Shown piece by piece: positions 1 to 64,000 of a DNA stretch of 64,000 nt. The stretch lies in the NCBI GenBank assembly GCA_964465395.1, contig CAYXIN010000001.1:5065-69064 (forward strand), read 5' to 3'. Below the pieces are notes generated by a model, which was given only the letters and a program-made list of their open reading frames with translations, was not told the origin of the DNA and made no database searches. The position numbers were made by a program, and so were the translations under genes. Each line of letters opens with the position of its first letter. Position 1 is the first letter of the stretch. This DNA is from an uncultured Oscillospiraceae bacterium (GTDB lineage Bacteria > Bacillota > Clostridia > Oscillospirales > Oscillospiraceae).

Positions 1-424
1 CGGGCTTGGTCTTGACAAGCTGGAGCGCGGGACGGACGGTGTCAGCCGTCGAGTAGGTCGCGCCACCGAGCAGGGCGTCGGCATAGCCCAGCTTCACCAG
101 CATGGTGCCGAAATAGTTGCCCTTGAGGAGGGCGGCTCTGCAATCCTCGGGGCTCATCTTGCCCTTGCGCAGCTCCACCATCTTCGCGACCATCTCATCC
201 ATGCCGGCATAGGTGGCCGGGTCGATGATCTCCAGACCCGCAATATCAAAGCCACCGGCAGCAGCCGCGGCCTTGACCTCCTCCTGATTACCGATCAGGA
301 TGGGGGTCAGGAAGCCACCCTCCTTCAGACGGGCGGCAGCCTCCAGAATGCGGGCGTCGGGGCCCTCGGTGAAAACGATCTTACGCGCATTGGCGCGCAG
401 GATATCGATCAAACGGTCAAACAT
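1..424 (-). CDS. pta: Phosphate acetyltransferase, N-terminal part (runs off the window edge)
   Basis: Manual translation from ATG at 424: MFDRLIDILRANARKIVFTEGPDARILEAA...NYFGTMLVKLGYADALLGGATYSTADTVRPALQLVKTKP, with typical PTA motifs; GGAGG RBS upstream. Confidence 0.92.
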   Translation of the reverse strand, partial: MFDRLIDILRANARKIVFTEGPDARILEAAARLKEGGFLTPILIGNQEEVKAAAAAGGFDIAGLEIIDPATYAGMDEMVAKMVELRKGKMSPEDCRAALLKGNYFGTMLVKLGYADALLGGATYSTADTVRPALQLVKTKP

Positions 425-456
425 GGAAAAACCTCCAATTCAGAATGTCGCTCTTA

Positions 457-1362
457 TTATACATCCTCCTCCGGGGAAAAATCAAGTAGCACCGACTGCT
501 TTGTCTGAATTTCCACGGATTTTTCCGTCAGGGGATGCGTGAAGCACAGGCGCGCGGCGCAGAGCTGCTGCCATTGCAGCCCCAGGCGCTCCGAAAGCGC
601 CTGACACGCCGGGGAAGCATACTGCGGGTCGCCCAGAATCGACCAGCCCATATGGGCGCAATGGACGCGGAGCTGATGCGTGCGGCCCGTAAGCGCCTGA
701 AGCTCCAGCAGGCTCACGGCCTGGCCATCGAGCACGCTGCGCCGCAGCACCGTCCAGGCCGTGCGCGCGGGCTTGCCATCCTCGCGCACGCCGCGCAGCA
801 TCCCCGTCGGGCTCAGGCGGGCGATGGGCGCATCGATCAGGCCGCTTTTGGTCGCAGGAACGCCGAAAACCGCCGCATGATAGAGCTTGGTAATGCCACC
901 GGCGCGCGCCTGCGCCGCCATCCGCGCGTGAATATGCGCATTCTTCGCCAGCAGCACCACGCCGAAGGTGTCGCGATCCAGACGGCTGACGGGATGCACC
1001 GCGCCGGACTGCCCGGTCTGCTGATAGTAGGCCACAAGCGCATTGGCCAGCGTGCCCGTGTTGCGGGCGGAGGAGGGATGCACCAGCATCCCCACGGGCT
1101 TATCCACCGCAATCAGCGCCTCATCCTCATAGAGAATGGACAGCGGCAGTGCCTCGGCCGGGTAAACGGGCAGCTCCTCCTCGATGGCGACCGTGAGCAC
1201 GTCACCGGGGCGGACGATGTAGTTGGTGAAAACGGGGTAGCCATTGACGCGGTAGGCCTGCTTATATTTCAGGCGGTTGACCAGCGTGGAGGACAGGCCC
1301 AGCTCGCGCCGCAGAACGGACAGCACCCGCGTCTCGCGGGAAACGGTATGCGTGAGAATCAT
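457..1362 (-). CDS. RluA-family pseudouridine synthase (RluD-like) with S4 domain
   Basis: Motifs VDKPVGMLVHP, HPVSRLDRDTFG (catalytic Asp) and TGRTHQLRVH. Confidence 0.92.
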   Translation of the reverse strand: MILTHTVSRETRVLSVLRRELGLSSTLVNRLKYKQAYRVNGYPVFTNYIVRPGDVLTVAIEEELPVYPAEALPLSILYEDEALIAVDKPVGMLVHPSSARNTGTLANALVAYYQQTGQSGAVHPVSRLDRDTFGVVLLAKNAHIHARMAAQARAGGITKLYHAAVFGVPATKSGLIDAPIARLSPTGMLRGVREDGKPARTAWTVLRRSVLDGQAVSLLELQALTGRTHQLRVHCAHMGWSILGDPQYASPACQALSERLGLQWQQLCAARLCFTHPLTEKSVEIQTKQSVLLDFSPEEDV

Positions 1363-1784
1363 TGCGCCGCCCCCACCGGCTGCGGCAGGCAGGTATTAAG
1401 CCAGTAGCGCATGATGGCACGGCGGGTCACAATGCCGATGAAATCGCCCTTGTCGTCAATGACCGGCACAAAGTTCTGGTCGGTGGCCTTTTGCAGCAGC
1501 TCGCGCATATCGGTTGTGACGGAAACGGGCTCATTGTCCTTGTGGTGTGTGATGTCCATGATGTTGAAGTTTTCGGTCGCGCGCAGGTCGTTGGCGCACA
1601 GCCGTTTGATGGCCCAGAGCAGGTCACCCTCGGTGAGCGTGCCGCAATAGGCGCCGCTCCTGCTGAGAATCGGCAGCGCCGTATAGCCCGAATTCTCCAT
1701 CCGCTCAAGCGCCTGGCGGACGGTGAAATCGTCATAGAGATAGGAGCAGATGGCCTTGGGGGTCAGAAAAAATAAAAGATTCAA
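1359..1784 (-). CDS. CBS-domain protein (YkuL-like)
   Basis: Paired CBS repeats (YTALPIL..G.Y.GTLTEGD; FVPVIDDKGDFIGIVTRRAI); stop overlaps the next start. Confidence 0.85.
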   Translation of the reverse strand: MNLLFFLTPKAICSYLYDDFTVRQALERMENSGYTALPILSRSGAYCGTLTEGDLLWAIKRLCANDLRATENFNIMDITHHKDNEPVSVTTDMRELLQKATDQNFVPVIDDKGDFIGIVTRRAIMRYWLNTCLPQPVGAAQ

Positions 1785-2208
1785 GATAACACCCTTCTTA
1801 TTTCAAATTCATAAGTCGTGGCGGAGGGGGCGCGTCGTTCGCGCGCCCAGTCTATTATAGCACATTTTCTTTGGGAAATCTGTTAACAAAATGATAAATA
1901 TCGGGTGTGTACCGAAAAAAATTCCCTCAATTTTTGTGCAGGATTCACAAAAATCGATCCGCAGAGCAAAATTTCCGCAAAAATCCGCCCCACCCGGCCC
2001 TCTCTGCGCGCGGAATGCCCCAGGGCGCAGGAGGGGTCATTTTGCAGGATGTTCACGGAAATGTTGCAAAAATACTATGGAAATCCGGCACATACTATGC
2101 TATAATCAGGCTGACCAGAAGGCCTTTCTTCCGGAAGACCGTGAACACTGTCCGGCGCACTGCCGACAGTTGCCTTGATCCATCACAGTATCAGGAGGAT
2201 TTAATATT

Positions 2209-3795
2209 ATGCAAACCTATGGAATTGAAAAGCTGGGCATCGTGAATCCCGGTGCCGTTTACCGCAATCTGAACCCCGCGCAGCTCACCGAGGCTGCCCT
2301 GCGCCGCGGCGAGGGTCGCCTGACGCCGACCGGCGCGCTGCTTGTTACCACCGGCAAATACACCGGCCGCTCCCCCGACGACAAGTTCATCGTTGACACC
2401 CCCGCCATCCACGACGACATCGCCTGGGGCAAGGTCAACCGCCCCATCTCCAGAGAGCGCTTCAACGCCATCAAAGCCAAGGCCTGCGCCTATTTGCAGG
2501 GCCGTGAGATTTTCCTCTTTGACGGCTTCGCCGGCGCAGACCGGAAATACACCCAGAAGTTCCGCGTCATCAATGAGCTGGCCTCGCAGAACATGTTCAT
2601 CCATCAGCTTCTCATCCGCCCCACGGAGGAGGAGCTGGCGCAGTACGGCGAGCCGGACTACACCATCCTCTGCGCACCGGGCTTCAAGTGCGATCCCGAG
2701 GCTGACGGCGTCCACTCCGAGGCCGCCATTATGATCGACTATGAGGCGCACGAAATTGTGATCGTCGGCTCCCAGTATGCGGGCGAGATCAAGAAGTCCG
2801 TCTTCTCCACCATGAACTATGTCATGACAAAGCAGAACGTTCTGCCCATGCACTGCTCGGCCAACATGGATCCCGAGACGCATGAGACCGCTGTTTTCTT
2901 CGGTCTGTCCGGCACGGGCAAGACGACTCTCTCGGCCGATCCCTCCCGCAAGCTCATCGGTGACGACGAGCACGGCTGGTCGCCCGACGGCGTGTTCAAC
3001 TTTGAGGGCGGCTGCTATGCCAAGTGCATCGGTCTGAAGGAGGAGAATGAGCCAGAGATCTTCCACGCCATCCGCTTCGGCTCGCTGCTGGAAAACGTCA
3101 TCATGGACGAGACGGGCAAGCTGGATTTTGACGACGGCTCCCTGACCGAGAACACCCGCGTGGGCTACCCCGTGGAATATATCTCCAACTCCCAGATTCC
3201 CGGCATGGGCGGCATCCCCAAGGTCGTCATTTTCCTGACCGCCGACGCTTTCGGCGTCCTGCCCCCGATCAGCCGCCTGAGCCGCGACGCAGCCATGTAC
3301 CACTTCGTCACCGGCTTCACCTCCAAGCTGGCCGGCACGGAGCGCGGCGTCACGGAGCCACAGCCCACCTTCTCGACGCTTTTCGGTGAGCCCTTCATGC
3401 CGATGGATCCGTCCGTATACGCGCAAATGCTGGGCGACAAGCTCGACCAGTATGGCACGAAGGTCTACCTGGTCAACACCGGCTGGGCCGGTGGCTCGGC
3501 TGCCATGGGCGCAAAGCGCATGAAGCTGGCCTACACCCGCGCCATGGTCACGGCCGCGCTCACCGGCGCCTTCGACACGGTGGAATTCCGCCACCACGAG
3601 GTCTTCAACGTGGACTACCCGACCGCCTGCCCCAATGTCCCCGCCGAAATGCTCGACGCGCGCGGCATGTGGGCCGACAAGGACGCCTATGACGCGCAGG
3701 CCAACAAGCTTGCCGCCATGTTTGCCGACAACTTCGCCAAAAAGTATCCCAATATGCCGGCCAACATCACCAACGCCGGTCCCAGAGCAAAATAA
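2209..3795 (+). CDS. pckA: Phosphoenolpyruvate carboxykinase (ATP)
   Basis: TGRSPDDKF, YAGEIKKSVF, FFGLSGTGKTTLSAD, LIGDDEHGW, NFEGGCYAK. Confidence 0.97.
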   Translation: MQTYGIEKLGIVNPGAVYRNLNPAQLTEAALRRGEGRLTPTGALLVTTGKYTGRSPDDKFIVDTPAIHDDIAWGKVNRPISRERFNAIKAKACAYLQGREIFLFDGFAGADRKYTQKFRVINELASQNMFIHQLLIRPTEEELAQYGEPDYTILCAPGFKCDPEADGVHSEAAIMIDYEAHEIVIVGSQYAGEIKKSVFSTMNYVMTKQNVLPMHCSANMDPETHETAVFFGLSGTGKTTLSADPSRKLIGDDEHGWSPDGVFNFEGGCYAKCIGLKEENEPEIFHAIRFGSLLENVIMDETGKLDFDDGSLTENTRVGYPVEYISNSQIPGMGGIPKVVIFLTADAFGVLPPISRLSRDAAMYHFVTGFTSKLAGTERGVTEPQPTFSTLFGEPFMPMDPSVYAQMLGDKLDQYGTKVYLVNTGWAGGSAAMGAKRMKLAYTRAMVTAALTGAFDTVEFRHHEVFNVDYPTACPNVPAEMLDARGMWADKDAYDAQANKLAAMFADNFAKKYPNMPANITNAGPRAK

Positions 3796-3875
3796 AGCCT
3801 GTCCCGCTCCCCTCTCCGCCTCCATGCGGGGAGGGGGCGTGATTACACCGAAAATTTGATAAGCGAAAAGGAGAA

Positions 3876-5726
3876 ATGCCCATGTACTGTGTCCGCAAGG
3901 TTCGTGACGATCTCTGGTGGGTCGGCGGCAACGACCGCCGTCTGGCCATCTTTGAGGGCGTCTACCCCATCCCGCGCGGCGTTTCCTACAACGCCTACCT
4001 GCTGCTCGATGAGAAGACGGTGCTCTTTGACACGGTGGACTATTCTGTCAGCCGTCTGTTCTTCGAAAATGTTGCGCATGTGCTCAATGGCCGCGCGCTT
4101 GACTATCTGGTCGTGCAGCATATGGAGCCGGATCACTCCGGCACAATCTCCGAGCTGCTGCTGCGCTACCCCGGCGCGACCGTAATCTGCAACGAGCGCA
4201 TCGCGCAGATGCTCCGCCAGTTCCGCGGCGGCGAGGCCCTGCCCAACCCGATCCGGCTGGTCAGCGAGGGCGACGTCATCACAACCGGCAGCCATCAATT
4301 CACCTTCCTGGCCGCGCCCATGGTACACTGGCCGGAGGTTATGGTAACCTACGACCTGACAACCGGCACTCTTTTCTCCGCCGACGCCTTTGGCACCTTC
4401 GGCGCGCTCAACGGCGCGCTCTTTGCCGACGAGGTGAATTTCGAGCGCGATTATCTCGACGAGGCGCGCCGCTACTACTGCAACATCGTCGGCAAATATG
4501 GCACGCAGGTGCAGGCTCTGCTGAAAAAGGCCTCCACCGTGGAGATCAACATGGTCTGCCCGCTGCACGGCTTTGTCTGGCGCAGAGGCATCGGTGACTT
4601 CATCGACAAATACGTCCACTGGGCCACCTACACCCCCGAGGAGGAGGGCGTCGTCATCGCCTACGCCTCCATCTACGGGAACACCGCCAACGCCGCTGAC
4701 CTGCTGGCCACCCGCCTGCGCGAGCGCGGCGTGCCGGTTGCAATGTTCGACGTCTCCGTGACGCACGCCTCCGAGGTGATCGCGGCTGCCTTCCGCTACA
4801 GCCATCTGGTCTTTGCCGCACCGACCTACAACGCCGGTATCTTCGTCGCCATGGAAGCCCTGCTGCATGACCTGGTGGCGCACAATCTGCAAAACCGCAC
4901 CATCGCCCTGATTGAAAACGGCTCCTGGGCGCCCACCGCCGGCGGCCACATGCGCAAGCTGCTCTCCGGCCTGAAGAACACCAGCTTCGTGGGCGAAACG
5001 CTGCGCATCTGCTCGGCACTGACCGCAGCACAGCTCGACAGCGTGGAGGCGCTGGCTGGGGCGATCTGCGAGACGATGCCCATGTGCCAGCCCAAGGCGG
5101 CTACACCCGTCGGCGCAGTGGACGCAGACAGCCTGTTCAAGCTCAGCTACGGTCTGTTCGTGCTCAGCGCACGCGAGGATGGGCGCGACAACGCCTGCAT
5201 CATCAACACCGCTGCGCAGATCACCGACTCCCCGCGCCGCATCACCATCACCGTCAACAAGCAAAATCTGACGCATGACATGATTGCCTCCACCGGGCTG
5301 TTCAACCTGTCGATTCTCTCCGAGGAGGCCGATTTTGCCACTTTCCGGCGCTTTGGCTTTGTCAGCGGCCGCGAGGCGGACAAGTTTGAGGGGCTGCCCG
5401 AGCTGCGTAGCGCCAACGGGCTGCGTTACCTCGATACGGGCTGCAACGCCATCCTCTCCGGCAAGGTGATTCAGGCGGTGGACTGCGGCACACACACGCT
5501 CTTCACCGCAGAGGTCACGGAGGCGCGCACCCTGAGCGCCGCGCCCTCGGCCACCTACGCCTACTATTTCGAGCACATCAAGCCCAAGCCCCAGCCCGCC
5601 AGCGAGGACAAGAAGGGCTTTGTCTGCAAAATCTGCGGCTATGTCTACGAGGGCGAGAGCCTGCCGGCCGATTATATCTGCCCGCTGTGCAAGCACGGCG
5701 CGGAGGATTTTGAGCCGCTCAAATAA
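3876..5726 (+). CDS. Multidomain flavodiiron protein (FprA core + flavin reductase + C-terminal rubredoxin)
   Basis: Diiron ligands HMEPDH, HWPE, FSADAFG; flavodoxin domain; flavin-reductase domain (LFKLSYGLFV..NACIINT..DCGTHTLF); rubredoxin CKICGYVY..CPLC. Confidence 0.88.
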   Translation: MPMYCVRKVRDDLWWVGGNDRRLAIFEGVYPIPRGVSYNAYLLLDEKTVLFDTVDYSVSRLFFENVAHVLNGRALDYLVVQHMEPDHSGTISELLLRYPGATVICNERIAQMLRQFRGGEALPNPIRLVSEGDVITTGSHQFTFLAAPMVHWPEVMVTYDLTTGTLFSADAFGTFGALNGALFADEVNFERDYLDEARRYYCNIVGKYGTQVQALLKKASTVEINMVCPLHGFVWRRGIGDFIDKYVHWATYTPEEEGVVIAYASIYGNTANAADLLATRLRERGVPVAMFDVSVTHASEVIAAAFRYSHLVFAAPTYNAGIFVAMEALLHDLVAHNLQNRTIALIENGSWAPTAGGHMRKLLSGLKNTSFVGETLRICSALTAAQLDSVEALAGAICETMPMCQPKAATPVGAVDADSLFKLSYGLFVLSAREDGRDNACIINTAAQITDSPRRITITVNKQNLTHDMIASTGLFNLSILSEEADFATFRRFGFVSGREADKFEGLPELRSANGLRYLDTGCNAILSGKVIQAVDCGTHTLFTAEVTEARTLSAAPSATYAYYFEHIKPKPQPASEDKKGFVCKICGYVYEGESLPADYICPLCKHGAEDFEPLK

Positions 5727-5748
5727 GCCACCCGCAGTGCAAAAAGCC

Positions 5749-5755
5749 TTCGACA
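5749..5755. promoter_or_regulatory. Candidate Spo0A box upstream of spoIIG
   Basis: TTCGACA, the reverse complement of consensus TGNCGAA, about 170 bp upstream of spoIIGA; spoIIG is a known Spo0A target. Confidence 0.5.
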
Positions 5756-5924
5756 GCTTTTGGGCGAAAGCTTTGAAAAATCCGGCCGGGAAATAAGATT
5801 CCCCGGAGAATGCACAACAGAATATCCCGAAACAGCCAAAAACAGGCCGCATGTCCGCCACGGATTTGCGACCTGTTTTTTTCGGCGCATCGGCTATCAT
5901 GGTGCGCATGTGAGGGGGTTGGCC

Positions 5925-6758
5925 ATGGTTGTCTATCTGGATCTGGTGCTGCTTCTGAATTTTGGAATCAATCTCCTGCTGCTGCGCGGCACGGGACGCC
6001 TCGGCGCGGCGCGGCTGCACCGGGGACGTCTCGCGCTGGGCGCGGGGCTGGGCGCGGGCTACGCCGCGCTCAGCTATCTCTGGCCGCCGCTGGCACTGTG
6101 GCCGGGCAAGCTGCTGTGTGGCGGGGCCATGCTCTGCTGCTCCTTCGGCCTGCGGCGCAGCACCCTGCGGCTGGCGGGCGTGTTTGCTGCGCTGTCTCTG
6201 GTGCTCTGTGGCGCAGTTTATGGCGTGGAGACACTCCTGGAGCATCAGCCGGTCGGCAGTGGGCTGTTTTATCCGGTCAGCGCGGGCACACTGCTCCTCA
6301 CCGCAGGCGCAGTCAGCGCAGCCTGCCGCCTGCTCCTGCCGCGCCTGACCCACGCAGCGGACAGCATCGTTCCGGTCACACTAAGCCTTGACGGGCGCAG
6401 CGTCCACCTGAGCGCGCTGCGCGATTCCGGCAATGCGCTGCGCGACCCGGTCGGCGGCGGGCCTGTTCTGGTCGCCGCCTGGGAGCAGGGCGCAGCGCTG
6501 CTGGGACTGCCGCTGCGCGCCGGAGACTTCGACGCGCCCGACCGTCTGGCGCTGCGGCTGCGGCGTTATCATCCGCGCCTGATTCCCTACCGGGCCGTGG
6601 GGCTCTCCTGCGGCCTGCTGCTGGCAATTCCCTGCCGCATTCAAATCGCGCGGCACAGTCACACCGGGCTGGTGGCCTTCTGCCCGACGCCTCTGTCTGA
6701 CGGCGGCGCCTACGACGCGCTGATTGGCGCCGAGACGCTGCCCTGCGGCACATTCTGA
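5925..6758 (+). CDS. spoIIGA: Pro-sigmaE processing aspartic protease SpoIIGA
   Basis: Starts [16 protein letters not shown]; hydrophobic N-terminal half; [12 protein letters not shown] catalytic motif; directly upstream of sigE. Confidence 0.9.
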
Positions 6759-6772
6759 AAGGAGGATCCCTC

Positions 6773-7468
6773 ATGCTGAAAGCAATCTCTCAGCTCCTTG
6801 CCCTGCTTTTCCCAGCCAGACTGCACTACATCGGCGGCAGCGATGTGCTGCCGCCACCCCTGACCACCGCCGAGGAGCAAAGCCTTCTTGCGCGCGCGGC
6901 AACCGGAGAGGAGGCCGCCCGCCAACGACTGATTGAGCGGAATCTGCGGCTGGTGGTCTATATCGCGCGGCACTTCGAGAACACCGCCGTGCCGATTGAG
7001 GATCTGATTTCCATCGGCACCATCGGGCTCATCAAGGCCATCGGCACCTTCAAAACCGACCGCAACATCAAGCTGGCCACCTACGCCTCGCGCTGCATTG
7101 AGAACGAAATCCTCATGCACATCCGCAAAATCTCCGCCCAGAAAAGCGAAATCTCTCTCGACGAGCCGATCAACACCGACTGGGACGGAAACGAGCTGCT
7201 GCTGGCGGACATTCTGGGCACGGACGACGACACCGTTGTGCGCCCGATAGAGGAGGATGTGGAGCAGCAGCTTCTGCGCGAGGCGCTCTCGCGCCTGCCG
7301 GAGCGGGAGCGGCGCATCGTCGCGCTGCGCTTCGGGCTGGGCGGCCGCAGCGAACGGACGCAGAAGGAGGTCGCTGACCTGATGGGAATCTCACAATCCT
7401 ACATCTCCCGCCTGGAGAAGCGCATCATGCTGCGGCTGCGGCGGGAGCTGCTGCGCAGCGTCTCCTGA
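6773..7468 (+). CDS. sigE: Sporulation sigma factor SigE
   Basis: Pro-sequence then [55 protein letters not shown]. Confidence 0.95.
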
Positions 7469-7491
7469 GGGGCAGGGCTGCACCCGGGCAC

Positions 7492-7534
7492 AAAAATACC
7501 CGTTATCGCCACCGGGCAGATAACGGGTATTTTT
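7492..7534. terminator. Bidirectional intrinsic terminator after sigE
   Basis: AAAAATACCCGTTATC-loop-GATAACGGGTATTTTT between convergent genes. Confidence 0.8.
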
Positions 7535-7569
7535 CTTTGGCCGCGTGGCGGCCTTTTCCATTTCTTCTG

Positions 7570-8124
7570 CTATTGCTCTGCCACATGCGCTTCCGCGAGG
7601 CGATAGAAATACGCCTCCAGCGCAGCCTGCCGGTCGCCGGTCAGATATTGCGTCCCATCCGAAAGCGTGAGGCAAAAGCTGTAGCTCTCCGCGTCCGCTG
7701 CCGAAACGGGCAGCTTCTTCACCTGCTGCGCCGCAGCAAGCGCCTGCGTCTGCTCCAGAATTGCGAAAAGGGACTCTACCTCCGCATCCGTCAGGCTGCG
7801 GTTTTCAAAGCTCGTCTCCACCTCATTCTGCTGGGTAAAGCACGCCGCATCCAGAAGCCAGCCGTCTGCCTCCCGGCGCGCCCAGAAGGAGTAGCTCGCG
7901 CTTTGATCCATCGCGCCGCAGGAAATCGAAACCGCCGTAACCTCCGAAAGTGTGTGCGCCGCAGGCGCGGGCGCTGCGCTGCACCCGAACAGCCCGCAAA
8001 GCAGACAGGCTCCCAGCGCAAGGAGCAGCATCCGGCCACTCCGCCGCATATGCACAGCCTGACGGAAGGCTGTGCCGGAGGCCGGGTGACGGGCAGCGAT
8101 GCCCGTTATCCATCTCATAATCAT
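7570..8124 (-). CDS. Hypothetical lipoprotein
   Basis: AAAGGAG RBS before ATG 8124; hydrophobic stretch ending LFGC; no family recognised; start uncertain. Confidence 0.6.
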   Translation of the reverse strand: MIMRWITGIAARHPASGTAFRQAVHMRRSGRMLLLALGACLLCGLFGCSAAPAPAAHTLSEVTAVSISCGAMDQSASYSFWARREADGWLLDAACFTQQNEVETSFENRSLTDAEVESLFAILEQTQALAAAQQVKKLPVSAADAESYSFCLTLSDGTQYLTGDRQAALEAYFYRLAEAHVAEQ

Positions 8125-8157
8125 AACTCCTTTCGCCTCATGCAGCTTTCCGCCGGG

Positions 8158-9711
8158 TCAGGACGTTGGCAGCCGCACCAGGGTTCCCGCGCGGCAGACA
8201 TTGCTGAAGCTGTGGCACTCCACCGTGAGGACGAATTCGGTGCTGACCGTCTGATTGACCGGGAAGCCGGGCAGCGTGATCTCGCCCTCGCCGGGCGCGG
8301 CGGGGCGGAGCGCTCCGTCGGCGGGCGGCTCCACTGCGCCACTCTGCGGCGGCTGCTCACCGCCCTGCGGCTGCGCCGGAGGCTCCTGCACCCCGGCGGG
8401 AAGCACCGGCTCGGTCGGCTGCGGGGGAATCTCCACATCCGGTGGCGGATTGATCTCGCCAAAGCCGGGGCGCGACTGCGTTGCGCCGCCATACTGCTGC
8501 TGCTCACCATCAACGGTCAGGGTATAGACCACATCAAGCTCCAGCGCCGGGCTGCTGAGCGTCAGGCTGTTACAGCTCCAGGGGAGAGTCACGCTGAAGC
8601 AGGTTTCACCATTGGCGCTCAGCTCCACCAGGCTGCCCGCCGCAAGCGTTTGCAGGAGGCTCAGCTCCATAAACTGCTGCGCCGAATCCGCCTCGACCGT
8701 GTCGTTGCGGCTTCCACCGGCCACGACCAGGCCGCCATTGATCCAGATGCCTACGTCCGCGTCAATGCCGCCGTCGCCGGTGCGGTCATTGCCGCCGGCA
8801 TAAACGACACCGCCATTGATGACCAGCGCGCCATTGGAATCGATGCCATCGCCCTCGGCGCCGGTGCCGCCGCGCACACGCAGCTCGCCGCCGTTGATCG
8901 TCACAACGGAGAGGCCGTCCTCATTGACATTGATGCCGTCATCGGCCGCCGCGATAATCAGGTTGCCGCCGTTGAGCTCCAGATGCCGCTCCGTACACAG
9001 GCCCTCATTCGTGCCGACAATATTGAGGCTGCCGGTGTTGCCCTCGATGCGCATACTCTGGCGGGAGTAGAAGGCACCGTCATATTTATGCAGCTTTTTC
9101 TCGGTGCCGGGCTGATAGATTTTGGCGACATAGGCACCGCTGACCAGGTTGCGGCTGTCATCCGCCAGCTCCACAACCGCGCCCGCGCCGCGCAGATCGG
9201 GCTCACGCACAAAGTCCTTGCTGTCGCCGCCGCACTCATAGACGCGGTAGAACAGGATGGCGGGCGCAACGCTACAGGTGATGGAGGCATTGTCCAACAG
9301 CAGCGTGACCACCGCGCTGGGATCCGACTCGGCGCCCTCACCCAGATCGACAAAAATCTGACCCGCCGAAAGGGTGCCGGTCAGGCGATAGGTGCCGGGC
9401 GCGGTGATATGCACGACGGTATGCGCCGCCGCTTCCTCGGCGGTGTGGGCATCGGCCTCGCTGCCGCTGCCATAGCTCTCGTCCTGACCGGCGGCATAAT
9501 AGATGATATCCTGGGCGGTATAGACCGCCTCTGCACCGCAGATCACGCCATCATCGGCCAGCAGAATATCCACAATCTGCGCCTCAGTATGGCCGCTTGA
9601 CTCGCTCGGCGCGGGAAGGCTCTCGGCGGAGGACTCCGGCACCTGCTCCCCGGCAGCGCAGGCTGTCAGCAGAAGCGCAAGCACCAGAATACCGGCAAAG
9701 AAACGTTTCAT
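8158..9711 (-). CDS. Lipoprotein with carbohydrate-binding (DUF4353-like) beta-helix domain and Pro/Gln-rich tail
   Basis: MKRFFAGILVLALLLTAC lipobox; ITAPGTYRLTGTL..GQI, DDGINVN and GDGIDSNGAL.INGG repeats. Confidence 0.72.
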   Translation of the reverse strand: MKRFFAGILVLALLLTACAAGEQVPESSAESLPAPSESSGHTEAQIVDILLADDGVICGAEAVYTAQDIIYYAAGQDESYGSGSEADAHTAEEAAAHTVVHITAPGTYRLTGTLSAGQIFVDLGEGAESDPSAVVTLLLDNASITCSVAPAILFYRVYECGGDSKDFVREPDLRGAGAVVELADDSRNLVSGAYVAKIYQPGTEKKLHKYDGAFYSRQSMRIEGNTGSLNIVGTNEGLCTERHLELNGGNLIIAAADDGINVNEDGLSVVTINGGELRVRGGTGAEGDGIDSNGALVINGGVVYAGGNDRTGDGGIDADVGIWINGGLVVAGGSRNDTVEADSAQQFMELSLLQTLAAGSLVELSANGETCFSVTLPWSCNSLTLSSPALELDVVYTLTVDGEQQQYGGATQSRPGFGEINPPPDVEIPPQPTEPVLPAGVQEPPAQPQGGEQPPQSGAVEPPADGALRPAAPGEGEITLPGFPVNQTVSTEFVLTVECHSFSNVCRAGTLVRLPTS

Positions 9712-9807
9712 GAAAAAACCTCCTGTATTTTGAAGTGTGGTTTGACTTTTGGGAAAAAAGCGGATAGAATCGACACAGAGAACCGGATTGAAAGGGAGGA
9801 TGCCAGA

Positions 9808-10080
9808 ATGATTCGGCATATTGTCATGTGGAAATTTAGAGACGACCCGACGGAATTTCTCACCCGTCTGGCCGCGCTGGAGGGGGTTATCCCCTGCATC
9901 CGCGCCATGCAGGTGCGGCGCAGCGCCGTCGCAGACAGCGCCTATGACGCCGTGCTGATTGCGGATTTTGATTCTCTGGAGGATGTGCAGCGCTACAAGG
10001 AGGACCCGCGGCATGTGGCAGTCTCGGCGCTGTGCAAGGCCATTCGCACCGACCGGCGGGCCATCGACGTGATGCTGTGA
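9808..10080 (+). CDS. Dabb-family stress-responsive A/B barrel protein
   Basis: MIRHIVMWKF..F.SLEDVQRYKEDPRH; GGAGG RBS. Confidence 0.85.
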   Translation: MIRHIVMWKFRDDPTEFLTRLAALEGVIPCIRAMQVRRSAVADSAYDAVLIADFDSLEDVQRYKEDPRHVAVSALCKAIRTDRRAIDVML

Positions 10081-10373
10081 AGCAGTGGTGCGTTTACATT
10101 CTGCGCTGCGGTGACGGCAGCCTCTACACCGGCTGCACGGACGACCTGGCGCGGCGGCTTGCCGCGCACCGCGCCGGGCGCGGGGCAAAATACACGCGCG
10201 GCCGGGGGCCGCTGGAGCCGGTCTACCGCGAGGACTGCGCCGATCGCTCCGCCGCGCTGCGGCGCGAGCGGCAGATCAAGGCGCTCCCGCGGGCGCAGAA
10301 GCTTGCGCTGATTGCGCAGCCGCCTGCTCATAGAGCGGCGTACTGCGGCGATAGCCCTGGGGACAATAGGTGA
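10077..10373 (+). CDS. GIY-YIG nuclease family protein (YazA/UPF0213-like)
   Basis: VYILRCGDGSLYTGCTDDLARRLAAH..GAKYTRGR; GTG start overlaps the previous stop. Confidence 0.88.
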   Translation: MKQWCVYILRCGDGSLYTGCTDDLARRLAAHRAGRGAKYTRGRGPLEPVYREDCADRSAALRRERQIKALPRAQKLALIAQPPAHRAAYCGDSPGDNR

Positions 10374-11010
10374 CAGAGCGGATGCGCGGGCCGGAGACGC
10401 CATACTTCGGCAGATATCCGAACAGATTGATGTAACGCGCCAGATCCCCCGCCTCTGTCCACATGGCGCGCATGACCTCCACCGTCGCGCGCACATCATC
10501 GATGGCGCGGTGCGAATTCTGCACGCGCCCGGACAGCGCATAGGCATCGATGGCATTGCAGAGCTTGTGCGGATAGTCCCGGCGGTCACGGTAGACCGTC
10601 AACAGGTCGAGCTTCGGCAGCGCACGCAGCAGGCGCGCGTCGCCATACTTTTCCAGAAAATAGTAGAGAAAGAGCAGGTCAAACTGCGCATTATAGGCCA
10701 CGAGCAGCGTGCGCGGCGTCAGAAGCGCCGCAAGCAGCCCGGCAAGCTGCTGCTTGCTCACGCCCTCCTCGCGCAGACACGCATCCGTGATGCCCGTCAG
10801 CGCAACGATGCGCGGATCCAGCCTCCGGTCACCCTCGCGACGGATGAATTCATCCACCTCGCAGGTGGGCGTCCAGCCCTGCTCCTGCCATTGCAGGCGC
10901 AGCGCGGAGAACTCAATGATCTCGTCGTGCTGAAAGCTCAGCCCGCTGGTCTCCGTGTCCAGCACAACAATTGCGTCGCAGTGCGCGCGCAGCGCCTCCA
11001 TCATGCCCAT
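10276..11010 (-). CDS. DEDDh 3'-5' exonuclease (DnaQ-like)
   Basis: VLDTETSGL..DEIIE, VAYNAQFD and HRAIDDV motifs; AGGAGG RBS. Confidence 0.88.
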   Translation of the reverse strand: MGMMEALRAHCDAIVVLDTETSGLSFQHDEIIEFSALRLQWQEQGWTPTCEVDEFIRREGDRRLDPRIVALTGITDACLREEGVSKQQLAGLLAALLTPRTLLVAYNAQFDLLFLYYFLEKYGDARLLRALPKLDLLTVYRDRRDYPHKLCNAIDAYALSGRVQNSHRAIDDVRATVEVMRAMWTEAGDLARYINLFGYLPKYGVSGPRIRSVTYCPQGYRRSTPLYEQAAAQSAQASAPAGAP

Positions 11011-11059
11011 TCCTCCTGTTTCTTTATGCGTTTTTTATTATAGCACAGGGGACAGGGGC

Positions 11060-11088
11060 TTGACAAATCTTTTTTGCTGCGCTATAGT
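11060..11088 (+). promoter_or_regulatory. SigA-type promoter of the thiT leader
   Basis: TTGACA-N17-TATAGT. Confidence 0.75.
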
Positions 11089-11110
11089 ATCCTCAACCGC
11101 ATATGTTACC

Positions 11111-11206
11111 CTTCTTCGGGGGGCCGGTGACTTCCGGCTGAGATTGGGCGAGCTGACGCCCTGACCCGCGAACCTGATACGGTCCATACCGTCGTAGGAA
11201 AAGATG
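11111..11206 (+). ncRNA. TPP (THI-box) riboswitch
   Basis: Conserved GGGG...GCTGAGA...ACCCGCGAACCTGAT.CGG.CCATACCG.CGTAGGAA core upstream of a thiamine transporter. Confidence 0.93.
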
Positions 11207-11274
11207 GAACTTTCCGCTTTGCTTTCCGAGAACGGTCGCATTGCGGATTTTTTACATTGTGGAGGTCAACCCAA

Positions 11275-11835
11275 ATGAAGAAGCATCAACTCCTGCGCGC
11301 GCTGTGCGAGTGCGCCATCCTCATCGCGCTGGCGCTTGCCCTGAGCTATCTGGAGATCCCCATCGGGATCGCCTTTGGTGGCTTCGGCGGCTCGCTGAGC
11401 CTGGTTATGCTGCCGCTGATTCTGTGCGCCATCCGCTGGGGCGCCGGCTGGGGGCTGGGCGCCGGTCTGGTCTTTGGCACGCTGAAATACGTCTTTACCG
11501 GCAGCGTCCTGACCTGGGAATCCATCCTGCTGGATTACAGCCTGGCCTATATGCTGGTCGGTCTGGCGGGGCTGCTGCGCCGCCGCAGCGCCTGCGCATG
11601 GCTGGCGGCGCTGATTGGCTGCTTTGGCCGCTTTCTGGTGCATCTGCTCAGCGGCCTGACCATCTACGCCGAATATGTTTCGCCCATCTTCGGCTGGAGC
11701 GGTAACAGCGTCCTGCTCTACTCCATCCTTTATAACGGCTCCTACATGCTGCCCAACACGGTCGTCACCGTGCTGCTGGTGCTGCTGCTGCAAAAGCCGC
11801 TGGGCAAATACCTGCGCGGCGAGGATCTGCGCTGA
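11275..11835 (+). CDS. thiT: ECF S-component thiamine transporter ThiT
   Basis: L.ECAILIALALALS..FGGSLSL.MLP..R.G...LLDY..AY..GRFLVH.LSG..YNGSYMLP; sits under a TPP riboswitch. Confidence 0.9.
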   Translation: MKKHQLLRALCECAILIALALALSYLEIPIGIAFGGFGGSLSLVMLPLILCAIRWGAGWGLGAGLVFGTLKYVFTGSVLTWESILLDYSLAYMLVGLAGLLRRRSACAWLAALIGCFGRFLVHLLSGLTIYAEYVSPIFGWSGNSVLLYSILYNGSYMLPNTVVTVLLVLLLQKPLGKYLRGEDLR

Positions 11836-11894
11836 GGCGCCGGCGCCTGTGTCCCTATAGACGCGGCGGCGGAAAAAAGGTTCCTCCGGTACGA

Positions 11895-11929
11895 AAAAAA
11901 TCGGCAATCCATCGGATTGCCGATTTTTT
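11895..11929. terminator. Bidirectional terminator
   Basis: AAAAAATCGGCAATCC-ATC-GGATTGCCGATTTTTT. Confidence 0.8.
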
Positions 11930-13008
11930 CATGCACCGCTGTCGTCGCTCAGGATGTAGACGGTGCAGCTCCGGACACCAAACTCCCAGCATTCATCAAA
12001 GGTGTCGAAATAGAGATCGACCTTGTTGCCCTTGATGCCGCCGCCGATGTCCTCGGCCACGCAGTAACCATAGACATACTGCCCATCGTTGGAAACAATA
12101 TACATTTTTGTTCCCAGCGGAATGACCTTCGGGTCAACCGCAATCGCGCCCACGCGGGCGACGGTGCCGGAATAGGTGTGGCCCACGGTTCCCTCGCAGG
12201 AGTAGGCCGTGGCGGAAACCGTCAGCTTTGCGGTGTAGGTATAGCTGTGGCCGGCCGTTGTGATCGTGCCGTCGCCAATGACATCGCCGGAGTCCCCATC
12301 CGGAAACAGGAAATCGGGGGCATCCGGCTGCGCGCGCAGCTTTCGCTCCGGGCCGCAGAGCAGAACGCAGTCCACCGGCTCCTGCACCACCGACTCGCGC
12401 ACGGTCTGGCGGGAAACCTCACGGCCATTTTCGCAGACAATCTGAAGCTGACGCTCCACAAGGCCATCCGCACCTTCGGTCAGAACGCGGATTTCACCGG
12501 GTTCAAGCGATGGATCCTCATAGCGGCGCGTCTGAAAGGGAATGCGCTCGCGCTCCACCAGCGTCTCAATCTGCTTGCGCACAATGCTGACCAGCAGGCC
12601 ATTATGCGTGGGCGTATCCGGGTCGCAGGAGAGCACATCGTCCGGCGCAAGGGCAATGCCCATACGGCTGAGCAGCGCGCCAACCGTCTCGCCATAGGTG
12701 CCCGTGACGGTTTTGCTGCCATGGTAGAGCACGGTGACCATCTGCATCCGCTGCACCGTGATGCGGCTGACGCCGCCCTCCACCGTGGTGACATAGGTGT
12801 CCTCCTCGCTGAGCTCAATGCCAACCTCGTCCAGAATTTCCGTCGGGTCACTGTTGTAGGACTTATGTACACGAACGAGGTCGCCATCGGTGATGATGTA
12901 GCTGTTCTGCGCGAAGGCAGTCAGCGACAGCAGCCCGAGGCACAGGCCAAGGGAAAGCAGCAGCGCCAGAAAACGCAGGCCGGGTCGGCGGGGTCGCTTT
13001 GTTTGCAT
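11929..13008 (-). CDS. Secreted DUF348/G5/3D-domain cell-wall protein (YabE/Sps-like)
   Basis: Signal peptide; ubiquitin-like DUF348 repeats; G5 (IPF.T...DPSL.PG...EGADG); 3D domain (ATAY..IAVDPKVIPLGT..AEDIGGGIKGNKVDLY). Confidence 0.88.
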   Translation of the reverse strand: MQTKRPRRPGLRFLALLLSLGLCLGLLSLTAFAQNSYIITDGDLVRVHKSYNSDPTEILDEVGIELSEEDTYVTTVEGGVSRITVQRMQMVTVLYHGSKTVTGTYGETVGALLSRMGIALAPDDVLSCDPDTPTHNGLLVSIVRKQIETLVERERIPFQTRRYEDPSLEPGEIRVLTEGADGLVERQLQIVCENGREVSRQTVRESVVQEPVDCVLLCGPERKLRAQPDAPDFLFPDGDSGDVIGDGTITTAGHSYTYTAKLTVSATAYSCEGTVGHTYSGTVARVGAIAVDPKVIPLGTKMYIVSNDGQYVYGYCVAEDIGGGIKGNKVDLYFDTFDECWEFGVRSCTVYILSDDSGA

Positions 13009-13086
13009 GAGGGATTCGCCTCCTTTCGGTTCAAGGTCTATAGCTTTTGGGTGTATTCATTTTGTAACTTTTGTTTCCGTTTGATA

Positions 13087-13114
13087 ATTATAACATTTTT
13101 AGCCAATTTGTCAA
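13087..13114 (-). promoter_or_regulatory. Strong SigA promoter of the 3D-domain gene
   Basis: Minus strand TTGACA-N16-TATAAT with a TG extended -10. Confidence 0.75.
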
Positions 13115-13311
13115 GTGTTTTGTTCGTTTTCCAGAATTCTACAAACTTTTAGGCAATTATGTTAATTCGGAATATACAACATGCGCGGCGAATTCTTCGC
13201 CGCGCGCACAACATCTGGTGTAAAAGTTACAAATCAGTTGACATAATGTAACCTCTTTGAAACTCTTTGTTATTTTACCCGCTTTTTCAGGCCGCCCGGA
13301 CAGGAAAGCAA

Positions 13312-13353
13312 AATCCGCTATCGCATCAAGGTTGCCTGATACGATAGCGGATT
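13312..13353 (-). terminator. Terminator of the DUF2975-HTH-DUF4153 operon
   Basis: AATCCGCTATCG...CGATAGCGGATT stem, followed by T-rich sequence on the minus strand. Confidence 0.7.
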
Positions 13354-13415
13354 GGCATGGCAGCACCGGGAAGGCCGGGCGGCACGCGCCGTCTGCTTTC
13401 CCTTCCGGCGCGGCA

Positions 13416-14984
13416 CTATGTCGTCTTCTGGCGCATTGGCAGGAAGCGCTCCCGATTCTCCCAGAGGAGCTGCCGGGCGCGGGCGCTTGTCAGATTCCAG
13501 GCGCGCCAGTCCTGCGGCTTTTCATCCGCGCGCCAGTCAATATCTTCATAATTCCGGGCGGCATACTGCGTGAAATGCTGCGCAAAGCGCGAGGAAAGCT
13601 GCGCGCGCGCCGTCTGCGCAATCGCCTCCTCCGGCGCATCGAGCAGCTCAAGCAGATAGGGCACCACCGCGTCGGAACGCAGTTGATCCAGATGCTCCAT
13701 GTCGAGCGTCTCCAGGCGGCCACTCTGCCAGGCGCGGACATTATAGCCCGCAACCACGCGATCCACATCCGCATAGCAGGCGGCAAGCAGCAGCAGCGAC
13801 GCCGTCACCACCGCAATTTTCAGGCAGGCGACCCGGCTCCAGAACATGCGCACCAGCAGCGCAACAAACAGCACCGCCAGAAAAAGCATAAACACCGACG
13901 TCTCCACGCGCTGCCGCGTCATCCCGTAGCGGTCAATATAAAGCAGCATCTTGGAGGCCGCCGTCGCAATCAGCAGAAGCGAAAACACGCACAGCAGCGC
14001 CGAGAGCAGACGGACAGCCAGCGGCGGCCGCCCCGCGCGCTTGCGGCTGACGCAGTTCACGCCAAGCAGCAGCAGGAGATTGATGGCGCAGATCACGGCC
14101 ATCTCGAAGAAGCCCCGGCGGGCATACTGCGCGGCGCTGTAGTCCGCAGGCAGCAGCCCCTCAAAGGCACTGAAGAAATAGGCAAGCTGCGTCAGCAGAT
14201 AGAGCGCATAGACCGCGCAGAGCACGCTGAGGAAAGAGCTCAGCACGACAGGCTCCATCCCCCGGTCAGAGGGCGTCTTTCGCGCCGGGGGCAGATAGCC
14301 CTGGGCAGAAAAGAGGCGCCCAAACACCAGCAGGAAGGCAAACAATCCCAGCGCGGCGGCAAGCAGCAGCTCGGCAATATGCGCAGCATTCAGCCGCCGC
14401 AGCAGTCCCGCAAAGGCCGCATCCGAGGACACCAGCAGCGGAACCACCACAAGCAGCACCGGAATGGCGCAGGCCAGACCCAGCAGCACGCTGCCGATTT
14501 GACGGCGGCGGGACTGGCCGTCGGCATCCTCACCATGAAACAGCGCATAGCAGGTGCGGCCAATGCTGCCAAAGGGCAGGGCGAAGCAGACAAAGGCCAG
14601 ATCCCCCACCGGGCCGCGCGTCTGCTGCACGGGTGCCAGCGGCGGCTGCCCGGCACGCAGCCCCATCAGCTCCAGCAGCGCCAGGCTGGAGAGCAGCGGC
14701 AGACTGAGCACGACCAGCGTCTTCATGCTCGCCGCATCCGAAAAAGCCATGGACGCCGCCGCAAGCGGATAGACCAGCAGGCAGAACAGGCCGAAGACTG
14801 TCGCGCGCCGCCGGTGCGGGCGCAGATAGAGCACGGCGCAGAGCCAGAGCAGCACATTGGCTGCTGCGGCGGCAAGGCCGCCCTCGCCCCAGAGATAAAA
14901 ATCCGCGCAAAGCACACATAGGACGGCCATCAGCAGCGCATAAGCAGCATCGCGCTGCCGGGCAGGACGCAAAACGGGAAACAT
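13416..14984 (-). CDS. DUF4153/DUF4173 family multi-pass membrane protein
   Basis: Many TM segments; LLVSSDAAF, YAQYARRGFFEM and YIDRYGMTRQR motifs. Confidence 0.8.
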   Translation of the reverse strand: MFPVLRPARQRDAAYALLMAVLCVLCADFYLWGEGGLAAAAANVLLWLCAVLYLRPHRRRATVFGLFCLLVYPLAAASMAFSDAASMKTLVVLSLPLLSSLALLELMGLRAGQPPLAPVQQTRGPVGDLAFVCFALPFGSIGRTCYALFHGEDADGQSRRRQIGSVLLGLACAIPVLLVVVPLLVSSDAAFAGLLRRLNAAHIAELLLAAALGLFAFLLVFGRLFSAQGYLPPARKTPSDRGMEPVVLSSFLSVLCAVYALYLLTQLAYFFSAFEGLLPADYSAAQYARRGFFEMAVICAINLLLLLGVNCVSRKRAGRPPLAVRLLSALLCVFSLLLIATAASKMLLYIDRYGMTRQRVETSVFMLFLAVLFVALLVRMFWSRVACLKIAVVTASLLLLAACYADVDRVVAGYNVRAWQSGRLETLDMEHLDQLRSDAVVPYLLELLDAPEEAIAQTARAQLSSRFAQHFTQYAARNYEDIDWRADEKPQDWRAWNLTSARARQLLWENRERFLPMRQKTT

Positions 14985-15196
14985 CAGGTTTCCTCCTTTC
15001 GATATTCCAGCAGATCGCCGGGCTGACAGTCCAGCACCGCGCAGATGCTCTCAAGCGTCGAGAAGCGAATGGCGCGCGCCTTCCCGGTTTTCAGAATGGA
15101 GAGATTGGCCTGCGTGATTCCGATCCGCTCGGCCAGCTCGCCGGAGGACATCTTACGGCGCGCCATCATGACATCAAGATTCACAACAATTGCCAT
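14984..15196 (-). CDS. XRE/YozG-like HTH transcriptional regulator
   Basis: MAIVVNLDVMMARRKM..ELAERIGITQANLSILKTGKARAIRFSTL..LDCQPGDLL. Confidence 0.92.
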   Translation of the reverse strand: MAIVVNLDVMMARRKMSSGELAERIGITQANLSILKTGKARAIRFSTLESICAVLDCQPGDLLEYRKEET

Positions 15197-15205
15197 CGCC
15201 GCACC

Positions 15206-15646
15206 TCAGATCGTCAGGCTATTTTCTTCCTGTAAGCGCAGCGCCGCAGCAAAGCAGCCCCGCACCACGCGGACAATCAGGAAAAGAAAGACCATCGCCA
15301 CCGTCACCAGCAGCAGCGGCAAATAGCGCAGCGCGCCCACACAGCTAATCGCCGCCACCAGCAGGCAGCAGTAGGACACCAGCGCCAGCAGCGCACTGTT
15401 GCGGCGCGAGAAGGGCGCGGCGCGCCCGATGTTGCGCACCAGCGCCAGCAGGCTCAGCAGCGCCACCAGCGCCGGCGCTGCGCAGGCATAGAAAGTAATC
15501 AGCAGCGCGGTGTAGACATTCGCCGGCATCCCCCGCAGCCCGACATACCAGCGGCAGAGCCACGGCGCAAAGCACAGCAGCCCCAGCAGCGCAAAGAGAA
15601 AAACAAAAATGCAGACCATGCTGCCCAGCAGGGCACTCTTTTTCAT
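15206..15646 (-). CDS. DUF2975-family membrane protein
   Basis: Four TM segments, PFS..N motif and C-terminal EENSLTI; usual partner of the YozG-type HTH. Confidence 0.82.
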   Translation of the reverse strand: MKKSALLGSMVCIFVFLFALLGLLCFAPWLCRWYVGLRGMPANVYTALLITFYACAAPALVALLSLLALVRNIGRAAPFSRRNSALLALVSYCCLLVAAISCVGALRYLPLLLVTVAMVFLFLIVRVVRGCFAAALRLQEENSLTI

Positions 15647-15918
15647 AACAGACCTCCTTGGGGTTCATTTGCTCAAAGTATAGCACCCGTTTTATTGTTT
15701 GTCAATAAATATTTTATGTTTTTCAGTCTTGTCGCTGCAAAGCACCCGCATAAAACAGAAAATCCGACCTGTGGTTCGTATCACAGGTCGGAACAAGCAC
15801 ACTCTGTCCGGGGAAAGCAGAGGGGATTCCCCAATTTCAGCTTCAAGCCAAATACCGCAGAAAAAGCAGCGCGCCGGGCGTTTCCCGCCCGGCACTGCGG
15901 CAGCACAGGCCGCGCCGC

Positions 15919-17211
15919 TCAGCCCACGGCCGGGGCTGCGCTGCGGCTGGGCGCATCGATGCGCCGGATGTCTGCGCCAAGGCCACGAAGCTTCTCGATG
16001 ATGCGCTCGTAGCCGCGCTCAATATACTCAATTTCCTCCACGCTGGTCGTCCCGTCCGCGGCAAGGCCGGCGATCACCATCGCCGCACCCGCGCGCAGAT
16101 CGCAGGCGTGCACCACGCAGCCGTGGAGCTGCTCCACACCGGTGATGACGGCAGTCTTGGCCTCAACCTTAATCTGCGCGCCCATGCGGTTGAGCTCGGC
16201 GCAATAGCGGAAGCGCGTGTCATAGATGCTCTCCGTGATGACGCTCACGCCACCGGCCAGCGCCATGCAGACGGCAATCTGCGGCTGCATATCCGTCGGG
16301 AAGCCGGGATAGGGCGCCGTCTTGACATTCGCCCGGCGCAGCCTGCCCACGCACTGGACGCGGATGGCATCGTCATACTCCGTCACCCGCGCGCCCATCT
16401 CGCGCAGCTTGGCGCAGATGCACTCCATATGCTTGGGAATCACATTCTGAACCAGCACATCGCCGCCGGTTGCGGCCGCAGCCGCCATATAGGTACCCGC
16501 CTCGATCTGATCCGGAATGATGGAATAGACCCCGCCGCGCAGCGCCCGGACGCCGCGGATTTTGATGACATCCGTACCGGCACCGGAAATCTTCGCGCCC
16601 ATGGCATTGAGGAAGTTGGCCAGATCCACAATATGCGGCTCCTTGGCAGCATTCTCAATGACGGTTGTGCCCGTGGCCAGCACCGCGCCGATCATGATAT
16701 TCATCGTCGCACCGACCGAAACGACGTCCAGATTCACGCGGCCGCCCTGCAAACCATTCTGCGGCGCAGTCGCGCAGACATAGCCGTTTTGCAGGAGCAC
16801 CTGCGCCCCAAGCGTCTCGAAACCCTTGATATGCTGGTCGATCGGACGCGCGCCGAAATTGCATCCGCCGGGCAGCGCAACGCGCGCGTGACCAAAGCGG
16901 CCAAGCTGCGCGCCGATGAGATAATAGGAGGCGCGAATCCGGCGCACAAGCGCATCGGACGCCTCGGAATCCTGCACACGGCTACAGTCGATCTCCAGCG
17001 TATGCGGGCTCAGGCGGCGAATCTGCGCGCCCATGCTGTCCAGAATCTCCAGAAGCAGTCGCACATCCGAGATATCCGGGACATTCTCCACGCGGCACAC
17101 GCCGTTGACCAGAAGTGTTGCGGGAAGGATGCCGACGGCGGCATTCTTCCCGCCACTGATGCAGACCGCGCCGGTCAGCGGCTTGCCGCCCTGAATAACG
17201 TATCGATTCAT
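15919..17211 (-). CDS. murA: UDP-N-acetylglucosamine 1-carboxyvinyltransferase
   Basis: SGGKNAAV, RASYY, LPGGCNFGARPIDQH, PYPGFPTDMQ, DLRAGAA. Confidence 0.96.
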   Translation of the reverse strand: MNRYVIQGGKPLTGAVCISGGKNAAVGILPATLLVNGVCRVENVPDISDVRLLLEILDSMGAQIRRLSPHTLEIDCSRVQDSEASDALVRRIRASYYLIGAQLGRFGHARVALPGGCNFGARPIDQHIKGFETLGAQVLLQNGYVCATAPQNGLQGGRVNLDVVSVGATMNIMIGAVLATGTTVIENAAKEPHIVDLANFLNAMGAKISGAGTDVIKIRGVRALRGGVYSIIPDQIEAGTYMAAAAATGGDVLVQNVIPKHMECICAKLREMGARVTEYDDAIRVQCVGRLRRANVKTAPYPGFPTDMQPQIAVCMALAGGVSVITESIYDTRFRYCAELNRMGAQIKVEAKTAVITGVEQLHGCVVHACDLRAGAAMVIAGLAADGTTSVEEIEYIERGYERIIEKLRGLGADIRRIDAPSRSAAPAVG

Positions 17212-17361
17212 GTTATACCCTTTCATGGTAGGAGTATATGCAATATGTAACAAAAAAACGAAAAAAGCACTCTGGTAAGTTCTGCAAGCAGGGCAGAGTT
17301 CTTTGCCTGATTATAGCATATTCTCTGCTTAATGTAAAGAGAAAAATACGCAGGCCGCCGT

Positions 17362-18690
17362 CTAGGGGCGGCGCAGACCGCGGGGATAGTGATTTTTCAG
17401 GATGCCACCCGCACCCCTGGCCCAGCCAAGGCTGTAGCCCTCCACGCGCAGCAGCACCCAGCCCTCCTGCGCGCCCGGCAGAGTCTGGCCGCGCAGCCAG
17501 GCAGCCGTCTGACTGCTGCCCGCCTCCAGCTCAAAGCAGCGCGGGAACTCCCGCAGCCACAGAGCCAGCGCATGAGCCGGGAGAAAGCGTCCCTTGCGCA
17601 GCGTGCCCAGCTCCAGCCCGGCGCGCAGCACCTTCAGCCCGCGCAGCTCCGGCAGCTCCGGCGGCGCCCAGTAGACCGTCTCACCAAAGCAGAGCACGCG
17701 TCCCTGCGGCAGGCAAATGCCATTCTCGCGCAGAAAGGCCCGCACCGCATCGGGAAGCTGCTGCGGCGGCTCCAGACGCGGCAGGTCAGCGTTTTCGTTG
17801 CATCCACTGCGCAGCACGGCGGCAAAGTGCCCCTCGCCGCGCAGACGGTGCGGCCAGAGGCGGAAGCAGTGCTCCAGCCCGTCGCAGGGCGCCTCGACCC
17901 AATCCGGGCGTCCCGGCGCAAACCAGGGCGCCTCGACCCGCATGATGGAAAGCTCCGGCCGGGCCGCGACCAGACGGCTGACGCTGCCCTCATTTTCCTC
18001 CGGCGCGAAGGTGCAGGTGGAGTAGACCAGTCTGCCGCCGGGCGCAAGCATCCGGGCAGCGGAGAGCAGAATCTCGCTCTGCCGCACGGCACACATGGCC
18101 ACCGTCTCCGGGCTCCAGTCCGCGACGGCATCGGCCTCCTTGCGGAACATGCCCTCGCCGGAGCAGGGCGCATCGACCAGAATGCGGTCAAAATACGCCG
18201 GGAAGCGCTCCGCCAGCCGCGACGGATGCTCGTTGAGCACCAGCGCATTGCTGACGCCCATGCGCTCGAGATTCCCGGCGAGGACCCGCGCGCGCCGGGG
18301 ATGCAGCTCGTTGCTGACCAGCAGCCCCTCGCCACGCAGCGCGGCAGCAAGCTGGGTGGATTTCCCGCCGGGGGCGGCGCACAGATCCAGCACGCGCTGC
18401 CCCGGATGCACATCCAGCAGCGTCGCCGGGGCCATAGCGCTGGGCTCCTGCAAATAATAAACACCGGCATCATGCCACGGATGCAGCCCCGGCCGGGCCT
18501 CCGGCAGCAAATAGCGTCCGTTTGGCTCCCAGGGCACGGCATCGCCCGCAAAGGGCAGAGGCGGCATCTCTCCGCGCAGCGCATTGAAGCGCAGCGCCGT
18601 ATTACGCGGCTGCGCATAGGAGGCAAGAAAGGCCTCATATTCCGCGCCGAGGAGCCGCTGCATTTTTTCGCAGAAAAGCTGGGGCAGCAT
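17362..18690 (-). CDS. RsmF/RsmB-NOP2 family RNA m5C methyltransferase
   Basis: YYLQEPSAM, LDLCAAPGGKST, ILVDAPCSGEGMFRK, VYSTCTFAPEENE. Confidence 0.92.
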   Translation of the reverse strand: MLPQLFCEKMQRLLGAEYEAFLASYAQPRNTALRFNALRGEMPPLPFAGDAVPWEPNGRYLLPEARPGLHPWHDAGVYYLQEPSAMAPATLLDVHPGQRVLDLCAAPGGKSTQLAAALRGEGLLVSNELHPRRARVLAGNLERMGVSNALVLNEHPSRLAERFPAYFDRILVDAPCSGEGMFRKEADAVADWSPETVAMCAVRQSEILLSAARMLAPGGRLVYSTCTFAPEENEGSVSRLVAARPELSIMRVEAPWFAPGRPDWVEAPCDGLEHCFRLWPHRLRGEGHFAAVLRSGCNENADLPRLEPPQQLPDAVRAFLRENGICLPQGRVLCFGETVYWAPPELPELRGLKVLRAGLELGTLRKGRFLPAHALALWLREFPRCFELEAGSSQTAAWLRGQTLPGAQEGWVLLRVEGYSLGWARGAGGILKNHYPRGLRRP

Positions 18691-18840
18691 ACTCTGCATC
18701 CCTCCCATTTTTTCTAACAGTATAGCAAACCGCCCGCAAAAACGCAAGCGGCAGCGCATTTCCCGCCACTTTTCCCGACGCATTCCGCCGCAGTGCCGGA
18801 TTAGAATGGAGGAAATGCCATGAAATTGGGAGGAATTGCT

Positions 18841-20733
18841 ATGAAAGAGCTTCGCACACCGCCGCTGCCCCTCCGTCTCCGGGTCGCGCTGCGACGGCCG
18901 CGTCTGCTGTGGGAATGCGCGCTTTACTGCGTGGGCGGGCTGCTTCTGTCGGCTGCGGAGCTGAGGGGAGAGGTGCTGCCGCTGGGTGCCTGCTTCGTGG
19001 CCGCGCAGCCCTTCGGTCGGCGCAGCCTTTCGGCCGCCGTCGGCGCGATGGGCGGCTATCTCCTTTGGCACGGGGATGCGGCAGGCGCAGAGGCCGCTGC
19101 GCTGGCGCTGCTGCTGCTGGCCGCCGTCACCGTTTTTCATGGCACAGAGCTGCCGCTGCGTCCCTGGTTCCTGCCGCTGATGGCGGCGGCGGTCAGCCTG
19201 ATTCTAGGGCTTGTCAGCGCGCAGTGGAACGCGCCCGCCGCCCTGTGCTGGTGGGGCGCGCGGACGCTGCTTGCGGCGCTGCTGACGCACGGCCTGCGCG
19301 GGCGGCGCGAGCCAGCGCTGGTCTGCGCCTGTCTTGCAGCGGGGCTGGCGGGACTGCCGCTGCCATGGCAGCCGGGGCTCTGCTTCGGTCTGCTGCTGTT
19401 GGGCTGGGGCGCAGAGCCGCAGCTGCTGGGCGCAATCGGCATTGCACTCGACCTGAGCGGTGGCACGCCATGCGCAACCGCGCTGCTGCTGAGCGCGCAG
19501 CAGCTCTGCCACCCGCTGCCGCCACGCGCGCCTGTGGCGCGGCTGACGCTCTCTCTGGCGCTGAGCTGCGCCGTTCTGTCTCTGTTTGGCGCGCTGAATC
19601 TTCTGCTGTTTCTGGTGGCAGCCTGCGCGCTTTCGCTGGGCACGCTGCTGCGGCGGCTGCATCCGCTGCCCGGCGCAACGGTGCAGCCGGAGTCCGGCGG
19701 ACGGCTTGCGCAGGCCGCCCGCGTGCTGGAGCTGCTGCGCGATCAACTGCCTCAGGCAGACTGCGCGCCCGCGCAGAGCGAAGCGGACAGCATTTTTGAC
19801 GCCGCGGCGGAACGGGTTTGCCGCTGCTGCCCCCGCTTTCACCGTTGCTGGCAGCAGCAGGCAGCCGTGACCTACCGGGCGCTGAGCGAGGCCGCCGGGC
19901 GCATTCTCGAGCGCGGCGTCGCCCGCGCGGAGGACATAGATCCAGCCTTCACCGACACCTGCTGCCACCTCGACGGCTTCCTGACGGCGATCAACCAGGA
20001 GTTGGAGGGTGTTCTCTATCGCCGCCGCTACCGCGCGCAGCTCAGCGAGAGCCGACAGATTCTCGGAGAGAGCTACGCCTGCATGGTGGATTATCTGCGC
20101 GCGCCGGTCGCAGTCCCCGCTGCGCGCCGCTTTCACCCGCTGATTGGTGTCAGCAGCGCACGGCGACGCGGCGCAGCCGTCAGCGGCGACCGGGGCTGCC
20201 ATTTTGCGGGCACGCAGGGCGACTACTTCGTGCTTCTGTGCGACGGCATGGGCAGCGGCGCAGAGGCCGCGCAAATCTGCGCCGACAGCCTGCACACGCT
20301 GCGCGAGCTGCTCAGCGCCGGCCTGCCATGCAGCAGCGCGCTGCAATTACTCAACAGCAGCTATCTGCTGCGCGGAAGCGGCTGCTTTGCTACGGTGGAT
20401 CTGCTGCGACTCGACCTGAGCAGCGGCGAGGCCGGGCTCTACAAATGGGGCAGCGCCCCGTCCTATCTGCGCCAGGAGACGCACATCCGCCGCCTTGGTC
20501 GCCCCATGCCGCCGCCCGGCGTCGGCCCGGCCCGGCGCTTTGAGGAATTTCACTTCCGCCTACAGGCGGACAGTCTGCTGGTGCTCGTCAGCGACGGCGC
20601 GGAGGGCGCAGCCGTGGAGGGTGAGCTGGCCGCCTTTGCAGGCGGCACACCGCAGGAGCTTGCTGCGCTGCTGCTTGCAGACAGCAGCGACGCGGATGAC
20701 CGCACGGCGGTGGTTGTCGCGCTGCACCCCTGA
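18841..20733 (+). CDS. spoIIE: SpoIIE-like membrane PP2C phosphatase
   Basis: Hydrophobic N-terminus; Cys motif VCRCCPRFHRCW..C; PP2C motifs SGD, LCDGMGSG, FATVDL, VSDG, DDRTAVV. Confidence 0.75.
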   Translation: MKELRTPPLPLRLRVALRRPRLLWECALYCVGGLLLSAAELRGEVLPLGACFVAAQPFGRRSLSAAVGAMGGYLLWHGDAAGAEAAALALLLLAAVTVFHGTELPLRPWFLPLMAAAVSLILGLVSAQWNAPAALCWWGARTLLAALLTHGLRGRREPALVCACLAAGLAGLPLPWQPGLCFGLLLLGWGAEPQLLGAIGIALDLSGGTPCATALLLSAQQLCHPLPPRAPVARLTLSLALSCAVLSLFGALNLLLFLVAACALSLGTLLRRLHPLPGATVQPESGGRLAQAARVLELLRDQLPQADCAPAQSEADSIFDAAAERVCRCCPRFHRCWQQQAAVTYRALSEAAGRILERGVARAEDIDPAFTDTCCHLDGFLTAINQELEGVLYRRRYRAQLSESRQILGESYACMVDYLRAPVAVPAARRFHPLIGVSSARRRGAAVSGDRGCHFAGTQGDYFVLLCDGMGSGAEAAQICADSLHTLRELLSAGLPCSSALQLLNSSYLLRGSGCFATVDLLRLDLSSGEAGLYKWGSAPSYLRQETHIRRLGRPMPPPGVGPARRFEEFHFRLQADSLLVLVSDGAEGAAVEGELAAFAGGTPQELAALLLADSSDADDRTAVVVALHP

Positions 20734-20827
20734 GGAGTGCCTGCCCCCTCCCCTGTCCGCAGGCGCAGCAAAAAACGGCGCGCCCCGAAAGCGAAAGCAC
20801 TTCCGGGGCGCGCCGCGTCTGTGTCTG

Positions 20828-21421
20828 TCAGAGGAAAAGCACGCCGCTGAGGATACCCGCCGCAGCAGAAATCACCACGATCAGGATGGGATTGCATTTT
20901 TTCAGCGCCATTACCAGCATGGCGGCAAAAATGACCGCCGAGCAGAGGAAAGCAGGCTGAAGCAGCGCGCTCCAGGCAAAGCCGGAGGCGAAGAACACGG
21001 TTGGCAGCATGGAAAAGGCCGCTGCCGCCATCAGACCGACCACCGCCGCGCGCAGGCCATACATTGCACCGCTGACGATGCGGCTGCTCTTGAAGCGCAG
21101 ATAGAAGCGCGCAACCAGCAGAATCACCAAGAACGACGGCAGCACCACGCCAAGGGTCGCGCAGGCTGAGCCAAGCACGCCCATCCAGTAGTTGCCACCG
21201 AAGCGGTCAAGCACCGTCTCCGCGCCGACATAGGTCGCCACGTTGATGGCAAAGGGGCCGGGCGTAGACTCACTGATGGCCACGAAATCCACCAGCGCCT
21301 CCAGCTCCATCCAGCCACGGCTGGACACCTCATCCTGAATCAGTGGCAGCATGGCGTAGCCGCCGCCAAAGGTAAAGAGACCGATTTTGAAAAAGGTCAG
21401 AAACAGCTCAAGAAAAATCAT
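20828..21421 (-). CDS. Short-chain chromate transporter (CHR family) subunit
   Basis: FFKIGLFTFGGGYAM and ESTPGPFAIN.AT motifs. Confidence 0.9.
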   Translation of the reverse strand: MIFLELFLTFFKIGLFTFGGGYAMLPLIQDEVSSRGWMELEALVDFVAISESTPGPFAINVATYVGAETVLDRFGGNYWMGVLGSACATLGVVLPSFLVILLVARFYLRFKSSRIVSGAMYGLRAAVVGLMAAAAFSMLPTVFFASGFAWSALLQPAFLCSAVIFAAMLVMALKKCNPILIVVISAAAGILSGVLFL

Positions 21422-21987
21422 TCCATCTTCCCCCGCTTTCTGCAAATCGCGCAATAGAGCCAGCCGGCCACACCGCACAGCGCAATCATCGCCACCACAT
21501 TCCAGCTCAGAACGGCCGACCAGAGGAAGGCCGCCACCATGACACACAGAGAGAATACATTGTGCTCCGCCTTCTTCCAGAAGCTGATGACCGCCTTGAC
21601 AATCAGCGCCAGGACACCCGCGCGGATGCCGAAGAAGGCATACTGCACATAAAGATTATCCATAAAACGGCGCAGGAAAAAGGCAATCAGCAGAATGGTG
21701 ATGAACGATGGGAAGACCAGCCCCAGCGTGGCAAAGGCAGCGCCCATCACACCGGCCGTGCGGTAGCCGATGAAGGTCGCGGAGTTGACGGAAATCGGGC
21801 CGGGCGTGGACTCGGCAATGGCAACAATATCGAGAATTTCCTCCTTCTCGATCAGATTCCGCTTTTCTGCGGTCTCCCGCTCGATGATGGGAATCATGGC
21901 ATAGCCGCCGCCGAAGGTAAAGGCGCCGATTTTTGTAAAAATACCGAACAGCCGCAGCGATTGCCGCAGCCGTTGTGCAAAGGTCAT
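21418..21987 (-). CDS. Short-chain chromate transporter (CHR family) subunit
   Basis: KIGAFTFGGGYAM and AESTPGPISVNSATFIG; coupled to its paralogue. Confidence 0.9.
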   Translation of the reverse strand: MTFAQRLRQSLRLFGIFTKIGAFTFGGGYAMIPIIERETAEKRNLIEKEEILDIVAIAESTPGPISVNSATFIGYRTAGVMGAAFATLGLVFPSFITILLIAFFLRRFMDNLYVQYAFFGIRAGVLALIVKAVISFWKKAEHNVFSLCVMVAAFLWSAVLSWNVVAMIALCGVAGWLYCAICRKRGKME

Positions 21988-22110
21988 AAGGGTCCCTCCT
22001 GACAAATTTGTTTGTACCAGTATAGCGCATTTTTACGCAAAAAGCAACTCTCTCCTGCCCGCGCAGGTGGCGGAGGAAAGGTCAGGGCGGCGCGAGGCAG
22101 ATTTGAATTT

Positions 22111-22462
22111 CCCTCTCAGTCACCTTCGGTGACAGCTCTCCCGGAGGGAGAGCCGAGAGCAGATGTGTTTGATTTCCCGCGTTCAGCTCACCCCTTGGCT
22201 CCCCCTCTGGGGGAGCGGACGGCACAGCCGCCTGAGAGGGCGTACCCGTAGGGAGTGCTGTGAAGTGGATTTTGATTTCCCTCTCAGTCATCTTCGATGA
22301 CAGCTCTCCCAGAGGGAGAGCCAAGCATGAGGTGGGGATTGGGAATATCCCTCTCAGTCATCTTCGGTGACAGCTCTCCCGGAGGGAGAGCCAAGCATGA
22401 GGTGGGGATTGGGAATTACCCTCTTAGCCACCTTCGATGACAGCTCTCCCGGAGGGAGAGCC
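22111..22462. repeat. Cluster of five 44-bp REP-like double-hairpin elements (four direct, one inverted)
   Basis: CCCTCTCAGTCACCTTCGGTGACAGCTCTCCCGGAGGGAGAGCC-type units at 22111, 22279, 22349 and 22419; diverged inverted unit at 22197-22240. Confidence 0.85.
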
Positions 22463-22468
22463 GAGAAC

Positions 22469-22502
22469 AAAGGTCGTGTATCGCAGCGGATACACGACCT
22501 TT
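22469..22502. terminator. Terminator downstream of pgsA
   Basis: AAAGGTCGTGTATC-GCAGCG-GATACACGACCTTT. Confidence 0.75.
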
Positions 22503-22545
22503 TCTTATTTTAGCTTTGCCACAACGATTGAGATAGCGCTGCAAT

Positions 22546-23112
22546 TCATTTACTGTGGCGGAGCACGTCCCGATTGCGGACAAAATACTCCACGCCGGAG
22601 TAGAGCGTCGTGAGCGCGATGGCCGCGACATTGAACCAGTTGAACCAGGCGTGGAAGGTCACACCAAGAAGCTGCTGGAAAAATGCGCCGCGGAAGCAGA
22701 GCATGAAGCACAGGCCGGTCATGGTGACGGCGGTCTTGACTTTGCCGGAGGGGGCGGCGGCGATCACGCGTCCGGCGCCGACGGCAATCAGCCGCAGACC
22801 GGTGACCGCAAACTCACGCGTCAGCACGATCATCAGCGCCCAGGCGGGGAACTGCCCCCACTCGCAGAACATCGTCATCGCGGCAATCACAAGTACCTTG
22901 TCGGCAAGCGGATCGAGGAATTTGCCCAGATCGGTAACCTGATTATATTTGCGCGCAATTTTTCCGTCGATGGCGTCCGAAACGCTGGCCACGACAAAAA
23001 CCGCGAAGGAAACATAGGCCATCACATCCGACGAGGTGGAAAGATACATACACACCAGAAAAACCGGGATCAGGATCACCCGGACAAGGGTGATTTTGGT
23101 TGCAGTTGTCAT
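22546..23112 (-). CDS. pgsA: CDP-diacylglycerol--glycerol-3-phosphate 3-phosphatidyltransferase
   Basis: SDAIDGKIARKYNQVTDLGKFLDPLADK motif. Confidence 0.95.
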   Translation of the reverse strand: MTTATKITLVRVILIPVFLVCMYLSTSSDVMAYVSFAVFVVASVSDAIDGKIARKYNQVTDLGKFLDPLADKVLVIAAMTMFCEWGQFPAWALMIVLTREFAVTGLRLIAVGAGRVIAAAPSGKVKTAVTMTGLCFMLCFRGAFFQQLLGVTFHAWFNWFNVAAIALTTLYSGVEYFVRNRDVLRHSK

Positions 23113-23115
23113 GCT

Positions 23116-24441
23116 TTATTCCTCCACTTTTCCTGTCAAATCGCCGTCGCGCACACCGCAGATACGAACGGAGACAAAGCTGCCCACGCGAACGGGCATT
23201 GCGCTGTCAAAGAACACATGGCCGTCGATCTCCGGCGAATCGGCATAGGTGCGGCCGACATACAGGCCGCTCTCCTCCTCATAGCCCTCGCAGAGCACCT
23301 CAAGCACCTGGCCCTGGCGCATCTGATTATAATCATCCATAATGCGCGACTGGAGCTGCGCCACCAGCTCCGCGCGGTGGACGGCAACCTCCTCCGGCGG
23401 ATATTCCATCCGCGCGGCTGCCGTTCCCTCCTCCGGAGAGAAGGCAAAGGCACCAACCCGCTCCAGCTTATGGCACTTGAGCCAGTCGCAGAGCTCCTCA
23501 AAGGCCGCCTCATCCTCACCGGGCAGGCCGGTAATCAGGCTGGTGCGGATGACCACGCCGGGGATGCGCTCGCGCAGCCGCGCAAAGAGTGCATCCAGCT
23601 CCACGCGCGTGCCGCGCCGGTTCATGCGACGGAGAATGCCGTCGTTGACATGCTGAATGGGGATGTCCATGTACTTGACGATCTTGGGCTCCGAGGCAAT
23701 CACCTCGATCAGCTCGTCGCTCATCTCGTCCGGGTAGAGGTAGTGCACGCGAATCCAGTGCAGCTCCTCAATTTTGCACAGCTCACGCAGCAGCGCCGGC
23801 AGGCGGCGCTCGCCATAGAGGTCAATTCCATAGCGGCTGGTATCCTGCGCCACGACGATCAGCTCCCGCACACCGTCACGCGCCAGCAGCCGCGCCTCAT
23901 AGAGGCAATCGTCCATGCTGCGGCTGCGGAATCTGCCGCGCAGCGACGGAATCACGCAATAGGCGCAATGATTGTCGCAGCCCTCCGCAATTTTCAGGTA
24001 GGCATAATGCTCCGGGGTGGTCAGAATCCGGCCGAATTCATCCACGGGTGCATGGATATCGCCAAACTGCGAAACCGCCTCGCCCGCCATCAGGCGCTCC
24101 ACGGCCGAAACGACCTGGCCATAGCTGCCGGTACCGAGCAGGCCATCCACCTCCGGCATTTCCTTCAGGATTTCCTCCTGATAGCGCTGGGAGAGGCAGC
24201 CGGTCACCAGAATTTTCCCGATGATCCCCTGCGCCTTGCACTCGCCCATGGCAAGAATATGGTCGATTGCCTCGCTCTTTGCGGAATCAATGAATCCGCA
24301 GGTGTTGATGATGACCACATCCGCCCCTTCGACGGAGGGCAGAATCTCATGCCCGGCCTCGCGCAGCAGATAGAGCATCTGCTCTGCATTGACCTGATTC
24401 TTGGCACAGCCGAGGGAGATCATCCCGATTCGGTAGCTCAT
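23116..24441 (-). CDS. rimO: Ribosomal protein S12 methylthiotransferase
   Basis: SLGCAKNQVN, INTCGFI, AEGCDNHCAYC radical-SAM motif, DSPEIDG TRAM domain. Confidence 0.95.
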   Translation of the reverse strand: MSYRIGMISLGCAKNQVNAEQMLYLLREAGHEILPSVEGADVVIINTCGFIDSAKSEAIDHILAMGECKAQGIIGKILVTGCLSQRYQEEILKEMPEVDGLLGTGSYGQVVSAVERLMAGEAVSQFGDIHAPVDEFGRILTTPEHYAYLKIAEGCDNHCAYCVIPSLRGRFRSRSMDDCLYEARLLARDGVRELIVVAQDTSRYGIDLYGERRLPALLRELCKIEELHWIRVHYLYPDEMSDELIEVIASEPKIVKYMDIPIQHVNDGILRRMNRRGTRVELDALFARLRERIPGVVIRTSLITGLPGEDEAAFEELCDWLKCHKLERVGAFAFSPEEGTAAARMEYPPEEVAVHRAELVAQLQSRIMDDYNQMRQGQVLEVLCEGYEEESGLYVGRTYADSPEIDGHVFFDSAMPVRVGSFVSVRICGVRDGDLTGKVEE

Positions 24442-24461
24442 AAGCACATTACCTTCTTTCT

Positions 24462-25067
24462 TCATTCATCCTCCGGCTCGTAGCGCGCCAGCGCCCGGCG
24501 GATCTGTTCCCACGAATGGCCGCGCCGCAGCAGCGCATCCGTGGCACGTCTGCGCTCGCGTTCATCCGGGACACTGCCGCGAAAGCGGCGGCGGAGGAAT
24601 TCGTCCACGGCATCCTCCTGCGGCGGAATTTCCGCCAGGGCTTCATCCCAGAGGGCTCTGGGAATCTGCTTTTCATAGAGCAGTCTGCGAATGCGCGCCG
24701 GGCCATAGCCGCGATGCAGCGCGCTGCGCACAAGCTGCGCCGCCGTCTGGCGGTCATCCAGCAGGCGCAGCTCCGTCAGCCAGTCCACAGCGGCCTGCGC
24801 ATCCTCCGGCGTTTCGCCCCGGCGCAGCAGGCGCTCACGCAGTGCCGCGCCGGAAATCGGCGCGGCGGAAAGAATCCGCACCGCGCGCTCACGCGCAGAG
24901 GCCGACGATGCGGCCGCGCGCAGCGCCTCCTGCGCAGGAGCGCTCAGCTCCATACCAACGCAGAGGCCATGCTCCGCCAGCAGCGCCGGCGGAAGCAGCA
25001 GCGCGCTGCCATCCTCCAGACAGACGCGCAGACGCGCGCCGGCCTTTGCAATGGACTCAATCCTCAT
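24462..25067 (-). CDS. recX: Regulatory protein RecX
   Basis: Follows recA; [30 protein letters not shown]. Confidence 0.88.
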
Positions 25068-26160
25068 CAAAATCCTCGGCGCTGATATCCACCGGCTGGG
25101 CATTGGCCCGCGCCACGCCTCTGCTGCGGGCGCTTTGCAGCTCCGCCAGATGCGCGCGCACCTTCGCCTCCAGCTCGTCGGCCAGCTCCGGATGCTCCTG
25201 AATATAGAGCTTGGCGTTGTCGCGGCCCTGGCCGATGCGCTCCTCGCCCACGGAGAACCAGCTACCGCTCTTGTTCACCAGCTCCAGATTGACCGCGATG
25301 TCGAGCAGCTCGCCATACTTGGAGATGCCCTCGCCATACATGATGTCGAACACCGCCTCGCGGAAGGGGGGCGCGACCTTGTTCTTGATGACCTTCACGC
25401 GGGTGCGGTTGCCCACAATCTCAGTTCCGTTTTTGATGGCCTCGATCTTCCGCACGTCCAGGCGGACAGAGGAATAGAACTTCAGCGCATTGCCGCCGGT
25501 TGTCGTCTCGGGGTTTCCATACATGACGCCAATCTTCATACGAAGCTGGTTGATAAAAATCACGATACAGTTGGTTTTCGCAACGGTGCTGGTGAGCTTG
25601 CGAAGCGCCTGCGACATCAGGCGCGCCTGAAGGCCGACAAAGGCGTCGCCCATTTCGCCCTCAATCTCGGCGCGCGGCGTCAGGGCGGCAACGGAGTCCA
25701 CCACGACCACGTCAATCGCGCCGGAGCGGACGAGCGCCTCGGTGATATCAAGGGCCTGCTCACCGGTATCCGGCTGGGAAACCAGCATGGAATCAATATC
25801 CACACCGATGGCGGCAGCATAGACGGGGTCGAGCGCATGTTCGGCATCGACAAAGGCAACCTCGCCGCCGCGCTCCTGCGCCTCGGCCAGCACATGCAGC
25901 GCCAGCGTCGTCTTGCCGGAGGACTCGGGGCCATAGATCTCGACGATTCTGCCGCGCGGCAGGCCGCCGATGCCCAGCGCGGCATCCAGCGCCAGAGAGC
26001 CCGTGGGAATGGCATCAATGCTCATCTCGGGGCGGTCGCCCAGGCGCATCACGGCGCCCTTGCCATAGTTCTTCTCGATCTGATGCAGCGCGGTCGCCAG
26101 CGCCTTTTTTCTATCCTCTGCGGGAGACGGGGCCTCATAGGTCGTTTTCTTCTGTGCCAT
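25057..26160 (-). CDS. recA: Recombinase RecA
   Basis: [46 protein letters not shown]. Confidence 0.99.
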
Positions 26161-26162
26161 AC

Positions 26163-27032
26163 TCAGACTTCCTCTCTTTTCCGGGCAAGCACAGCCCGGG
26201 TAATCTCTGCCGTATCCTTGCGCTGCTCGAGCAGCGTGTAGCCGGCCGCGCGCAGAATGTCGCCCACGGCCTCCTCCTGTCCGATGCCATGCTCCAGGCA
26301 GAGATAGCCGCCCGGATTGAGCGCATGGGTAAAATTCTTCACGATGGCGCGGTAGAAATCCAGCCCATCCGGGCCGCCGTCAAGCGCCAGACAGGGCTCA
26401 TAGTCGCGGACGGAGACATCCAGTGTGCGAAGCTCCGGCGTGGCAATATAGGGCGGGTTGGAAACAATCAGGTCAAAGGTGCCAAGAAAATCCTGCGCGG
26501 GCTTGCGCACATCGATCGGCACACAGCTCACGCGCCCGGTCAGCTTCTGGAGCTGGACATTTCGCCGCGCCACGCGCAGCGCCGCCGGAGAAACATCGCC
26601 CAGGGTGACGCGCGCATCCTTCACGCGGCGCGCGATGGCCAGGCCGATGCATCCGCTGCCGGTGCACAAATCCAGAATGCGCGGATTCTGCTCCAGAAAG
26701 AGCGCCTTCTTGATGGCCAGCTCCGTGACCACCATGGTATCATCGCGGGGAATCAGCACATCCGGCGTGACCACCAGCGTCATATCATAAAAATTCCACT
26801 GCCCGAGAATATAGGGCACGGGCTCCCCCTTCAAATAGCGCTGGACAAAGGACTCGGACAGCTCGCAGACCTCCTGGGAGGCATAGAGGTCACGGTCTGC
26901 GATCATCTGCTCGGCGGTCTTGCCGGAGGCGGCGCAGATCAGCTCGCGGGCGATGTTGCCGGCGAACTGTCCCTCGGTTGCCAGCAGCGCGCGGCGCGCG
27001 TCCAGATAGAGCTCGGCGTAGGTCTTTACCAT
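26163..27032 (-). CDS. prmC: Release-factor glutamine methyltransferase
   Basis: [34 protein letters not shown]. Confidence 0.95.
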
Positions 27033-28006
27033 TTGTCTGCGCCCTCCTTTTCCGGTATCACAGCGCGCAGCGCCTCGATGCCGACCTCAATCATGCTGTC
27101 ATCCGGCTCGTTGGTGGTCAGATATTGCAGCCACATGCCCGGCGCGGAGAGCGCACGGGTCAACCAGTTGTCATAGCGCCCAACCAGGCGGTTGAACTCA
27201 TAGCTGATACCAACCACAAGCGGCAGCAGCAGCAGTTTCAGCGCCACGCGCAGCAGCGCGTTGAGCAGCCCCGACTCGAAGGTCGGCGTGATTGGCGCAA
27301 GGAGCTGGGTCGCCACGGAAAAAACCAGCACCGAAATGAACACCACCACAAACAGGAAGCTCGTGCCGCAGCGGGGATGCAGGCGCGTCTGCGCGCGCAC
27401 ATTCTCCACCGTCAGGGGCAGGCGCGCCTCATAGCAGCGGATGGTCTTATGCTCCGCGCCATGGTAGGCGAAGGTACGCTTCATATCCTTCAGGCGGGAG
27501 CACAGGAACATATAGCCCAGCAGAATCACGATGCGCAGCAGACCCTCAAGCAGATTGCGCACCAGCGCATTGGGCGTCAGCCGCGTAATCAGCTCGCCCA
27601 GCAGCGAGGGCAGGACGAAAAACAGCGCCACGGAGAAAGCCAGACCCAGCACCACGGCCAGCGTCGTCACCGCGCCGGTGGACAGATGCTTCTCAAGCCA
27701 GTCATCCAGACGGGACTGCTTCTGCGACTCCTGCGACGCATCCTCCTCAACAAAGAAATCCGCCGAATACATCAGCGCCTCCACGCCCTGCTTCATGCTG
27801 GCGCAAAAGCTGAAAATGCCCCGGATGAAGGGAAGCTTGCGCAGGGAGAAGCCGGGCTTCGGCTGCTTGCGCGGCGTCACGCGCGTGTTAAGCCCCTCCC
27901 TGCTGCGCACAACGGTGGCGCATTTGTCCGGGCCAAGCATCATGATGCCCTCCAGAAGCGCCTGACCGCCGATCATGGTTTTGAATTTTTCCTGTGTTTT
28001 TGCCAT
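27026..28006 (-). CDS. DUF1385 family membrane protein
   Basis: IGGQALLEGIMM, FAYHGAEHK, HPRCGTSF, TTNEPDDSMIEV. Confidence 0.9.
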   Translation of the reverse strand: MAKTQEKFKTMIGGQALLEGIMMLGPDKCATVVRSREGLNTRVTPRKQPKPGFSLRKLPFIRGIFSFCASMKQGVEALMYSADFFVEEDASQESQKQSRLDDWLEKHLSTGAVTTLAVVLGLAFSVALFFVLPSLLGELITRLTPNALVRNLLEGLLRIVILLGYMFLCSRLKDMKRTFAYHGAEHKTIRCYEARLPLTVENVRAQTRLHPRCGTSFLFVVVFISVLVFSVATQLLAPITPTFESGLLNALLRVALKLLLLPLVVGISYEFNRLVGRYDNWLTRALSAPGMWLQYLTTNEPDDSMIEVGIEALRAVIPEKEGADKW

Positions 28007-28028
28007 AGCTGTTCCTTTCTCCAGTCCA

Positions 28029-29447
28029 TCACTGCTGCGTAATGGGCAGACAGATGGTCACAAGGGTACCGCCGCCGACCGCATTGCAGAGCTCCAGGCG
28101 GCCGTTATGCATCGTGACAATCTCCTCGCAGACGGCCAGGCCGATGCCGCTGCCGCGCGCCTTGGAGCTACCCTTATAGAATTTCTTTTTCACAAGCGGC
28201 AGCTCGTCCTCCGGGATGCCGGGGCCGAAGTCGCGGATGCGGATGCAGATCCGGTCACCCTCGCGGCAGATCTCGGCCGTGATCCGGCCGCCTTCGCCGC
28301 CATGCTTGGCGGCATTATCCAGAATATTCAGAAATACCTGCCGCATTCGGGCGGTATCGCAGGGGATTTCGGGAATCTCGTCGTCATTTTCAAGATAGTC
28401 CAGCTCGATATTTTCCAGACTCAGGCGCGAGCCATACATAAAGACGGTGTCCTCGAACTCGGCGCGCAGATCACTGAGCGCGACATTGATCGTAAAGCGG
28501 CCGTCCTGGATGCGCGTGAAATCGAGCAGCTCCTCCACCAGAGAGGTCAGGCGGCGCGATTCGCGCAGGATGATGCCAAGGCCGCGCCTGACCTGCGCGC
28601 CATCGGCCGCGGCATCGGCAGACAGAAGCGTCTCGCTCCAGCCGCTGATGGCCGTCAGGGGGGTGCGCAGCTCGTGGGAGACGGAGGACATGAACTCGGT
28701 CTGCATTTTCTCCGTCTGGCTGATTTTGTTGGACATGTCGTTGATGGTGTTGGCCAGCTCACCGATCTCGTCGTCAAAATGGCGGGCAATCTGAATGCCA
28801 TAGCTGCCGGCGGCAATCCGCTTGGCGGTCGCCGTGATCTCCGAAACGGGCAGCAGGATGGACTTGACATAATAGCTGCCGCTGAGATAGACGATGAGCA
28901 GAATCACCGCGCCCAGCAGAAACACCAGCAGGCTGAACAGAATCAACTGCCGGTCCACCAGCCGCAGGCTGGTGACATAGCGCAGCACGCCGATGACCTC
29001 GCCGTTGGTATAGACCAGCGGGCTGGACACGGCCATGATGCGCTCGCCTGTGGCGGGATTGACGCCGGTGTAGGTGCAGATGGTTTTGGTTTCGATCGCC
29101 TTTGTAATGTCAGAGGTTACAGTCGCGCGGGAGGACAGCTGCGTATAGGACGAGGCGACCACCCGGTAGCTGGTGTTGACAAATTGCAGCTCAAGCATAT
29201 CCTTGGACTCAAAGCTCTCGGCAAAGCGGGCGCAGGACTGATAATACTCGCGGTAGCTCTGGCCGATGTAGGTCTCAAAGAAGCTCGTGCCGGTATGCGC
29301 CTTGGCGCGCAGACTGGTTTCCATGCTGGAATAATAATAGGAGGAAACCGTCACGGACAGGCAGAGAACGCAGATCAGCATGATCGCCGCGACCAGGCTT
29401 ATGGTGTTGCGCAGCCAGCGGCGCTGCAATCCGGTTTTGCCGGCCAT
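28029..29447 (-). CDS. Membrane sensor histidine kinase (HAMP-HisKA-HATPase)
   Basis: Two TM segments; DEIGELA HAMP; SHELRTPLT H-box; NILDNAAK, DFGPGI, GSGIGLA. Confidence 0.95.
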   Translation of the reverse strand: MAGKTGLQRRWLRNTISLVAAIMLICVLCLSVTVSSYYYSSMETSLRAKAHTGTSFFETYIGQSYREYYQSCARFAESFESKDMLELQFVNTSYRVVASSYTQLSSRATVTSDITKAIETKTICTYTGVNPATGERIMAVSSPLVYTNGEVIGVLRYVTSLRLVDRQLILFSLLVFLLGAVILLIVYLSGSYYVKSILLPVSEITATAKRIAAGSYGIQIARHFDDEIGELANTINDMSNKISQTEKMQTEFMSSVSHELRTPLTAISGWSETLLSADAAADGAQVRRGLGIILRESRRLTSLVEELLDFTRIQDGRFTINVALSDLRAEFEDTVFMYGSRLSLENIELDYLENDDEIPEIPCDTARMRQVFLNILDNAAKHGGEGGRITAEICREGDRICIRIRDFGPGIPEDELPLVKKKFYKGSSKARGSGIGLAVCEEIVTMHNGRLELCNAVGGGTLVTICLPITQQ

Positions 29448-29467
29448 ATGTCACCCCTCCTCCGGGA

Positions 29468-30157
29468 TCAGAGACCCCACTTGTAGCCATAACCCCAGAC
29501 AGTCGTGATGTAGGTAGGGTTGGCGGTATTATCCTCAATCTTGATGCGCAGGCGGCGGATATTCACATCGACGATTTTCAGCTCGCCGTCATAGTCCCGC
29601 CCCCAGACGGAGGCCAGAATATCCTCACGCGACAGCGCGCGGCCCGGATTCTGCATAAAAAGCTGCACGATGGCATACTCCACCTGCGTGAGCTTGATGC
29701 GCCGCCCATCCTTCTCCAGCGTGCGATTGCGCAGATTCAGGCGGAAGGGCTTGTGGAGAATGATCTCGCTGTCCTCCGGCTCGGCCGCGCCACCGATGCG
29801 GCGATAGAGCGCGTCAATGCGCGCCGTCAGCTCCGCCGGGGAGAAGGGCTTGGTCACATAGTCATCCGCGCCGGTCATCAGGCCGGTGACTTTGTCCATC
29901 TCCTGCGTCCGGGCCGTGAGCATGATGATGCCGATGGTCTTATTGGTCGCGCGGATGCTGCGGCAAACCTCGAAGCCGTCGATATCCGGCAGCATGATAT
30001 CCAGAATGGCCACGCCGATATCCGGATTCTCCTTCAGGCGCTCCAGCGCCTCCATGCCGGTGCCGGCCTCAATGGGGTCATAGCCGGCGCGCTTGAGGTT
30101 GATGACCACAAAGCTGCGAATATTGACCTCGTCCTCCAGAATCAAAACCTTTTTCAT
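29468..30157 (-). CDS. OmpR/PhoB-family response regulator
   Basis: LILEDE, ILDIMLP, GADDYVTKPFS, winged helix ending TVWGYGY. Confidence 0.95.
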   Translation of the reverse strand: MKKVLILEDEVNIRSFVVINLKRAGYDPIEAGTGMEALERLKENPDIGVAILDIMLPDIDGFEVCRSIRATNKTIGIIMLTARTQEMDKVTGLMTGADDYVTKPFSPAELTARIDALYRRIGGAAEPEDSEIILHKPFRLNLRNRTLEKDGRRIKLTQVEYAIVQLFMQNPGRALSREDILASVWGRDYDGELKIVDVNIRRLRIKIEDNTANPTYITTVWGYGYKWGL

Positions 30158-30210
30158 ATTTCCCGCTCCTTGCAGGCGACGCAACGCCGCGCCGCCCATG
30201 ATAGTTTCCG

Positions 30211-31542
30211 TTATGTCTCGCCGGTGTTCCAATCCACCTGGATAAGCCGGAACATCCCGCTCACCGTCTCCGGCGTCAGCTCCAGCTCCGCCGCGCCGGG
30301 GCCCAGCAGAACGGCATAGGTGATCTCACCCTTGCGCAGCAGCACCGTCCAGCCGCTCTCGCGGGCAAGCTGCGCCGCCTGCTCGCTGGAGGTCGCCGCA
30401 ATGGTAAAAAGCTCCGTGTTGTCGCCCTGGTCATTCTGCCAGAGGAAGCAGTAGCCCAGCGCATTGCCCAGCATACCCGCGCGCGTCACGGCCAGGCGGC
30501 TCATCCACGCGCTGGGAACCGTCAGGAACCAGCCGTCGGAACAGTTGTGGAAGGTCACGCACTTCTGCACCTCGCTGCCATCAAGCTGGAGATTATACCA
30601 GCCGATGAGCGAGCGGTTCTCCGAGCGCTCATCCCCGGCGATGCCGCGCATGGCATACAGACGCGGCAGCTCAATGAGCCCGTCGCCGTCGATATCGCCG
30701 CTGTAGACATAATATTCGCGCAGGGTCTGCACACCGGTGTTGGCATCATCCTGTCTGGCCAGATTGCGAAACTCGCCGTTGCGCATACCGAAAATATCGG
30801 TCACAATCTCGCCCTCGCCATACTCCGCCGCCACAAAGACCGCGTTGACACCCTCGCACATCCGGCCGGTGATGATGCGCCTGACCGCCGAAACTGCGGT
30901 GCTGGCAGCCGCCTCCCGCTCGCGCAGGAGTTGATTCTCCGACCAGTGATAATACTCCGCAATGGCGGCAGAGCTGTGCGCATCCGCGCGCAGGAGAAAA
31001 ATGCCCTGCAAGCCATCGCCATCGAGGTCTGTTGTCAGATATTCCGTGCAATTGGCGCGCATCAGCTCGATCAGGCCATCGTCGCGCAGCGTGTAGACGC
31101 ACAGCACCCGCGCAAGCTGGTCGCTGATGCTGCGGCCAAGCACCAGCTCATAGCCCGGCGCATCATCCACGCGGGCATAGAGCACCTGGTCGAAGGCGCT
31201 GCCATTCAGGTCGAGGGAGGCCACGCAGGTATACTGCTCATCCACCAGGTCAAAGACATAGATCGACAGCGGATTGGCCGCAGCGGTTTTCAGATAGACC
31301 ACTGCCTCATCCGCGCCGTCGCCGTCCAGATCGATCATCTGCACAGCCTGCTGATTCTCGCCCGATACCGGCGGCGAATAGCTCGCGCCGCCGGGCATGG
31401 CGCCCTCAATCGCCTGTTGCAGCTCATAATAGCCCTCCGGCTGCTGCGGCACGGCAAAAAGCCGCTCCGCCGGGTCCAGAATGCAGCCCGTCAGAAGCAC
31501 CGCAAGCAGCAGCACGGCTGCGCGGAAAAACACTTTTTTCAT
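30211..31542 (-). CDS. Hypothetical lipoprotein with DxDGDG (FG-GAP-like) motifs
   Basis: Lipobox LLTGC; DLDGDGADE, DLDGDGLQ, DIDGDGLIE; first gene of the TCS operon. Confidence 0.7.
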   Translation of the reverse strand: MKKVFFRAAVLLLAVLLTGCILDPAERLFAVPQQPEGYYELQQAIEGAMPGGASYSPPVSGENQQAVQMIDLDGDGADEAVVYLKTAAANPLSIYVFDLVDEQYTCVASLDLNGSAFDQVLYARVDDAPGYELVLGRSISDQLARVLCVYTLRDDGLIELMRANCTEYLTTDLDGDGLQGIFLLRADAHSSAAIAEYYHWSENQLLREREAAASTAVSAVRRIITGRMCEGVNAVFVAAEYGEGEIVTDIFGMRNGEFRNLARQDDANTGVQTLREYYVYSGDIDGDGLIELPRLYAMRGIAGDERSENRSLIGWYNLQLDGSEVQKCVTFHNCSDGWFLTVPSAWMSRLAVTRAGMLGNALGYCFLWQNDQGDNTELFTIAATSSEQAAQLARESGWTVLLRKGEITYAVLLGPGAAELELTPETVSGMFRLIQVDWNTGET

Positions 31543-31570
31543 GATGCGGCACCTCTCCTTCTAACTGAGC

Positions 31571-31613
31571 ATTATAGCAAAAATTGTTACAAATGTGTAG
31601 TAGTTCGGTTACA
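31571..31613 (-). promoter_or_regulatory. Promoter with TGTAAC direct repeats (candidate OmpR-family autoregulatory site)
   Basis: Minus strand TGTAAC-N5-TACTAC-N5-TGTAAC-N9-TATAAT. Confidence 0.55.
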
Positions 31614-31623
31614 AAGTTCGAAA

Positions 31624-34600
31624 TTATTTCACAACAACGCTGTCCGGCCCCAGCAGCAGCCGCAGCTCCGCCAGCATATCCTCGCGCAGCATACAGCTCG
31701 TGCCGCGGCGCACGCCCGTATCGGCATAGTAGAGCACAGCCCGGATGCTGCCAGGGAACATGCTCAAAATGGCGCGCAGCTTGCGCTCGGCAGGCGTCCC
31801 CTCGCCGGGCAGCCGGAGATAGAGCGTCGGCGGAATGGGTTTGGCCACCTCGCTCAAGGGCAGCAGGCGGTTGACCACAAGCTGCGGCGTCTTCTCATCG
31901 CGGACGGAAAGCCGCCCCTGCGCCACAACGGAGGTATTCTCCTGCAGGAGCCCGCCGGCATTGGTAATCACATTGGAAAAGGTCAGCAGCTCCATGGAGC
32001 CGGTTTCATCCTCCAGGGTGACATAGGCCATGACGGAGCCGGTTCGGGTGGTCTTCATGCGCACCGTTTCAACGATGCCCGCGATGCTGACATTCTGCTC
32101 ATCACAGAAGACGCCATCCTCCAGCTCAAAGGAGCGCAGAACGCGCCCGATGGCTACCACGCCGCTGGCCGCAATCTGCTTGCGCCAGGTATCCAGCGGA
32201 TGGCCAGAGAGATAGAGGCCGATGGCCTCCTTCTCCATCTGCATCCGCTCCTCGCCCGGCAGCTCCGCCAGCGCGGGGGCGGCAATGGCGCTGCGCTGCG
32301 TCCCCTGCTCCTCCAGCATGTCAAAAAGCTGGAGCTGCCCCTCCAGATTGCGGCGGTGCGTCTCGGCGGCGGTATCCATGAGCTGTTCAAAGAGATAGAG
32401 CATCTGCGCGCGGTTGAGCCCCAGGCCGTCGAGTGCGCCGCACTTGATGAGATTCTCCACGGCGCGCTTGTTGAGATCGGCGCCCTGCATCCGCTCACAG
32501 AAATCCTCCAGCGAGGTGAAGGGCCCCCCGCGCCCGCGCTCGGCCACTACCTGGCGGATCAGGCCGCGCCCGATATTCTTCACCGCGCCCAGGCCAAAGC
32601 GAATGCCCTCCGGCTCGACGGTGAACTTATCCTCGGAGGTGTTAACATGCGGATGCAGCAGGGCGATGCCCATTTCGCGGCAATCGGCAATATAGGCGGC
32701 CGTCTTATCCGCGCGGTCAAGCACGGAGGTCAGGAGCGCGGCCATATACTCCTTCGGATAGTGGCATTTCAGATAGGCCGTCTGATAGGCCACAACCGCG
32801 TAGCAGACCGCGTGCGCCTTATTGAAGGCATAGTTTGCAAAATCGACAATTTCATCATAAATCGACTGCGCGGCAGCCTCGCTGACGCCGTTGGCGATGC
32901 AGCCGGCGATGCCATTCTCCGCGTCGCCATAGACGAAGGTTTTGCGCTCCTGCTCGATGACCTTCATTTTCTTCTTCGAAATGGCGCGGCGGATGTTATC
33001 CGCCTGTCCCATGGTGTAGCCGCCAAGGGCGCGGAAGATGTTGATGACCTGCTCCTGATAAACGATGCAGCCATAGGTGACCTTCAGAATCGGCTCCAGC
33101 AGCGGCGTTTTATAGGTGACCTGCGTCGGGTCGAGCTTGTTGGCGATGAAGCGTGGGATGGAATCCATCGGGCCGGGGCGGTAAAGCGCCACGATTGCCG
33201 TGATATCCTCGATGGAGCCCGCCTTCATATTGACGCAGACGCCCGTCATGCCGGCCGACTCCAACTGGAAAACGCCCGCCGTTCTGCCCTCGGTGAGCAT
33301 CCGGAAGGTCTGCGCGTCATCATCGGGAATGCGCTTGACCGAGAAATCCGGCTCACGGCGGCGGATGATCCGCTCCGCGTCATCCAGAATGGTCAGGTTA
33401 CGTAGACCGAGAAAGTCCATCTTCAGCAGACCCAGCTCCTCAATGGTCGTCATGGTGAACTGCGTCACGACGGTCTCATCGTTGCGCGCAAGCGGCACAT
33501 AGTCCACAACGGGTCTTTTGGTGATGACGACGCCCGCCGCGTGGGTGGAGGTGTTGCGCGGCATTCCCTCCAGCGCGCGGGCCGTATCCACCAGCTTCCG
33601 CACCCGCTCATCGCGCGAATAGAGCTCCTTGAGCTGCGGCGAGACGCGAAGCGCCTCCTCCAGCGTCATATGCGGCGTGCCGGGGATGAGCTTGGCCACC
33701 GCATCCGTCTCGGCATAGGTGAAATTCAGCACGCGGCCAACATCGCGAATGGCGGCACGCGCCGCCAGCGTACCGAAGGTGACAATCTGCGCAACGCGCT
33801 CCTTGCCATACTTGCGCATGACATAGTCAATCACCTCGCCGCGCCGCTCCTGACAGAAATCCGTGTCGAAATCGGGCATACTGACACGCTCAGGGTTCAG
33901 GAAGCGCTCGAAAATCAGGTCGTACTTCATCGGATCGACCTCGGTGATATTCATGCAGTAGGCCGCGATGGAGGCCGCGCCGGAGCCGCGGCCGGGGCCG
34001 ACGGGAATGCCCTCCTGCTTGGCCCAGCGGATGAAGTCCGCAACGATCAGATAATAGTCCACATAGCCCATGCGCTCGACAACGCCCATCTCATACTCCA
34101 GGCGCTGACGATAGGACTCCGGCGCATCGGGATAGCGCGCCGCGAAGCCCTCGTTGCAAAGACGGCGGAAATAGCTGCGCGAATCTGAGCCGTCCGGCGG
34201 AAGATACTCGGGCAGATGATACTGGCCAAAGGTAAAGGTCACATTGCACCTGTCCGCAATTTTCTGCGTATTCTCCAGCGCCTCCGGCAAATTGGGAAAG
34301 AGACTGCGCATCTCCTCCTCGGACTTGATGTAAAACTCATTGGTCTCAAAGCGCATCCGGTTGGGGTCATCCACCGTTTTGCCCATCTGAATGCACATCA
34401 GGACATCCTGAATGGTACTGTCCTCGCGGGTGATATAATGCGCGTCGTTGGTCGCCACCAGCGGCAGCCCCGTATCGCGCGCAAGCCGCAGCAGCTCACG
34501 GTTGACCTGCTCCTGCTCCGGCAGACCATGATCCTGAAGCTCCAGGTAGAAATGCTCCGGGCCGAAAATCTCCGACAGGGTCAGGGCATACTGCCGGGCG

Positions 34601-35058
34601 CCCGCATAATCGCCGCTGCGCAGGCGGCGGGGAATCTCCCCGGCCAGGCACGCGGACAGGGCAATCAGCCCCTCACTGTGGCCGCGCAGCAGCTCCAGAT
34701 CCACGCGCGGCTTGATATAGAAGCCATCGAGAAAGGCTCTGGAAACCAGATAGCTCAGGTTGCGGTAGCCGGTCTCATTCTCGCACAGGAGCACAAGATG
34801 GCGCGCCTCGCTGTCCGTTCCATGCACGCAGTCGGCCATGGTGCGCGGCGCAACATAGACCTCGCAGCCGATGATGGGCTTGACCCCGGCGGCCTGGGCC
34901 GCGCGGTAAAAATCAATCACGCCATACATGACGCCGTGGTCGGTGATCGCCACGGCGCGCTGCCCCAGCGCCGCCGCGCGCTGCACCAGCGCATCAATGC
35001 GGCAGGCGCCGTCGAGCAGGCTGTATTGCGTGTGAACATGCAAATGTGCAAAAGCCAT
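31624..35058 (-). CDS. dnaE: DNA polymerase III alpha subunit (DnaE)
   Basis: PHP HLHVHTQYSLLDG; GPGRGSGAAS; ERVSMPDFDTDF; FANYAFNKAHA; C-terminal OB fold. Confidence 0.98.
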   Translation of the reverse strand: MAFAHLHVHTQYSLLDGACRIDALVQRAAALGQRAVAITDHGVMYGVIDFYRAAQAAGVKPIIGCEVYVAPRTMADCVHGTDSEARHLVLLCENETGYRNLSYLVSRAFLDGFYIKPRVDLELLRGHSEGLIALSACLAGEIPRRLRSGDYAGARQYALTLSEIFGPEHFYLELQDHGLPEQEQVNRELLRLARDTGLPLVATNDAHYITREDSTIQDVLMCIQMGKTVDDPNRMRFETNEFYIKSEEEMRSLFPNLPEALENTQKIADRCNVTFTFGQYHLPEYLPPDGSDSRSYFRRLCNEGFAARYPDAPESYRQRLEYEMGVVERMGYVDYYLIVADFIRWAKQEGIPVGPGRGSGAASIAAYCMNITEVDPMKYDLIFERFLNPERVSMPDFDTDFCQERRGEVIDYVMRKYGKERVAQIVTFGTLAARAAIRDVGRVLNFTYAETDAVAKLIPGTPHMTLEEALRVSPQLKELYSRDERVRKLVDTARALEGMPRNTSTHAAGVVITKRPVVDYVPLARNDETVVTQFTMTTIEELGLLKMDFLGLRNLTILDDAERIIRRREPDFSVKRIPDDDAQTFRMLTEGRTAGVFQLESAGMTGVCVNMKAGSIEDITAIVALYRPGPMDSIPRFIANKLDPTQVTYKTPLLEPILKVTYGCIVYQEQVINIFRALGGYTMGQADNIRRAISKKKMKVIEQERKTFVYGDAENGIAGCIANGVSEAAAQSIYDEIVDFANYAFNKAHAVCYAVVAYQTAYLKCHYPKEYMAALLTSVLDRADKTAAYIADCREMGIALLHPHVNTSEDKFTVEPEGIRFGLGAVKNIGRGLIRQVVAERGRGGPFTSLEDFCERMQGADLNKRAVENLIKCGALDGLGLNRAQMLYLFEQLMDTAAETHRRNLEGQLQLFDMLEEQGTQRSAIAAPALAELPGEERMQMEKEAIGLYLSGHPLDTWRKQIAASGVVAIGRVLRSFELEDGVFCDEQNVSIAGIVETVRMKTTRTGSVMAYVTLEDETGSMELLTFSNVITNAGGLLQENTSVVAQGRLSVRDEKTPQLVVNRLLPLSEVAKPIPPTLYLRLPGEGTPAERKLRAILSMFPGSIRAVLYYADTGVRRGTSCMLREDMLAELRLLLGPDSVVVK

Positions 35059-35073
35059 GGCATCTCCCTCCGA

Positions 35074-35976
35074 TCATTCGGCTTCCTGCTGCGCCGCCAG
35101 CGCCATCAGCTTGCGCAGACGGTGGTTGACGGCAGATTTGGACAGGGGCGGCGTATGCAGCTCCGCCAGCTCACTGAGCGTGGCCTCCGGGTGCGCCTGG
35201 CGCAGCCGGGCGGTCTGGCGCAGCTTCTCCGGCAGCGGCAGCGCGGCGCGCTCCAGCCGGCGCAGCGCGGCAAGCTGCTCCTGCGCAGCCGCGACGGTCT
35301 TGTCCACATTGGCCGAGTCGCAGTTGGTTTTGCGGTTGGCCTCATTGCGCCAGTCCTTCTCAATCTTGGCCTGCATGACCGCCATCGCGTTCACCGGCGC
35401 GCCGATGCAGGCAAGAAAATCCTCAATGGCGTCGCTCTGCTTGAAATAGAGCACCAGACTGCCCTTGCGCTCGGTCTGCTTGGGCGACAGCTCCATCTCG
35501 CGCATGAGCGTCTCCGTCTCGCGGCTGACCTTCAGATGGGTTGTGGAAAGCTCGAGGTGGTAACGCTTCTCCGGATCTGTCACCGAGCCACCGGCCAGAA
35601 ATGCGCCGCGCAGAAAGGCGCGGCGGCAGCAGTCGCGCTCCAGCAGCGCAAAATTCACATGCAGCGCAAGGCTGCCATGCGCCGAAAAGCTGCACTGCGA
35701 AAATACCTGGCGGATTTTTTCGGGCTGCGTGATGGCGTAGGTCAGCTTACCGGTCGCCTCTGGCTCTGGAAGCTGATCAAACTGCACCCCCAGCGCCTTG
35801 CGGAACAGCCGGGGCAGCCGCAGACCAAAGTCGCGGCACTCCGTCACCACGCGGATGCACTCGGGCGAAAAGGTGTTGGCATAGAGCAGCACCCCATGCA
35901 CCTCCGCCAGCGCGCAGCAGCCCCGCTCAACCTCGCCGCGGCACAATTCACTTTTTACATTGGAAGAAAAGGACAT
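35074..35976 (-). CDS. whiA: DNA-binding protein WhiA
   Basis: MSFSSNVKSEL, FLRGAFLAGGSVTDPEKRYHLE, NRKTNCDSAN, SKSAVNHRLRKL. Confidence 0.93.
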   Translation of the reverse strand: MSFSSNVKSELCRGEVERGCCALAEVHGVLLYANTFSPECIRVVTECRDFGLRLPRLFRKALGVQFDQLPEPEATGKLTYAITQPEKIRQVFSQCSFSAHGSLALHVNFALLERDCCRRAFLRGAFLAGGSVTDPEKRYHLELSTTHLKVSRETETLMREMELSPKQTERKGSLVLYFKQSDAIEDFLACIGAPVNAMAVMQAKIEKDWRNEANRKTNCDSANVDKTVAAAQEQLAALRRLERAALPLPEKLRQTARLRQAHPEATLSELAELHTPPLSKSAVNHRLRKLMALAAQQEAE

Positions 35977-35979
35977 GCT

Positions 35980-36369
35980 TCAATCTCCTTTCCGCGGCGC
36001 AGCGCCGCCCTCGCGAAGCAGGTCGCGGTGCGTCAGGCTGCACCCGTCCTCCTGCAAAAGCTGCGACAGCCAGACCGCCCCCGCGACGGAGCGGTGGCGT
36101 CCGCCGGTGCAGCCCAGCGCAATGCGGAGGCGCTCGCAGCCCTTCGCCCGCGCCAGACGCACCTGCAGGCGCACCAGCTCACCCATCAGCCGCAGATAGG
36201 CGGCGCTGTCCGGGTCGGCCAGAATATACTCACGCACCGGCGCATCCAGCCCGCTCAGCGGACGCAGCGACGGCTCCCAGTAGGGATTGGCCAGCACACG
36301 CAGATCAAAGCACAAGTCTGCCTCCGCCGGGCCATATTTATGTCCGAAGGAAAAAATCTCGATTCTCAT
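35980..36369 (-). CDS. Stand-alone RapZ C-terminal domain protein
   Basis: IFSFGHKYG..ADLCFDLRVLANPYW..LSGLD..IALGCTGGRHRSV; no N-terminal P-loop domain; ATG overlaps the murB stop. Confidence 0.85.
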   Translation of the reverse strand: MRIEIFSFGHKYGPAEADLCFDLRVLANPYWEPSLRPLSGLDAPVREYILADPDSAAYLRLMGELVRLQVRLARAKGCERLRIALGCTGGRHRSVAGAVWLSQLLQEDGCSLTHRDLLREGGAAPRKGD

Positions 36370-37286
36370 TGCGCACCCCACAGGCGTACCTCCGGCTCAA
36401 GACGGATGCCGCTGTGCGCCAGCACCCGCTCCTGCACCAGAGCAATCAGCTCCAACACCTGCGCCGCCGTCGCGCTGCCAAGATTGACCACAAAGCCCGC
36501 GTGCTTCTCCGAAACCGCCGCGTCCCCGACGCGCAGGCCCTTGAGCCCCGCCTGGTCGATCAGCGCCGCCGCATAGCCACCGGCCGGGCGTTTGAAGGTG
36601 CTGCCCGCCGAGGGCAGCTCCAGCGGTTGGGAGGCGCGGCGTCTGGCCGCAAGCTCCTGCATCCGCGCGCGGATGGCCGCCTCATCACCGACTTGCAGTG
36701 CAAAAACCGTGCGGACAATCACCGCATCCGTCTGCTGAAAGGCGCTGCTGCGGTAGCCGAAGCCCTGCGCCTGCCCCTCCAGCCAGCGGAGGCTGCCATC
36801 GGGCAGCATCACCTGGGTGCGCAGCGCCACCTGCGCCAGCTCGCCGCCATAGGCGCCCGCGTTCATATACAGGCCGCCGCCGACACTGCCGGGAATGCCA
36901 TGGGCAAATTCCAGCCCGCTCAGACTATGGCGCGCGGCAAACATCGCCGCCTGCGCCAGAGAGCTGCCGGCCATCGCCTCAAGCTGCGCAGCCCCGGTGC
37001 ATTGCAGGCCGGTCAGCGCGTCACGCGTCACAATGACCAGTCCCGGCAACCCTTCGTCCGGCGCCAGCACATTCGTGCCCGCGCCCAGAATGCGCGGACG
37101 CACCCCACAGCGCGCGGCGCAGGCCAGCAGCGCGGCAAGCTCCTGCACCGTGGTCGGGAAGGCCATCAGCTCCGCGGGGCCGCCGATGCGGAAGGAGGTA
37201 TGGCGCGACAGGGGCTCCTGCTCGCGCAGCCGGAGCACGGGAAGCTGCTCCAGAAGGGTCTGCTTCAAGAGAGTCATGGCAGTCAT
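36366..37286 (-). CDS. murB: UDP-N-acetylmuramate dehydrogenase
   Basis: HTSFRIGGPA, GIPGSVGGGLYMNAGAYG, PSAGSTFKRP, KHAGFVVN. Confidence 0.96.
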   Translation of the reverse strand: MTAMTLLKQTLLEQLPVLRLREQEPLSRHTSFRIGGPAELMAFPTTVQELAALLACAARCGVRPRILGAGTNVLAPDEGLPGLVIVTRDALTGLQCTGAAQLEAMAGSSLAQAAMFAARHSLSGLEFAHGIPGSVGGGLYMNAGAYGGELAQVALRTQVMLPDGSLRWLEGQAQGFGYRSSAFQQTDAVIVRTVFALQVGDEAAIRARMQELAARRRASQPLELPSAGSTFKRPAGGYAAALIDQAGLKGLRVGDAAVSEKHAGFVVNLGSATAAQVLELIALVQERVLAHSGIRLEPEVRLWGAQ

Positions 37287-37421
37287 CGATTCTCCTCCAT
37301 ATCAAAAAATCATATACTACACCATTATACTGACAGTATACCACATTCCGCCGCGCGCCGCAACGGAAAAAAGCAGCGCCGCCCGGCTTTCTGCAAAGCC
37401 GGGCGGCAGCGGATGGGCGCG

Positions 37422-38018
37422 TTATTCGTTGCAGGCGGCGACAATGATGTCGGCGCAGTGCGAAACGCCGAGGCAGCCGCTATTGAGGCAGATATCGTAA
37501 TTCTGCGCCTGTCCCCAGGTGCGGCCGGTATAGTTGCGGTAGTAGACGCGGCGCTTCTGATCCTTCTCCGCCAGGCGCTTGGCCGGGCTCTTCTCCATCT
37601 GGCCATAGCGCTCGACAATCCGCGTGGCGCGGCTGTCCAGGTCGGCATGGATGAAAACATGCAGACAGTCGGTACGGTCGCGCAGCACATAGTCCGCGCA
37701 GCGGCCGACGATGACGCAGCGGCCCTTCTGCGCAAGCTCCTCAATGATGCGGGTCTGCTCGATATAGAGCCGGTCATGCATCGACAGCGCCTGCAGCCCA
37801 TTCTGATTCGCCGTGGCCAGGGTAAAGAGCAGACTGCTGCGGGCGGTAGCGTACTCGCCGTATTCCTCGATGAACTCCGGCGCAAAGCCGCTGCGCCGGG
37901 CGACCTCGTTGACCAGCTCGCGGTCATAGAACTGATAGCCCAGACGCTCGGCAACCAGCTTGCCGATGGAGCGGCCGCCGCTGCCGAACTCGCGGCTGAT
38001 GGTGATGATGGATTTCAT
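37422..38018 (-). CDS. Cytidylate-kinase-like family protein
   Basis: ITISREFGSGG P-loop; VIVGRCADYVL; NYDICLNS. Confidence 0.85.
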   Translation of the reverse strand: MKSIITISREFGSGGRSIGKLVAERLGYQFYDRELVNEVARRSGFAPEFIEEYGEYATARSSLLFTLATANQNGLQALSMHDRLYIEQTRIIEELAQKGRCVIVGRCADYVLRDRTDCLHVFIHADLDSRATRIVERYGQMEKSPAKRLAEKDQKRRVYYRNYTGRTWGQAQNYDICLNSGCLGVSHCADIIVAACNE

Positions 38019-38223
38019 GGCATTGCCCCCTTCCTGCGTTGCAGGTGGATTTCTATACACATTATAGCACAGTCATCCGCAAAGGTAAAGGCTTTTCTTG
38101 AATTTTTATAATACGCCAGGCGTGCGCAGCGCAAATGCATCCAATTTGTAAAAAACGGTGGACAAGTAGAGAAACATTTGCTAGAATGGAATCAAAACAA
38201 TGTCCAAAAGGAGGATGTGTGCG

Positions 38224-38679
38224 ATGAATTGTCCCTATTGCGGCTATCAGGAGAGCAAGGTCGTTGACTCCCGCCACGCCGAGGACGGCGGAAGCATCCG
38301 CCGCCGCCGCGAGTGCCTGTCCTGCCAGCGGCGCTTTACCACCTACGAAACCGTGGAGAGTCTGCCGGTGGTCGTGGTGAAGAATGACCGGCGCCGCGAG
38401 CCCTTTGACCGCCAGAAGGTGCTGCGCGGCATGGAGCGCGCCTGCGAAAAGCGCCCCGTCGCAACGGCTGACCTGGAGGCTGCCGTGGCCGAAATTGAGC
38501 AGATCGTGCAAAATTCCCTTGAGCGCGAGGTCAGCTCCATGCGCATCGGTGAGCTGGTCATGGAGCGGCTGAAGGCCCTCGACGAGGTGGCCTATGTGCG
38601 CTTCGCCTCGGTCTACCGGAAGTTTAAGGACATCAACAGCTTTATGCAGGAGCTGAACAAAATCCTCGCAGAGCGATGA
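38224..38679 (+). CDS. nrdR: Transcriptional repressor NrdR
   Basis: [30 protein letters not shown]-cone, AYVRFASVY. Confidence 0.97.
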
Positions 38680-39854
38680 AGCCGGTTACTATTCTGCTGG
38701 CGGTGCTGCTGGCGGTACTGCTGCTCCTTGCGGCGTTGACGCTCACCGGCGTTCTGGAGCTGCCGCGCGCGCTGCGGCCCAGCAGCAACCTGCCCTCCTT
38801 CTCCTACACCCCGGCGCAGCCCAGTGCCAGCGCGGAGCCCGAAACCGAACCGGAGCCGGAGCTGCTGGTCAACGACTGGCGCTTTGTGCTCAACGGCACG
38901 GACGTCGAGACGCGGCTGCTGGACGGCGAGGGCGCGGCGCTGGTACTGGCGGAGGATTTTCTGCGCGCCACTGCGCTGGACACGGCCGACTGCGCCTGGG
39001 CCGCTGACCGCGCGCGCATCGACTACGCGGACGGCAGCTTCACCCTCGATGGTGCGCCCTGCGGCCTGACCTGCGCCGAGGGCTGCTGGCTGCCGCTGGA
39101 GGAGCTGGCGCAGGCGCTTGCCTATCCCGTCTGGGAGGACAGCGAAAACCGCACGACCTACATCTCCCCCGCCGCGCGCTCCTTCGCACTGCCGGAGAAC
39201 GTGGACGTTCCGGTTCTGATGTACCACGCCGTCAGTGACAACCTCTGGGGCATTGACGAACTGTTCCTCAGCCCCACAAGCATGGAGGCGCAGCTACGCT
39301 ATCTGACAGAGCAGGGCTACGACTGCATCTGGTTTGAGGATCTGGCACACATCGAGGACTACGACAAGCCGGTGATTCTGACCTTTGACGACGGCTACGA
39401 CGACAACTACACGCAGCTTTTCCCCCTGCTGAGAAAATATCAGGTCAAGGCCACCGTCTTTATCATCACAGACAGCCTCGGCAGCCAGCACAAGCTGACG
39501 CAGGAGCAGGTGCGCGAGATGGCCGACTCCGGCCTGGTGTCCATTCAGTCGCACAGCGTGACACACGGCGATCTGAGCCGCATGGACGCCGCCACGCTGG
39601 AATATGAGCTGGGGCAGAGCAGCCGGGATATTGCGCGCCTGACCGGGCGCATCCCCTATGTGCTGTGCTACCCCTCCGGAAAGCACAGCGAGCTGACGGT
39701 GGAGATTGCTGCAAAGCATTATAACTTCGCGCTGCAAATGGGCGGTTCACTCTACAACACGGATGACGATCCGCTGCGCATTCGCCGCTTTTATATCTAC
39801 CGCGGCATTTCACTCGACACCTTTGCCGCCTATCTCGCCGCCGCAGGCGGCTGA
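38676..39854 (+). CDS. Membrane-anchored polysaccharide deacetylase (CE4)
   Basis: N-terminal TM; [27 protein letters not shown]. Confidence 0.9.
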
Positions 39855-39862
39855 CGGGCTCA

Positions 39863-39904
39863 AAAAACGCATCCCCGCTCCGGCCGGAGCGGGGATGCGT
39901 TTTT
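39863..39904. terminator. Bidirectional terminator
   Basis: AAAAACGCATCCCCGCTCCGG/CCGGAGCGGGGATGCGTTTTT. Confidence 0.82.
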
Positions 39905-41622
39905 CAGTCGTCCTCCGGGTCGGAGGGATCATAGTTGACAATCACGTTGTAGGCCGTCAGCGCCGAGACCTCCTTGACGCTGGTGCCAAAGGCGTTGACC
40001 TGCACCAGCAGCGGACAGGTTTGCAGGCACTCGATATCCTCGAGCTCCTCATTATAGTCCACATCCACATAGGTCAGCTCCGCCTGCCCGGACAGGGCGG
40101 AAATATCCGTCAGGCGGTTATAGGCGGCATAGAACTGCTGCAAATGCGTGGCGGCGGAGAACTCCGGCAGCGCCTCGACCGCATTATGGCTGAAATCCAG
40201 ATAGTGGAGTGCGGGCAGATTGCCGACCACGTCAAGCTCGGTCAGGTCATTATCCGCGACGCTCAGGTGGCTCAGCTTCAGGCAGGCCGAGAGCGGACGG
40301 ATGCTGGCAATGGCATTGTTATCCGCGACCAGCTTCTCAAGCTGCGTCATGCCGCGCAGTGCGTCCAGCCCGGCGATGCGGTTGCCGCTCAGCTCCAGCT
40401 CGCGCATGGCCACGCAGTCCGCCAGCGCATCCACGCTGCTGACGTCGTTGTCGGTCAGGGAGAGGTGCGTCAGCTCTGTCAGCCCGGACAGGGCGGACAG
40501 ATCGGAGATGGCGTTGCGGCTCAGGTCGGCCTGCGTCAGCGCGCTGTAGTTGGAAAGAACACCAATATTGGTCAGGCTGTTATCCGAAAGATCCAGCACC
40601 GTGATGGCCGTGGTCTGCGCCAGGGGGAGAATGTTCGACAGGCCGCAGCCGCGCAGCCGAAGCGTCTGAAGCTGCGTCAGCGTGCCGATGGCCTCCAGGG
40701 TCTGCGCGGAGATCAGAGAGCCGGAAAGATCCAGCGTCCGCAGGCCGGTCAGCGCCGTCAGGAAGCTGTAGTCCTCGACGCTGCTGTTCTGGATGGTCAG
40801 AGAGGTCAGGCCGGTCAGGTAGCGCAGGTCGGTGTAATCCGTGACCGTCTCGGGGACGGTCAGCTCCGCAAGATCCCAGAGATCACTGCTGCGCACGGGC
40901 GCACTGTCCGGCAGATAGAGCTGCTCACGCAGCAGCGCCTCCAGCTCCGGGCTGGCAAAGGAGATTTCCTCAACCACGCCGACGATGCAATACTCCGCCG
41001 TCGTGAGCGCGCTGACCAGGCCATCGTCGCTCACGGCGATGGCCGTGACGGTGGTGTCGCCCGCGCTCAGGGGCACCGGCTCGGTGTAGACCGTGCGGCT
41101 GAGGCTGGGATACTCCTCGTCGAGCGAATAGCAGACGGTAAGCCCGGCGGCTGTCTCCACGCTGACGCTGAGATAGGTGTCATACTCCCCGCTCTCCGGC
41201 GAAAGCACCGGCGCAGCCGGGCGCATGGCATCAATCCGGCTGCGGATTGATGCATCCGCAACGCCGCTGAGAAGCTGCTCGGCATCCATCAGCTTATCCT
41301 GCGCAACATAGAGGCGGGACAGCGCCAGATAGAGCTCCAGCTCCGGATTGGAGCGGATGGCGTTGACCAGCGCACGCTCGGCGCGGGTATAGCTGCCGCA
41401 TTGCAGGCTGGCCTCGGAGAGGGAGAGGGCATAGTCCGTGTGCTCCGGCGCAAGGGAAAGGGCTTTATTATAGTATTCCGCCGCCTTCTCATACTTTCCG
41501 GCGGCCATTTGCCTGTCGGCATACTGCGCAAGGTTCTCGGGCGTCCAGAGGAAATACAGCAGGCCGAGAACGACCGCCGCCAGCGCGACCAGAACCAGCA
41601 GGACAATCAATGCTTTTTTCAT
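39904..41622 (-). CDS. Membrane-anchored TPR + FN3-associated + internalin-type LRR protein
   Basis: N-terminal TM; TPR-like helices; P.LSPESGEY..YSLD..Y.EP.L..GDTTV.AIA; tandem LxxLxLxxNxIxDIxxL repeats. Confidence 0.8.
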   Translation of the reverse strand: MKKALIVLLVLVALAAVVLGLLYFLWTPENLAQYADRQMAAGKYEKAAEYYNKALSLAPEHTDYALSLSEASLQCGSYTRAERALVNAIRSNPELELYLALSRLYVAQDKLMDAEQLLSGVADASIRSRIDAMRPAAPVLSPESGEYDTYLSVSVETAAGLTVCYSLDEEYPSLSRTVYTEPVPLSAGDTTVTAIAVSDDGLVSALTTAEYCIVGVVEEISFASPELEALLREQLYLPDSAPVRSSDLWDLAELTVPETVTDYTDLRYLTGLTSLTIQNSSVEDYSFLTALTGLRTLDLSGSLISAQTLEAIGTLTQLQTLRLRGCGLSNILPLAQTTAITVLDLSDNSLTNIGVLSNYSALTQADLSRNAISDLSALSGLTELTHLSLTDNDVSSVDALADCVAMRELELSGNRIAGLDALRGMTQLEKLVADNNAIASIRPLSACLKLSHLSVADNDLTELDVVGNLPALHYLDFSHNAVEALPEFSAATHLQQFYAAYNRLTDISALSGQAELTYVDVDYNEELEDIECLQTCPLLVQVNAFGTSVKEVSALTAYNVIVNYDPSDPEDD

Positions 41623-41775
41623 GTTACAAAGCTCCTGGTTACAATAGTTACAATCTTCCGCTGCCATTATACCGCGTCAGCCCGGAGAAGTCAACCAGAA
41701 AGCCGATTTTTGCCGCCGGAGGGCGCAGAGGCGCGCATTTCGGCGCAGCCCCGCAAAAAAAGCGGCGCGGGACTC

Positions 41776-41804
41776 TTGACGCGCAGGAGGTTGGGCGCTA
41801 TAAT
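41776..41804 (+). promoter_or_regulatory. SigA promoter of the marR-MATE operon
   Basis: TTGACG-N17-TATAAT. Confidence 0.7.
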
Positions 41805-41845
41805 CCTCCTTAGTCCGAAAAGAGACTGAGAGGGAGTGCATCAAA

Positions 41846-42289
41846 ATGGAAAAGGACGCCCTGCATCTGCTCAACCGTATCAACCAGGCAATCATCCAGT
41901 TCCGTGGCAGCTACGCGGCCTGGTCTGCGCAGCAGGGAATCAGCTATCACGCGCTGCTGGTGCTTTACACCCTGCGTGAGCAGGGCTGCTGCACGCAGAA
42001 GCAGCTCTGCGTGCGCTATCTGCTGCCGAAGCAGACAATTCACCACGTTTTTGCGCGGCTGCGCGCACAGGGGTTTCTGGTGCTGGACGAGGGCGCCGGG
42101 CAGGGGCGCGAGAAGCGCTTCGTGCTCACGCAGGCCGGGCAGCAGGCCGCCGCGCCGCTGCTGGCGGCGCTTGACCGCGTGGAGAGCCGCGCGCTGGCGC
42201 AGATGGGCGAGGAAAAGCTGCGGCTGCTGACGACGCTGCTGCTGGAATACGGCAGCGCGCTGCGTCAGGCGGCAGAGGTGGCGCAATGA
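41846..42289 (+). CDS. MarR-family regulator
   Basis: CTQKQLC..LPKQTIHH..L..QG.L..REKRFVLTQAG. Confidence 0.88.
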   Translation: MEKDALHLLNRINQAIIQFRGSYAAWSAQQGISYHALLVLYTLREQGCCTQKQLCVRYLLPKQTIHHVFARLRAQGFLVLDEGAGQGREKRFVLTQAGQQAAAPLLAALDRVESRALAQMGEEKLRLLTTLLLEYGSALRQAAEVAQ

Positions 42290-43689
42290 GCACGGCGGCG
42301 ATGAGCGCGCAATTCGGCACGGAGAAAATCAGCCGCCTGCTGCTGCGCCTGGCCCCGCCGGTTATGCTGGCGCAGTTGATTCAGGCGCTCTACAACATCA
42401 TCGACAGCTTTTTTGTGGGTCGCTACGCCGCCTCGGGGCAGACCGCGCTGTCCATCATCTATCCGGTGCAGCTTCTGATGATTGCGCTGGCGGTCGGCAG
42501 CGGCGTCGGCATCAACACACTGATGGCCGCGCGGCTGGGCGCGGGCGCGCGAAAGGCGGCGCAGGACTGCGCCGGTGTGGGGACGCTGCTGGGGCTTGGG
42601 CTGTGGCTGCTGTTCGCGGGCGTCTGCTGGGCCATTATGCCGGCCTATGCGCGTATGTCCACCGGCTCGGAGGCGGTCATCCGGGACATCATCGTCTACG
42701 GCAGGATTGTCTACGTGGGCAGCGTCGGACTGTTTCTGGAGAGCATCTGGAGCAAGGTGCTCCAGGCGGAGGGCGACATGAAAACGCCGATGCTGGCGCA
42801 GATTTTCGGCGCGCTGACCAACATTGTGCTCGACCCCCTGCTGATCTTCGGCCTGCTGGGGCTGCCGGAGCTGGGCATCGGCGGTGCAGCCATTGCGACG
42901 GTTGCCGGGCAATGCGTGGCCGCGCTGGTTGTGCTGCGGAAGGGCTGGCGCAGATCGCCCGCGCTGCGGGCCTATCCGCGGGAGCTGGCGGGGATTTTTC
43001 GCATGGGCGTGCCGAATATTCTGATGCAATCCGCCTACACCTTTTATATTCTGGGGTTGAATCTGATTCTGGCGACCTTCTGCGACGAGGCGGTCACGGC
43101 GCTGGGGCTCTACTACAAGTGGCAGACCTTCTTTTTCATCCCGCTGAGCGCCATGCAGACCTGCATCGTGCCGCTGGTCAGCTACAATTATGCAGCGCGG
43201 CGCCTCGACCGCTGCCAGCGGACGCTGGCAACGGCAATTGGCTTCGGGCTGGCGCTGATGGCGGTCGGGACGCTCTGCTTTGTGCTGTTTCCGGGGCCGA
43301 TGCTGCGGGTATTTACCACGGATGCAAGGGTTGTGGAGATTGGCTGCGTCGCTTTCCGCCCGATTGGGCTGAGCTTTCTGCCGATGGTCACGTCGCTGAC
43401 CTTCCCGGTGTTTTTTCAGGCAGCGGGCGCCGGTCTGAAAAGCTCACTGCTGACCGCGCTAAGGACGGTGGTGCTGTTTGTGCCGCTGGGCTATCTGTTC
43501 TCGCGCCTCGGTCTGCCATATTTCTGGCTGACCTTCCCCGTGACGGAGCTGGTGACAAGCCTGGCGGGGCTGCTGCTTTACCGCCGCTTTCTCAGGCAGA
43601 GCCGGAGTCGGCTCGCATTTCATAAGCTAACAGGGGCGCATGGAACAGCCATGCGCCCCTGCTGCTGCAAAAAGCCCGCCGCCGGATGA
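42286..43689 (+). CDS. MATE efflux transporter
   Basis: PVMLAQLIQALYNIIDSFFVG, AEGDMKTPM, NIVLDPLLIFG; about 12 TM segments. Confidence 0.92.
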   Translation: MSTAAMSAQFGTEKISRLLLRLAPPVMLAQLIQALYNIIDSFFVGRYAASGQTALSIIYPVQLLMIALAVGSGVGINTLMAARLGAGARKAAQDCAGVGTLLGLGLWLLFAGVCWAIMPAYARMSTGSEAVIRDIIVYGRIVYVGSVGLFLESIWSKVLQAEGDMKTPMLAQIFGALTNIVLDPLLIFGLLGLPELGIGGAAIATVAGQCVAALVVLRKGWRRSPALRAYPRELAGIFRMGVPNILMQSAYTFYILGLNLILATFCDEAVTALGLYYKWQTFFFIPLSAMQTCIVPLVSYNYAARRLDRCQRTLATAIGFGLALMAVGTLCFVLFPGPMLRVFTTDARVVEIGCVAFRPIGLSFLPMVTSLTFPVFFQAAGAGLKSSLLTALRTVVLFVPLGYLFSRLGLPYFWLTFPVTELVTSLAGLLLYRRFLRQSRSRLAFHKLTGAHGTAMRPCCCKKPAAG

Positions 43690-43711
43690 CCGGCAGCGGG
43701 CAGGAATGGGC

Positions 43712-44752
43712 TTATTGCGTCAGCTTGCGCACCTCGTCAATCAGGGAGAGAACCTCCTCGCGGGTCGTAGACCAGCTCGTGGAGAAGCGAACCACGTCGT
43801 GGTTATGGCCGAAATTCTCCCAGACATTGAAGTTGACCGTCTCGCGCAGCTTGGCCGTCGCAGACTTATGCATGATGACAAACTGGAGGTTGGTGCTCGT
43901 GTCAACATAGAACCAGCAGCCCAGCTCCAGCAGGCCGCGCTTGAGCTCCATCGCCAGATCGACCGCATGGCGACCCAGCTCAAAATAGAGGTTATCGGTA
44001 AAGAGCGCGTCGAACTGCACGCTGAGGATGCGGCCCTTGGCCAGCATCGCGCCATGGTGCTTGACGATGGTGGGGAACTGCTTGGGCATGTTGCCCTTGG
44101 TGAAAACCACAGCCTCGCCGCACAGCGCGCCCATCTTGGTGCCGCCAATGTAGAAGGCGTCGCAGTATTCCGCGATCATGGGCAGGGTCACGTCGGTCTT
44201 GGGGCTCATGAGGCCATAGCCCAGGCGCGCGCCATCGAGATAGAGCGGGATGCCAAATTCATGGCAGACATCGGAGACGGCCTTCAGCTCAGCGGCGGTG
44301 TAGAGCGTGCCGAACTCAGTCGGGTGCGTGATGTAGACCATGCCAGGGTGAACCATGTGCGAAAGGTTGTCGTCACTGAAGCAGTTTTGCAGATAGACGC
44401 GCAGCTCCGCGCCGGAAAGCTTGCCCTCGTGGTGCGGCAGCGTGAGCACCTTATGGCCGGTGTATTCAATGGCACCGGCCTCGTGGCCCGCGATATGCGC
44501 CGTGTCTGCGGAAACCACGCCCTCAAAGGAGCGCAGCAGCGTAGAGATGACGATGGCGTTGGTCTGCGTGCCGCCCGTGAGGAAATAGACATCCGCATTG
44601 GGACACTGACAGGCCGCGCGAATCTTGTCGCCTGCGCGCTTCCAGTAATAATCCGTACCGTAACCGGGCAAATGCTCCAGATTGCTGCGTTCCAGCGCCT
44701 CCATAACCTTGGGGTGGGCGCCTGCTACATAATCGCACTCAAAAGATAACAT
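43712..44752 (-). CDS. Low-specificity L-threonine aldolase (PLP)
   Basis: FECDY.AGAHP, LTGGTQTN, HEAGAIE, LDGARL, IGGTKMG. Confidence 0.88.
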   Translation of the reverse strand: MLSFECDYVAGAHPKVMEALERSNLEHLPGYGTDYYWKRAGDKIRAACQCPNADVYFLTGGTQTNAIVISTLLRSFEGVVSADTAHIAGHEAGAIEYTGHKVLTLPHHEGKLSGAELRVYLQNCFSDDNLSHMVHPGMVYITHPTEFGTLYTAAELKAVSDVCHEFGIPLYLDGARLGYGLMSPKTDVTLPMIAEYCDAFYIGGTKMGALCGEAVVFTKGNMPKQFPTIVKHHGAMLAKGRILSVQFDALFTDNLYFELGRHAVDLAMELKRGLLELGCWFYVDTSTNLQFVIMHKSATAKLRETVNFNVWENFGHNHDVVRFSTSWSTTREEVLSLIDEVRKLTQ

Positions 44753-46143
44753 TACGTTGTTTCCTCCTGTTTTCCCCGTCCGCTCCGCTCAAAGGCGTGC
44801 AGCCAGTCAGACTTGAAATAGAAGATCAAATATAGGATGCTGCTGACCGTCCAGGTCAGCGGATAAGCAACGAAAATAACCCAGCTCTCATTGACGAGCG
44901 GAACCATCACCGAGATGAAAATAACACGCAGCACGCACCAGCAGCCCAGCATCACCAGCATGGGCACCATCGGCCGGCCGGCACCGCGCAAAATGGCGGC
45001 GATGCAATGCGAAAGCGCCAGGCAGCAGAAGAACAGCGACTCCACCTGCGCCTGCCGGATGCCGACCTTGACCGCGTCCGGGTTCTCCGGCATGAAGAGC
45101 TGCATGAGCGGCTCGGCAAAGACCACCAGAATGACGCCGATCACCTCGGCCATGATGATGGCGCAGAGCAGGCCGAAGCGCGTGCCCTTCTTCGTGCGCT
45201 CATACTGCTTTGCGCCGAGGTTCTGGCTGACGAAGGTCGTCAGCGCCATGGTGAAGCAGTTGATGGGCAGGAACGCGAAGCCCTCCAGCTTGGCATAGGT
45301 GCCGCAGCCGGCGACCGTCGCGGGGCCAAAGCCATTGATGTTGGTCTGCACGATGACATTGGCGAAGGAGATGATGGAGTTCTGGATGCCGGAGGGCAGA
45401 CCATAGCGGATGATCTCCCACATATGCGGCCAGCTCACGCGCATCTCGCGCCACTTGAGCTGATAATCCGAAGGGTAGTGGAACAGGCGGTAGAGGCACA
45501 GGAACATGCTCACAAACTGCGAGATGGTGGTGGCCAGCGCCGCCGACCAGACGCCCCAGTGGAAGACGCCGATAAAGAGACAGTCCAGAGCGACGTTCAG
45601 AAGGGAGGAGAAAATCAGGTAGTAAAGCGGGTGCTCACTGTCGCCAACGGCGCGCAGCACGCCCATGCAGAGGTTATACATGCAGATGGCCAGGCCGCCA
45701 AGGAAATACATCTGAAAATACTGCTTGGAGAAGGGCATCAGCTCGGCGGGCGTATTCATCCACTTCAGAAGCAGCGGCGTCATCGTCACGCCCAGCACCG
45801 TCATGAGAATGCCGGCGGCAAAGCCGAAGATCACCGTCGTGTGGATGGATTTGCGCAGCGAGTCGATATCCTGCGCGCCGTAGTAGCGGGCAATGACAAC
45901 GCCCGCGCCCACGGCAATGCCGCTGAAGAAGCCCACCAGCATAAAGACCAGGCTGCCGGTGGAGGTTACAGCGGCATAGGCATTGTCACTCAGAAAGCGG
46001 CCGACGATGAAGGCGTCGGCGGTGTTATAAAGCTGCTGAAAAATCTGCCCCAGAAGAATGGGCATTGCAAAATAAAGCAGGCCCTTCCAGATCGAGCCCT
46101 CAAGGAGCCGTTCCTTTTGTCCTGCGGTGCCATGTTGTCTCAT
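44752..46143 (-). CDS. MATE efflux transporter
   Basis: PILLGQIFQQLYNTADAFIVG, LRAVGDS..PL, NVALDCLFI. Confidence 0.92.
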   Translation of the reverse strand: MRQHGTAGQKERLLEGSIWKGLLYFAMPILLGQIFQQLYNTADAFIVGRFLSDNAYAAVTSTGSLVFMLVGFFSGIAVGAGVVIARYYGAQDIDSLRKSIHTTVIFGFAAGILMTVLGVTMTPLLLKWMNTPAELMPFSKQYFQMYFLGGLAICMYNLCMGVLRAVGDSEHPLYYLIFSSLLNVALDCLFIGVFHWGVWSAALATTISQFVSMFLCLYRLFHYPSDYQLKWREMRVSWPHMWEIIRYGLPSGIQNSIISFANVIVQTNINGFGPATVAGCGTYAKLEGFAFLPINCFTMALTTFVSQNLGAKQYERTKKGTRFGLLCAIIMAEVIGVILVVFAEPLMQLFMPENPDAVKVGIRQAQVESLFFCCLALSHCIAAILRGAGRPMVPMLVMLGCWCVLRVIFISVMVPLVNESWVIFVAYPLTWTVSSILYLIFYFKSDWLHAFERSGRGKQEETT

Positions 46144-46322
46144 AATTCCATCTCTTATCTCTTATTTTCGGTTATTATAACATTTCCTGTGCGACAAGTC
46201 AATGACCCCCGGAAGTGTCCGGCTAAAAAAAAGCGCGGATTCTGGCGGCGCAGAAAAGCCCCCGCAGGGCCGGCGACAGGCTTGCGGCTCTGCGGGGGCT
46301 GGCAGTTCGGGCAGGGAGGCGG

Positions 46323-46724
46323 TCAGCTCCGGCGGGTATTCTCCTGATTGCGGTAGACCACAAGCTTGCTGAACAGGAATTCCAGAACAAAATTGGCCAC
46401 CATGGTCATGGCCAGGACGAGATATTCATTCACGCCCGACTGCTCCGCCAGATTGCCCAGCCAGGTGGACAGCGGCGTGAAAACCAGGTAGAAGCCGAGA
46501 ATTTTGAGCATCGCGATGGGTACATTGGCGGCAGACTGGAAGGTAAAGCGGCGGTTAAAGGTGAAATTCCAGACGATGGAGAGCAACAGCGAGATCAGAT
46601 AGGCCGGCCAGTAGGAGAAATGCGCCAGCTCATTGAGCAGAGTGAAGCTGCCGATCTGGATCAGCCCCGCCGAGATGGAAAAGAGTGTGAATTTAATCGC
46701 CTGTAAGACAGCGGTTTTGTTCAT
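46323..46724 (-). CDS. GtrA-family membrane protein
   Basis: IKFTLFSISAG..WNFTFNRRFTF; four TM segments. Confidence 0.82.
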   Translation of the reverse strand: MNKTAVLQAIKFTLFSISAGLIQIGSFTLLNELAHFSYWPAYLISLLLSIVWNFTFNRRFTFQSAANVPIAMLKILGFYLVFTPLSTWLGNLAEQSGVNEYLVLAMTMVANFVLEFLFSKLVVYRNQENTRRS

Positions 46725-46801
46725 GGCACAGCCTCCGTTTCTTTTTTCTCATTATAGCAGAGGGGCTGCACCACGTCAAGGGCGCGCAGACAGCAAAAAA
46801 G

Positions 46802-46830
46802 AGGTCGCGTGTCACAGGGACACGCGACCT
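46802..46830 (-). terminator. Terminator after ilvE
   Basis: AGGTCGCGTGTC-ACAGG-GACACGCGACCT with A6 on the plus side (U-tract on minus). Confidence 0.75.
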
Positions 46831-46844
46831 TCTTTCTACGGTTT

Positions 46845-47918
46845 TCAGGAGAGCTTCTCGATCCAGCCATAGGGATCGGGGCGGTCGCCGCGCTGGATTC
46901 CGACAAGGGTGTCATAAATCTTCTGCGCAACGGGGCCGATCTTGCCTTCGCTCAGGATCATGCTTCTGTCATGGTAGTCAAGCTGGCCGACGGGGGAGAT
47001 GACGGCGGCGGTGCCGGTGCCGAAGGCCTCGGTGAAGGTGCCGTTGTCATACGCCTCGAAGAGCTCCTCGACGCTGATGGGACGCACCTCTGTCTCAAGA
47101 CCGAGGTCTGCGGCCATCTCCAGGATGCTCTTGCGGGTGATGCCGGGCAGGACGCTGCCGATGGTGGGGGCGGTGAGGATCTTGCCGTCGATGACGAACA
47201 TCATGTTCATCGCGCCGACCTCCTCGACATACTTGTTATGGCGGCCATCGAGCCAGAGCACCTGGTCATAGCCCTTCTTGCCGGCCTCGTAAGCGGCCTT
47301 CAGGGAGGCAGCGTAGTTGCCGCCGGTCTTGGCTTCACCGGTGCCGCCAAGGACGGCACGGACATAATGATCCTCGATGTGGATCTTCACGGGCGCCATG
47401 CCGTTCTTATAGTAAGAACCGGCCGGGGAGCAGATGATGTAATACAGATAGCGGTGCGCGGCGTGGACACCCAGCTCCGAGCCGTCTGCGATCATCGTCG
47501 GGCGCAGGTAGAGAGAGGTACCCTCGCGATGCGGCACCCAGTCCTGCTCCAGCTCGACGAGCATCTTCATGGCCTTGAGCTGGAAGTTCTCGTCCAGTTC
47601 CGGCATACACATACGCGCGGCGCTGCGGTTCATGCGGCGGGCATTCTCCAGCGGGCGGAAGAGCTGCAAGCCGCCGTCAGCGCGGCGATAGGCCTTCATG
47701 CCCTCAAAGATCTCCTGCGCATAGTGCAGGACGGGAGAGGCGGGGTCAATGGCCAGGGGGCCATAGGGCTGAATTCTGGCATCATGCCAGCCCTTGCCCT
47801 CGTCATACTCCACGATGAACATATGATCCGTGAACAGCTTGCCAAAGCCCAGCGTGCTCTCATCCGCAGGCTTGGTCTTGGGCGTGGCAGTCCGGATGAC
47901 GGAAATATCAAGATCCAA
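46845..47918 (-). CDS. ilvE: Branched-chain amino acid aminotransferase
   Basis: LGFGKLFTDHMF, LHYAQEIFEGMKAY, AKTGGNYA, EEVGAMN, FGTGTAAVISP. Confidence 0.96.
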   Translation of the reverse strand: MDLDISVIRTATPKTKPADESTLGFGKLFTDHMFIVEYDEGKGWHDARIQPYGPLAIDPASPVLHYAQEIFEGMKAYRRADGGLQLFRPLENARRMNRSAARMCMPELDENFQLKAMKMLVELEQDWVPHREGTSLYLRPTMIADGSELGVHAAHRYLYYIICSPAGSYYKNGMAPVKIHIEDHYVRAVLGGTGEAKTGGNYAASLKAAYEAGKKGYDQVLWLDGRHNKYVEEVGAMNMMFVIDGKILTAPTIGSVLPGITRKSILEMAADLGLETEVRPISVEELFEAYDNGTFTEAFGTGTAAVISPVGQLDYHDRSMILSEGKIGPVAQKIYDTLVGIQRGDRPDPYGWIEKLS

Positions 47919-47942
47919 AGCAAATACCTCTTTTCTTAACGT

Positions 47943-48482
47943 TTAATTCTGGACGCAGGCCGCGCCGCGGCGCAGGGCCTCGATATTCAGATCCACAAGC
48001 TTGGCCTTGGGGCCGGTGAACATATGCACGAGCATCTCCTTGATGGTCTCGACGCCCAGGTTCTTCATGGCCTCGATGTAGGCGCCCAGCATGACCATGT
48101 TGGCAACCTTGGCATTGCCCAGCTCATTGGCGATGTCCAGGCAGGGCACATAGATGGCCTTGACGTCGGTGCGCTGCACCTTCTCGGTGATGATGGAGCT
48201 GTTGACAAAGACGGTGCCGTTGGCAACCACCGTGGGCTCGAATTTCACCAGCGAGGGCAGGTTCATGGCGATGAGCTCGGTCGGCTCGAGAATGATGGGG
48301 CAGATGATGGGCTCAGTGGAGATGACGACGGAGCAGTTGGCCGTGCCGCCGCGCATTTCGGGGCCGTAGGAGGGCAGCCAGGAGACATCCTTGCCTTCCT
48401 TCATGCCGGCCTCTGCCAGCGATTTGCCGATGGCCATAACACCCTGTCCGCCGAAGCCGGCGATCATAATTTCATTGGTCAT
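47943..48482 (-). CDS. 2-oxoacid:ferredoxin oxidoreductase gamma subunit (VOR-like)
   Basis: IAGFGGQGVM, PSYGPEMRGGTANC. Confidence 0.92.
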   Translation of the reverse strand: MTNEIMIAGFGGQGVMAIGKSLAEAGMKEGKDVSWLPSYGPEMRGGTANCSVVISTEPIICPIILEPTELIAMNLPSLVKFEPTVVANGTVFVNSSIITEKVQRTDVKAIYVPCLDIANELGNAKVANMVMLGAYIEAMKNLGVETIKEMLVHMFTGPKAKLVDLNIEALRRGAACVQN

Positions 48483-48484
48483 GT

Positions 48485-49231
<747 letters not shown>

Positions 49232-49237
49232 TCTTTC

Positions 49238-50299
49238 TTACCTCCCGATTGCAGCCTTCGCAGCGGAGGCCACCTCGACGGGGGTGGGAACCACGCCACC
49301 GGCCTTGCCCACGAAGGACACAGGGCGGCAGCCCTCCAGCGCGATCTTAACGTCGTCGATCATCTGACCCATGCTCAGCTCCACGTCCACGACAGCCTTG
49401 ACGCTGTCCTGAGAGGCGGCGGCCTTCAGCGCCTTGCCGGGGAAGGGCCAGAGGGTGATGGGGCGCAGCATACCCGCCTTGATGCCATCCTTCTCCAGGA
49501 GCCTGATGGCTGCGCGGCAGACGCGGGAGGGCGTACCGTAAGCAACGAAGAGCACTTCGCAGCCCTCCGTGCCGATTTCCTCCCAGCGAACCTCGTTCTC
49601 CTCCATGGCCTTATACTTGGCGGCCAGGCGCTCGTTGTGCTCAGCGCAGACGTTCGGGTCGATGTACAGAGAGTTGATGACATTGGGCTTGCGCTGACCC
49701 TTGGTGCCGGTGGTGACCCAGGTCTTCTCGGGAAGCTCGCGCTTCTCGATCTCGCGCCACTCAATGGCCTCCATCATCTGGCCGATCATGCCGTCAGCCA
49801 GAATCATGACGGGGTTGCGGTACTGATCCGCAACGTCAAAGGCAAGCTGGACATAGTCGGCGGCCTCCTGAATGGTAGCCGGGGCATAGACCAGATGGCG
49901 ATAGTCGCCGTTGCCGCCGCCGCGGGTTGCCTGATAATAGTCACCCTGGGCGGGCTGGATGGTGCCAAGGCCGGGGCCGCCGCGCATCATGTTAACGATG
50001 ACTGCGGGCAGCTCTGCGCCGCACATGTAGGTGATGCCCTCCTGCTTCAGGGAGATTCCGGGAGAGGAGGAGGAGGTCATAACGCGCGCGCCGCAGCCGG
50101 CTGCGCCATAGACCATGTTGATTGCCGCAACCTCAGACTCCGCCTGAAGGAAGCAGCCGCCGATTTTCGGCAGATGCAGGGACAGATACTCGGGGATCTC
50201 GTTCTGCGGCGTGATGGGATAGCCGAAGAAGTATTTACAGCCCGCGCGGATCGCGGCCTCGGCAACTGCCTCGTTGCCCTTCCAAAGTTCTTTTGCCAT
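49238..50299 (-). CDS. 2-oxoacid:ferredoxin oxidoreductase alpha subunit (3-methyl-2-oxobutanoate dehydrogenase-like)
   Basis: KGNEAVAEAAI, GYPITPQNE, QAESEVAA, TSSSSPGISLKQE. Confidence 0.93.
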   Translation of the reverse strand: MAKELWKGNEAVAEAAIRAGCKYFFGYPITPQNEIPEYLSLHLPKIGGCFLQAESEVAAINMVYGAAGCGARVMTSSSSPGISLKQEGITYMCGAELPAVIVNMMRGGPGLGTIQPAQGDYYQATRGGGNGDYRHLVYAPATIQEAADYVQLAFDVADQYRNPVMILADGMIGQMMEAIEWREIEKRELPEKTWVTTGTKGQRKPNVINSLYIDPNVCAEHNERLAAKYKAMEENEVRWEEIGTEGCEVLFVAYGTPSRVCRAAIRLLEKDGIKAGMLRPITLWPFPGKALKAAASQDSVKAVVDVELSMGQMIDDVKIALEGCRPVSFVGKAGGVVPTPVEVASAAKAAIGR

Positions 50300-50311
50300 G
50301 CTCAGACCTCC

Positions 50312-50527
50312 TTAGACCCGTTCAACAGTGATGATGGAATCAGGACACATCTTGGCACAGCTTGCGCAGCCCACGCACTTGTCCATATCCTCGGGGCGTA
50401 CTGTGGCAGGGTGATATCCCTTGCGGTTGGTAGTCTCATCCATTACGATGATGTTCTTGGGGCAGACCAGCATGCAGAGCTCACAGCCCTTGCACCGGTC
50501 ACGCTGGAATGTTACGATTCCGGCCAT
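50312..50527 (-). CDS. 2x[4Fe-4S] ferredoxin (oxidoreductase delta subunit)
   Basis: CKGCELCMLVCP and CVGCASCAKMCP. Confidence 0.92.
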   Translation of the reverse strand: MAGIVTFQRDRCKGCELCMLVCPKNIIVMDETTNRKGYHPATVRPEDMDKCVGCASCAKMCPDSIITVERV

Positions 50528-50530
50528 GTT

Positions 50531-51211
50531 TTAGGGTTCCTCCTCACAAGTGATTTCCCAGGGCTTTTTCATATAGAGATCAATGGGGAACACCGGCTCC
50601 TGCAAGCGCTCGGCCGCCTGGGATGCAAAGCGCCGCTGGACCGCGTGGTGTACAATGGGGAGACCTGTGCGGGCGGAGAGCGCCGCAGCCAGAGCCGCGC
50701 CGCAGAAGGTTTCCTCCAGCGTGGTCTCGGCGCACAGGTGGGTGTTGTTGACGATGCCCGTGACCTTTTGCAGGCATTGCTCCTCAATGCCGCGCAGATA
50801 AGCCAGCGCCTTCTCGACCGTGTTGGTCTCGGGGCGATTGGCATTGAGCACATAGAGCAGCTCAAAATCCGTCCGGCTGAGCTGGGGAGCGAAGCGCGCA
50901 AGCACGCGCGCACCGATGGGATCGCCGCCGATATCCAGCACGCCGGTGAGCTGCGGATCCTGGAAAATGGACAGCACCGCAGGATTGATCGCGGGGATGT
51001 CCGCCACGCCGCCGCAGGAGGTGACGATCACCTGCACACCGGCGGCCTCCAGGCGGGCCGTCTTCTCATAGGAGCGGAAGTAGGGATTGACAATATCCAG
51101 ATCGGCCAGCGCGACGCGGCGCCCCGGCCCGGCCAGATGCAGCGCAAGGTTGACGGCATACTCCGTCTTGCCCGTGCCATAATGACCGGTTACAATATGA
51201 ATTCTTGCCAT
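50531..51211 (-). CDS. Conserved P-loop ATP-binding protein of unknown function
   Basis: VTGHYGTGKTE Walker A; LADLDIVNPYFRS; LDIGGD. Confidence 0.78.
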   Translation of the reverse strand: MARIHIVTGHYGTGKTEYAVNLALHLAGPGRRVALADLDIVNPYFRSYEKTARLEAAGVQVIVTSCGGVADIPAINPAVLSIFQDPQLTGVLDIGGDPIGARVLARFAPQLSRTDFELLYVLNANRPETNTVEKALAYLRGIEEQCLQKVTGIVNNTHLCAETTLEETFCGAALAAALSARTGLPIVHHAVQRRFASQAAERLQEPVFPIDLYMKKPWEITCEEEP

Positions 51212-51212
51212 A

Positions 51213-52289
51213 TCAATATTCCTGAACGGTTTCCTGACCGCGCAGCACGCGCAGCGCGCCCTGCGCCAGCGCCAGCATCTCGTCCTCGCCGGGGTAGACA
51301 TGGACGGGGGCCAGGAACTCCACATTCTCGCGAATCCAGCCCATCAGCACGGCGTCATAGGCAAAGCCGCCCGTCAGGAGGATGGCATCCACCTGGCCAT
51401 GCAGCGGCGCGGCCAGCGCGCAGATTTCCTTGGAAACCTGGTAGGCCATGGAGCGGTAGGCCAGCTCCGCCTGCTTGTCGCCGGCGGCGATGCGGCGGGT
51501 GATCTCGCGGCCATCGTTGGTGCCGGTGTGACCGACCAGGCCGCTCTTCATGCACAGCTCATGGCGGATTTCTTCATAGGTATGACCCCACTGGCCGCTC
51601 AGCGTGCCGCGCACGACATCCAGCGCTGCCAGCGTGCCGCAGCGCTCACCGGTGAAGGCGCCCTCGCCCTCAAGCCCGTTGTTGACATCGACCACGCGGC
51701 CCTTGCGGTGGCAGCCGACGGAGGTACCGCCGCCCATGTGGGCGACGATCAGGTTCAGGCTGTCATAGGGACGGCCGGTTTCCTCGGCAAAGCGCTTGGC
51801 AATGGCCTTCTGGTTCAGCGCATGGAACAGCGCGCGGCGGGGGAAATCCGGATGGCCGGAAAGCCGGGCCACCTCATCCTTCTCATAGACCACGGGGGGA
51901 TCGACCACATAGGCAGGCTTGCCCAGCTCTGCGCCGATCTCGGCGGCCAGAATGCCGCCCAGGTTGCAGACATGGAAGCCATAGTTGCAGCTATGCAGAT
52001 CCGCAAGCATCCGCTCGTTGACGGCATAGGTGCCGCCGGGGATGGGACGGATCAGACCGCCGCGGCCGACAATGGCATCCAGAGAGGCCATGTCAATCCC
52101 CTCCTCGCGCAGCGCGGCAAGAATCAGCGGCTTGCGGAAGCGGGCGTTATCCTCCATGGTTTTGATATTCTTCATTTCCTCGGGGCCATGGCGGAAGACG
52201 CGCTGCACCACCTCATGATCGCCGTCATAGACGGCCATCTTGGTGGAGGTGGAGCCAAAATTCATAGTCAATACACGATATTCCTTCAT
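51213..52289 (-). CDS. buk: Butyrate/branched-chain acyl kinase
   Basis: NFGSTSTK, GRGGL, VVDPPV, HALNQKA, HMGGGTSV, PGEDEM.AL. Confidence 0.95.
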   Translation of the reverse strand: MKEYRVLTMNFGSTSTKMAVYDGDHEVVQRVFRHGPEEMKNIKTMEDNARFRKPLILAALREEGIDMASLDAIVGRGGLIRPIPGGTYAVNERMLADLHSCNYGFHVCNLGGILAAEIGAELGKPAYVVDPPVVYEKDEVARLSGHPDFPRRALFHALNQKAIAKRFAEETGRPYDSLNLIVAHMGGGTSVGCHRKGRVVDVNNGLEGEGAFTGERCGTLAALDVVRGTLSGQWGHTYEEIRHELCMKSGLVGHTGTNDGREITRRIAAGDKQAELAYRSMAYQVSKEICALAAPLHGQVDAILLTGGFAYDAVLMGWIRENVEFLAPVHVYPGEDEMLALAQGALRVLRGQETVQEY

Positions 52290-52293
52290 TGGT

Positions 52294-53208
52294 TCACTCC
52301 TTCGGGGACTGTTTTGCAATGGTCAGGGCCAGCGCGATGGAGTTGAGCTTGGCGTCATCGCTGTCGGCGCGGGAGGTCAGAACGATGGGCGCCTTCGCGC
52401 CGACGATCACGCCCGCGTTGCGTGCCCGGGCCATAAAGACCAGAGATTTATAGAAAACGTTGCCGACCTCAATGGCGGGCACAAGCAGAATATCCGCATG
52501 ACCGGCCAGGGGATCGCTGATGCCCTTATGCTTTGCGGCCTCGGGCGAGATGGCGTTATCCAGCGCCAGCGGGCCGATGACCTTGCAGCCGGTCAGCTCA
52601 CCGGTCTGCGCGGCCTCAACCAGCGCAGCCGCGTCAAGCGTCGCGGGCATCTTGGGATTGACCTTCTCCACGGCGCACAGGCAGGCCGCAATGGGCTCGG
52701 GATTGCCCAGCGCATGAGCCACCTTGACGGCATTGCGGAGAATCTCCCGCTTGGCGTTGAGGTCGGGGGCAATGTTCATCGCTGCATCCGTCACATAGAG
52801 CAGCCGGTCAAAGCCGGGCACCTCAAAGGCCGCCACATGGGACAGAACAGGACTGTCGCGCAGGCCGTTTTCCTTGTCGAGGACGGCCTTGAGGATGACG
52901 GAGGTGTCGATGATGCCCTTCATCACGACATCCGCCTCGCCGTAGCGGACGAGAGAGACGGCGCGCTTGCAGGCCAGAACCTTGTCCTCCTCATGGACAA
53001 TGACATAATTGGCGGGGTCGATGCCCTTCTCCGCTGCAATCTGGCGGATGAGCGTCTCGTCACCGACGAGAATGGCCTTGGCGATGCCCAGACGCCGCGC
53101 GGCCTCGACTGCCAGCAGAACCTCGGCATCCTGCGCCACGGCCACGGCAAGGGTGCGGCATTCGTCGCCTGCAACGCAGGCACGCAGGGCTTCCATGTTT
53201 CGAATCAT
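52294..53208 (-). CDS. ptb: Phosphate butyryltransferase / branched-chain phosphotransacylase
   Basis: MKG.IDT..LKAVL, TDAAMNIAP, GPLALDNA, GNVFYK, IVLTSRAD. Confidence 0.93.
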   Translation of the reverse strand: MIRNMEALRACVAGDECRTLAVAVAQDAEVLLAVEAARRLGIAKAILVGDETLIRQIAAEKGIDPANYVIVHEEDKVLACKRAVSLVRYGEADVVMKGIIDTSVILKAVLDKENGLRDSPVLSHVAAFEVPGFDRLLYVTDAAMNIAPDLNAKREILRNAVKVAHALGNPEPIAACLCAVEKVNPKMPATLDAAALVEAAQTGELTGCKVIGPLALDNAISPEAAKHKGISDPLAGHADILLVPAIEVGNVFYKSLVFMARARNAGVIVGAKAPIVLTSRADSDDAKLNSIALALTIAKQSPKE

Positions 53209-53319
53209 AATTGGTGCGCTCCTTTGTTCTGGCAGACGCCGGGCGGCGTCTGCCGTATCGAGGGCTTGCGCGGGCGCAAAAGCAGCGCGGGCGCAATTGT
53301 CCATTCTTATTGCTTTTAT

Positions 53320-53348
53320 ATTATAGTTATCTTCGCAAAAAAGGTCAA
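53320..53348 (-). promoter_or_regulatory. SigA promoter of the ptb-buk-vor operon
   Basis: Minus strand TTGACC-N17-TATAAT. Confidence 0.72.
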
Positions 53349-53403
53349 TCCATGAAATTGAAAATTGGCAGAACGCACAAAATCCCAAGCACTATTTTGG
53401 GCA

Positions 53404-54018
53404 TCACGCCAAGAAATCCCCCGCTGCGCCGCGCAAAAGCGGCTGGAGCTGCCGCCCCTCCAGCGCCGCCTCCAACGCCTGCGGCAGCGCGCGGAAATCG
53501 GCCACCAGACTGGCGGGCTTCGCCACAGGGTCATCCTGCCCAAAGGGGACAAAATAGTAGTTGCGCCGGTTCAGCAGACGCCCCAGATTCTCCGCGCTGC
53601 CGGCCAGCGCGTCGTTGCTCGACACGGCCAGCAGCACCGGCCGGCCATTGCGTAGATGCGCCTTGACCGCAAAGGTAACGGCGCTGTCGGCAATGCCGGC
53701 GGCCAGCTTGCCGAGGGTATTGCCGGTGCAGGGGGCAACAATGAGCGCATCCAGCAGCCGCTTCGGCCCCAGCGGCTCAACCTCCTGAAGCTGCGTCAGC
53801 GCCCGGCAGCCGCACAGCGCCTCCACCCGCGCGCGAAAGGACTGCGCCGTGCCAAAGCGCGTGTCGCAGGTAGCGGCGGCCTGCGACAGAATCGGCAGCA
53901 GCGCGCAGCGCTCCCGCAACGGCTCGACTGCCTCCAGCACCCGCGCAAGCGTACAGAAGGAGCCGCACAGCGCCAGACCGACACGCGGCCGTTCCGCTGT
54001 AGTCCGCGCCCCACTCAC
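53404..54018 (-). CDS. spoVFB: Dipicolinate synthase subunit B
   Basis: GLALCGSFCT, TRFG, APCTGNTLGK, AVSSNDAL, YYFVPFGQDDP..KP.SL; GTG start overlaps the spoVFA stop. Confidence 0.93.
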   Translation of the reverse strand: MSGARTTAERPRVGLALCGSFCTLARVLEAVEPLRERCALLPILSQAAATCDTRFGTAQSFRARVEALCGCRALTQLQEVEPLGPKRLLDALIVAPCTGNTLGKLAAGIADSAVTFAVKAHLRNGRPVLLAVSSNDALAGSAENLGRLLNRRNYYFVPFGQDDPVAKPASLVADFRALPQALEAALEGRQLQPLLRGAAGDFLA

Positions 54019-54836
54019 AGGACGCCCTCCAGCCGCATAAGCTGCAAAACGCTCTGCACGTAGCACACACCGGCGCTCTGCGGCGCCCAGTCCCCCGGCA
54101 GCCCCGGCGCATACAGGGTCGTCAGGCCCAGTGCCTTGCAGACCTCGCGGTCAAAGCCGCCCGGCGCAGAGGCCAGCTCCAGCAGCACGCACTGCGGCGG
54201 AAGCTGCCGAAGCTGCTCCGGCGAGAGCACCGGCGCGGGCACGGTGTTAAAAACCAGCGCATAGCGCGCAAGCCCGGCGGCATATTCGCCCGTCTTAGTC
54301 GCCTCCAGCCCCAGCGCCTGCGCCAGCGCGCGGTCACCCGCCTGCCGCGCGGCAACCGTCACCGTGGCACCCAGTGCCCGCAGCTTCAGCGCCAGCAGCT
54401 TGCCGATGCGCCCAAAGCCGATGACCAGACAGGGCAGCTCCGGCAGAAGGCGCGGCGTGGCGCGCAACGCCAGGGCAATGGCTCCCTCGGCTGTCGCAGC
54501 AGCACTGACGCTGCGCAGCGGCTCCGTTCCCCACAGATCGCGCACCTGCGCCCCCTGCGCGCGCAGCCGCGCCGCCCAGGGGCCAAGCAGCCCGCCATAG
54601 ACCCGGCTGTCAGCATTGAACAGGGGCAGAAGCGACTCCAGCGGCAGCGCCCGCTGCCCACGCAGGCAGTCGCCGCTGACCGCCGGACAGGGCAGCACAG
54701 CCACCTGCACATGCGCCGGAAGGGGCGCATCCTCCATACCCGGCACACCATGCGTCTGCACGCGGCAGTCCGCCAGGCGAAGCTGCTGCGCCGCCGCCCG
54801 GCTGCGCGCATCGCCGCCCAATACCCAGATTTCCAT
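54015..54836 (-). CDS. spoVFA: Dipicolinate synthase subunit A
   Basis: VLGGDAR, ATAEGAI, VIGFGRIG, FNTVP, LASAPGG, APGLPG. Confidence 0.9.
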   Translation of the reverse strand: MEIWVLGGDARSRAAAQQLRLADCRVQTHGVPGMEDAPLPAHVQVAVLPCPAVSGDCLRGQRALPLESLLPLFNADSRVYGGLLGPWAARLRAQGAQVRDLWGTEPLRSVSAAATAEGAIALALRATPRLLPELPCLVIGFGRIGKLLALKLRALGATVTVAARQAGDRALAQALGLEATKTGEYAAGLARYALVFNTVPAPVLSPEQLRQLPPQCVLLELASAPGGFDREVCKALGLTTLYAPGLPGDWAPQSAGVCYVQSVLQLMRLEGVL

Positions 54837-54858
54837 ATGACCACCATCCCTTCTCGCC

Positions 54859-54886
54859 ATAGTATGCAAATTTCTTCCGGCCTGTG
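54859..54886 (-). promoter_or_regulatory. SigK-type promoter of spoVFAB
   Basis: Minus strand CACA-N16-CATACTAT matches the SigK consensus (AC-N16/17-CATAnnnT); spoVF is a known SigK target. Confidence 0.7.
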
Positions 54887-54894
54887 AAAAGCGG

Positions 54895-54923
54895 TTGCCA
54901 AACCGCGCCGCCTGCGCTATAAT
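54895..54923 (+). promoter_or_regulatory. SigA promoter of the DUF4364 gene
   Basis: TTGCCA-N17-TATAAT. Confidence 0.65.
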
Positions 54924-54955
54924 CATAGGAAAAAGAAAAAGAGAGGCGAAGCGCA

Positions 54956-55501
54956 ATGGAGGGACGCGGCTTTATCCGCGATATGCTGGACGTCAAGCTG
55001 CTGGTTTTATATATTATGGCGCGGGTGCTCTATCCCGTGGATTTGCAAAAGCTTTACGAGCTGGCCTATCAGGATGACTGCCTGAGCTATTTTGATCTGG
55101 CGCAGGCCGTGCCGCAGATGGTGGAGTCCGGGCACCTTGAGCTGCTGGAGGACGGCTGCTACGCCATCACCGCGCATGGCCGCGAGGCCGAGACGGTCAC
55201 GGAGGACGCCGTGGCCTTCCCCGTGCGCCAGCGCGCGCAGGCCGCCGTGGAACGCTACAACCGCGAGCGGCACCGCAGCGGCTACGTCAAAACCGCCGTC
55301 GTTCCGCGCGAGGGCGGCGACTTTGCCGTGCGCCTGAGTCTGAATGATGAGGTCAGCGACCTGCTGCGGCTGGAGCTGATGGCTCCGACCCAGCGGCAGG
55401 CCTATCGCCTGGCTCACGCCTTTGCCCAGTGCGCCGAGAGCCTCTACCGCAGCATTATGGATCAGCTCCTGCTTGAGCCGCAGGAGGAGAACGCACAGTA
55501 A
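54956..55501 (+). CDS. DUF4364 family winged-helix protein
   Basis: KLLVLYIM..YFDLAQA..Y.IT..GRE..L.L..PT..QA pattern. Confidence 0.8.
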   Translation: MEGRGFIRDMLDVKLLVLYIMARVLYPVDLQKLYELAYQDDCLSYFDLAQAVPQMVESGHLELLEDGCYAITAHGREAETVTEDAVAFPVRQRAQAAVERYNRERHRSGYVKTAVVPREGGDFAVRLSLNDEVSDLLRLELMAPTQRQAYRLAHAFAQCAESLYRSIMDQLLLEPQEENAQ

Positions 55502-55521
55502 CGCGTCCATTAACAGAACAT

Positions 55522-55556
55522 TTCCCCGCCGGTTTTCTCCGGCGGGGAATTTTTTT
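55522..55556 (+). terminator. Intrinsic terminator separating DUF4364 from the phage-like operon
   Basis: TTCCCCGCCGG-TTTTCT-CCGGCGGGGAA followed by T7. Confidence 0.85.
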
Positions 55557-55569
55557 GCGATTTTTTGCA

Positions 55570-55597
55570 AAAAATTGCACGTTTTGATGCAATTTTT
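55570..55597. promoter_or_regulatory. Palindromic candidate operator upstream of terS
   Basis: AAAAATTGCA-N8-TGCAATTTTT; a second AAAAWTGCACG repeat lies 28 bp downstream of the first. Confidence 0.45.
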
Positions 55598-55632
55598 AAA
55601 AAATGCACGCTACGGGTAAAGGAGTGATTTTT

Positions 55633-56061
55633 ATGACGACAGATAAACGCCGCTTTGCGGCAGCGTGGCTGCGTTCCTTCGACCCGCAGCAGGCCGCGCA
55701 GGAGGTCGGCGGCGATGACGGCATCCGCCTGCTGACCACGCCGGGTGTGCAGCGTGAAATTGCCCTGCAACGGGCGCAGTTTGAGCTGCGGCGCGAGGAT
55801 GTGCTGCGCCAGCTTGCGCGGCTGGCCTTCGGCCGCGCCAACGACTGCGTGAAGCTGGCGCTCTGCGAAACGGCAGCCCTCGACACGCTGGAGCTGAGTC
55901 TGCTGACGGAAATCCGGCGCAACGAGAAGGGCACGGTGGAAATCCGTCTGCTCGATCGGCTGGCCGCCCTGCGGCTGCTGCTGGAGGCATGCAGCGCCGC
56001 GCCCGACTGCGCACAGGCCTTCTTTGCCGCCTGCACGGATGAGGACGGGGAGGCCAGTTGA
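55633..56061 (+). CDS. Terminase small subunit-like protein
   Basis: Immediately upstream of and coupled to terL; EDVLRQLARLAF..EIRR..KGTVEIRLLDRLAALRLL resembles the Terminase_2 C-terminus; AAAGGAG RBS. Confidence 0.6.
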   Translation: MTTDKRRFAAAWLRSFDPQQAAQEVGGDDGIRLLTTPGVQREIALQRAQFELRREDVLRQLARLAFGRANDCVKLALCETAALDTLELSLLTEIRRNEKGTVEIRLLDRLAALRLLLEACSAAPDCAQAFFAACTDEDGEAS

Positions 56062-57329
56062 AATTCTCCGCAAAGCAGAAAACGGTGCTGAGCTGGTGGC
56101 GCCCCGGCGGGCGCTACGCGCAGCGGGAGGCCATCATCTGCGACGGGGCGGTGCGCTCGGGCAAGACGCTGTGCATGGGGCTGAGCTTCTTTCTCTGGGC
56201 CTCAAGCTGCTTCCACGGCGCGCGCTTCGGACTGTGCGGCAAGACCATCGCCTCGCTGCGGCGCAATGTGCTGACGGAGCTGCTGCCAAAGCTGCGGGCG
56301 CTGGGCTTCGGCATCCGGGAAAAGCGGACGGAAAATCTGGTGCAGCTCAGCTACGGCGGGCACAGCAACGACTTCTACCTCTTTGGCGGGCGCGACGAGG
56401 GCTCGGCCGGGCTGATTCAGGGCATCACCTTCGCCGGGGTACTGCTTGACGAGGTGGCACTGATGCCGCGCAGCTTCGTCGAGCAGGCCTGCGCCCGCTG
56501 CTCGGTCAGCGGCAGCCGCCTCTGGTTCAACTGCAACCCGGAGGGGCCGCACCACTGGTTCTACACGGAGTGGATCTGCAACGCACAGGCGCGCAACTGC
56601 CTGTATCTACACTTCACGATGGAGGACAATCCCTCGCTCAGCCCCGCCATCCGTGCGCGCTACGCGCGGCTGTACAGCGGAGTGTTCTATCGTCGCTTTA
56701 TTCTGGGGCAATGGGTGGCGGCCCAGGGACGCGTCTACGACTTCTTCGACGCGGCGCAGGCACCGCCCCCGCCTGCGGACGGCTTCACACAATGGTACAT
56801 CTCCTGCGACTACGGCACGGTGAATCCCGCCTCCTTCGGGCTCTGGGGTCTGCGGGAGGGGGTCTGGTACCGTGTGTGGGAGTTTTACTTCGATTCCCGG
56901 CGCGAGCAGCGGCAGATGACGGACGCGGAATATGCCGACGCGCTGGCGCGGCTGGCCGGCACGCGCCCGGTCACGGCGGTGATTGTCGATCCCTCGGCGG
57001 CCAGCTTCATCGAGGTACTGCGGCGGCGCGGGTGGCCGGTGCGCAAAGCCGACAACGATGTGCTCGGCGGCATCCGCCGCACAGCAGACCTGCTCAAGAG
57101 CGGGCGGCTGGTGATCTGCGACACCTGCGCCGACTGTCTGCGCGAGATGGAGGAATACGTCTGGGATCCGCGCAACGGGCACGAGTGCGTGAAAAAGGAG
57201 CACGACCACGCGATGGACGACATGCGCTACTTCGCCAGCACCGTGCTGGGCGCGGCCGGGCCGTCCTTCGCCGTGCGCGGCGTGGAGCGGACGCAGGCAG
57301 CCGGATCTTATCCCACGGAAAGGAGGTGA
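56058..57329 (+). CDS. Terminase large subunit (PBSX-like family)
   Basis: Walker A DGAVRSGKT; Walker B VLLDEVAL; NCNPEGPHHW; nuclease SCDYGTVNP, VDPSAASF, DHAMDDMRY. Confidence 0.93.
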   Translation: MKFSAKQKTVLSWWRPGGRYAQREAIICDGAVRSGKTLCMGLSFFLWASSCFHGARFGLCGKTIASLRRNVLTELLPKLRALGFGIREKRTENLVQLSYGGHSNDFYLFGGRDEGSAGLIQGITFAGVLLDEVALMPRSFVEQACARCSVSGSRLWFNCNPEGPHHWFYTEWICNAQARNCLYLHFTMEDNPSLSPAIRARYARLYSGVFYRRFILGQWVAAQGRVYDFFDAAQAPPPPADGFTQWYISCDYGTVNPASFGLWGLREGVWYRVWEFYFDSRREQRQMTDAEYADALARLAGTRPVTAVIVDPSAASFIEVLRRRGWPVRKADNDVLGGIRRTADLLKSGRLVICDTCADCLREMEEYVWDPRNGHECVKKEHDHAMDDMRYFASTVLGAAGPSFAVRGVERTQAAGSYPTERR

Positions 57330-57334
57330 ATGCA

Positions 57335-58519
57335 ATGTTGAAAAAGCTGAAACGAAAAACCGACTCCCCCGCGCAGGCGACCGCCACACAGCTCCGCCTG
57401 GGACAGCAGCATCCCTTTCACGCGCTGCGCAGCTACCTGCCCCTGGGCGGCAACGAGGCGCGGCTCTACCGCGAGCTGCGCGAAAGCCTGCCGATTCTGG
57501 ACGCAGCCATCGGCAAGCTGGTGCGGCTGACGGGCGGCTTCTGCGTGCGCTGCGGCGACGCGGCGCGGGAGCGCGCGCTGGCGGATTTCCTGCGCACGGT
57601 GCCCTGCGGACGCGGTCAGCAGGGCATTGGCAGCTTTCTGACATCCTATCTGGACAGTCTGCTGACCTATGGGCGCGCGGTCGGAGAGCTGGTGGTGGCC
57701 GACGGCGAGCTCGTGGGGCTCTGCTGGGGCGACGTCACGCAGGTTCACATCTGCGAGGGCGCCAGTCCGCTGGATTTCACGCTCTGCGCCTACAACGCAG
57801 GCGGCGTGCTGCGGCCGCTGCCCTGGCAGCATTTGCTGCTGCTGACGACGCTGAATCCGGAGCCGGCGAATCCCTATGGCGTGTCGCTGCTGCGCGGGAT
57901 GCCCTTTCTGGGAGAGATTCTGCTGAAAATCTACCAGACCATTGGCGTCAACTGGGAGCGGGCGGGCAACGTGCGCTACGCGGTGGTCTGCCGCCCCGGC
58001 CCCGGCAGCGAAAATGCCGCCGGACAGGTGGAGGCCATCGCCGGTGAATGGGCTGCGGCGATGCAGGACGGCAAGCAGGGCGTGGTGCGCGATTTTGTCG
58101 CCGTCGGTGACGTGAGCGTGCGCGTCATCGGCGCCGACGGGCAGATTCTCGAATCCGAGGTGCCGGTGCGCCAGCTTCTCGAGCAGCTCATCGCCAAAAC
58201 CGGTCTGCCGCCCTTCCTGCTGGGACTGAACTGGTCGAGCACGGAGCGCATGAGCCGCCAGCAGACCGATCTGCTGACGAGCGAAATCTGGGCGCTGCGG
58301 CGCGCGGTGGAGCCGGTGCTGGAGCGAATCTGCACCTTCTGGCTCCAGACGCAGGGCTGCGGGCGCAGGCCGGAAATCGTCTGGGATGACATCACGCTAC
58401 AGGACATGGTGGAGGAGGCGCAGGCCGCGCTCTACCACGCGCAGGCGGCAGCGCTGGCACAGCCGTCCTGCGGCACGCAGCACAGCGCTGCCAGCACAGA
58501 ACAAACGGAAAGGATGTGA
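57335..58519 (+). CDS. Portal protein
   Basis: 394 aa, directly after terL; LPILDAAIGKLVRL, PYGVSLLRG, LEQLIAKTGLPPFLLG; AAGGAGG RBS. Confidence 0.78.
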   Translation: MLKKLKRKTDSPAQATATQLRLGQQHPFHALRSYLPLGGNEARLYRELRESLPILDAAIGKLVRLTGGFCVRCGDAARERALADFLRTVPCGRGQQGIGSFLTSYLDSLLTYGRAVGELVVADGELVGLCWGDVTQVHICEGASPLDFTLCAYNAGGVLRPLPWQHLLLLTTLNPEPANPYGVSLLRGMPFLGEILLKIYQTIGVNWERAGNVRYAVVCRPGPGSENAAGQVEAIAGEWAAAMQDGKQGVVRDFVAVGDVSVRVIGADGQILESEVPVRQLLEQLIAKTGLPPFLLGLNWSSTERMSRQQTDLLTSEIWALRRAVEPVLERICTFWLQTQGCGRRPEIVWDDITLQDMVEEAQAALYHAQAAALAQPSCGTQHSAASTEQTERM

Positions 58520-59433
58520 TCTTTTTGGAGATCAGCAAGGCGGCACAGGTCGCTGCGGCGGGAACCCCCAGCGCGGCGCAGCTCGCCGCCATCAACAGCT
58601 ACGCCAAGTCGCCCCTGACAGCGCAGCAGGTCTACTGCTTCAGCGTCCGGCTGTGCGACGATCAGCCGGACAGAGACCACGAGCGCTTCGACACGGCAGC
58701 ACTGCCGCGTCTGGCGGCGCTGTTCCGGGGCAAAACCGGCATCACGGATCACGACTGGTCAGCCGGGGGCCAGGTCGCGCGCATTTTTGACACGCAGGTG
58801 TGCCGCGAGGAGGGCGTGAGCTTTATCCGCGCGTGGTGCTACATGCTGCGCATACCGGAGCACGCCGCCCTGATCGAGCAGATCGAGGGCGGCATTCGCA
58901 GAGAGGTCTCCGTCGGCTGCGCGATGGGGCTGTCGCGCTGCTCCATCTGCGGCAGCATCTACGGCACCTGCGCCCACCGCAAGGGCGCGCTCTACGACGG
59001 GCAGCTCTGTCTGGCCGTGCTGTCCGAGCCGGTGGATGCCTACGAATTCTCCTTCGTAGCCGTCCCCGCGCAGCGCGAGGCCGGGGTGATGAAGGCGCTG
59101 CGGGAGCCTGCGGCGCAAACGCTGGAGGAGCTGGTGCTGCGCAAGGGCAGCCCGGCTCTGAGTGAGCGCCTGCGGGCACTGGAGGCGGAGGCCGCCTTTG
59201 GTCGCGAGAGCCGCCTGGAGCTGGAGCAGGAGGTGGTGCGCCTCGGTCTGCTGCTGGATTTCGGCGCGGATGAGGACGTGCTGCGCGCCACGGCCGCCGC
59301 GCTGGAGGGCGTCCAGCTCCGACAGCTTCGCACGGCGATGGCACACAAGGCCGCAGGGCTCTGGCCCGCGCGCACACAGCTCCCGGCGCAGGGCCGGGAG
59401 GCAGAGCCGCTTGACGCGGCGTTTTTAATTTAA
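58516..59433 (+). CDS. Prohead protease-scaffold fusion with Cys/His insertion
   Basis: DHDW, REVSVG and YEFSFVAVPAQ resemble the HK97-type protease His/Ser/E-S-V-xx-PA motifs; CSICG..CAH insert; helical C-terminus. Confidence 0.62.
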   Translation: MIFLEISKAAQVAAAGTPSAAQLAAINSYAKSPLTAQQVYCFSVRLCDDQPDRDHERFDTAALPRLAALFRGKTGITDHDWSAGGQVARIFDTQVCREEGVSFIRAWCYMLRIPEHAALIEQIEGGIRREVSVGCAMGLSRCSICGSIYGTCAHRKGALYDGQLCLAVLSEPVDAYEFSFVAVPAQREAGVMKALREPAAQTLEELVLRKGSPALSERLRALEAEAAFGRESRLELEQEVVRLGLLLDFGADEDVLRATAAALEGVQLRQLRTAMAHKAAGLWPARTQLPAQGREAEPLDAAFLI

Positions 59434-59465
59434 CCGCAAAAAAATGAACGGAGGTCAATGAAAAA

Positions 59466-59807
59466 ATGGCAACTGCATACAACTCCATTGCGCAGGAATG
59501 CGCAAGCTTTGCCGTCAGCGGCAATCTGATCGAGGGTGAGCCCTGCAAGATGTCCACTGACAGAACGGTAGCCCTCTGCGCCTCGAACAACGATTTCATC
59601 GGCGTGGTGCAGCATGTGCGCAACAAGGTCGCCACGGTCGCCGTGCGCGGCTTTGTCACGGTGCCCTACAGCGGCACAGCGCCGACCGTGGGTCGCGTGG
59701 CGCTGGTCGCCAACGGCAGCCACGGCGTGATGGTCGGGGAGAGCGGCACGGTGCGCACCGTAGTCTGCCGCGACCTGAGCAAGAAAACTGTCACTTTTCT
59801 GATGTAA
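59466..59807 (+). CDS. Capsid decoration/cement-like protein
   Basis: 113 aa, beta-rich, between protease and capsid; FIGVV..V.V.VRGFVTV pattern. Confidence 0.5.
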   Translation: MATAYNSIAQECASFAVSGNLIEGEPCKMSTDRTVALCASNNDFIGVVQHVRNKVATVAVRGFVTVPYSGTAPTVGRVALVANGSHGVMVGESGTVRTVVCRDLSKKTVTFLM

Positions 59808-59823
59808 GCAGGAGGTTTGTGAA

Positions 59824-60849
59824 ATGAGCTACGAAAGCATTCGCCTGGAAAAAGGCATGTACCGCCAGAGCGGAAAAACCTTTGCACAGGTACTTGAGGG
59901 ACTCGATCCCTCCGAAAATTATCACGGCACAGCGCTGGAGGGCACGGACGCCTTCCAGCGCCAGCTCAAGCGCTTCGGCATCCGCGCCAAAGGCCCCGGC
60001 TCCGACACGGTTGAGAAATTCTTCGCCACCACGGATTCGGCGGTGCTGTTCCCGGAATTTATTTCCCGCGTGGTGCGGCAGGGCATGGATGAGGCCGATC
60101 TGCTCTCGCGCCTGTGCGCGACGGTGACAAGCATCGACGCCATGGACTACCGCAGCATTTATTCCGTCCCAACCGAGGAGGAGAAAAAGCCCATGGATGT
60201 GGGCGAGGGCGCGGCGCTGCCCGCTGCGGTGATCCGCACGCGGGAGCACCTTGTGCAGCTCAAAAAGCGCGGCCGCCTGCTGACGGCCAGCTACGAGGCG
60301 CTGCGCTTCCAGAAGCTGGATCTGTTCTCCGTCATGCTGCGGCAGATGGGCGCGGCAATCCAGAAAACGCTGGTCAGCGACGCAGTGGAGGTGCTGATCT
60401 CCGGTGACGGCAACAGCAACGCCGCCGCGACCTACCGCATCGGCACCAGCCCGATGAGCGGTACCTCCGGCACGCTGACCTACGCGCAGCTTGTGGAATT
60501 CTGGGCCAGCTTCTCGCCCTATGAGATGAACACGCTCGTGCTGAGCGCGCCGACCACGGTGAAGCTGTTACAGCTTCCGGAAATGCAGAATCCTGCCGCC
60601 GGGCTGGATTTCCAGGGCAGCGGCAGGCTGATTACGCCGCTGGGCGCGCAGATTCTGCGCACCGACGCCATCTCTGACGGGCGCATTCTGGCTCTTGACC
60701 GCCGCTTTGCGCTGGAAATGGTGCAGGCCGGGGAGGTCAGCGTCGAATTCGACAAGCTCATCGACCGCCAGATGGAAATGGCGGCCATCACGAGCATCTG
60801 CGGCTTCAGCAAAATCTGCAACGAGGCCACGGCCGTGCTGACGATCTGA
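59824..60849 (+). CDS. Major capsid protein (HK97 fold)
   Basis: 341 aa; VLFPEFISRVVRQG, VGEGAALP, VQLKKRGRLL.ASYEALR..LDLF...MG..I, typical of the HK97 E-loop and backbone helix. Confidence 0.85.
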   Translation: MSYESIRLEKGMYRQSGKTFAQVLEGLDPSENYHGTALEGTDAFQRQLKRFGIRAKGPGSDTVEKFFATTDSAVLFPEFISRVVRQGMDEADLLSRLCATVTSIDAMDYRSIYSVPTEEEKKPMDVGEGAALPAAVIRTREHLVQLKKRGRLLTASYEALRFQKLDLFSVMLRQMGAAIQKTLVSDAVEVLISGDGNSNAAATYRIGTSPMSGTSGTLTYAQLVEFWASFSPYEMNTLVLSAPTTVKLLQLPEMQNPAAGLDFQGSGRLITPLGAQILRTDAISDGRILALDRRFALEMVQAGEVSVEFDKLIDRQMEMAAITSICGFSKICNEATAVLTI

Positions 60850-60850
60850 G

Positions 60851-61192
60851 ATGTCCGGGGAAATCTACAGCCGCGCGCTGACGCTGCTGGGCGGCACGCT
60901 GAGCAACGAGGAGCAGGCGCTCCTGCGCGATGTCTGCGCCGCGGTTCAGCGGATGCTGACCCAGACGCTTCGCGCGGGCGTGACGCCGGAGGATTGCAGT
61001 GAGCCCTTCTCGGTCGCGGCGGCGCTGCTGGCGGCTGAGGTCACGCGCAGCCCCATGCGCGACGGGCTGCAAATCTTTGACGCGGGCACCATGCGGCTGC
61101 ATTTTGCCGACGGCCCGGCGGGAAAGCTGGCGCGGCAGCTTCTTGCGCCCTGGCTGGACGGCGGTGTCTGCTTCCGGAGCGTGGCGACATGA
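60851..61192 (+). CDS. Head-tail connector (adaptor)-like protein
   Basis: 113 aa, helical, directly after the capsid gene; LLAPWLD C-terminal motif. Confidence 0.55.
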   Translation: MSGEIYSRALTLLGGTLSNEEQALLRDVCAAVQRMLTQTLRAGVTPEDCSEPFSVAAALLAAEVTRSPMRDGLQIFDAGTMRLHFADGPAGKLARQLLAPWLDGGVCFRSVAT

Positions 61193-61530
61193 AGGCGCTG
61201 ATTGCAAGGCTGCTGACCGCCTACGGCTCGACGGTCACGGTGCATTTTGAGCAGGAGAGCCGCGCGGTGCGGGCGCTGCTTCAGCCCGTTACCTCAAAAA
61301 GCTGGCAGAATATGGAGCGCATGATCCCCGTGGGAGGCCAGATCCCGCGGGGACAATTCCTCTATATCGGCCCGCCGGAGGTGGACGTGACGCAGGCCAC
61401 GCATCTGAGTCTGCTGGGAAAGACCTACCTCGTGCGCCGGGTAGACCGGATTCTCTACCGCGATCAGGTGCTTTATCTCTGGGGACTTCTGGTGGAAGGA
61501 GGGCGTGAGGATCCATGGAGCGAATCCTGA
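61189..61530 (+). CDS. Head closure (stopper)-like protein
   Basis: 113 aa, beta-rich; RALLQPV..FLYIGP..YLV.RV..YLWG; position after the adaptor. Confidence 0.5.
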   Translation: MKALIARLLTAYGSTVTVHFEQESRAVRALLQPVTSKSWQNMERMIPVGGQIPRGQFLYIGPPEVDVTQATHLSLLGKTYLVRRVDRILYRDQVLYLWGLLVEGGREDPWSES

Positions 61531-61946
61531 GCGCGCTGACCCAACGCCTGCGCAGCGCCGGGCTGCATGTGACGCGCGACGACCCGAATCAGACCCTGCC
61601 GCGGCTGAAGCTGCCGATGCTGGCGCTGCGCGCAGAGGGCGCGCAGCGGCGCTCCCTGGCGCCGGGCGACCTGCTGGCCGGGCACTACAGCTCCGGCACG
61701 ACCACCGGGAAGGAGCTGACGCTGACGGTGCAGCTTGTGGTCTACTCGCCCTACCGCAGCGGCGAGCAGCTCTGCGAGGACGCTGTGTCACAGAGCCTTC
61801 TGGCGCTCGACGGCGGCCTGCAAAACGCCAATCTCCTGGCGCTGCGCTGCGGGCCGATTGCCTACGACCCTGACGCGGACTGCTACTGCTGCCGGATTCA
61901 GGCGGAGCTGCGCGCCTGGGATGTGACCTTCACCGCCGCGCAGTGA
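61515..61946 (+). CDS. Tail terminator-like protein
   Basis: 143 aa; LTVQLVVYSP...YD.DADCY.CRIQ pattern of SPP1 gp17/lambda gpU-like proteins; position. Confidence 0.5.
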   Translation: MERILSALTQRLRSAGLHVTRDDPNQTLPRLKLPMLALRAEGAQRRSLAPGDLLAGHYSSGTTTGKELTLTVQLVVYSPYRSGEQLCEDAVSQSLLALDGGLQNANLLALRCGPIAYDPDADCYCCRIQAELRAWDVTFTAAQ

Positions 61947-61956
61947 AAATACAAAG

Positions 61957-61984
61957 GGCGGTACGGGTGCAGACCCGTACCGCC
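61957..61984 (+). other. Strong GC-rich intra-operon hairpin without U-tract
   Basis: GGCGGTACGGGT-GCAG-ACCCGTACCGCC, a perfect 12-bp stem. Confidence 0.7.
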
Positions 61985-62001
61985 GGAAAGGATGAGATCC
62001 G

Positions 62002-62394
62002 ATGTCACTTATCCCGGTTCAGACGGGATTTCAGCTTTTTTACGACAGCATTGAGCTGGCCGGATTACAAAGCTATGAGCTGCGGCTGTTGCAGCAGGTG
62101 CGCCGCGTGGAGCAGGTTGGGCACAACCTGCCGGACAAGCTGCTCTACGGCGGCTACTCTTATCAGCTCACCGTGCGGCGGCTGCTGCCGGACACGCCGG
62201 AGGCACCGACCTGGCCCCTGGCACGCACGGAAAGTCCCTTCACGATGCGCATTCGTCGCCAACGGCGGGAGGACACGCTTGAGGGCTGTATGTTGCTGTC
62301 GCTGACGGAGCGCTGCGAGCACAACGGCTGCGCCGTCGAGGAGATGGTCTGCCTGGCGCGGACGCTGCGCTCGGCGCTGGTCAGCACAGCGTAA
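62002..62394 (+). CDS. Tail tube-like protein
   Basis: 130 aa; AGLQSYEL..YQLTVRRL..FTMRI..LEGC..EEM.C.A beta-strand pattern of short tube proteins; weak call. Confidence 0.4.
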   Translation: MSLIPVQTGFQLFYDSIELAGLQSYELRLLQQVRRVEQVGHNLPDKLLYGGYSYQLTVRRLLPDTPEAPTWPLARTESPFTMRIRRQRREDTLEGCMLLSLTERCEHNGCAVEEMVCLARTLRSALVSTA

Positions 62395-62408
62395 GGAGGT
62401 GAGAGCAG

Positions 62409-62729
62409 ATGCAATTCGGAAGCTTCCTCTGGCCCAACGAGCCGTCACACCTGCGATGCAGCTACCGCCGCCTGCTGCAAAGTCAGAGCGGCGTCTGGAG
62501 CCTGAGTGACCAGGGCTACGGCGGCTGCACCGTTGTGGCCGAGGGCGATTTTTACACAAGCGGCAGCGCAACCGCGCTGGAGGCGCTGTTCCGCACGGGC
62601 GGCGCGCTGACGCTGCGGCTGCCGAACGCGGGCAGCTTCACGGCGCGCTTCACCGCCCTGACGCTGGAACAGGAGCCGGTGGCCGGCTGCATACACTACA
62701 CGGCAACCTTTCAGGAGACGCCCGCCTGA
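62409..62729 (+). CDS. Tube-initiator / DNA-circularisation-N-like protein
   Basis: 106 aa; F.WPNEP..QG.GG.TV.AEGDF..L..LF..L.LP..Y.ATFQE resembles Mu gpN/DNA_circ_N-type hub proteins; weak call. Confidence 0.4.
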   Translation: MQFGSFLWPNEPSHLRCSYRRLLQSQSGVWSLSDQGYGGCTVVAEGDFYTSGSATALEALFRTGGALTLRLPNAGSFTARFTALTLEQEPVAGCIHYTATFQETPA

Positions 62730-62739
62730 GGGCGTGCCC

Positions 62740-63225
62740 TCAGCCCTCTGCCGGACGCGGCCAGCGCTTCGGCACGGGGTTTTCCCGCAGACGGCGGAAA
62801 AAATCCCGGAGGGCCTGCCCGCACTGCGCCTCCAGCACGCCGCCGGAGACCTGCGGGCGGTGATTGTAGGGCAGGGCAAACAGATCGGTCAGCGTGCCGC
62901 AGGAGCCGGCCTTCGGGTCGCGGGCGCCATAGACCACGCGGGGAATGCGGGCATTGATGATGGCCCCGGCGCACATGGGGCAGGGCTCCAGCGTGACATA
63001 GAGCGTGCAGCGCCACAGGCGCCAGCCGCCCAGCGTCCGGCAGGCCATGTCAATGGCCTCCAGTTCCGCGTGCGCCAGCGCGTTTTTCCCCGCCTCGCGG
63101 CGGTTGCGGCCCCAGCCGACGGCGCGCTCACCATCGACAATGACACAGCCGACGGGCACCTCACCCGCCTGCGCCGCCTCCTGCGCCAACTCCAGCGCGC
63201 GGGCCATCCATTCCTGATCCGTCAT
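62740..63225 (-). CDS. tadA: tRNA-specific adenosine deaminase
   Basis: GEVPVGCVIV, AHAELEAI, YVTLEPCPMCAGAI, YGARDPKAG. Confidence 0.95.
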   Translation of the reverse strand: MTDQEWMARALELAQEAAQAGEVPVGCVIVDGERAVGWGRNRREAGKNALAHAELEAIDMACRTLGGWRLWRCTLYVTLEPCPMCAGAIINARIPRVVYGARDPKAGSCGTLTDLFALPYNHRPQVSGGVLEAQCGQALRDFFRRLRENPVPKRWPRPAEG

Positions 63226-63403
63226 GGGGTCAAGCCTCCCTCCTGCATTCCCGGCGCAGCGGACGCGCCGGAGAGCCCCCTGACGCATCGGAAGCCGACG
63301 CGCGCGGGAGATCTGTTTTTTCATATCATAGCCGATTCCACGCCCGGCGTCAACCGCAATTCGGGGGAGGACAGCGCCTCCCCCAGCAAAGGAGAGATGA
63401 AGA

Positions 63404-63565
63404 ATGATGAGGGAGTTTCAGCCGACAGACTGGTGTGCGCTGTGCGGCATTGAGCTTTACGCCGGCTCATACTGCTACCGCGTCGAGGGCCGCCGGATCT
63501 GTCCGGCTTGTCTGGCCGCCTACGCACGCGTGCTGCTGCGGGAGGCACGGGAGGTTGTGCCATGA
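63404..63565 (+). CDS. 53-aa zinc-finger protein (not in the ORF track)
   Basis: Manual translation MMREFQPTDWCALCGIELYAGSYCYRVEGRRICPACLAAYARVLLREAREVVP; AAAGGAG RBS; stop overlaps the next ATG (ATGA). Confidence 0.75.
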   Translation: MMREFQPTDWCALCGIELYAGSYCYRVEGRRICPACLAAYARVLLREAREVVP

Positions 63566-63795
63566 AGCTGAGTGAGCTGTCCCTGGGCTATCTGGTAGCC
63601 GCAGAACAGCTTCGGCACAATCTGCGCACCCTGCGCCGGGAGCTGCGCTGTTGTCAGGACCCCTGCCGCCGCGCCGTGCTGCGCCATCAGATTGCGCGGC
63701 TGGCACGCATCCTGACGCAGTGCCGGGAGCTGGCGGAGCTGACCGCCCATTACTACGAGAGGAGCTATTTCCGCAGTGAAAAATATACACTTTGA
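63562..63795 (+). CDS. Small helical hypothetical protein (77 aa)
   Basis: GGAGG RBS; coupled to both neighbours; MKLSELSLGY..YYERSYFRSEKYTL. Confidence 0.7.
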   Translation: MKLSELSLGYLVAAEQLRHNLRTLRRELRCCQDPCRRAVLRHQIARLARILTQCRELAELTAHYYERSYFRSEKYTL

Positions 63796-64000
63796 TGAGT
63801 ATTGCGACCTGCGTCTGCCGCCCCAGCTTCAGCTTCGGCGCGTGCAGAACGTGATCGACCAGGAGCTTTCGCGCAAGCAGCGGGAGGTGCTGCTCGCTGT
63901 GTATTTCGAGCGAAAAAGTCAGGTGGAGATCGCGCGGGAGCGCGGCGTCTGCCCCTCGACGGTTCATCGCACCCTGCGCCGCGCGGAGGATCGGCTGCGT
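63776..64000 (+). CDS. Stand-alone sigma70 region-4-type HTH protein (partial, runs off the window)
   Basis: GTG start with GAGGAG RBS; manual translation includes ELSRKQREVLLAVYFERKSQVEIARERGVCPSTVHRTLRRAEDRLR. Confidence 0.8.
   Translation, partial: MKNIHFDEYCDLRLPPQLQLRRVQNVIDQELSRKQREVLLAVYFERKSQVEIARERGVCPSTVHRTLRRAEDRLR

Follow-up and report, generated by a model that had tools for sequence, protein, structure and literature searches.

A compact phage-derived gene cluster inherited with its Oscillospiraceae hosts: a candidate GTA-like DNA-packaging element

Organization of the gene cluster

The window, by which we mean the whole 64 kb stretch of DNA analysed here, comes from the chromosome of a gut Oscillospiraceae bacterium and contains 11 open reading frames between positions 55633 and 62729 (7.1 kb), all on the forward strand, as confirmed by an ORF check. 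Four junctions overlap (terS/terL, portal/g4, g7/g8 and g8/g9) and AGGAG-type Shine–Dalgarno sequences lie ahead of most of the 11 starts, just as the first-pass annotation of this DNA had described. The composition is host-like, also as claimed there, with GC3 values of 0.83 ± 0.04 for the cluster and 0.79 ± 0.03 for 25 host genes of the window, and metagenome depth is the same over the cluster and its flanks. The core genes reported on either side are present, namely ptb, buk, spoVFB, spoVFA and a DUF4364 gene upstream and a convergent tadA downstream. RNA support consists of a few short metatranscriptome contigs (95–99% identity) and nothing further.

The first gene, terS (55633..56061), encodes a small terminase subunit of 142 amino acids, which matches PF03592 over positions 1–127 of 141 (E = 2.8e-8) and phrog_51 and has the Shine–Dalgarno sequence AAGGAG 8 nt upstream; with the N-terminal portion of the Terminase_2 profile preserved in TerS, packaging may be initiated site-specifically and not randomly. 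It is followed by terL (56058..57329; 423 aa), a large terminase subunit with Terminase_6N/6C matches, which scores 163 bits against NCBIfam model TIGR01547, 'PBSX family' (cut-off 105), and whose translation contains ATPase and nuclease motifs, with GAVRSGKT as Walker A and VLLDE as Walker B. The portal gene (57335..58519; 394 aa) was assigned through phrog_30703 (E = 3.1e-143), with a weak match to Portal_Mu (E = 0.0045), and the HK97-type major capsid protein (MCP; 59824..60849; 341 aa) through PF25209 (E = 5.6e-16) and phrog_3922 (E = 3.9e-98); the MCP gave no match to the N4-gp56 model.

Two genes lie between portal and MCP. The product of g4 (58516..59433; 305 aa) belongs to phrog_16951, of unknown function (E = 2.6e-90), and its family alignment shows invariant columns at His79, Ser132 and four cysteines, together with a helical region at the C-terminus. 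From its position, these residues and the helical region, we regard g4 as a putative prohead protease and scaffold, in which the cysteines possibly form a zinc site; PDB sequences gave no match by which the protease identity could be demonstrated. The small virion structural protein g5 (59466..59807; 113 aa; phrog_4588, E = 9e-21), which is missing from many type B relatives (see below), may be decoration or scaffold-like, a role given by position alone.

Directly after the MCP gene, in all three architectures described below, stands g7 (60851..61192; 113 aa), which by position would be the head–tail adaptor and has no match in Pfam, PHROG or the PDB. The position of g8 (61189..61530; 113 aa) is also conserved, and is that of a head-closure or stopper protein; it has no match in the PDB, and both neck proteins are without detectable relatives of known function. 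The following gene, g9 (61515..61946; 143 aa), has a homologue that immediately precedes the sheath gene in full-length relatives. Its predicted structure is of low confidence (pLDDT 52.6) and the best Foldseek matches, to a phage neck component (9lbn_K), lambda gpU, a monocin cap, the Mu terminator and T5 p142, have E-values of 6e-3 to 5e-2, so that we describe it tentatively, from synteny and these weak structural matches, as tail-terminator-like.

The homologue of g10 (62002..62394; 130 aa) is the gene right after the sheath gene in full-length relatives, and g10 aligns over its full length with the tube genes of type C. It matches the tail tube of PDB 8q01 with E = 0.012, and its AlphaFold model (pLDDT 68) matches the tubes of PVC, AFP, phage 812 and Mu, and Hcp, with a Foldseek probability of 1.0 and E = 1e-4, identifying it as a tail-tube-fold protein. 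The last gene, g11 (62409..62729; 106 aa), is tube-initiator-like; it is homologous to the N-terminal domain (DNA_circ_N) of a Mu gp43-like protein of relatives, which in type C consists of PF07157 and LysM. Across the family, 35 of 44 members match PF07157 and 18 also have LysM; the window copy lacks the C-terminal LysM domain and by itself gives no such match, its PDB matches, to chains named 'tail tube initiator' or belonging to a baseplate centrepiece, being weak. The roles proposed in the first-pass annotation therefore hold approximately for the last three genes (terminator-, tube- and hub-like), whereas protease/scaffold, decoration, adaptor and stopper are assignments by position only.

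The locus itself is without genes for integration, replication, lysis, sheath, tape measure or baseplate; searches there found no believable tRNA and no att-like direct repeat flanking the cluster, in agreement with the claim that mobility and replication functions are absent. In the whole 64 kb window there is likewise no homologue of the sheath, baseplate or holin of relatives, nor any receptor-binding protein, hub or lysis gene, and release and delivery are thus not accounted for by the locus.

A conserved hairpin ahead of terS

The upstream DUF4364 gene ends in an intrinsic terminator (55522..55556, forward strand; 11-bp stem with nine GC pairs, followed by a T-run), which shields the operon from read-through and marks its left boundary. 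Between this and terS lies a hairpin (55569..55598, forward strand; 41 nt from the terS ATG) with A-run and T-run arms and the core TTGCAC-N6-ATGCAA at 55575–55592, a single mismatch from the family consensus TTGCAC-N6-GTGCAA. The exact 12/12 motif occurs in 19 loci, once per locus and always just upstream of terS, and at least 10 of the 12 positions match in 56 of 73 loci, compared with 2% of background windows. Its pairing is conserved (80% of cells paired, compared with ~40% in slid controls) and covaries, with 91 double changes where shuffles gave 41 ± 6. No Rfam family matched at threshold. The copy in the window itself forms a stem that is weak and rich in AT (−10.2 kcal/mol, z = −0.55). 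We regard the hairpin as a family-wide cis element, and as a candidate operator or terminator/antiterminator target. A second, palindromic hairpin (61957..61984, no strand assigned; 12-bp stem, nine pairs GC) lies in the 55-nt spacer between g9 and g10, and occupies the place of the sheath gene in type C relatives.

Three architectures in one family

Capsid homologues number at least 8000 proteins, nearly all of those listed being 341 aa long, and species-representative genomes gave at least 580 matches. Within the Oscillospiraceae the family comprises three architectures: type C, of 12–14 kb, and the tail-less types A and B, of ~7 kb, the window being type A. Type C, as in Pseudoflavonifractor capillosus ATCC 29799, joins the head genes to a Mu-like contractile tail in the order MCP-g7-g8-g9-sheath-g10-c17-c25-g11(LysM)-hub-gp46-BaseplateJ-gp48. 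What follows its sheath and tube genes is exactly the order of the Mu-like module (gp43 DNA-circularization/LysM, gp44 hub, gp46, gp47 Baseplate_J and gp48), of which the window keeps the tube and the gp43 N-domain (g11) and has lost the rest. Even type C has no long tape-measure gene, with proteins of 203 and 165 aa standing in its place, which implies that the ancestral tail was very short.

In the 15 type A loci checked, g9, g10 and g11 are kept and everything between and after them is gone, except that two retain the hub-like c13. In type B, g9 and g10 are fused into one protein of 225–250 aa, which fits a 1:1 stack of rings rather than a polymerizing tube. The size ranges are tight (7064–7549 bp for type A, 6491–6838 bp for type B), and architecture follows host genus, as judged from the titles of species-representative matches. 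Types A and B each form a clade in an MCP tree, with type C as a basal, paraphyletic assemblage; this single-gene NJ tree does not fix the number of tail-loss events. Outside the closest relative, L087, type A g10 shares only 17–28% identity with other family members, whereas the type C copies are far less diverged.

The first-pass annotation took the cluster for a particle-producing system, which the comparison shows to be incomplete: relative to its relatives it lacks the sheath, the genes of the tape-measure region, the LysM domain, hub, baseplate and holin. With these losses, a GTA in the sense of RcGTA or PBSX cannot be encoded by the locus alone.

Inheritance with the host

For loci L019 and L020, dS is 0.12–0.23 in the element and in the flanking host genes alike, and dN/dS is 0.015–0.20 for every gene, including g10 and g11 (0.11 for g8); the pairs L022/L028, L012/L034 and L076/L077 show the same pattern. 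Faster rates for g5, g7 and g9–g11 (dN/dS 0.3–0.8) come from distant, saturated comparisons. Every relative whose sequence spans the element has it intact, with all 11 genes at full length in essentially all type A loci. The agreement of element and flanking dS, with these dN/dS values, bears out the view of a vertically inherited cluster that is maintained rather than decaying: it passes down with the host, and selection preserves it intact in hundreds of species.

This does not extend to the genomic position, for which the annotation had proposed DUF4364, spoVF or tadA as a syntenic anchor: none of these adjoins the cluster in any of 80 genome loci, the tadA neighbour being common to the closest relative only (82% MCP identity), and synteny is conserved within sub-lineages only. 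Neighbours of compact loci are ABC transporters, QueH, EF-G and the like, and no recurrent integrase or recombinase family appears among 123 immediate neighbours of ~40 such loci; in Pseudoflavonifractor, Oscillibacter and Dysosmobacter, type C too is flanked by housekeeping genes.

The closest homologues, as the annotation anticipated, are not complete temperate phages. The phage collection gave only five unverified human faecal scaffolds at 49–60% identity and two cultured phages at 25%; one 46.7 kb scaffold from human faecal samples, deposited as 'Bacteriophage sp.', carries a compact relative within host genes, and of the best 80 of 560 IMG/VR contigs nearly all are at most 17 kb and, over the length that each spans, have the same mini-architectures. 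With compact relatives, co-divergence and intact genes, the family thus shows none of the signs of a temperate or decaying phage against which the annotation had set its proposal.

Comparison with known systems

In layout and inheritance the element resembles RcGTA, one of the 'viriforms' found in Rhodobacter capsulatus and other Alphaproteobacteria. Each is a chromosomal cluster of structural genes in head-to-tail order that begins with terS and terL, contains no integrase or replication gene, is passed on vertically under purifying selection and is apparently regulated from outside the cluster. However, RcGTA occupies ~15 kb, its non-contractile tail is complete, including tape measure, hub and fibres, and it has been demonstrated to package and transfer random ~4 kb pieces of host DNA, whereas the window element has a Mu/PBSX-like contractile ancestry and a Gram-positive anaerobe as host, and retains of the tail only terminator, tube and initiator homologues.

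FpGTA of Faecalibacterium prausnitzii, from the same order and habitat, is likewise a compact TerS–TerL–portal–scaffold–capsid operon between host genes. It is podovirus-like, with 10 ORFs in 10.5 kb and a capsid annotated as N4-gp56 family, a second operon carries baseplate, fibre and lysis genes, and its particles have ~40 nm capsids, no visible tails and ~8.5–9 kb of host DNA (PMC12946183). The MCP of the window belongs to PF25209 instead, and its relatives have Mu-like contractile tails, differences that point to independent domestication. The first-pass annotation knew of no characterised GTA with this architecture in this lineage; for the order, GTA-like elements and GTA-type packaging are by now on record, as FpGTA and as signals in Onthomonas and Pelethomonas (PMC12946183; bioRxiv 10.64898/2026.07.08.737213).

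With PBSX, the defective prophage of Bacillus subtilis, the window element shares the terminase family of TerL, and type C shares the combination of head and contractile tail, the type C elements inspected also lacking an adjacent integrase. PBSX, however, is a tailocin-like killer of ~28 kb with a full contractile tail, the regulators Xre and Xpf and a lysis cassette, whereas the window element is devoid of sheath, baseplate, regulatory and lysis genes.

A proposed stub-tailed particle and its alternatives

We propose, with a probability of roughly 0.55, that the element is a host-fixed, non-mobile and selectively maintained module of phage origin that encodes a stub-tailed, effectively tail-less, GTA-like DNA-packaging capsid. 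Small HK97-type capsids would be filled with DNA by a motor of TerS, PBSX-type TerL and portal, and the portal would be closed by a minimal stack of the two neck proteins, a g9 terminator-like ring, a g10 tube-fold ring and a g11 tube-initiator-like cap. The source would be a 12–14 kb ancestor with the same head genes and a short Mu-like contractile tail, as well as a holin in at least one strain, the window element being one of two ~7 kb reduced forms. We infer that expression is probably controlled from outside the element, through the leader hairpin. The most likely role would be that of a 'viriform' particle freed by lysis of a subpopulation, with lysis, regulation and any delivery function supplied from elsewhere; which DNA it takes up, and by what route, if any, this enters other cells, are matters for speculation.

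The locus might instead be the head part of a fully tailed, multi-locus GTA or PBSX-like element whose sheath, baseplate, fibre and lysis genes have been relocated rather than lost, as RcGTA and FpGTA are themselves divided (PMC12946183). The retention of the tail-side proteins g9, g10 and g11 would suit this arrangement, and the inspection covered just 64 kb of the genome; but no tail or holin homologue lies in the window or in the 10 kb on either side of any compact locus, the type B fusion and the loss of LysM from g11 sit badly with a normal tube polymerizing on a baseplate, and g10 has diverged much further in type A than it has among type C elements. We therefore consider it unlikely.

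Less likely is a tail-stealing element whose own DNA-filled heads take up the tails of a co-resident myophage or type C element. Its model would be the cf-PICIs, which are also small and carry their own terminase, portal, protease-like protein, capsid and connectors with no functional tail; similar gut clusters have been likened by others to capsid-forming satellites, and relatives with compatible contractile tails exist within the same family. The cf-PICIs, however, have an integrase, a master repressor or AlpA, a replication module, att sites and horizontal mobility, all missing here, where the element co-diverges with its host and shows no movement. Its own terminator, tube and initiator, which are tail parts in normal assembly, would moreover occupy the head–tail interface.

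Less likely again is capsid machinery exapted outside gene transfer, for anti-phage interference or for the release of DNA for biofilm or nutrients. Satellites with their own capsids, the PICIs, interfere with their helpers, and the conserved terminase and portal indicate that DNA packaging is retained at a locus with no delivery function; yet the neighbours include no defence-type gene and show no linkage to defence islands. Examples of such interference would be sequestering or mis-packaging the DNA of an invader, or titrating helper tails.

That the cluster is an inert remnant, a prophage stripped of its tail and lysogeny modules and retained by chance, is highly improbable and largely refuted: it is clearly a reduced derivative of something larger, and its particle role is a proposed one, but essentially all type A loci keep the 11 genes at full length, dN/dS is 0.015–0.2 at unsaturated divergence, on a par with neighbouring housekeeping genes, relatives account for at least 580 species-representative matches, its size is tightly constrained, and its regulatory hairpin is conserved.

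The literature searched contains no published description of this gene family. As a stub-tailed packaging capsid, the element is a candidate source of unexplained GTA-like DNA packaging in these bacteria: in the Oscillospiraceae genus Onthomonas, GTA-type packaging of ~5.9 kb host fragments has been described with no locus identified (PMC12946183), and in Pelethomonas a capsid-only element has been noted (bioRxiv 10.64898/2026.07.08.737213).

Gene content and setting of the window locus

The eleven co-oriented ORFs reported in the first-pass annotation at 55633-62729 are present, all on the + strand, and its account of overlapping junctions, good Shine–Dalgarno sites, host-like composition and core-gene flanks was borne out: four junctions overlap, ribosome-binding sites are good at most starts, GC3 is 0.83 in the cluster against 0.79 in 25 host genes of the window, and the operon lies between ptb, buk, spoVFB, spoVFA and DUF4364 upstream and tadA downstream. 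Profile searches identified TerS (55633-56061, +; PF03592), TerL (56058-57329, +; Terminase_6N/6C, with the NCBIfam 'PBSX family' model TIGR01547 scoring 163 bits, above its cut-off of 105), the portal (57335-58519, +; phrog_30703, E = 3e-143), the small virion protein g5 (59466-59807, +; phrog_4588) and the major capsid protein, MCP (59824-60849, +; HK97-type PF25209, and phrog_3922 at E = 4e-98). The 305-residue g4, encoded between the portal and g5, matched only a PHROG of unknown function; its role as protease or scaffold, like the roles of the neck proteins g7 and g8, is putative and based on position and conserved residues, and searches of PDB profiles with g4, g7, g8 and the terminator-like g9 gave no meaningful match.

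The 7.1-kb element is bounded by the strong terminator of DUF4364 (55522-55556) and by tadA, which is convergent to the operon and lies 10 nt from its end. Read depth over the cluster equalled that over the flanks in three gut metagenomes. The element contains no integration, excision or replication gene, we saw no believable tRNA at the locus and no convincing att-like repeat around it, all as previously claimed, and neither the locus nor the 64-kb window holds a sheath, tape measure, hub, baseplate, fibre or holin gene. Lysis and regulatory genes belonging to the element were likewise not found in the window. The locus does not qualify as an intact temperate prophage, since no lysogeny, replication, tail or lysis modules adjoin the head genes. 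An Rfam scan near the locus returned no family at gathering level, and a sigma-70 promoter scan ahead of terS no convincing promoter.

Several other features of the window were noted. ARAGORN placed a 96-nt tRNA-Thr(TGT) at 51442-51537 (+), but the call, 4 kb from the cluster, falls within overlapping long ORFs near buk and is probably spurious. Three small + strand ORFs beyond tadA (63404-64000) encode a Cys-rich 53-residue protein, a 77-residue protein and a sigma-70 region-4-like helix-turn-helix protein, the last running off the end of the window; outside the window they recur only in the closest relative, L087 (13458-14066), are unlinked to other clusters, and were rejected as regulators of the element. 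Logan contigs from one metagenome (X2) contain a 'joint' 53762->62749 that skips 8986 bases, from inside spoVFB to the end of tadA, with its right end near the right boundary of the operon; the Logan joints have overlaps of ~21 nt, this one being supported by only 21 nt on one side, and were treated as assembly-graph artefacts rather than as excision. A TPP riboswitch (RF00059, 64.4 bits, above gathering) lies at 11107-11217 (+), upstream of a 192-residue ORF.

Three architectures and the reduction of the tail

Clustering of the ORFs of 92 loci, with Pfam annotation of representatives, resolved three architectures. The window element belongs to a far larger family, in which it is one of the reduced forms without a tail. 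The longest form, type C, measures 12.2-13.0 kb between terS and the final baseplate gene, both included (n = 17). After the shared head genes and g7-g8-g9 come a tail sheath gene, a g10 homologue, two small proteins of 203 and 165 residues in the tape-measure position, one with a zinc ribbon, a 172-residue g11 homologue with DNA_circ_N and LysM domains, and finally a gp44-like hub, a gp46-like protein, Baseplate_J and a gp48-like protein. By this gene order the type C tail is of the Mu-like contractile kind, with a very short implied length. The full-length form of 12-14 kb is carried by the cultured strains Pseudoflavonifractor capillosus ATCC 29799 (L077, NZ_AAXG02000002.1, 5803-19693) and Oscillibacter valericigenes An860 (L084); in the former a CBM_5_12 protein and a holin follow the baseplate genes, L077 being the one type C relative with a holin. 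Annotated type C loci are flanked by housekeeping genes, with aroA, an MBL hydrolase, rlmH and pgm directly upstream in P. capillosus and GerA directly downstream in O. valericigenes, and no integrase was seen beside them. The full-length form, also under purifying selection, is itself a candidate for a gene transfer agent (GTA) or PBSX-like element.

Type A, the form found in the window, measures 7.06-7.55 kb (n = 9). All 15 type A loci examined keep g9, g10 and g11, and all 15 are without the sheath, the tape-measure-region genes, the LysM domain and the baseplate; the hub is absent from 13 and a hub-like protein of ORF cluster c13 is kept in the other two. At L007 (4912-6575) and in the IMG/VR loci L093/L094, a 395-residue protein following g10 clusters with the type C hub-like c13, and a match to the g11 family lies just upstream of, or overlaps, its start. 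Type A lineages with such a protein look like an intermediate stage of tail reduction. Within the window itself, a perfect-looking palindromic hairpin with a 12-bp stem (61957-61984) fills the 55-nt spacer between g9 and g10, which is the position of the sheath gene in relatives; possible explanations are a scar left by deletion, an attenuator, or an element acting in mRNA processing or stability.

Type B, the majority form, found in Faecousia, measures 6.5-6.8 kb and has g9 and g10 fused into one protein of 225-250 residues (e.g. L090 11707-12384 and L022 6554-7294), in which hmmsearch placed the g9 domain at residues ~5-110 and the g10 domain at ~115-230. Behind the fusion gene comes a short g11, in whose place a subset of loci encodes an unrelated protein of 150-180 residues (cluster c30). 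This protein occupies the g11 position at L045, L047, L049 and L090 (L090 12438-12980, with a 93-residue ORF after it); a search with the g11 family HMM gave no match, and we rejected it as a g11 homologue. A neighbour-joining tree of the MCP recovers types A and B as two monophyletic groups, with type C paraphyletic at the base, and the types track host genera.

The assignment of the three tail-side proteins draws on position, profiles and models. The g10 protein aligns end to end with the protein encoded next after the sheath in type C, and its family profile matched the solved tail-tube protein 8q01 (E = 0.012). Because g10 alone found only four proteins in a search of 5.8 billion, its AlphaFold alignment was shallow (four sequences; pLDDT 68); the model nevertheless matched in Foldseek the tube proteins of PVC, AFP, phage 812 and Mu, together with Hcp, at a probability of 1.0 and E ~1e-4. 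A concatenated g9, g10 and g11 query against the same 5.8 billion proteins returned no match. In the g11 family, PF07157 (the N-terminus of Mu gp43) was found in 35 of 44 members and LysM in addition in the 18 long ones, the window protein consisting of the N-domain only. For g9, which in type C stands ahead of the sheath gene, a poor single-sequence model (pLDDT 52.6) had as its best Foldseek matches the phage neck component 9lbn_K and the tail terminators lambda gpU, monocin cap, Mu terminator and T5 p142 (E 6e-3 to 5e-2), which hints at a tail-terminator-like protein. Profile–profile comparison of g9 with g10, and of g11 with g10, revealed no relationship.

Distribution, inheritance and selection

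Public data hold at least 8000 homologues of the MCP, and among the matches listed nearly all are exactly 341 residues long. In a scan of one genome per species, at least 582 stretches encode MCP relatives, the named hosts including Faecousia, P. capillosus ATCC 29799, O. valericigenes and Dysosmobacter; IMG/VR adds 560 contigs, and of the best 80 of these nearly all are no longer than 17 kb. In the annotated phage collection we found only five unverified 'Bacteriophage sp.' human-faecal scaffolds (49-60% identity) and two cultured phages (25%). The closest relatives are therefore not complete temperate phages, a finding that would have spoken against a domesticated element.

Vertical inheritance had been claimed in place of a decaying prophage, and four species pairs with shared flanking genes agree with it. 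In the pair L019/L020, dS was 0.12-0.23 for the element and 0.14-0.23 for the host flanks, and in L022/L028 it was 0.15-0.29 (g8 0.09) and 0.26-0.49, respectively; L012/L034 and the type C pair L076/L077 gave a like pattern, and in all four pairs the synonymous divergence of the element equals that of the neighbouring host genes. Purifying selection was evident in the least saturated pair, in which dN/dS was 0.015-0.20 in every element gene, well below 1 (g10 0.20, g11 0.14); distant pairs gave higher values for g5, g7 and g9-g11, but at saturated dS. Nor was there pseudogenization, all genes being intact in type A loci.

The 123 immediate neighbours of ~40 compact loci included no recurrent integrase or recombinase family. 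Two relatives were inspected gene by gene. In the first, RNase J, GdpP and DnaB adjoin one end of the cluster, and tadA, rpiB, sigE and spoIIGA the opposite end; in the second, the neighbours are MetRS, ABC transporters and MarR at one end, with SpoU, an MFS transporter and the his operon at the opposite one. The expectation of a single syntenic anchor at DUF4364/spoVF or tadA did not hold, since tblastn searches with DUF4364, spoVFA/B, ptb, buk and tadA found none of 80 genome loci adjoining them; tadA is a neighbour common only to the window and an 82%-identical relative. Synteny exists only within sub-lineages: type A has RNase J, c53 and QueH as neighbours, and many type B loci have ABC transporters together with MarR.

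A conserved hairpin ahead of terS

In all three types, terS is preceded by the inverted repeat (G)TTGCAC-N6-GTGCAA(C), as a rule with a T-run behind it. All 12 specified bases are matched in 19 loci, a single time per locus and always at the pre-terS position, and at least 10 of the 12 bases are matched in 56 of 73 loci, compared with 2% of random 300-nt windows. The outer stem covaries, with 80% of cells paired against ~40% in slid controls and 91 double changes against 41 ± 6 in shuffles, and the relatives' hairpins fold at -15 to -19 kcal/mol (z ~ -2.2 to -2.9). The window copy (55569-55598, core 55575-55592), downstream of the DUF4364 terminator, is AT-rich and weak, with one mismatch. A search of Rfam with the leader found nothing close to threshold. 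The hairpin may be a leader terminator/antiterminator target or an operator. Conservation of the leader hairpin in an element with no regulator suggests control from outside, and the hairpin offers a handle on that regulation.

The proposed particle and its relation to known systems

The retained set comprises a complete head assembly and DNA packaging machinery with terminator-, tube- and initiator-like proteins and no mobility genes, from which we infer that the locus builds DNA-filled capsids, the portal being closed by a short stack of neck, terminator ring, tube ring and initiator cap. The g9::g10 fusion seen in type B favours a 1:1 stack over a growing tube. More speculatively, the particles may carry host DNA and act as a tail-less GTA, in which case functions for lysis, regulation and delivery would have to be supplied from outside the locus; as the N-terminal region of TerS is kept, packaging could start at a defined site.

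Among known systems the window element would work most like a GTA. By definition, GTAs package host DNA essentially at random, in fragments shorter than their own gene cluster, and transfer it; their expression is controlled by the host. The earlier proposal of a GTA-like system survives in part: the element is fixed in the chromosome, free of integration and replication genes, vertically inherited, under purifying selection and not decaying, but it is not self-sufficient, because the tail, receptor binding and lysis functions of a complete particle, which may be spread over one or several loci, are missing from the window locus, with no sheath, hub, baseplate, fibre or holin gene in the rest of the 64-kb window either. 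Oscillospiraceae are abundant, mostly uncultured gut bacteria, and VLP long-read and transductomics studies have detected GTA-type packaging of their chromosomes without naming the responsible genes. Such packaging is described, with no assigned locus, in Onthomonas, with a main peak at ~5.9 kb (PMC12946183), and in Pelethomonas (bioRxiv 10.64898/2026.07.08.737213), and both studies mention capsid-only clusters 'resembling capsid-forming satellites'. The Onthomonas signal, together with a faecal 'Bacteriophage sp.' scaffold in which host genes flank a compact cluster, lends circumstantial support to the packaging of host DNA. With at least ~580 matches in species-representative genomes, purifying selection and no mobility genes, the present family is a concrete candidate, for which cultured carriers of the full-length form exist in P. 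capillosus ATCC 29799 and O. valericigenes; our literature searches found no description of it. It differs from FpGTA of Faecalibacterium, a podovirus-like element with a capsid annotated as N4-gp56 (PMC12946183): compared by family model, the window MCP had no match to the NCBIfam N4-gp56 model at E ≤ 0.1 and instead matches PF25209, and the element is therefore not FpGTA.

The boldest reading, with a probability of roughly one in four, is that the family is the so far unidentified GTA of gut Oscillospiraceae. It would be a new class that packages and passes on host DNA and whose members record a stepwise loss of the tail. A head with a short contractile tail, encoded in 12-14 kb, would have given way to capsids with a terminator–tube–initiator stub, encoded in ~7 kb; the cargo would be short random fragments of host DNA, on the scale of the 5.9 kb found in Onthomonas; delivery, with no injection machine, would proceed via uptake of released DNA or borrowed tails; and control would lie with a family-wide hairpin-based switch. 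The family also forms a natural series of a domesticated particle pared down under selection, from contractile tail to terminator–tube fusion to stub, bearing on the relations among GTAs, tailocins and capsid-forming satellites.

The same incomplete particle could be the head locus of a tailed GTA dispersed over several loci, which would place tail and lysis genes outside the window; we think this unlikely, and the type B fusion points to a closed stack. The element is linked to PBSX by its TerL family and, via type C, by contractile-tail ancestry, but lacks the contractile tail, regulators and lysis genes of PBSX. A tail-stealing element in the manner of the cf-PICIs, which likewise have their own packaging and capsid module, seems distinctly unlikely: the window element keeps the three tail-side proteins g9-g11, lacks the integrase, regulatory switch, replication module and att sites, and co-diverges with its host. 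Exaptation of the capsid machinery for another role is improbable. That the locus is an inert remnant is scarcely credible, given intact genes under purifying selection.

Clusters of this kind are routinely labelled 'prophages' or 'viral contigs', as in the 560 IMG/VR contigs and the 'Bacteriophage sp.' entries of GenBank, and virome counts are inflated as a result. One such entry, MT835508.1 (L004), is a 46.7-kb 'Bacteriophage sp.' scaffold from human faeces in Mexico, in which a compact cluster lies among ordinary host genes, with ABC transporters and MarR upstream as at Faecousia loci. Either the host DNA around the cluster was packaged into particles, or it is the presence of such clusters that leads to host contigs being deposited as phages; the MT835xxx scaffolds plausibly derive from a VLP study of human faeces in Mexico (PMC8361208).
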